Positions 1 to 33,437 of a stretch of 33,437 nucleotides of DNA are shown in pieces. The translations under genes and the position numbers were made by a program. This DNA comes from Sphaeroforma arctica JP610 (lineage: Eukaryota): assembly GCF_001186125.1 (NCBI RefSeq), contig NW_014040173.1:1-33437 (forward strand), read 5' to 3'. How positions within the stretch are numbered: position 1 is the first letter of the stretch; each line of letters begins with the position of its first letter. The notes under the pieces were generated by a model. It was given only the letters and a program-made list of their open reading frames with translations. It did not search any database and had not been told where the DNA came from.

Positions 1-45
1 TTATACACTATGTAGTATACATATTAACCTAGTATAGCCTTAAAC

Positions 46-1541
46 TCATCTTTTGCCTTTTGGAGTGCTTTGGTAAATTTTTTTTTCTAGCTCTTCATCA
101 TAATCAACTTCTAGTATTGCTTTCTTGAGTTCCAGTACTTCTTTTGAAAGTGTAGCTATGTCTCGCACGTTGTCGCTATCAATGAACATCTGTACCCGCT
201 TTAAAAATGTTTCGTTCATAGCTTCGTCGCTTTCCTTTGAATGCGCCAATTCTTTCATGGCCTGTTCTTTCCTCTTTAGCTCCTTTTCATGTTTGGCGCT
301 GCGTGTACGTCCGGTTGATGTTGTGGACACACCGGAGTCAGCGCAGTCAGAAACTTCTGTGTCTTCCCATTCAATCGCACTAGACATCCCAGTAGTTAGT
401 GGGCTTCCTGCAACAGCACAGAGTGCTTTTAAAGCACCCTCCCCACGTGGCAATATGTACGTATACAACACCAGTGCACAAATCTTACCATTAAAGAAAT
501 CCATAAATGTGGGTGCATGATGGCCAGATTTCTCCTTATTTGTTTGCACAATCCCAAAGCTAGATTTGGCATCTTTCCACCAAGAGATTAGTCTGTTTCT
601 CACGGCTGTCTTGCAAATAATGCCTCCAAACATCTTTCGGGCCTGTGTTGTAAATGTCATATCCATAGGATCGACTCGTCCTATTCGCTCAACCATGATC
701 TTCTGGGTAGCATTCAGGACATCCCAGTCCCTTTTCCACTGTTCGAGTGGAGGAGAGGCTGGATACTGCGACTTCTTTCTACGCCGTTCAGCTAACTTGT
801 CAGCGTGCTTAGTTACTCGTGCTCCTTATTGTCAAGCATAGCTCGTGTATCACCCTCTTCTAGTGATACAAGCCCGTCGTAGTGTTTCTCATCCGTAATA
901 ATTGCACAGAATCGTGCAAATGCATTGTCAGTCTTTCGAAGCGTCATCGCCTCATCCTTCAGTTTTAATGGAATTTCTTGTTTGTCTTTCTTCACCTTTG
1001 TCTTGCTTATTACTCTGTGCTTCTTCTTTGGTGTTATGTTTAGAGGGGTCGAGAGCCAATTAGGAGAGCCAGTTGTCGCTCTATCATTATCATACAACGC
1101 CTGATCTATTCGCTGTTTGGACTGGACGCTAAAACCCTTCTTGTCATGTACATCATAAACATGCTCTCGTGAATACATAATTTCGCCTGCTGCATCACGT
1201 TTGACAGGTACTCCTCTAACGGTAAGACTTAGCATTTCTTCCCTTCGTATGTGTTCTTTGTACGCCGATTCACGAAGCCATGCTGAATAATTTGGCTGTT
1301 GTGTGCGCCTCGTTACATTCTTTGTCTCTCTTTGAAAATCTGTCTCTCCTTGCGAATCCGATGAAGTACTTGAAGAGCTCGAAGACGCTTGAGAGGTGAT
1401 CGCCATCGATTGATTCGACGGCGGTGTGCTAGTATTCTGCATAGGATTGGTTTCAATCCCTGAGGAAGTCGATGCCGTGTGCTGCGTCCCCATAGTATTC
1501 GGGTTCGATACTGCATTAACCTGCTGTTGCGATGCCGACAT
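46..1541 (-). pseudogene. Frameshifted hypothetical protein (ORFs 813-1541 + 46-~812); possibly a transposon accessory protein
   Basis: Two same-strand ORFs are joined by one frameshift near 812-820: the 46-696 frame stays open upstream as VTKHADKLAERRRKK...WKRDWDVLN. The protein has a S/T/Q-rich N-terminus, motifs FARFCAII..D, R.MLD, WWKD..SSF and SGHHAPTFMDFFNG, and a coiled-coil-like C-terminus. Function is not recognisable with certainty. Confidence 0.45.
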
Positions 1542-3025
1542 GGTATAGTTTGCGAGTCAATAACACTTGTGCAATATGATTCCTTCATGTTCTTCGTTTT
1601 ATGTTCGTATTCGACTATGTTCCCTCTGTACTGTTTCCATAGATAATTGAGTGTGGATCTACCTATAACCGACAACTTCATATATATATGTGTGTGCACA
1701 ATTGAATTGAGCGCTCAAACCAATGAAAACACACAACATTTGACACCACATTTGTAAAAGGGCGGTTTTCCATTCTACCAATGAAAGGTTTTTACTCATT
1801 CTACGTCACAGTCGACAAACGTACTTTAACGGTACGTATTCTCGTTTTTCGTTAGCCTTTAACAACAAATTCTGAGCACCTTGCTGTTTAATGAAATTTC
1901 GAAAAACAAAAACTATGTGTTCTCATTGGTTGAAAAATACCTTTAATTAAACGGATTTATTGAAAACTCCTCGTTAAGAACCACCCTTATCCTAGGTATA
2001 AGGTTGTTATACCATGGAAGTGGTGTCCATGTAAATGTTCGTAAATCTCTGTGGTCGTTTATACTATGCTATAACTGTCTAATCTATCAGTACTAAACCT
2101 TGTACGTGTGTAAGATTCTGCTATCGCAATCAAATTAGCATTCACGGGTAAGATTATGAACGTGTGTGTATTTCTTATGAAAGCACTGATGTATGTCTAT
2201 TTCTATTGTTATTATATCATGTTTTAAACCTCTATTATTTGTTCTGATAAAAAATAACTCCAAGTTATTGTTAAATTACTATGCATTTCTAGTGAATGTC
2301 TGTCCTTTTGAAATCACGTGATCGTACCATGTCAAGTGCCCATGTGTGTGATTCAATTAGTGTTGTGTGTGCGGAAACCATGTAGTTGCCAAGCTCATGA
2401 CTTCCTCTATTATGTGTAAAAATACGAGTGCGGTAGCATGCTTATTTTTTGAGATATGCGTGTTTGTATGTATGTTATATGTTGGTTATTACATGTTTAT
2501 GTATGTTAACGTTTATATCGAACCGTTTAAAACAAATGTAAAACGTAAACGTATTCACATAAACGTTTTCCTTGAAAAAAAACCATGAAAAAGTCTGGCC
2601 CCATTTGTAGATCCCCTTTTTTAAAATATATAGTCAGACTAAAAGCGTAAAACGCATTAAACTAAAACCAATATGTTTATGACAGATTATACATCTCGCG
2701 CTTCTTCGTCTACGAGGGTGCAGAAGCCTGTCGGTATACTTGGTATTTGTTAAGTCAGTATACCCTTTTGCTTCCTTGTTTATTACAGGTTCAACGAAGC
2801 AGATAGAGGCCCCTCTTAATAATAAATGATGCTTAGAGACAACCTCTACATGCCGCGTGTAATCAACTCCTTCATATGTTTTGTAGAATTACCGTCGCTG
2901 GTATAAATATGATTACTTCTTGATGTGTTGTTAACTGGGTGTGTGTGTGGGAGTGTGGTGTGGTGTCCTCTGAAGCATATTCGAGTTGGGCGCGCATTCG
3001 GTGACTCCGTCACAGCGCCTTGCAC

Positions 3026-3145
3026 GTTCCGACTTCTACGTAATAGTGTTACATGTTCCGACTCTTGCGTAATGATGTTGTACAATTTCTGCCTCCTACG
3101 TAATGATGTATCAAGTTCCGACTTTTACGTACTGATGTTATCCAA
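3026..3145. repeat. Four degenerate ~29-31 bp tandem units (gttccgact.ctacgtaatgatgtt..)
   Basis: Units start at 3026, 3055, 3086 and 3115. Confidence 0.8.
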
Positions 3146-3213
3146 CTCAACACCACTCAGGGCGACTATGTAACACGCTCGAAGCTGCGGTTGCTCACCG
3201 ACTTTAGTGCTCA

Positions 3214-3380
3214 TGCAAAGTTCAATGCGCCGTGTCCTCAGGGTTGCTCGCCTCTAAGTAAGAATAAACAGGGTGCTCGCCCGCATTCTCAGCATCTAAA
3301 TAAACATATATGACAAATTTCAACGCTCTGTGTCCTCAGGGTTGCTCGCCACTGAGTTATAGTCAGCAGGGTGCTCGCCT
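3214..3380. repeat. Two ~68 bp direct repeats, period 98 bp (gtgtcctcagggttgctcgcc ... cagggtgctcgcc)
   Basis: gtgtcctcagggttgctcgcc occurs at 3232 and 3330. The sub-motif gg(t/g)tgctc(g/a)cc occurs five times between 3189 and 3379. Confidence 0.8.
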
Positions 3381-3840
3381 GTACTCTAGGCATATAGATA
3401 TCCTTGCCACACACAACCACCACTCATTGTTTAATGACTTCGTGCGTCGTATGTATAATATTCAAAGTTTTGTTTCATGCCTATGTATGTATAGTGTTGG
3501 GCTGTGGTATTCGTGTCGCATCAAGGACACTGTATCATATCACCAACATATCATTGGGGTGTATGAATGTTTTCGTAGTGTGGTCTGATAATGTAATTTA
3601 AGTATGCATATAAGTATAGGCGCAACGGTATCGGTTATGAGTTTTTATTATGTATGAATATCACTTATCTACTTACGATTGTGCTGTAGTATCATAGCCG
3701 CTGCCCTTGACCTATTTGAATGATATATAATATATAGGACTATTGTAATGCAAACTAATACACTATCCTGTCTATGTTTTGCAAGTACTGTGTGCATGCC
3801 TCAAAGTGTATCCTCTCGTGCAGTCGTCACTCATACATGT

Positions 3841-4368
3841 TTAACCTTGGACCAGCCGTCGCTGTCGTCGACTCTCTCGAGTTTGAATCCGCTTACGGTA
3901 TGCAGTCACCACGTTCGGATCATCAAAGGCATCCGCTGTCACCCATGTGGGAGAGCCCTCTAACCAGCGCATCAGGTACTCCGATTACTAAGTCGCCTCA
4001 TTGTGGCGGTGTAATATGATGTGCCGGAATGTTGATCCCCATTCTCTCCATAGTGATTCATCTAACGGTGGCTTCGTAGCTCGGTGAACTAACCGAATAA
4101 TCTCCACATTAACTTGACGGTCTCTGAGTTCCGGTGGTTTGTTGCCATCCTTGTCTCGTAAATGGTAACTCTGATTCATCGAATTTTTTGGTCTCAATTC
4201 TTGCATCTGTTGCACTGTGTCCGCTGGAGCAGGATGTCCTTGTTCATGAAACTGCCAAGTAAGCTGTACCCGGCGATTAGTTTCTTCATGTCCAGGATGA
4301 TTGATCAGTGCCGCCCCCGCACAAATTTCAGGCACCTGTTTCGCAATCTGGCGTGTACATCTGGTCAT
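3841..4368 (-). pseudogene. Integrase remnant (HH half of the zinc-binding motif, C-terminal region) plus chromodomain
   Basis: FHEQGHPAPADTVQQM, then directly SYHLRD...RQVNVEIIRLVH. Reading through two stops at 3985-3990 gives IILHRH..EYLMRWLEGSPTWVTADAFDDPNVVTAYRKR (chromodomain), ending with TAA at 3841. Confidence 0.75.
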
Positions 4369-4501
4369 GGCTGGTTGCGTTTATTTCTCTTGATAACGAT
4401 TATGAGCATCCTCACACACAGGAACTTCGAGACCCAAGTTACACCAAAATGATGGATAAACTTTATAACCCGATTGAGGGTCAATCGTACCACCACCGAA
4501 T

Positions 4502-4905
4502 TCATAGATACTTACCACATGCTTGTGTGCCATGCTTCAAGAACGTATGGGCTGTGCGCGGAATAAGCAATGGATCTGCTTGCATCATCGATAGAAGTAG
4601 AGGGAACCATGGCGCCCGTGTGTTCAATGGGAGACACACTGTCGCGGACGCCATATCCGTCAATACTTTACGAAGTACCTTATGAATAAGGCGCCATGGT
4701 GGGTTCATCCATGCATTGTACTTGCTCCGGTCAAATTTAAAAGCGCCTCCATCTTAATCGTATGGCCAGTACTGTCGTAGCTGATCATTGTGGCTTGATA
4801 CAAAGGCGTCAACGTCGTTAGGTCCGAAGTATTTTTGAGTCTGATCATTGGAATTGGGATACAACTTCCAGCACAATGTGTAGAAGATGGCGGGAAAGTT
4901 GATGT
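4502..4905 (-). pseudogene. Dam-like / DIRS-type DNA N6-adenine methyltransferase domain inside pol
   Basis: In frame with RNase H: FYTLCWKLYP..KYFGPNDVDAFVSSHNDQLRQYWPYD*DGGAFKFDRSKYNAWMNPPWRLIHKVLRKV..ATVCLP....PWFPLL. NPPW is at 4694-4705, with a single internal TAA at 4754-4756. Confidence 0.8.
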
Positions 4906-4929
4906 CCGCCATGCCTTCATGGACCCTGC

Positions 4930-5930
4930 TCCACATGTCTGGTAATTTATTCAGCTCACCAGGGACGTGTATTGTCACAAAACCGAATTACGCAAAGATG
5001 TGATGCCATCGTTGCAGCATGCTGTTCAATTTCAGTTGGGTGTTCATATATATCAGCGCCTTGTGGCCCATGTGCACGGTAAAGCGCTGGCCTATTAAAT
5101 GATCATGGAATTGGACCAATGCATATGTAAGCGCTAACAATTCCTTTATTTGTGTTGCGCATGTCTGCTGCGCCTTGCTGAGAGTCTTCAAAAAGAACAT
5201 CAGGTAGTGTTTGCGGCCGTCAATTAACTGAAATAATGCACCTCCGATACCATAATCATTGGCATCAGTATCTAATTCGAGTGGAACCCCGTCAACCGAA
5301 AAATTTAACTGTACCGCAGACAGGATTGATTCTTTCATCTGATCCCATGCCAATTGATGTTCTGGTTTCCAACAATCCCCAATCGGTTCCTTCGGCTTGA
5401 GTTTCGAGAACGATCGTAGTGGGGCCACTTTATGTGCAAAGTTAAGTAAATGCTCATGTAAAAAGTTCGCCAACCCCAATGCAGATGCTATGTCCCTTTG
5501 ACATCGCGGCACTGGCCAGTCGATCAACCGTTGTTGCTTTTCATGATCAACGTCAATTCCTTTCGTAGAAACCTTCTTCCCCAGGACCATAACCTCGCTT
5601 ACTGCAAAGTGACACTTCTACTGGTTACGCTTGAAGTTGTTCTCGGTAAGCCGTTGGATGACCTCTTCAACTGTTGCAATATGTTCCTCGATCGCTTGCC
5701 TCTTAAGTTACTAATAATCTCATCGACATTCGGGAACGTAAACTGGTCTCCCGGAATAAGGGCGTTGATCTGTCGCAAATCCAAACACACCCGAACCTTA
5801 ATGAGTTCCCCCGATGGTGTAAATGATGGTACTGCTAGTAAAGGCAGGTTGACCACTGACGCCGACGTGCGACGTTTGGCTACCAACTCATGCTCCCTTT
5901 TATGTACCTGTTGCGCGATGTGTGTTTTTT
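4930..5930 (-). pseudogene. pol: Reverse transcriptase (core deleted) and RNase H of Gypsy type
   Basis: VRVCLDLRQINA..FTFPNVDEII..LRGK joins directly (~5693) to IEEHIATVEEVIQRL..KCHFAVSEVMVLG. Downstream are DWPVP, LGLANF, LELDTDANDYGIGGALFQ, KELLAL, HKAL and IHVPGELNKLPDMWSR. Confidence 0.9.
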
Positions 5931-6588
5931 ACTTGTCTGACGCAAAGTTCCGTGTTTGTCGTCGAAGGCCCAAATGTTTATCTCGAGGTATGGGAAGGGA
6001 TACTTCGCTGCCTGGTAGAGTACATCGAGCCGCATTCAAAATGGTCTCGTTGGCATCTAAGTACTGTCGTAGTCGTTGCCGTACATCCTCAGGTTCAGAC
6101 AAGTCTGGTGCCATGCGAATGTCGATCGGTTCGAGTAGCTCATCCATAACATTACGATTGATTTCTGGAAATGGTGTTGATAGTCCAGTAAGACCTAAGC
6201 CCAATTCGCTCATAATATCCATTCCCAGAACTACATTAATATTATCGAGTAAGTTCATAAGATCAAACGTACAACCTGCAGCAGACTTTATACCATATTG
6301 AACCGTCGTGGCGTGTGTCTTGCCGAAAAGCGGAGTGCGGAACGATTTGTCCGCCAAGTATATGTAACTATTCTTAGCTGGTGGTGTAATAGACAGTTGC
6401 GCTTTTGCCGCGGATGCCTGAGTAATAACGGAGCGGTTCGCCCCCGTATCAATGAGTGTGCGCATCGCGTGTCCGTTGACTTGTAACGTAACATATATAC
6501 GGTTGTCAGTAGGGAACAATTTATCTTTTACTGCAAATATTTTTGTTGCCGTTTGACCAAACGTCACGCACGCGTTTAACTCAGACAC
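5929..6588 (-). pseudogene. Retroviral-type aspartic protease
   Basis: YVTLQVNGHAMRTLIDTGANRSVI ... VVLGMDIMSELG, i.e. the D(S/T)GA and ILGMD motifs. Confidence 0.9.
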
Positions 6589-6792
6589 CCCATTATCTCA
6601 ATTTGAACTTAGCTCCTCTTCCCAATCGGCTGGCCCTTGCTCGGCCTCCATCAACTCATCTTCACTGTCGACATACGACTGGTCGACCAAATCATGAATA
6701 TGCATCACCTCACTCTCTCCTACCTCTGCTGGCGTCGGATCAGGCATCTGAGCACCCCCATGCACGAGATTAACTCGACGTGTAATAGCCGG

Positions 6793-7557
6793 GCCTTCAC
6801 ATTAGACTCTATGGTATAAACGTACTTTTAAGCAATACGTAAACTATAAACGTACTCTTAATAGTACGAGGAACTTAAGTTTCCTAAAATAGTTTTTAAC
6901 GGTTTTTATTAATTAAATACCTTTTCCATTGTACATATCAGATATTTGGATACGGCCATTAAAAGGCCAGATTAAAATGCCAAATATATGATTTGGACTA
7001 GTTCTATTAATAGAACTGTGTTAACTTCCAAATCTATTTATATCTGAATACTTCGGTAGCGAGATGGCTCAACCGAATACAGGTTTCTAGGGACTATTAG
7101 CGTCACCTAGTTTAACCTCCGTTCAGCCAACCAGATGTGCCAGTCTGATGAAGGCTAAGTCGGTAATTTTTGATAAGTGTCAAGTTATTGGCTAATGCAA
7201 TAACTATGGACATCAAGAGTATTTTTTTTCTTCTTTTTCTTTTTTTCCAAAGATAGGATTTTATGAGTCTCTCGGATTCGCCCCAACGAAACATTCCATA
7301 GTTTCTAATAGAGCGACAACGAAACACTAAATAAAATCCCTTCGGCGAAAACAGCACTGAGAGCATTATATATAGTCAATGTCGCAGCCTCACAATCCCT
7401 CAGAGTATTGCTGTTTTCACCAGACATACCCAACTTTACTAAAAGACTCATTTCGTTTATTTATTTCGAATTTAACTATACTTAGACTGAACCTAAGCCT
7501 TTAATTACTCTAAGGCGTTAATATCGCCTTGATATAAAATCAGAGGGCGGAAAGTAT
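6793..7557. mobile_element. AT-rich ~770 bp insertion between gag and protease
   Basis: Abrupt composition change. Flanked by the direct repeat tagccgg (6786-6792 and 7558-7564; gta.tagccgg 10/11). Removal gives a continuous frame GGK*QAPAITRRVNLVHGGAQMP. Confidence 0.55.
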
Positions 7558-7570
7558 TAGCCGGCGCCTG

Positions 7571-9306
7571 TTATTTTCCTCCAGCTGATGTACGGTGTGG
7601 TGGCGCACCCCCATGTTGCGTATGGCTGCTCGCGTTAGCTGATGTCGGTGCTCTCCTTAACTTTGGACAATGTGGTGCGTGTGCTGGGCCAGGAGGGAGA
7701 TTTTGCTCACATGACCGACAACGAGCCCTAGGGTTCGATGCTGGCGGCGCATGCGAATTAGCTTGTGTGTTTTCCTCTACACGCATTCGTGTGCGTGAAC
7801 GTGATCCCCCAGGGATTTGTGGCGGTCGGGAAAGGTTTGCCCGACGGTGTTCTTCCGTCTGGTCAATATTCACGCGAAATACATCACACATTTGCGCCAC
7901 GGAATATTCTCGCCAGTTTGGGTGCATACGAAGAGTACCACGGTAATATGCACACCCCTGCAGTTTGATTGATTAGGTTGAGCATATCATGGTTGCGGTA
8001 CACTTGTAGCGGATTCTCATACTGTCGCATCTCCATAAAGTCTACTTTGCGTTCAAAATCTTGTGTCTCTAGCGGCACCGAAGGGCTTAATTTCATGCAA
8101 GCCAATACATTTCTGTATGCGTTATCCTCCAGATCTTGTTCGTGTGTGCGTACAATAAAAGTGGTGGCATCCTGAAACGACATGGACTGCAATTTTGTTC
8201 GTTCTCCACCATAAAGTCCAAGAGCGCCTTGGGTGCTTCTTCTTTCTGTAGTGATCTATGTAGGCCCATCTGTATAAGAATCGGGTCTATTTTGTGAAAT
8301 TTTGCATTCTTATGACAATCCAAGATAAATGCATGCAGCTGTATCTTCTGCGGATTATTAAAATAATAGCTGCCCTGTGGATTAGGTGGCCATTCCTTGG
8401 GTGTCGACCGTTATTGAGCAAGTTTACAATGTCTCGTTGAATGTGCGAATTAAACCCTGCAACGAACGAGCTTCTTCGGTGCGCCCCTCATCTTCTGCTT
8501 GCATCATTCGTTGGGTGAGTAGGAATACTTGCGTTTTCATCTCTACTGCAGTAAAATCAGGAATGCACGCCTCAGTAGGCGGTGATGTCTTACATCGTTT
8601 CACGTCTTGTGGGTCTTCTAGGTAGCGATCGTGGTGAACAGGAAAGTGCTTACGGTATGCAAGCGTATCGATAGGTACATTTGCATTATCTTGGCAGTTC
8701 TCCTTTTTTCTTCTGGAGATCGCGGACGACGATGTTGTTGTGATTTGTCCCGGAATGAATTTGCTGCCGCTTGACCGTGAGTAGGCTGTTGGCGTGGAGA
8801 TTTCATCACTCTGCGAAATGCCTCAAAAGACCGCTTCGCCGATGATGACAAATTATGAGGGGTAGCCATGTCCATGTGTAAGTCCGCTGGGTCCAATTTG
8901 TATTTACCAGGTGATTTCACCAAAGTTGTTGATTCCTGATACCGATCCGGACCATCAGCCGGCATCTCATCAGCAACCGCTCTATGCGCGTAACATGGTC
9001 GTTCTCGTAAGGAGCCACTTGGGGTACGGGCTTCGTGCGGCCACTCCTGCGTTTCACCGGGCTAATTTGCTTCATGTCGATAGCCTCGCTGCCAGGTGAC
9101 TAGTCGGTTGGTGTCGACTCTGCCTGTGTTGGATATTGAGGGGCCTAATGTTGTTGCACTGTTGGTTTGGCCTCAGTCTCAGAAAAAAGGTCATTCACTG
9201 TCGCCTGGGTCGTGTCCTGAGGCATCGACGTGTCAATATCTGCCAGTGACAATTGACAGAATTGGTGGAGTTGCTCTTCAATGAGGCGACCTTTTTTTCT
9301 TTGCAT
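7571..9306 (-). pseudogene. gag: gag-like region, fragmented; C-terminal zinc-knuckle-like motif
   Basis: Chain of minus-strand ORF pieces (8618-8965, 8093-8323, 7884-8192, 7571-7927) upstream of the protease. CRSCEQNLPPGPAHAPHC = Cx2Cx9Hx3C. Candidate ATG at 9306 (MQRKKGRLIEEQL). Confidence 0.55.
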
Positions 9307-9605
9307 CCTTCACTTTGGTGGGTGGCTGTTCCTTTTGTTAAGAGGTCCGGTTTTGTAACTGTGTGTTGTTGTCTCGTATCGATAGTGGTTGTCGTTGTGT
9401 GGTAGCAGATTGTGTATGGGAAAAGGTTTGTGTGTTAAGTGCGTCCGAGAAACATTTTCGGATTGTGATGAACCGTTGTTGGCTGTTTGCTGTGATGAAC
9501 TTTTCTTGACAGCATCGGTTCTGTCCAGCATCTGTCGATCCATGCGTTGAGATAAAGTCGATGGGTTTTCAATAAGTCACTCATACAAAGGAATGAACAC
9601 ATCCA

Positions 9606-9752
9606 AGGTACCTGCCACTGTTGAGGCTGAAGAATGGTAAAGGAAAAACAATAACTCATATAAATTTGTGATCACGAACACCAGTAGGCACCTGCCACTG
9701 TTGAGGCTGCAGAATGGTAAAGGAAAAACAAAAACTCATATAAATTTGTGAT
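9606..9752. repeat. 67-bp direct duplication, period 80 bp
   Basis: agg.acctgccactgttgaggctg.agaatggtaaaggaaaaaca.aactcatataaatttgtgat at 9606-9672 and 9686-9752. Confidence 0.9.
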
Positions 9753-11508
9753 TAGTTAATATTTAAATGGACCACATCAACTATAACTCGTGGAATAACT
9801 CAGAACACATCATTGTATTTACCAGGCTCATACATAATTCAGTGTCTAAATCTCACGTCCCCAGTTTGTCTGCATAGTCATCGTCCACACTAAGGCTGCG
9901 CAATGTACACATTTCCCGCCAACAGCAGTAAGACACTCACAGTAATACTCGGCAATGTCGTATTCATCATTTTCTTCCATCTTCAACCTAGCATACGCTT
10001 TGCATGAATCAGTTTTCATTGATCGAGGCATATGGGCTGTGACACACATTTGTCTGTCCATCTTTTGTGCCAATATTCGTATCTTCATCCACTTGAAAAC
10101 GAAAATTTTAATCACATCATTCATTCTGGCTCAGTTGAAACACCCTGAAAATCTGTCAGGATACTACCAGCATCATGTTTAACCGATATACGGGCAGCAG
10201 TACGGTTTTGCCCTTTTTGATATGTAGCAGAACCAAAATAATCCCTCATAAAGTCGACAGATATTACTGGTAATAAATTCCAATCTACACTATTTACAGG
10301 TGAGTATACGCACTTGAAGATAGGTGGTAGCGAACTGGGGTCATACACATCTAGCGCTTTATGTGGACATGTGAACGGATTGTATTCCCCGCCAGAATAA
10401 ACCCTAAAACCCCATTCGACATCAATGGTTGGTATACCAGAAAGTGAGATGCAATCTTTTTCACAATCAGCGGATACCCACGCGTGTGTATAACTATAAA
10501 GAGCCTGCGTGAATGATGACCTGCAATTATTGTACACACTCTTACCTAATACATCTTCTAGTGCATCCAGTATGTACTTGTGTGAGATACTAGTAGGTGA
10601 ATCTATTTTCTTCTTAAGATTTGTCATCAAATTTTGCTATTCGTTTTCCACCTACCCCTGTAAGTGCTTCGCCTGTTTGACGTAGTTGCCTAGTATGATC
10701 ACATCCCGATAGTAACACATACGCCAAAACTGCACCTTCAGTAATGCTCTACTTAGTCATAAAAGCCTTTCGATCATCATGTGTATATAGGCACACATTG
10801 AATTTCGTAGGTTTTACACGCATTTCTTCGTTAATTGGTTTAAGATAAACATTCAACCCCGTATACCCCAGAACGTCAGAATATACAGTAGCAATACATG
10901 ACGATGCCTCAGACTTGCAAGCAAGATATATAAGCTGCTGATCAGCTTCATAGGGTGTGACCATTCTAGGATACTGTTGCGTTGCACAAATGCCAAGAGC
11001 CACAAGGACGTGATCCCAAGTACGGATACACGCTACTTTAAGTGAAGAGAAACCTGTATTCTGCTTACCTAAACCTTTAGCATCTTCCTCATGCCACTTA
11101 TCAAAAGCCTTCTTGACATTCAGACTTTTTTGTCCGGCTTCGTAGCGCTTCGACGGCGGTACATCACCATCAAAAACATAGTAGGGTTCACAACCTAATT
11201 GCTTCGTTAGCGTAGTGTGGTAAAGCTGAAAGACAGCAACTATCTCTTTCTTAAGTGCAGGTGTACAGCCTCCGTTATTGTGTTTGTAAATTTCATTTGC
11301 TATTTCCTCAGCATTTGAGTAGCTAAAACGCGTACAGCGTGTGATTGCAAGATGCACTAAGCATGATGCATCTATGGAGATAGTACGGTTTTCAAACGCA
11401 TCAGACAGTGATTTAAAGTGTGTGGCGCACTTTTTTTAAATCATATATGGTTTGTAGTTCCCCATCGTAAATCTTTTTGAAATAGTGGAGTGCGTGATTG
11501 ATCCCCAT
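9606..11508 (-). pseudogene. XPG/FEN1/EXO1-family (PIN-like + H3TH) nuclease fused to a SWIM zinc finger, of ISL2EU-ORF2 type
   Basis: MGINHAL (ATG 11508), frameshift at the T-run 11431-11437, RTISIDASCLVH, YVFDGDVPPSK, TPYEADQQLIYL, TVYSD, stop at 10749, LLSGCD..GVGGKRIAK, frameshift ~10630, FTQALYSYTH, LPVISVDFMRDYFG..YQKG, AHMPRSMK, YCECLTAVGGKCVHCAALV (SWIM CxC..CxH), then PQQWQVP after a cag acceptor. Confidence 0.85.
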
Positions 11509-12680
11509 AGTGTTTAGCTGCGAGGAACTGTATGTGTATGCATGCGTGATATAGGAGTTATATTGATTTTGGGTTAGAAACCCGTTTCGGAAACTGTTTC
11601 GGAAATAATTCAAAATACCGGCTAAGAAACGGGTTTGTTCTAAAAAAAAAATCGAAGTTTATTTCAGATATTATTTACACAAGTAGCGAGCGAAGTTTTT
11701 TTTGTTTTGAAGTTAATATTATACACTGAATGCAGTATTTAAAAATAATATCTTATTGAATGTTTAAAAAAAAGTGTTTTTTTGGGAAGGAACCCACCCC
11801 TCCCCTTTTAAATTATGTTCCATTTTTATTCAATTATTATAATAATAAAAGACTTAGCTTTCTGACATCCTCCATTTATTTTATTGTGGTTTAATTATGC
11901 TTATATAGATATAACGAAGGTATGAAAATCATATTGAAGACATATAATTGAATATGCACACCAAATGGATGTCATTGATGGACACGCAGGCACGTAAATG
12001 GTGATTTTGAGCAAGCATAATAAGCCTTCTATACCACAAAGATGATTTCTGAACTAATAATACTTGAATTTATTATATATAAGAACCCTTAGAAGGTTCA
12101 AACAGCTAATACTCGACCTCGAAATCCAAGATTTGACATGGTCGAAAAGTGCACAATCCTGTTCATAAATCGATACATGACTGTATGAACCAGTAGAGCT
12201 ATCAACTTGGCTCCTTCGCAAAATTCTTTTGAAATGTTTTTAGAAAAAGTCTAGAAAATAAAATTGGGATTATGTCCAAAACCGGATATAGTGAATTAGG
12301 TTTGGTTCTTTAAAATCGAGTCCCCTTAGTCTATGGATGGGGTGTTAAAATATACTTAAAATATAAAAATGAAACATCTAGTATAAATAAAATTGATATG
12401 TAGTTTGAATTCGCAAAAAAGGGGTATTACGAGGCTATTTATTGATATCTCTCGCTTCGCACGCTACTTCTGTACATAGTAGTTTTAAAACTAGTATTTT
12501 ATATATTAAAAATATGCCAATTTGAATTCACTCGCTTCGCTCGCCACTTGCATAATATTTAAAAAAAAGGGATTTCTTTTGTAATGATGTCAAATTTTTG
12601 TTATTTTAAAATTAAAATGAAATTAGTATGTATATAATTTTTAAAAGGGGGGTGGCGGGGGGAGGGAGGGGGGGGGGGGG

Positions 12681-13425
12681 NNNNNNNNNNNNNNNNNNNN
12701 NNNNNNNNNNNNNNNNNNNNNNNNNNNNNNNNNNNNNNNNNNNNNNNNNNNNNNNNNNNNNNNNNNNNNNNNNNNNNNNNNNNNNNNNNNNNNNNNNNNN
12801 NNNNNNNNNNNNNNNNNNNNNNNNNNNNNNNNNNNNNNNNNNNNNNNNNNNNNNNNNNNNNNNNNNNNNNNNNNNNNNNNNNNNNNNNNNNNNNNNNNNN
12901 NNNNNNNNNNNNNNNNNNNNNNNNNNNNNNNNNNNNNNNNNNNNNNNNNNNNNNNNNNNNNNNNNNNNNNNNNNNNNNNNNNNNNNNNNNNNNNNNNNNN
13001 NNNNNNNNNNNNNNNNNNNNNNNNNNNNNNNNNNNNNNNNNNNNNNNNNNNNNNNNNNNNNNNNNNNNNNNNNNNNNNNNNNNNNNNNNNNNNNNNNNNN
13101 NNNNNNNNNNNNNNNNNNNNNNNNNNNNNNNNNNNNNNNNNNNNNNNNNNNNNNNNNNNNNNNNNNNNNNNNNNNNNNNNNNNNNNNNNNNNNNNNNNNN
13201 NNNNNNNNNNNNNNNNNNNNNNNNNNNNNNNNNNNNNNNNNNNNNNNNNNNNNNNNNNNNNNNNNNNNNNNNNNNNNNNNNNNNNNNNNNNNNNNNNNNN
13301 NNNNNNNNNNNNNNNNNNNNNNNNNNNNNNNNNNNNNNNNNNNNNNNNNNNNNNNNNNNNNNNNNNNNNNNNNNNNNNNNNNNNNNNNNNNNNNNNNNNN
13401 NNNNNNNNNNNNNNNNNNNNNNNNN
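12681..13425. other. Assembly gap
   Basis: Run of N flanked by a poly-G tract and by (ACACAG)n/(AT)n repeats. Confidence 0.99.
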
Positions 13426-13543
13426 AATACACACAGACACAGACACGGACACAGATATATATATATATATATATATATAATTGTTAGTGATGTATGTATT
13501 GATCAAAAACTATAACACAACCTACACGCTTTTCTTTCTCGGA

Positions 13544-13575
13544 AGGGTTTAGGGTTTTTAGGGTTTAGGGTTTTT
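13544..13575 (+). repeat. Short telomere-like (TTTAGGG-type) tract
   Basis: agggtttagggtttttagggtttagggttttt. Confidence 0.7.
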
Positions 13576-13927
13576 GCAACCGCACAAAGGTCGAAAATGC
13601 TCTAGGTTGGTTGTAAAAGCCCATCCACAGGTTAATTGTATTATACCTTTAATAATGTGATATAACAACAACTATGAAGTAAGTAACGCACATCATGTTT
13701 TAACAGCTTGTACGCGCGGTAGTATTTATCGTAATTACTTATTTAGCTAGGTACCAGCATTATGGGTGTATTGACATCAACCAATAGATCGAGGCGCTTA
13801 AAGATTATTCGTGGCTCTCTCAGGCCCTATGGTGGTCAAGGGTTGAAATCATACCAATCAACGGTGGTTCTAAGGTTTAACGTAATAAAAGCTGACTATA
13901 TATTCCAATAAAATTCGTATTTACTAT

Positions 13928-14160
13928 TGACCTTGTGATCACCTTGACCTTATTAACTAATAGAATCTATTTTTAAGGTCAAGCTTGACATTGTTTTCTT
14001 ATTAATTTTTGTATCACAGACCTTGACATGACCGAGGCCTTATTGACTAATGGTATCTATTTCTAAGGTCAAGCTTGACATTTTGTGATGTGTCTTTTCA
14101 CTCTATTGGCAAGCTTGACATCCTTTGACGTGTCAGCTACTAATGGAATCTATTTCTAGT
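13928..14160. repeat. Degenerate tandem array, period ~90 bp, rich in tgaccttga / aggtcaagcttgaca
   Basis: ccttatt.actaat.g.atctattt.taaggtcaagcttgacatt at 13948-13992 and 14038-14082, with partial copies at 14110-14160. Confidence 0.75.
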
Positions 14161-14629
14161 GCTCTTCTAGTGCTCCCTACATAAGTAAGATATCGTAGTT
14201 TGTACCGTTACCGGGTCAAGTCAAAATAATTACCCCCGGTACAAATTGTACTAAAATACCTATCCCGAAGAGTCTCCGGGTTAGCTTTTGGCACTGGTTA
14301 ATGGTGATATACTATTTAAATAAAAATTAAAAAAATTTAAAAAACGAGTAACGAGTCACTACACTTTTTCTTTTTTTTCGTCTTCTTTTTTTAGGGGTTA
14401 TTTATGAAAACCCCAAAAAGGGTGGGTCCGTGGCCCGTGCGTGGCGTAGATTACGTACTGAAAGTCTAAAATACGGACATCCTATTCGTAAAAATGCTGA
14501 ACTGAATACGTAAAACAAAGGCACCTCCTGGAGCCCCGAGGGCTGTGGCTCCTAAGCGCAACTTTCATGGTTCATTGGCCCTTTAAAAAAAACATTTAAC
14601 ATTCTTAACGTTAAAAGTAATCGCTTTTG

Positions 14630-14910
14630 ACTCTCGGCCTCTCACTACTCTCTCTATAAAGTAGAGTCGAGAGACAAGACTCGAGAGTCGAGAGTTTAGA
14701 GTCGAGACTCGAGAAACTGTTGTGGGACTGCGGGTCGCGGGAGAGAGAGAGAGTTGCTACTTGCGAAGTTGCGAGTCTTCTCTCTCTCGCTCTTCACTCT
14801 TGTGTGTGTGTGTGTGTGTGTATGTGTGTCGTGTCAGTGTGTGAGAGTCTGTGTGTGACTTCCTGTAAAGTTGTGAGTGAGCGAGTGAGTCTCGAGCGAG
14901 AGAGATAGAA
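14630..14910. repeat. Low-complexity (GA)n/(CT)n/(TG)n and gagagtcgagac repeats
   Basis: Seen directly in the sequence. Confidence 0.8.
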
Positions 14911-15781
14911 GGCTATAGACCTATCTATAACTGATCTGGTTTGGGTTAAAAAAAAAAGGTAGTAGTTTTCGATGTATTATACATGTCAAACACTTTGGAT
15001 ACTAAATAGTAATAAAAAAACATGTTTAAAAGAGATACATAATATGTTTTATACTATGTATATTGCTCTGTATGGGTTTTACTATACGTTTTAAACACTC
15101 ACTGTGTCAGTTATGTTGGTGTCATGTTTAGAATTTGTGACAACCACAAAAGTTTCAAAACTGAAACTCGAGACAAACTGAAACTTGAAACTGCTGATCA
15201 ACACTGAACACTACTGACAGTCTAACCATAAGGTTAAGTTATATTGATATATAAGTTAAACGTTTTACTTTTACTTTTGCGTTTGCAAACGTTGCAACGT
15301 TTTACTGTTTCAATTTGGACCTCAATTATTTCGTTTTGCTGCTCACGATAGTGCAATTATTCTCACTTTGGCCACGAAATGCAAAACCGACCCATGAAAA
15401 ACGACTGGGAAGTGATGACCGGTGAATATTTTTTTCTGGCAATATATTATATGGTACTTGTGAATTTGTGAAGTTGTCACACTTACTCACTAAATACTCA
15501 CTAGACACTAAGTCACTAATAACACACATAAAAGTCAAACCAATCGTGCTGGTAGACTGAGTTAGTGTGTAGCCTGTTGCCTATAGGCTGTAAATTATTG
15601 ATACCTCTTATCAATTATATATACCTTACTGCTAAAATATAAACAACGTCGATATCAACGTCCAGACAATCGATATCATCATGAACTCAATTGAAAACTT
15701 TACTAAAGTTTTAATTGAATTATGATATATACAGATAAACAACCTGTACGTATTCAGCACTCATTGACTATAGTTTACTAT

Positions 15782-16853
15782 CTATGACTCGGAGTGTACA
15801 TATATATCATTTTCTTCAGCTTCGTCCTCCACCTGCACAATTTCAACAGTTCGCGTTACAGCTTGCGTTGTTGCTGTCATTCGTGGCACGACAAACTTTA
15901 CAAGCTGATTAGCACCGACTCTAATGATAATCTGAATATCAGGATCACAACGATCACCACTGCCTTTTAAACTCATCGGTGAACATCATACTTGGTACTT
16001 CTGCACCCGGACCCAAGTGATATAGTTTATCATGTAGTATTTCTTCTTGTGCATCAGAATTAAACCTTTGTACTTTTGGATAAAAGATTTCTTACTAGTG
16101 TTGTTACTACAAACCACATTAGTTTCCTAACCCTCGATAAACGTCTGCACTGTTTGAAAACCTTAAATAAGGGCCATTGAAATGACAGGTTCCGTATCGT
16201 CCGCATCAGCACTAGCTTCTTGTACCACATAGTTGTGATTGTAGAATCGCGCAAAGTCATTATAGTCTTTGTCGGTGACTTTGAACTTATCAGGATTGAT
16301 AATGATCCCATCTCCTACGGTATGTATAGTTTAAAAAGCAAGTTAATTCTGTATTGAGAGTCTGAGAGTCGAAGATCAAAATTATTTATATATAAAAATG
16401 CTCAAATAAACATTGTCCCAACACTACAAATCAATACCTGTTATTACCCATTCCTCTGAATCAGCCAAGTTTGTGTTATGTCTGAGCTCGGTTGTAAAAC
16501 AAACCTTGGTTCTGACAGGCCCTATATACCCACTCCTTTCCATCATGTCATACTGTTCCTTGCTGATGTCTCCTAGCCGAACCTTGCGCTTTGTACATAC
16601 ATCTTTATAGGATTCCCACTGGCGTTCCTGTACCGTCATGTTCGCGGTAGTAAAGCATTTCATGGCAAATGGAGCAATGATGGGACATCCATGTATACCT
16701 ACAATTGTTGACCTCCATTCGCCTGGACCGTACTCTGGGTTGGCATAAGAGTGCATACGCTCGGCGAAGTAGCCCTGTTGAAGATAAAATTTGACGCTGA
16801 TCCGCTAAATCAGCGAGAACAGGATCTGTGTCACTATCAGCGTGTTTCATCAA
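15782..16853 (-). pseudogene. hAT transposase C-terminal part (dimerisation domain and tail)
   Basis: PGEWRSTIVGIHGCPIIAPFAMKCFTTANMTVQERQWESYKDVCTKRKVRL matches the hAT pattern P..WW..G..P.L...A.R.L....S..ERNWS.F..VHTK.RNRL. The tail (FIQKYKGL..YMINYITW) continues with stops after a probable intron at ~16315-16410. Confidence 0.7.
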
Positions 16854-17031
16854 TTAACTTACCACTAAAATAAATAGTAATTTAGTAACTGAATTTTTAT
16901 AAGTATCAAACACACATTTTGGCATGTGTGAGAGATTTATTATCAGTTTAGGTACTAGTTTTGACTAGAATAGCTGGAAATCCTTATCTTTGACATCTAT
17001 GTATGTGTGTATATGTAGGTTATAAAACAAG

Positions 17032-19076
17032 ATGGGAGTTCTAGGATTGTCCCCACTAGTGTCGCTTCTGTTAGTTAAGACCCCGTTGACGAGTATTGTA
17101 GGTGTTATAGATATCGATGCAAGCATGATCGCTCACCAAATAATGAGGACACACGCAGTTGATATCGTTTTAGATAAAAAAATTCAACATTTCCTGCTTG
17201 ATGTCTGGTCATCATTGCAACGTCTTCAGTCGTATGGTCGTGGCATCGTAAAACTCTTCATGGTATTTGACGGCTACAGAGTTAAGGAAAAATTGGCAAA
17301 CGAGAAGCGTGAAGAGAGTCGGAAAAAAAATCAATGCAACCAATAGAATAATATATAAAGGAATGCAATGCACATTTGCATATATTTTTGTTGTTAACTT
17401 TTGATCATATTTAAGTATATTTATTTAAAGTTGTGTTTGCATCCATGATTTATATACAACTCACTAAAAGATAGAATCAACCAATAGAAGAATATAAAGG
17501 TATATATGCATGCATGCATGCATGCATGTACATATGGGAGATCAGGCGTAGTGAATGTGTTCTACCGACGGAACGCACAGATATCCAACATCAGGGATAT
17601 TTTTTTAGCCTCAGAGGATGTGCCGGATGAAAGCAAGTTGAAGCCTGAAGTATTGGCTTTTCTACTGGCCGTTATCAAACATGGATTCGATGGTTTCTTG
17701 TTGCTTGTAGGACAGTTACTGCACACTGATTACCGAAGTCGTACAGGTATGACGACAGCATCTTTTGTTAAGTGGCTCACGCAGTATATTAGTCATTTCA
17801 ATGACAAGCCTTCAATTCAAAATGCTTTTGAGAATAAGGGATTTGACATGGATAATCATGCTGTATCTCAAATAGAGTGTATCAATACAAAGGGTATATT
17901 TTTCACACAGCCTGTATTTGCACGGAAGGAGTATCCAATTTCTGTTGAAGATGAAAGCTATGTACCATACGATGTGTTTGGGGAGGGCAAATCAATCAGC
18001 CGCTACGAACTAACTTGCCTTCATGATGTACTTACTAAGGCACGTAGAGAATTGTTAGGCCTACCAGCAATGTATTTGGAGGAGAAGACGGAGTCTCTTT
18101 ACATCTATATGCCAATAGATATGCAGTATAGCTACAGAATGGGTTATTATTATATCAAGTACCCTCCTTGGACACTCGAATACGATTATAATGTAGATTA
18201 TCAGCACTGGAGACCACGCTGGAGTAAGCTACTTCCATTAGATCCTATCCCTTGGAGTGCCACTTGTGTAGAGTCAGAAATTTGTGCGTTTGCCCTCATG
18301 AAAATACCAGCTCTGCGCACATATGCAGTCCAACGCAGTATTGTGATACCAGCTCGTTATAGTAAAAGAAAACTTATTGTTGAGATTTTAGCACAGAACA
18401 AATGCGGTGCTGAAGAGGCTGCTCGTACCTGAATGTGCTAAGGCTTTGTTGGCCGCTAGAAGAGATACTGAGGCGGATCTGAAAAACACGTGTAAGAAGA
18501 TGAACTTTTCTACTTGTTGTATCCAACGCAGTTGTTAAGACGTACTTTGAAAAGTCAGCGTACAAACTACGACAAGCAATTGAACAGCAGAAACGAAATG
18601 TGGTAGGATTGCAATATACAAGTGTACCGTTGCGTGATGATAAAGATACGAACGCTAATTATGTGGTTTCAGTCGAAGAATGCGCTTGCATGCTTCCATT
18701 GAAGGATTCCAAAAAAAAAAAGTGCCGACAGACGAAAGCGAGGGCGAGACCAAGATACTCAAGGTATGCTTTTGCCTTAATCATACCAATTGCGTTCACA
18801 TTCGTGCCACACTCGAACGTGTGTGACCGAAGACTCGAAAATATAATTCAAATCAGCATTATAATGCTTGCCCAACAATGTACTGGTCAAAGCAAAGACT
18901 TCCGATGCGCCGTTACTCGCGCAAAGTTTAATTCAATATCAAAAAGACATATGAATGCATTGAAGTCTCCGATGAGTGATACGGAAAGGAAGTTGTATGA
19001 AGCATATATAGCGACAAAACTAAATACGTACCCTGCTGAGAAGAAATGTCCTTACTGGAGGCGCAACACTAAATAA
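17032..19076 (+). pseudogene. XPG/EXO1-family nuclease + SAP-like + SWIM protein (second gene of the transposon), degenerate
   Basis: MGVLGL..IDIDASMIAH..FMVFDGYRVKEK...EKR (XPG-N). LLHTDY (H3TH-like). MKIPALRTYAVQRSIVIPARYSKRKLIVEIL (SAP-like). LLVVSNAVVKTYFEKSAYK. An alternative frame at ~18766-18798 gives CFCLNHTNCVH (SWIM). The XPG-I segment (EAD/DSD) is not visible; an AT-rich tract at 17346-17530 occupies its place. Confidence 0.75.
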
Positions 19077-19160
19077 ATCCGGGTACTAGTAGCTTAATAA
19101 ACGATTGAAAATAAAATACACAGACATGTTTTTCTGATCTTTGTTTGTATTGCTATTTGT

Positions 19161-21609
19161 TCATAACAAGTCCAAATCATCTTCACCCTCACTAAACACT
19201 AAATCAAAAAGTAATTCGTCCGCAACCAGGTCTGTGCTCGCCGCATTCTCATTACCTCCTTCGATGGATTCTTGGCCATCCACCAATCCGTGTTTGGTGG
19301 TTTGAGATTCACCAGACCCTGGCAACTTGGGCCTCATGGTCGGCTAAATCAATTTCCGAAAGTGATTTATTTAAACCACCGAATCCCCGATAACTCCTCA
19401 GTTCTTCCATCGTCCGCTCAATATTTGTTCTTTCTTTTGCGATATTTCTGTCGGTTTCTGCGCGTTCGGGTTCAAAAGCAAATTGGCCTTGTTGCCGCTT
19501 TTGTGGGGTCAACACTGCTATGCATAATTTCTCTAGTTCATAACGATCGGTTAGAACTTTATCATAAAGGTACACCATGATAGTCGAACCATCCCCAGCA
19601 ATCATTCTTGGCCCGTAGTTCTCGTTGTTATGCATCCCGGTATCTGTGGCGGATCCCGGGTATGTTTTCATAATGTCGCACACATATGTACCACTATTAC
19701 TAATAACATTGTGCTTATAAGTGGGATAGTTTTTATATTCACTATAAAATACGCTCTGAGCATCTATATCACAGCCTGGACGCTCAGCGCGTAATTCAAT
19801 TGCTTCGCCTATGTTAATCCCTACACCTTCCTGAATGTAGAAATACGGCCTCCGGTCAGTCTAAAATATCAAGATCAAATAAGATAACACATTGGCTTTT
19901 ATTTGTATTTAAAATAATTTAATACAAGTTTTCTTCTTCTTCAATATTCCCAAAGTGTTCTAAATTCACCTTGATGGCTCCAATAGCCTGAGTATTTGGT
20001 TTGACTCATTTACTTGGACCTATTTGAGACGATAGTAGATGTATGAAATTATAAACTAAATTTAATTATCTCTAAACTACTACTTACAGGTTTTGGTCAT
20101 CCCGCCAATCTTCAAAATCCAAAAAGTCTTTTTCTTTTATTAACTTTTCTTCAGATGGAACTTTATTAATTTTAGCTAATGTATTAACTTGACTTACCTT
20201 CTTATGTCTATCTGCAAATTCTAGTGAAAATTATTCAACTAGAGGTACGTCCTGAGTGATCGAGGATATTTAGGCTCTTAACAAGAGGCAGTCCCGATCA
20301 TTCTTGCACAAGCTACCACTGCTAAATCCTAACTGACTTAAATTGTATCTCAGTTTATATAACATAGTTTAAAACACAGAAATATCAATCGAAGGTTACA
20401 TGAAGATGTAATGCAGTGCGAGTACGTTCCGGAGTGAACTGTACCGACTGCTCAGCAGTCGGAAATGGCTGTCTGTTTTGAAATATTAAACTCAACGCTA
20501 TCGTGAATGTAATATAAATGCGTTTCACGGTATCATCCGTAATTCTGAAATACGCTCCTAATGAACTTAGATTATCTCGACTTTTTTTGAAAGCACATAA
20601 GCATATTAAAAATTTGTGCCACGTACTGAGTCTTGACGCACGGCCCTGCTGTGATATTTCTACGTCATCATCTTCACCTTCGCTGAAAACAACGCCCTCA
20701 TCACTTCCTTCTTCACCTTGCTTCTCCGCGTTCAATTGTGCACGACAATTTAATCTCTCTTTGTGAGACCACTTTACAAGCTCATCTAAACGATGGTCAT
20801 AATTCAACCAGTTGAATAAAAAATTTACGCACAGTAACGTTGGCTCCACTGTTTGTTCTAAACAGAAGCAGTGCTTCTTCAGCAAACTGATGAAGTATTC
20901 TCCCGGCTCAGGTATTGAAGTGGGTGTTGCGTCGTTGCTAGATGAGGGTACTGATATTGGTTGAACATGCGAATGTGTGCGCAAAATCGGAGTGAACACA
21001 TCGTTGATTTGTTTTGATATTGGTGTTATTTTCAACATCGAAGACTAGTATATTGATCCACTTGATCGAATCGTCAACATAACATGGTAAGAATACACCA
21101 TCTGTACTTGAAATATCCTTACCACATACTTCTTCACTATTTGTGCATACACATTTGGTGTATTGTATTCCCACTTCACCCCGAATTACAGGAACTCTAT
21201 CCAATTGATAGTCCCACTTTCATCGAAGTTCTCTAAAAGGTAGTGCGGAGACTGGGTGCATGTTAGGATATACTTGTGCGCCATTGTGTGTAAGATGCAA
21301 GTCCGTGATGCTGAAATGTTTCGCGTTGAGAACTGCATTGTTTGGTTTTCCTATACCTCCTCTTGTGGCCAACGCAGCAACGATATCTGCTTCCGTCAGA
21401 GCAGGATTCAATCTGTACAACCACTTGCGAGCTCTCATGGTTTCCGATTCAACGTTGCCTCTTTTTGCTTGACCTTTCGGTAATGATATTTTACAGCTGA
21501 CACCACTAAGACAATCGCGCACTCCACACAAACACTTCGACACCCCTTTACTTCGCTTCTTAGGTGGTTCAAACGCACCACGTCTGCTCGAAGAAGATAC
21601 TATATTCAA
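19161..21609 (-). pseudogene. ISL2EU/Harbinger-superfamily DDE transposase (THAP-like, HTH, DDE_Tnp_4-type core), interrupted
   Basis: CLCGVRDC..SLPK..ARKWL..VLNAKHF (THAP-like). RLSTWHKFLICL..LGAYFRITDDTVKRIYITF (HTH). After LTR removal: LHLQEGVGINIGEAIELRAERP..AQSVFYSEYKNYPTYK..YPGSATD..YDK..IAKERTNIERTMEELRSY. Stops at 21220 and 19309, frameshift ~21040. Confidence 0.88.
19836..20400. mobile_element. Solo LTR (565 bp) with 4-bp TSD TGAA
   Basis: Begins TGTA and ends TACA. tgaa lies at 19832-19835 and 20401-20404. Excision restores the transposase frame (ALHL|QEGVG). Confidence 0.88.
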
Positions 21610-21715
21610 AGCAGATATGATCGAAAATAATCACATGATGGTTACGATAAGGTGTATAAAATATATATTTTACAGTCAAAATGTACTAACATGAATTCAG
21701 TCATTAAATTACTAT

Positions 21716-21811
21716 TTTTATTGAGCTTTAAGCTAATAGCTTTTCACTGTCATACATCCAACATAAATACATAGACGCGGTACATGCCTCAGAATCTGCA
21801 TTCCGTAGAGA
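21716..21811 (-). pseudogene. Short hAT transposase core fragment
   Basis: LRNADSEACTASMYLCWMYDSEKLL resembles the hAT LR.VDSD.P.MG..Y..M segment. It has the same strand and the expected order between the BED and dimerisation parts. Confidence 0.45.
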
Positions 21812-22170
21812 TGTAGAAATACGGCCTCCGGTCAGTCTAAAATATCAAGATCAATTGAGATAATACATTGGTTTTTATTTGTATTTTAAATAATTTAATA
21901 CAAGCTCTTTTTCCAATATTTCCAAAGTGTTCTAAATTCACTTTGATGGCTCCAATAGCCTGAGTATTTGGTATGACTCATCTACTTGGACCTATTTGAG
22001 ACATTAGTAGATGTAGGATATTATAAACTAAATTTTATAATCTCCGAACTACTACTTATAGATTTTGGTCCTCCCGCCAATCTCCAAAATCCAATAAGTC
22101 TTTTTCTTTTCCTTTTTTTAACTTTTCTTCAGATGGAACTTTATTTATATCAGCTAATGTATTAACGTGA
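21812..22170. mobile_element. Second copy of the same LTR, truncated by the assembly gap
   Basis: The first 43 bp are identical to 19836-19878, and the copy is roughly 90% similar by eye up to the N-run at 22171-22190. Confidence 0.85.
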
Positions 22171-22190
22171 NNNNNNNNNNNNNNNNNNNN

Positions 22191-22365
22191 GTGCTTTGAC
22201 ATCTACAGGGGCAGTGCAGCGTTTTCCAGCCAGGTGATATCTCAATTGATTCACATTGGAGAAATTGAGTACTAATTTACAATAAATGCATTTGAATATT
22301 CCCTTGTCTCCATTGCGTGCAACAATGGAGTGTGTAGGCTTTACTGAATCAGCGACCCTTGGCAT
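22191..22365 (-). pseudogene. BED-type zinc finger, N-terminus of hAT transposase
   Basis: MPRVADSVK...FKCIYCKLVLNFSNVNQLRYHLAGKRC (Cx2C...HL...C); runs into the gap. Confidence 0.7.
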
Positions 22366-22551
22366 GGTGAATAGTACTTCAATATTCAAACTGTACTAAT
22401 ATCTTGTAAGGTACAGCTCATTTAAATATATACACGCTTACAGATGGTTCAGGTCAACGTTGAACCCCCTCGTATCTAAAACTAAAAGGCTAACCGCTAA
22501 AGCCATATTGATGTCCCGAGATAACCGTCTGTAATATTTCTTTGGCGGGTC

Positions 22552-22603
22552 ATTTAGTGTGGCGGGCTATTTAGTGTGGCGGGCTATTTAGTGTGGCGGG
22601 CTA
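22552..22603. repeat. Three perfect 17-bp tandem repeats (atttagtgtggcgggct); likely hAT subterminal repeats
   Basis: Units start at 22552, 22569 and 22586, with further ggcggg motifs at ~22544 and ~22641, all upstream of the BED ORF. Confidence 0.85.
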
Positions 22604-23977
22604 ATATTAATATACTTGACAACGCTCAACCGACGCGTTGGGCGGGCAATAGTTACGATATGTGGTTAGGACAAAACTCTGATTTGGACAATGCTCACAC
22701 AGCTTTAGGACTACGAATGTATACGAAAAAGTTCAACTTTTTACTTTTACTTTTTCATTTGAAAACGTTGCAACGTATTACGTGATGAGGTTAGCTGACA
22801 GTAATAAGTGAGTGTCATGTTGATTTAGTTAAGGTGGGCTATATATCCAATAGTCATTGGTGTAATGTTAAATGTTGACATTACGTACCTCTGATTGGTA
22901 TAGAAGAAAAAAAAGTTTAGCAATTTTGTAAATCTGTATTAAACCAACAGTTAAAAATATGTAGTAAACTATTCTATGTATTATACATGTTGAACACGTA
23001 GTAAACCAAAAAAAACATTGTCGGAAACCAGGTCAGAACTATTGACTCTTTAATTTTATAGAGAGTATGTCTGATATCAGTATTTTTTTAAATTTTTTTA
23101 TTGAGAGAGTCACTAACTCACTATACCTCTCGGCTCTCGCACTGCTCGTATTCCTCCATACAAACTCACAAAGGTTAAAAATGAACGATATTTGTGGCTA
23201 AAATTTTCTCAATTTCTACCTTCGTTTCTAATTTCCATCTAAGACCAATCGAATATCTTCAATATGTTTTGACTAGTCTTGATTCGCTTTTTATTTTCTC
23301 CGGATTGTGCAATTTCGATGACTTTGTGAATTGTGTATGTTGTCTGTAAAGATTTCCCCCAAATGAGTATTTACACCACAAGTCCATAACAGAAAAAAAA
23401 ATGGTATATCCAATTAAAGACCGAGCCGAAGTCTCCGAAACCACAAGAACATATTTTTATCTGCAGTTTGGGTTATGGATAATTTGAAGAAAAAAAGGAA
23501 ACAAATAAAATATAAATATAAATATAACCTCCCATGATAAATTTTAGGTTTCTTTTGAAACAATACATGCATTGCGCCTTGCGGTTTGCACTTTGCAGGC
23601 CAGCAGTATAGCAGCACTGACATATTTTTGATTTTGGCGTTTTCTACAGAGTACAGACTTCTGGAGAGTACTAATGAATGCCCTACCGTGAACAGTCTAC
23701 AGACCTCCAGGCTCCTGCATGCCAGAATTCTGAATTCCCCCAGGACCATTCCAAATACGAGTATTTCTTAGACGAAGGTATGTAGGATGAGTCCTTTATT
23801 CGCCTTCTGTGTATATATTTAGGTATTTAAATACTATTACTATCCGATACAGCCAGAAGTGAAATCACATTTCATTACATACGAGAAGTTGCAAGCCACC
23901 ACGAGCAAGAATCGGGTATCATGGTCAAACAACAACAACAACAACTTTTAGACACATAGTGGGTAAGGATTCTAAGT

Positions 23978-25294
23978 ATGCTCAGACCACAAAGCCCAAC
24001 GGATGAATTAATGCAATTGCCTATCCATACTACGAGGGTTCGTAGGAAGTACTCAGAGACAGAGCGCCCCTACAAATGCGAGGAGTGCGACCGGAGCTAT
24101 GCCTTTCAACAATCCAAAAAATTCGTATGTCGCCTGTCATTTTCGTTATCAACATTTAACTCTTCACGGCCGAAATTCCAGGCTAGGTAAATTCCCTCCA
24201 TGATACACTTTCTGTTTTGAATAGTGTGTTTGCTTATGTATTTGTTTTGCAACAACTTTTCCAAACAGCATAAGCGTACGAAGCACAGGGGTATAGAGTC
24301 CAACGCGGCCACTATATATGGAAAAATACCGATTCAGAATGTTCCTCTTTCGACGAGTAGTGTCGGAGCCAACTACAGATATGACTCGCGAGCGGTGTCG
24401 AAAACATGCGCCAATCGTCGGTCAGCAACAGTACCAAGCTCAGATCTTGGAAAGTTGAATATCACGAATGAGGCACACGAGAGGTTGAGTGGAAATATGA
24501 GTCATAGTACTCACGAAAATAAGTCACGCTCACGCCACCCACAACAGCCAAATGTACAAGGGAGGTTACCATACACACGCATGGAATCTAAGCAAGATAC
24601 TGCAAGATGTAACGCTATGCGCACCTCCAGCTTGATAGACTCAAACAGTAGTCTATCAGATTTTTCCTCACAGCTGCAAAGTACGTGTGGAATTGCTAAT
24701 CTGCCAGCTCGACTGCCATCACAGACTAATCGTGCTACCACGATAGCAACCTCGGGGTCTTCGGATTTGGATTGGTTATACCTCAGATGCTCAGGGGTAC
24801 CGAGCACGACTGACACAAACGTACCAGCATCATGGGCCATGGCAACACTGTCACCTACGAATTCCGCTGCACACTTGGCAGGGTATGGATCGGTCGATCC
24901 ATTGGAATTCCCAATCATAGGCCAAGTTGACAAAGCTGTAAGTCCTAATCTTCAATTCAGTCAGTTATTTGACACATTTGTAAATGAGCAGAATCAAAAA
25001 CAAGCGTCTGGAACCCACATGGTCAGCAATTGTGCGCAAACTCAAGGTGGAGTCAATGCACGGCGTCAGTATCCAACAGGTTATGTAAAAACTGCCAACT
25101 GGGTCAACACGGATAATTGTGATGGTAACGTATCAGATGGTAGCAATTCAACGCGCACGCAATCAACTTCGGATACACGTACAGTAGCTATGCAGGCTCC
25201 ATGTAGTAGACGAGATGCGAATAAGAAGTATGTCCGGGTTGCAGACATACCAAAATATAAATTCGGTCTCAAGCAACAATATGAGCCTCGGTGA
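23978..25294 (+). CDS. Single C2H2 zinc-finger protein with long S/T/N/Q-rich tail (exons 23978-24124, 24269-25294; start uncertain)
   Basis: A phase-0 intron GTATGT(24125)...AACAG(24268) joins ERPYKCEECDRSYAFQQSKKF to HKRTKH, giving Cx2Cx12Hx4H. Confidence 0.7.
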
Positions 25295-26549
25295 CAGTGA
25301 ACTAACCCAGAAAGCTTGCAGGTCAGGAGATGCAACGTACTTGAGTGCGCCATCGTCGCAACTCAGTTTAACTGATAGTCGGCATGCAAGTGCAGAGGAT
25401 ACAAAAATTGTACTTTAACTTCAATCAGTGCGTTTTTAATCTAGGACAACAATCCGCTCTGAATTTTGAACAGACAATGCAATAACTCTCGACCTATTAA
25501 ATTCGCTAGAGAATAAATTTGCACGCTGCTTCAATCTTATTCTGCTTGAGCGTTGTGCGATTATCTACTTTTCGGAACTGACCTCCAAGTCTCTCTGTGC
25601 AATTAGTATAATCAGGAACGTAGTCCTCGTGCAATGATAATCGAGATAGATTCCCATATTCAGTGAAGTTGCCACTCCCGCCCCTGTACAATATATCGAG
25701 TCGCTCGTTGCTTCCCTACCTTCTCTCTCTCTCCTCTGTTTCTTTTTCAATATATACAGCAGTAAATCAATATGTTATCTCGCCCACTGAGTGTCTTCCT
25801 GCTATCTTCGCAGTGAGATAACTCTATACAAGACGACATTGCTATATAAGAGACTTTCACTACATTCATGTATCGGATTCCCGCCTCGAGCACTTCAAAG
25901 AAACCACAGATTGAACTACGTATCGATGCCATCGGCTGAGTCCGGCAAGAAGACAGCAGCTAGTTCGTATACAAAATGTTTTAGGCAAGGTCGGTCTATA
26001 CTCTCCGTGTGTAGAGTGGAGTTAGCGTTATCATCTCGTCAGCAGCTCGACAACTGCGAGATTCGTTATCGTTTTCACGCGAACTGATTCGAATAATGTA
26101 GTTTGAACGGTAAAATATTTGTTTTTGAGGGTTACTAGTGCGCTTTCTGCCAAACTCTCGTCAATAGGCGCTTTGCATTCATGCAGGCCGTCCTGCTGTA
26201 GACTTTGTTCGCCTTGACTATAAGTACTTGCACCGCGGAAAATCTGTCCGGCAATGAAACAGTTGAAGCCCTCAAGTGCATATCTGCTACCGATAGGCTA
26301 CTAAGAGAGTACCATATATTCACAAGTGTCCAGAATTCAGAACGCACCGAGGTGTATTGCACCTGCAGGATTCCAGTGTGCGGACACAAATCAAGTTTCC
26401 AACGCACAATGTCGGTGTCACAGATACTCGGGTGGATCGCAGCTTATAACACTCGCAGTAGTTTGCGTGTTGGATAAGTTGAGCGCACATACTGACGCAA
26501 CTTCGTCGTCGATGGTACTTTATGATGGGTTACGGTTACATACTATGTA

Positions 26550-27430
26550 TCAAACAAATACACTAATGAACACGCTCTCGCCCAGGTTCAGTGTTGCATG
26601 CCACCAATCGTTAGGGATGTATAGAACCTCTCCGCGGCCCAGGACTGTGTGTGATGTGCGTGCGTGAGTGGATGAGCCCCCGGTGCATGAGTAAGGAGAG
26701 AAAAGGCCAATTGTAATACAAATAGGCAGCAGAGCTTTTGTCATCATGCAGCTCCGAGGTATGTATGTGTACGCACACACACACACTTCTGTACATAAAT
26801 TGATAGAGTAATAGAATGAAACGTCAATGTTGTGCATGTACCAGGATTGGTGAATAAAGACAGGCCTTTCACATACACATAGACTTGAACTTGTCCATTG
26901 ACAGGTAATCGTTCTGGCTGACTAAGAGATATTAGATGGTACAGACGACATCGTGCATAAATTTGTACGACACCAATACATTTATGATCCGTTAATGTTT
27001 TAGTATGACAAAAGAAAATTTGTACGTGAACAATAAGATATACTTAACACCTACAGCTTTGTAGTGGGTATGAGTCACAAAACTACCTTAAGAAATATAC
27101 ATTCACACAAATTACATCCTTAACTAGTAAATTGAGATAATTCCTGCACCTATCACCGAAATCAAACACTATCCTCGGAGATCCACCGAATAAACCCAAA
27201 CGCTGAAGCACACAGCGCGCACATATACACAGGAACATACGCAAGCACCCGCAACGCACACACGTACACGTACACCCACAAAAACAAACCCCCACACATG
27301 CGTGTTCACACAACCACACAGACGCACACAGAGACACGCACGTACCCATTCACAAAAACACAAAACACACGCACAAATACATACACGCAGAAACACACAC
27401 ACACATATTTATACACACACACACACACAT

Positions 27431-27461
<31 letters not shown>

Positions 27462-30400
27462 CATATCACTATATGAATATACACACATGCATACATACGT
27501 ACACACATACATATATATACAAATATATGCATATATATACATAAATATATACAAACACACACACACACATACACACAAATATATATATATACCAACAACA
27601 TTATATAAATAATATATATATATATATAGATATACGTAGATATATATANNNNNNNNNNNNNNNNNNNNNNNNNNNNNNNNNNNNNNNNNNNNNNNNNNNN
27701 NNNNNNNNNNNNNNNNNNNNNNNNNNNNNNNNNNNNNNNNNNNNNNNNNNNNNNNNNNNNNNNNNNNNNNNNNNNNNNNNNNNNNNNNNNNNNNNNNNNN
27801 NNNNNNNNNNNNNNNNNNNNNNNNNNNNNNNNNNNNNNNNNNNNNNNNNNNNNNNNNNNNNNNNNNNNNNNNNNNNNNNNNNNNNNNNNNNNNNNNNNNN
27901 NNNNNNNNNNNNNNNNNNNNNNNNNNNNNNNNNNNNNNNNNNNNNNNNNNNNNNNNNNNNNNNNNNNNNNNNNNNNNNNNNNNNNNNNNNNNNNNNNNNN
28001 NNNNNNNNNNNNNNNNNNNNNNNNNNNNNNNNNNNNNNNNNNNNNNNNNNNNNNNNNNNNNNNNNNNNNNNNNNNNNNNNNNNNNNNNNNNNNNNNNNNN
28101 NNNNNNNNNNNNNNNNNNNNNNNNNNNNNNNNNNNNNNNNNNNNNNNNNNNNNNNNNNNNNNNNNNNNNNNNNNNNNNNNNNNNNNNNNNNNNNNNNNNN
28201 NNNNNNNNNNNNNNNNNNNNNNNNNNNNNNNNNNNNNNNNNNNNNNNNNNNNNNNNNNNNNNNNNNNNNNNNNNNNNNNNNNNNNNNNNNNNNNNNNNNN
28301 NNNNNNNNNNNNNNNNNNNNNNNNNNNNNNNNNNNNNNNNNNNNNNNNNNNNNNNNNNNNNNNNNNNNNNNNNNNNNNNNNNNNNNNNNNNNNNNNNNNN
28401 NNNNNNNNNNNNNNNNNNNNNNNNNNNNNNNNNNNNNNNNNNNNNNNNNNNNNNNNNNNNNNNNNNNNNNNNNNNNNNNNNNNNNNNNNNNNNNNNNNNN
28501 NNNNNNNNNNNNNNNNNNNNNNNNNNNNNNNNNNNNNNNNNNNNNNNNNNNNNNNNNNNNNNNNNNNNNNNNNNNNNNNNNNNNNNNCACACACTCACAC
28601 ACACATACATACACCACACCACCCACCCACCCATATATACAGACAAACACAGACACAGACACAGACACAGACACAGACACAGACACAGACACAGACATAT
28701 ATATATACACATATATATATATAGTGGTCGTGAATACAATCTTCACGGCTAATCATCTACCTACCGCATTCCATGGGCAACTCATTTGCGGCCAGAGATT
28801 CGTAATTTTTTAGTGTCCAGAATTGAGAGGTTTGATTCGGATGTGACAGAGGTGGCTCGGGTGTTCCTTTCGGATAGAGATACCAGCGCTGCGGATCGGA
28901 GGAAAATAAAAAATTTCATAAACGTTAGAGTGATACATGTATTTTGATAGATCACAGCAATCAAAAGTTTACAGTGTATATCTCGAACAGTTCGAAGATT
29001 CTTACTCTACTTCTACTTGTAATCTGATAGCGTGGTGGGGTTGTTACTAATCGCGGGTAGTTCCAACCCAGCGAAATCGTGGTCTGCATCTAACAGGGTG
29101 CAGCTCATGCTGGCAACAATGCATTCCACGAAGAAATGCCGACTCCACATTAAACAAGTGCATATAAGGCTAAACACCGTACACATAGACAACAAGGAAA
29201 AAAATAGTCGTCGTTGCTCTTGTCACTGTAAGACTGTCGTGGGATTGTGCTACCGAAAAGCATTCTGTGCGTATACATTTGCATTGTCTCACTAACTAAA
29301 TTTGCAGCGATGATAGCATTCTACATTATGCGTATCTGACAATGCAATCTCTAGTCGCAGGCAAAGATCTATACTCAGATCACTTGAGCTGAGCAATTGA
29401 AACTTCAACTACTCTTAATGCTCAACTGCCCATGCAGCATCTCTGCGAGAATGGCACTGTGACTCTGAAGTAAACTTAATTATATATCTGTTTAATTATA
29501 ATACAAAAGTGCTCACCTTGTGACCATGTAGTATCTCCGCAAACACAGCACCGTGACGATGGAAAGGAACACCACTGCCGTCTCCGCCCATTCCAAAACT
29601 GATACTCCCGATTTCTGATTGGTCGAAAATTGGACAAAAGTCCAGTAATTATGGAAGTAGAATTCTAAGTGATGTGTATAATGACGCAAATGACGATTTC
29701 AAAAAATCTCACTATATAGGTCAGGTCATGGTAGGAGCTACCATTCCTTCGTGTGAATGCTTAAGATATCCGAAGGCTCAGACACATACATCCGCACACG
29801 TGCACATACGCAAACTGACACAGGGCACCACACACTGTCCATCCGAACAAACAAACGCAAACACACACCCATATATTAAAACGTATTGATACGTATGGCT
29901 TATGTATAACAATACATGCACACTCACATACGCCTATGCATTTATACATGTGCGTACACCCATACACGCATGCAGAACACAGAACAAGATATATTTCCGT
30001 GCGAAAGCATATTATTCCTCGTAGACTTGTATCGTGATGGTCGTGCACAACCGATGTTCAGATTATACATATACACACAGATGAACACATGCACAGATAC
30101 ATATAGATGCACGCACAGATCGACACACGCATTTGATACACTCCATATGCAAGTACAACAATTAAAACGCATACCAAGAAGTGATTTATAATGCTTACCA
30201 TCTGAGTTTAAGTAAGGGGGTCGGTTGTATTTGGTCAAGAATTCGGTCCAGCCCTCGTAGTAATTGTCTCCAAACTGCGTTTAAACGAAAACAGGATGCT
30301 TGATTTCTAGTAGAATACGGATGGCAAGAAGCATACAGAGTTTGATACTTTCTCACTGCTTTCTGAAATATCTTGGACAAGACCTGGTAAAAACAATCTC

Positions 30401-31933
30401 GCCAACCACTGACTAGAAAAAAGAATAAGCAAATGATTATGTAGATAAATATATATGAATTCACTTGCTTTAAATTTTGGTATATAGACGCACCTTTGAG
30501 TAAAAAAATGCAAGAAAATGCATCCACAAGTATATCTAAACGTATGAAACCTATATACAAATCTCAAATTGTAAATGAAAATGAATAAACCATTTGCACA
30601 AATGTACACATATACGAAGAGACTAGATTAAATATTTGTCTGCCTTAAATGAACTGTCGATATACGAATAACGAATGCACTGGAAATTGGAGCTTCAGCT
30701 TCAAGTTAAAACAACGGAATATGTTTACGCAGCTTTTCAAATAGATATGTAGGGTCGGAAACACACTGTCGTACGAGTAGAGACATAGATGCAATGACAT
30801 ACCATATACATGATGCTGTCCGCAGACATATCTAGTGATTGAGGTTTCATATTATTGTTGATGTACATCTCCAGTACCGAATTCCGTTTCTCATATCTGT
30901 GCGCACGTGTGCATAGTTTACCGCGCAAGATAATTGATTTCCAGTCTGTAGACACACCTTTTTGACGCTTGTGAATTTAAACATAAAAGCACTTCGAAAA
31001 CACACACATAACAGCGCAGCCATTCTTCGTGCCCCTATGAACACTTCAAGGGCCAAAAAAATCATGAGTACCCAACGGCGCTCACAAATCCGTCCACTGC
31101 TTAATCACACCTCGCAACTCCAATACAGGAGACAGAAACAACACGATAAAATCACACTCATCACTCCATAGATACCAAACTGACTGATAGCAGACATGGA
31201 TAAGTTCATGAGTCTTGTACTGTTATTCGGTAACTAGTAGCATCCATGGTTATCGCTATGCACGGCTTGATGTCCAATATAAATGTAGTAATGTTAGCTG
31301 GAAACCTTCGCACGAAACTACGATTCACGAAGCGTATATTCTTGGATATATGTCTTCTATATGAGAATTTTTAGAGTGAACGAAACACATTTGTATGACT
31401 GTCAAGATACAATTGGCATTCCCGACCACCCACAAGTTGCTTGATCCAATATGGATGATACCTACTCATGTTATCACAATAAGAACAGAACAAGAACACT
31501 TTTAACCCATAAAAACGCGAAGAAGTACTTTCTGACCCTTATTGAATAACATCAAACAGTCGACGGCTATGTGAAACATAACATAATCAATGGCCATCTA
31601 TAAACCTCTATATGTACTCGAATGCGATGTAAACAGTCACATTCGTTCATAACATTAATTCCAATTTACTTGTGGGCGACTGTATAGCCTAAGCCAGCAT
31701 TTTTTTCGACCATGTTAACACTGTAAACCAACAAAGCAAGCAAACACTTACGAGTGAGCATTAGCAGAGCTGAGCACGATGGCGGCTTGGCCCATACCCT
31801 TCAGCAACGCGCTCTTGGTTGTCATGGCAACAAATTCGGTGTTCACACTCGATCGAGAGATAATCACTGGCTGCTCTGGACCGACATACAGAGATTGAAA
31901 GCGCTCTGGAGTGATATTCTCCTCTCGCGGTAT
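26550..31933 (-). CDS. JMJD8: JmjC domain protein, JMJD8-like; exons 31752-31933, 30803-30896, 30199-30274, 29517-29614, 28765-28888, 26550-26644; 5' exons unresolved
   Basis: Phase-compatible GT-AG joins give IPREENITPERFQSLY..PVII..IVLSSANAHSYEKR..IMYMFGDNYYEGW..YNRPPY..SFGMGGDGSGVPFHRHGAVFAEILHGHKRWYLYP..PMECVLGRGEVLYIPNDWWHATLNLGESVFISVFV*. Confidence 0.9.
27200..28722. repeat. (AC)n/(AT)n/(ACACAG)n microsatellite tracts flanking an assembly gap (27649-28588), within the last JMJD8-like intron
   Basis: Seen directly in the sequence. Confidence 0.9.
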
Positions 31934-32105
31934 CTGTGGAATATATTAATGTACGTCAGTTTACCTAATAGTTATATATGAAGGCCTCAGTACATTTGAT
32001 TGCGGTTACAGGTTAGCTTCAAGAAAAACACCGACACCGGTTGGGTTCAATTTTGAAGACAATGATATTGTATATGGTTTGCCCAAATGAATTTAATCAT
32101 CACGA

Positions 32106-32183
32106 AACACAGTTTGAATTAAAATATACCAAAGAGAAGCAACCGTAACACAGTTTGAATTAAAATATACCAAAGAGAAGCAA
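32106..32183. repeat. Perfect 37-bp direct duplication, period 41 bp
   Basis: aacacagtttgaattaaaatataccaaagagaagcaa at 32106-32142 and 32147-32183. Confidence 0.9.
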
Positions 32184-33143
32184 ACATTGCTCCAGAAAAT
32201 GTAGTTCTACACGCACGTGAGTGATGCTACATAGTTATCCACATTAATGCATATGAATTGTTCCGAACAATATTGCACGACTACTTCCTGAAGAATATTT
32301 GAAGTCGAATTGTGCACGGATCGGGAAAATCTGCATGCAGGTGTATTAGGAGGTTTGTGCCCCGATGTTGATGGATATACTGGATGTAAGCCTCCTCCAC
32401 GGATGACAATAGTAAACGTGCGCTCAAATTGAACTTGGCAACGATGCTCTTACCACATACAAGCAAGAATTGATGCATGATAGCGTATGTCAATGATCTG
32501 ATGTGTGCATTCAGACGGATAAATATATTTCTCTCTCACACTGGATTTTGAGAGGCATCGAAATGCATATTGCAGGTGCACATAGGATCGCTCTTTATTA
32601 TTTATCATTGGTATGCACGTGGGCGCCATTCGTGCTAGCGGGTACAATCATTGTCGGCATATATAGAGAAAGTAATTACTCACAATTGCGAGCTTTAAAC
32701 ATACTCGATAGTTCATCAACATAATTACATGTGAGTTTATATAATACACAGGACCCTGCCAACCTAGAAGTACGCATCGTCTACAATATCGCCACTGTAG
32801 GTACTCAATACCCCTTTACATTTCGCAAATCGTGTATACTTGAGAATATGTGTGCATAGACCTGCCAGTACACTGCATTGTAGCACAACTAGCTTGCGCG
32901 CTATCAAGTGCGCAAATTTTCAGCCGTCAGAGCTTGTGTTTCTGCATTGATGCGTGCTTAGGCGTATCATTCTTCTATACCTCGGCAACACGTAGCTTGT
33001 GAGCATATACATGGGTAAGCGCGTACATCACATTAGCATGACAAGCACGTTATTGATCCGTGAAAACATTAACGAGAGTTCAATATGTATATCATTTTGA
33101 ATACAACAAAATAACTCGTGCTAGAATACGGTTGTTGTTTACC

Positions 33144-33252
33144 AGGAAAACCATATTTCGAAAATGAGAGATCCCTCAGAAAATTTATGGCACTACACTC
33201 TGACGATACAAATACAAGAGCCAAAAAACCTACGCAGTATACTTGTCCTGTA
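33144..33252 (-). CDS. Candidate upstream exon of the JMJD8-like gene (signal-peptide-like)
   Basis: GQVYCVGFLALVFVSSECSAINFL..YGFP lies between a cag acceptor and a gtaaac donor. The link to the downstream exons is not demonstrated. Confidence 0.3.
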
Positions 33253-33326
33253 CAGGTACAAGCATACATAATACACACCTGAGGGCAGGAATGGCAGCTG
33301 CATGTGGTACATAGACATACACGCAT

Positions 33327-33437
33327 CTATATATATATATATATATATATATGTAAATGTACATGATATTGATGTGCCAATATACATACATACACATACA
33401 CACACAAATACACACAAACACACACAACATATATATA
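33327..33437. repeat. (AT)n/(AC)n microsatellite
   Basis: Seen directly in the sequence. Confidence 0.85.

Follow-up and report, generated by a model that had tools for sequence, protein, structure and literature searches.

The window analysed here, the whole 33,437-nucleotide stretch of contig NW_014040173.1 from Sphaeroforma arctica JP610 (assembly GCF_001186125.1, forward strand), carries a transposon with terminal inverted repeats (TIRs), a transposase gene, and a convergent second gene, ORF2. The copy is dead, as both genes are broken. The best reading of its sequence is that it represents a variant of the ISL2EU type, in which the second gene would encode an XPG/FEN-family nuclease instead of YqaJ.

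Ends, transposase, and copy state

The features that define the element and its transposase gene are as follows.

16853..16854: probable left target-site duplication (TSD), an AT dinucleotide; the inverted alignment begins here and mirrors 21736-21737
16855..16905, plus strand: left TIR, ~51 bp, with its outer 21 bp decayed and the 20-mer of the sequence-only reading as its inner part; 41/54 columns match the right end
19260..21630, minus strand: transposase pseudogene with two THAP-like modules, an HTH, and a DDE_Tnp_4 core (Pfam and profile alignment; start codon not fixed)
19836..20400: 565-bp high-copy insertion, solo-LTR-like, with TG...CA ends and a 4-bp duplication, TGAA; it splits the transposase
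21684..21735, minus strand: right TIR, ~52 bp, from paralogous contigs and the inverted alignment
21736..21737: probable right TSD, an AT dinucleotide common to two paralogous contigs, which diverge immediately after

When the ends are aligned in inverted orientation (16853-16905 vs 21737-21684; a local alignment within the window), 41 of the 54 columns are identical. In each of two read runs, two paralogous contigs follow the window up to 21737 and diverge beyond it. Because the contigs and the inverted-repeat alignment both end at 21737/16853, the element can be placed at ~16855-21735, with TIRs of ~51 bp that begin TA. A third paralogous contig covers 21704, where the base in the paralogous contigs agrees with the left TIR copy.

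These ends differ from those of the sequence-only reading, which had proposed 20-bp TIRs with outer ends at 16876 and 21713. The 18/20 match that it described exists, as one of six such non-low-complexity pairs in the window, but it is the inner, best-kept part of the longer TIR; the ends and TSD position were off by ~21-22 bp, and the AT duplication claimed there lies inside the TIR. It is another AT pair that borders both corrected ends, preceded by A on the left and followed by A (not T) on the right, and the 3-bp flanks, ATT and AAT, form no direct repeat. Given that no empty site was seen among the read joints listed, we infer the duplication from its position: the AT at the corrected ends is probably a TSD. 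Spy-type AAA|TTT ends were considered and dropped, since AAA/TTT fits the inner 20-mer only and not the paralogue-defined ends. A 784-nt inverted repeat in the window proved to be an artefact of N runs.

The minus-strand DDE transposase was correctly recognised from the sequence alone (Pfam DDE_Tnp_4, E=5e-13), and profile matches cover 20972-20400 (E=1e-29) and 19857-19315 (E=5e-58). In its catalytic triad the first D has become E, while the second D and the E are retained; further lesions include a stop at 21220 and frameshifts near 21045 and 19310. Pfam THAP and HTH_Tnp_4 have no match on the window's own transposase sequence. In the aligned regions of relatives, THAP reaches E 7e-4 (below cut-off) and HTH_Tnp_4 a best E of 3e-6 among clade members. 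Homologue alignments break off at 20403 and restart at 19836, on either side of the insertion, whose read depth exceeds single-copy by a factor of hundreds to thousands and which has many dissimilar flanks at both ends.

In the same organism's reads, several paralogues at 85-90% exist for the pieces of transposase and TIR, whereas the nuclease gene lies at approximately single-copy depth, which is why no second copy with both genes was seen in those reads.

The nuclease gene, ORF2

ORF2 can be divided as follows.

17032..19076, plus strand: ORF2 pseudogene, XPG/FEN-family nuclease with SAP-like helices and a SWIM-like finger; several stops and frameshifts
17032..17343, plus strand: XPG N-domain (Pfam XPG_N), both N-domain acidic residues present (IDAS, VFDG)
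17344..17585, plus strand: damaged stretch at the expected site of the helical arch and XPG-I; AT-rich, with a short internal duplication, an (ATGC)n run, and stops
17660..17760, plus strand: probable H3TH motif, LLHTDY (xNDY in relatives), collinear in the profile alignment
18290..18400, plus strand: SAP-like helix pair, aligned with the matching segment of relatives
18670..18900, plus strand: SWIM-like finger with a frameshift, C-x-x-P ... C-x4-C-x-H and a conserved W after it; placed by alignment to relatives

The XPG-N motifs noticed by eye in this convergent gene are present, and XPG_N scores over the Pfam cut-off (23.3 bits, E=9.4e-5). On a three-sequence profile of transposase-fused XPG N-domains, the ORF2 N-domain reaches 48 bits, versus 23 on Pfam XPG_N, and the window's other XPG gene reaches 13 bits on the fused-XPG profile. 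That other gene, 5.5 kb away, is likewise an XPG-SWIM pseudogene and has no transposase; the mutual alignment of the two is not above shuffles.

A frame-tolerant comparison with a profile of the relatives' nuclease module aligned ORF2 to positions 1-724 of 749, with a score of 88.6 (shuffled mean 23.7, maximum 31.9). Without the N-domain the score is 57.4, versus a shuffled maximum of 30.6 and a maximum of 40.8 for unrelated real DNA, and 18250-19100 by itself scores 49.4 against a shuffled maximum of 33.8. Shorter segments are less distinctive: XPG-I is not recognisable in ORF2 (its profile score was equalled by 18/200 shuffles), and the score of the H3TH segment alone was reached by 32/200, which is not significant. 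Of the XPG/FEN1/EXO1-family features, ORF2 has the N-domain with its two acidic residues, and its I-domain and H3TH regions give no significant match by themselves. The C, C, H, and W of the SWIM-like finger are invariant across nine relatives, and the relatives' SAP-like segment resembles SAP/SWIM clusters with a score of 0.78-0.81 (a lead only). On the window's own ORF2 sequence, Pfam SAP and SWIM gave no match, so that the THAP, HTH, SAP, and SWIM parts of the earlier reading are borne out by the relatives and not by Pfam scores in the window.

That reading had also found no YqaJ inside the element, and Pfam agrees, with no match in any window ORF or frame scanned, ORF2 frames included. Myb/SANT likewise has no Pfam match in ORF2, whose sequence is explained by its alignment to the XPG module.

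Structural comparison added little. A PDB sequence search returned no match for ORF2, the DDE piece, or alignment A6, and the structure models were poor (pLDDT 32 and 47). Foldseek with a weak model gave no match at E<=0.001, with human EXO1 at E 0.4-0.8; VIA-align, again with a weak model, gave, for residues 551-708 of the query, ZSWIM8 as the sole row that is not a helical bundle, at a Z of 6.2 (rmsd 3.2, 94 aligned) that is below the trusted range.

Relatives and place among PHIS transposons

Fifty-five transposase homologues were picked by the DDE domain alone, and most are fragments without context. None (0/55) carries Pfam YqaJ. Two, P0017 (1534 aa) and P0047 (1580 aa), combine Pfam XPG and DDE_Tnp_4 in a single ORF; both are intact fusions with XPG, SAP-like, SWIM-like, THAP, HTH, and DDE parts. 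Despite a mutual identity of 27%, both retain five acidic motifs, including the I-domain E-x-E, D-x-D, and the H3TH aspartate, and P0017 matches Pfam XPG_I at E=1.7e-9. In five others (P0036, P0039, P0043, P0044, and P0030), whose transposase is split, the nuclease is fused to the catalytic C-half; locus L002 shows this split form, with its two transposase halves convergent. The nuclease-module profile matched 10/55 homologues, nine of which trained it, P0032 being outside the training set.

In the Atlas, residues 1-780 of P0047 fall nearest to XPG_N/XPG_I clusters (0.93 and 0.91), with an "Exonuclease 1 family" cluster second. For residues 270-600 of P0036, animal SAP/SWIM clusters are the closest, and a comparison of models puts a YqaJ-bearing cluster nearest at TM 0.44 (a lead only). 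In a midpoint-rooted tree built without Repbase references, a 34-row clade is split 100/100 from three outgroup transposases, one of them a tick THAP-DDE protein. Word-indexed homologue searches and viral-contig scans found no relative, the latter recovering one unrelated phage locus; tblastn against plasmids and phages gave no match. The metagenome scan yielded one locus out of 23 candidate stretches, ending before any nuclease, and gave no complete relative with both genes and their flanks.

The nuclease subfamily of ORF2 occurs fused to related transposases, so that ORF2 and the transposase are not neighbours by chance, and the identification of an ISL2EU-like TIR transposon with an XPG/FEN partner survives this comparison. 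Acquisition of an XPG-like gene, from the host or a foreign source, by a one-gene transposon through capture or insertion would suit the single-copy depth of the nuclease gene and the presence of the transposase-free pseudogene nearby. Against such an accident, ORF2 aligns along its length with the subfamily found in the fusions and sits between TIRs confirmed by paralogues; we regard it as largely refuted and highly improbable.

PMC4482050 (Han et al. 2015), PMC4122938 (Han et al. 2014), and PMC9179366 place the ISL2EU group in the PHIS superfamily. The present element shares with ISL2EU its TIRs, a DDE_Tnp_4 transposase with putative THAP-like and HTH modules, a nuclease second ORF, and the probable AT duplication; after subtraction of the 565-bp insertion it is ~4.3 kb long, versus a published mean of ~4.8 kb. 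It differs in having an N-terminal XPG/FEN nuclease in ORF2 rather than YqaJ, in TIRs that start with TA and not GG (a weak feature, given as "usually" in the source), and in the A 3' of the right AT, where the ISL2EU target is A|AT|T. ISL2EU is reported from animals only. In the tree described above the present transposases form a clade of their own, and the relatives include fused and split-fused proteins.

PIF/Harbinger, Nuwa, Pangu, and Spy also have a DDE_Tnp_4-type transposase, TIRs, and AT-rich targets, with two ORFs except in Spy. Their partners, however, are Myb/SANT, motif-less, or absent, and their TSDs are TWA, CWG, TNA, ANT, or none. The Myb/SANT second ORF and 3-bp TSD of PIF/Harbinger and Nuwa are not found here, nor are the single ORF, AAA|TTT target, and missing TSD of Spy, since the present element has two genes. 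Spy shares a lineage with ISL2EU (PMC12730594), its elements contain only one ORF (PMC4122938), and activity has been reported for it (PMC11304231).

A search limited to published papers found no description of such a transposase-XPG nuclease architecture. AcademX transposons encode an accessory nuclease that, according to PMC10045372, may influence TSD length. They belong to another superfamily with 3-4 bp TSDs. Their nuclease is of the XPG type, which makes them a precedent for such a cargo but not for the present pairing. Neither "XPG" nor "SWIM" appears in three supplementary files of PMC4482050.

Possible role of the nuclease

The XPG/FEN nuclease likely acts on 5' ends or flaps, and the fused architecture of the intact relatives suggests that nuclease and transposase likely work together in trimming DNA ends during the jump. 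Our working account, to which we give an even chance, is of a dead TIR transposon with an ISL2EU-like transposase and a convergent XPG/FEN nuclease, in whose active relatives the nuclease would dock on the transposase and trim the 5' side. The transposase would nick the 3' ends and transfer them into AT; the SAP-like part would bind DNA and the SWIM-like part the transposase; and the nuclease would cut the non-transferred strand or clip a 5' flap of donor DNA, much as TnsA does for Tn7. There, in the TnsA/TnsB pair, a second nuclease cuts the strand left by the DDE enzyme; TnsA is bacterial, with a PD-(D/E)xK fold, and the analogy is functional only. In animals, YqaJ would take this position, an unrelated fold carried by a comparable SAP-SWIM scaffold.

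Alternatively, the nuclease could act after excision, by EXO1-like 5'->3' resection of the donor site, with repair from the sister chromatid recopying the element and raising its copy number; it would then be helpful but not required. The XPG family includes EXO1 beside FEN1, and the second Atlas cluster points the same way. YqaJ groups with lambda-type resection exonucleases, a kinship that fits a shared resection role, and Spy transposes without a nuclease partner, which also weighs against the working account. Fusion to the C-half of a split transposase, however, puts the nuclease inside the transpososome, where end processing fits at least equally well, and we consider post-excision resection unlikely.

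Less probable still, the ORF2 protein may be mainly a scaffold, with SAP-like DNA binding and a SWIM-like contact comparable to Harbinger's Myb partner, and its nuclease domain may be exchangeable baggage or serve another purpose. The SAP-SWIM part is apparently common to YqaJ-type proteins in which the nuclease differs (a lead), and Han et al. (PMC4482050) term the PHIS second ORF a DNA-binding protein of unknown function. The preservation of acidic catalytic motifs between relatives so far diverged speaks for end processing and against a mere scaffold.

More broadly, and only tentatively, the relatives may form an undescribed PHIS group, ranging from protists to unicellular relatives of animals, with a two-nuclease transpososome (DDE for the 3' ends, XPG/FEN for the 5' side) as a eukaryotic counterpart of TnsA/TnsB. 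The two enzymes would be encoded by separate genes, as one fusion, or with the nuclease joined to the C-half of a transposase that is split, and animal ISL2EU would be the lineage in which YqaJ replaced XPG on the shared SAP-SWIM scaffold.

The dead copy in the window serves only to document the range and the layout with two genes. The occurrence of two unrelated 5' nuclease folds in one slot, together with natural transposase fusions, points to DNA-end processing as the role of the PHIS second ORF. A self-contained transposase-nuclease of this kind could also be of use for genome engineering. If true, the end-processing role may explain the origin of the 2-bp AT duplication and of clean ends.

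The two genes and the decay of this copy

On the minus strand, the ORF at 19312-19860 matches DDE_Tnp_4 (E=5e-13), and on the plus strand the ORF at 17026-17343 matches XPG_N, narrowly over the cut-off (E=9.4e-5). The sequence-only reading had proposed just this pair, a DDE transposase with an XPG-type partner in place of YqaJ, and it holds up: no YqaJ was matched in the ORFs or stop-read-through frames scanned across 17026-21630. Myb/SANT, SAP, SWIM, THAP, and HTH_Tnp_4 gave no match in the same frames.

Against a profile built from three transposase-fused XPG-N domains, the N-domain of the partner pseudogene, ORF2, reaches 48 bits, double what Pfam gives it; the other XPG gene of the window scores 13 bits there. 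A frame-tolerant alignment of ORF2 is collinear with positions 1-724 of the 749 in our nuclease profile, in the order N-domain, H3TH-like motif, SAP-like helices, C-x-x-P, C-x4-C-x-H, and a conserved W. Its scores (88.6 whole, 57.4 minus the N-domain) were reached by none of 100 codon shuffles; among 112 real window stretches, the six best overlap ORF2 and the best unrelated one scores 40.8. Taken alone, neither XPG-I (score reached by 18 of 200 shuffles) nor H3TH (32 of 200) is significant. By profile similarity, ORF2 belongs to the nuclease subfamily that relatives carry fused to the transposase.

The copy is dead. In an alignment of 26 rows, the first aspartate of the DDE core has become E and the G following the second D has become V, both in invariant or near-invariant columns. 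ORF2 carries several stops and frameshifts, and 17344-17585, the expected place of the arch and XPG-I, is AT-rich and unalignable. A repeat of 565 bp, with TG...CA ends and a TGAA duplication, occupies 19836-20400. Its depth in reads is hundreds to thousands of times the single-copy level, with many different flanks; homologue alignments reach 20403, then restart at 19836, that is, around it. Its ends make it solo-LTR-like, with no internal part of an LTR element linked to it. A second copy (21812-22170, 89-91% identical) lies 75 bp beyond the right TIR and enters an N gap.

Elsewhere in the window, a second XPG/EXO1-like pseudogene (9850-11465, minus) has XPG_N, a weak XPG_I, an H3TH motif, a canonical SWIM finger, and FEN1/EXO1 matches in the PDB (E~1e-3). 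Pairwise comparison detects no kinship with ORF2, and its surroundings hold no transposase of this clade; this pseudogene may be an orphan partner gene from another such element. The window also holds decayed Ty3/Gypsy-like retrotransposon remains (~3900-8800, minus; Pfam aspartic protease and RT-RNase H matches), two long ORFs of 259 and 247 aa without Pfam or NCBIfam match (46-1556, minus), a short GGGTTTA-like, telomere-like repeat run (13545-13575), and a JmjC/cupin-like exon, probably of a host gene (26553-26921, minus).

Element ends and copy number

The 18/20 inverted match at 16876/21713, first taken for the TIRs, does exist, as one of six such pairs within the window, but the element ends further out. 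The best local inverted alignment of its ends begins at 16853 and 21737, both starting with AT, and has 41 of 54 columns identical; over 300-bp end regions it scores 56 against a null mean of 34 (a score reached by 4 of 1000 null sequences). Independently, contigs of two sequencing runs aligned to 20405-21808 comprise the window's own copy and several paralogues at ~85-90% identity. Two paralogous contigs per run track the window up to 21737, then depart with unlike flanks, and three have at 21704 a C, the base matching the left TIR. We place the element at 16855-21735, bounded by TIRs of ~51 bp and flanked by an AT duplication. Alternatively, this AT may belong to the element as its terminal bases, there being no empty site among the read joints listed.

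A 53-bp direct repeat (89%) brackets the element at 15253-15305 and 22729-22781. Coding-like minus-strand pieces (~15700-16850) begin directly beside the left TIR, with 16427-16804 free of Pfam or NCBIfam matches.

Transposase and TIR pieces have paralogues, and in both deep runs the depth over the nuclease gene is roughly that of single-copy sequence. The sequence-only reading named other copies without the nuclease gene as a possible refutation, and no second two-gene copy was seen in reads; nor was an intact two-gene relative with flanks retrieved. The single-copy depth favors a nuclease gene captured by chance, which we nevertheless regard as very improbable; internally deleted derivatives (joints 19674-20973 and 21545-21694) would explain the single-copy gene. 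In another organism, an ~88% identical relative on a run X18 contig has window 19510-19654 joined almost directly to 20757-20911: an internally deleted derivative without the 565-bp insertion.

Relatives, fusions, and tree placement

With the 173-aa DDE piece as query, a full HMMER search yielded 55 proteins. The nearest are from Sphaeroforma arctica (P0001, 69%; P0007, 74%; P0009, 55%; P0015, 50%), pointing to a probable ichthyosporean host, and the 30 looked up comprise, besides that species, proteins from metagenomes or sequencing runs and a single tick protein. None of the 55 scores for YqaJ at E<=0.01. Ten match the nuclease profile, which was trained on nine of them, such that only P0032 and the Pfam matches are independent. 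XPG and DDE_Tnp_4 share a single ORF in two, P0047 and P0017, which are 27% identical, with a common domain order and the family's five acidic motifs kept. The whole transposase is fused to the end of the nuclease module in P0002, P0028, and cluster member P0064; the module is fused to just the second-D/E half in P0036, P0044, P0043, P0039, and P0030, and P0032 joins XPG-N straight to that half. Most others are fragments without context. The metagenome locus L002, whose convergent transposase halves match the split layout, stops before any nuclease:

1-736, plus strand: split transposase, THAP/HTH/first-D half
901-2652, minus strand: split transposase, second-D/E half; P0036, P0043, and P0044 have this type of half joined to the nuclease

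Our guess from geometry is that inverting the whole transposase gene or its C-half would convert the window's convergent layout into the two fused layouts.

In the Atlas of protein clusters, P0047 1-780 lies nearest to XPG clusters (0.93 and 0.91). Three leads are all below the trusted range: P0036 270-600 has animal SAP/SWIM clusters as its nearest neighbors (0.78-0.81), its model comes nearest to a YqaJ-bearing cluster (TM 0.44 over 193 residues), and the best-modelled domain matches ZSWIM8.

The midpoint-rooted transposase tree has 37 rows, each spanning the greater part of the core, after removal of 7 redundant cluster members and of proteins that were short or had half a core; none is a Harbinger, Spy, Pangu, or Nuwa sequence. 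The window's transposase pairs with P0001 (100/99), and a 34-row clade including the window and the full fusions is split 100/100 from three rows, one being the tick THAP-DDE protein.

Classification and possible role of the nuclease

ISL2EU elements, found in animals, have AT TSDs, a THAP/HTH/DDE transposase, and YqaJ, and the function of their ORF2 is stated to be unknown (PMC4482050, available text). Neither XPG nor SWIM occurs in its supplements, and the available text of PMC4122938, PMC9179366, PMC12730594, PMC10045372, PMC5718144, PMC10799480, and PMC5499597 holds no XPG-PHIS link. No paper linking XPG/exonuclease to ISL2EU, Harbinger, or Academ was found in the open literature searched.

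The window element is ISL2EU-like with an XPG-type partner, real but dead; without YqaJ, it is not an ISL2EU by that feature. An XPG-partnered PHIS element is new as far as searched, with Repbase, Dfam, and subscription journals outside the scope. AcademX transposons carry XPG.

Because the two proteins are fused in several arrangements among relatives, we infer that they act on the same DNA; the kept acidic motifs suggest an active nuclease in those relatives, and a scaffold role for the protein seems distinctly unlikely. FEN-family enzymes have 5' flaps and 5' ends as substrates. Resection of the donor break by the nuclease is conceivable, if doubtful; the reading we favor, with about an even chance, is that the nuclease would process the non-transferred strand or a 5' flap inside the transpososome.
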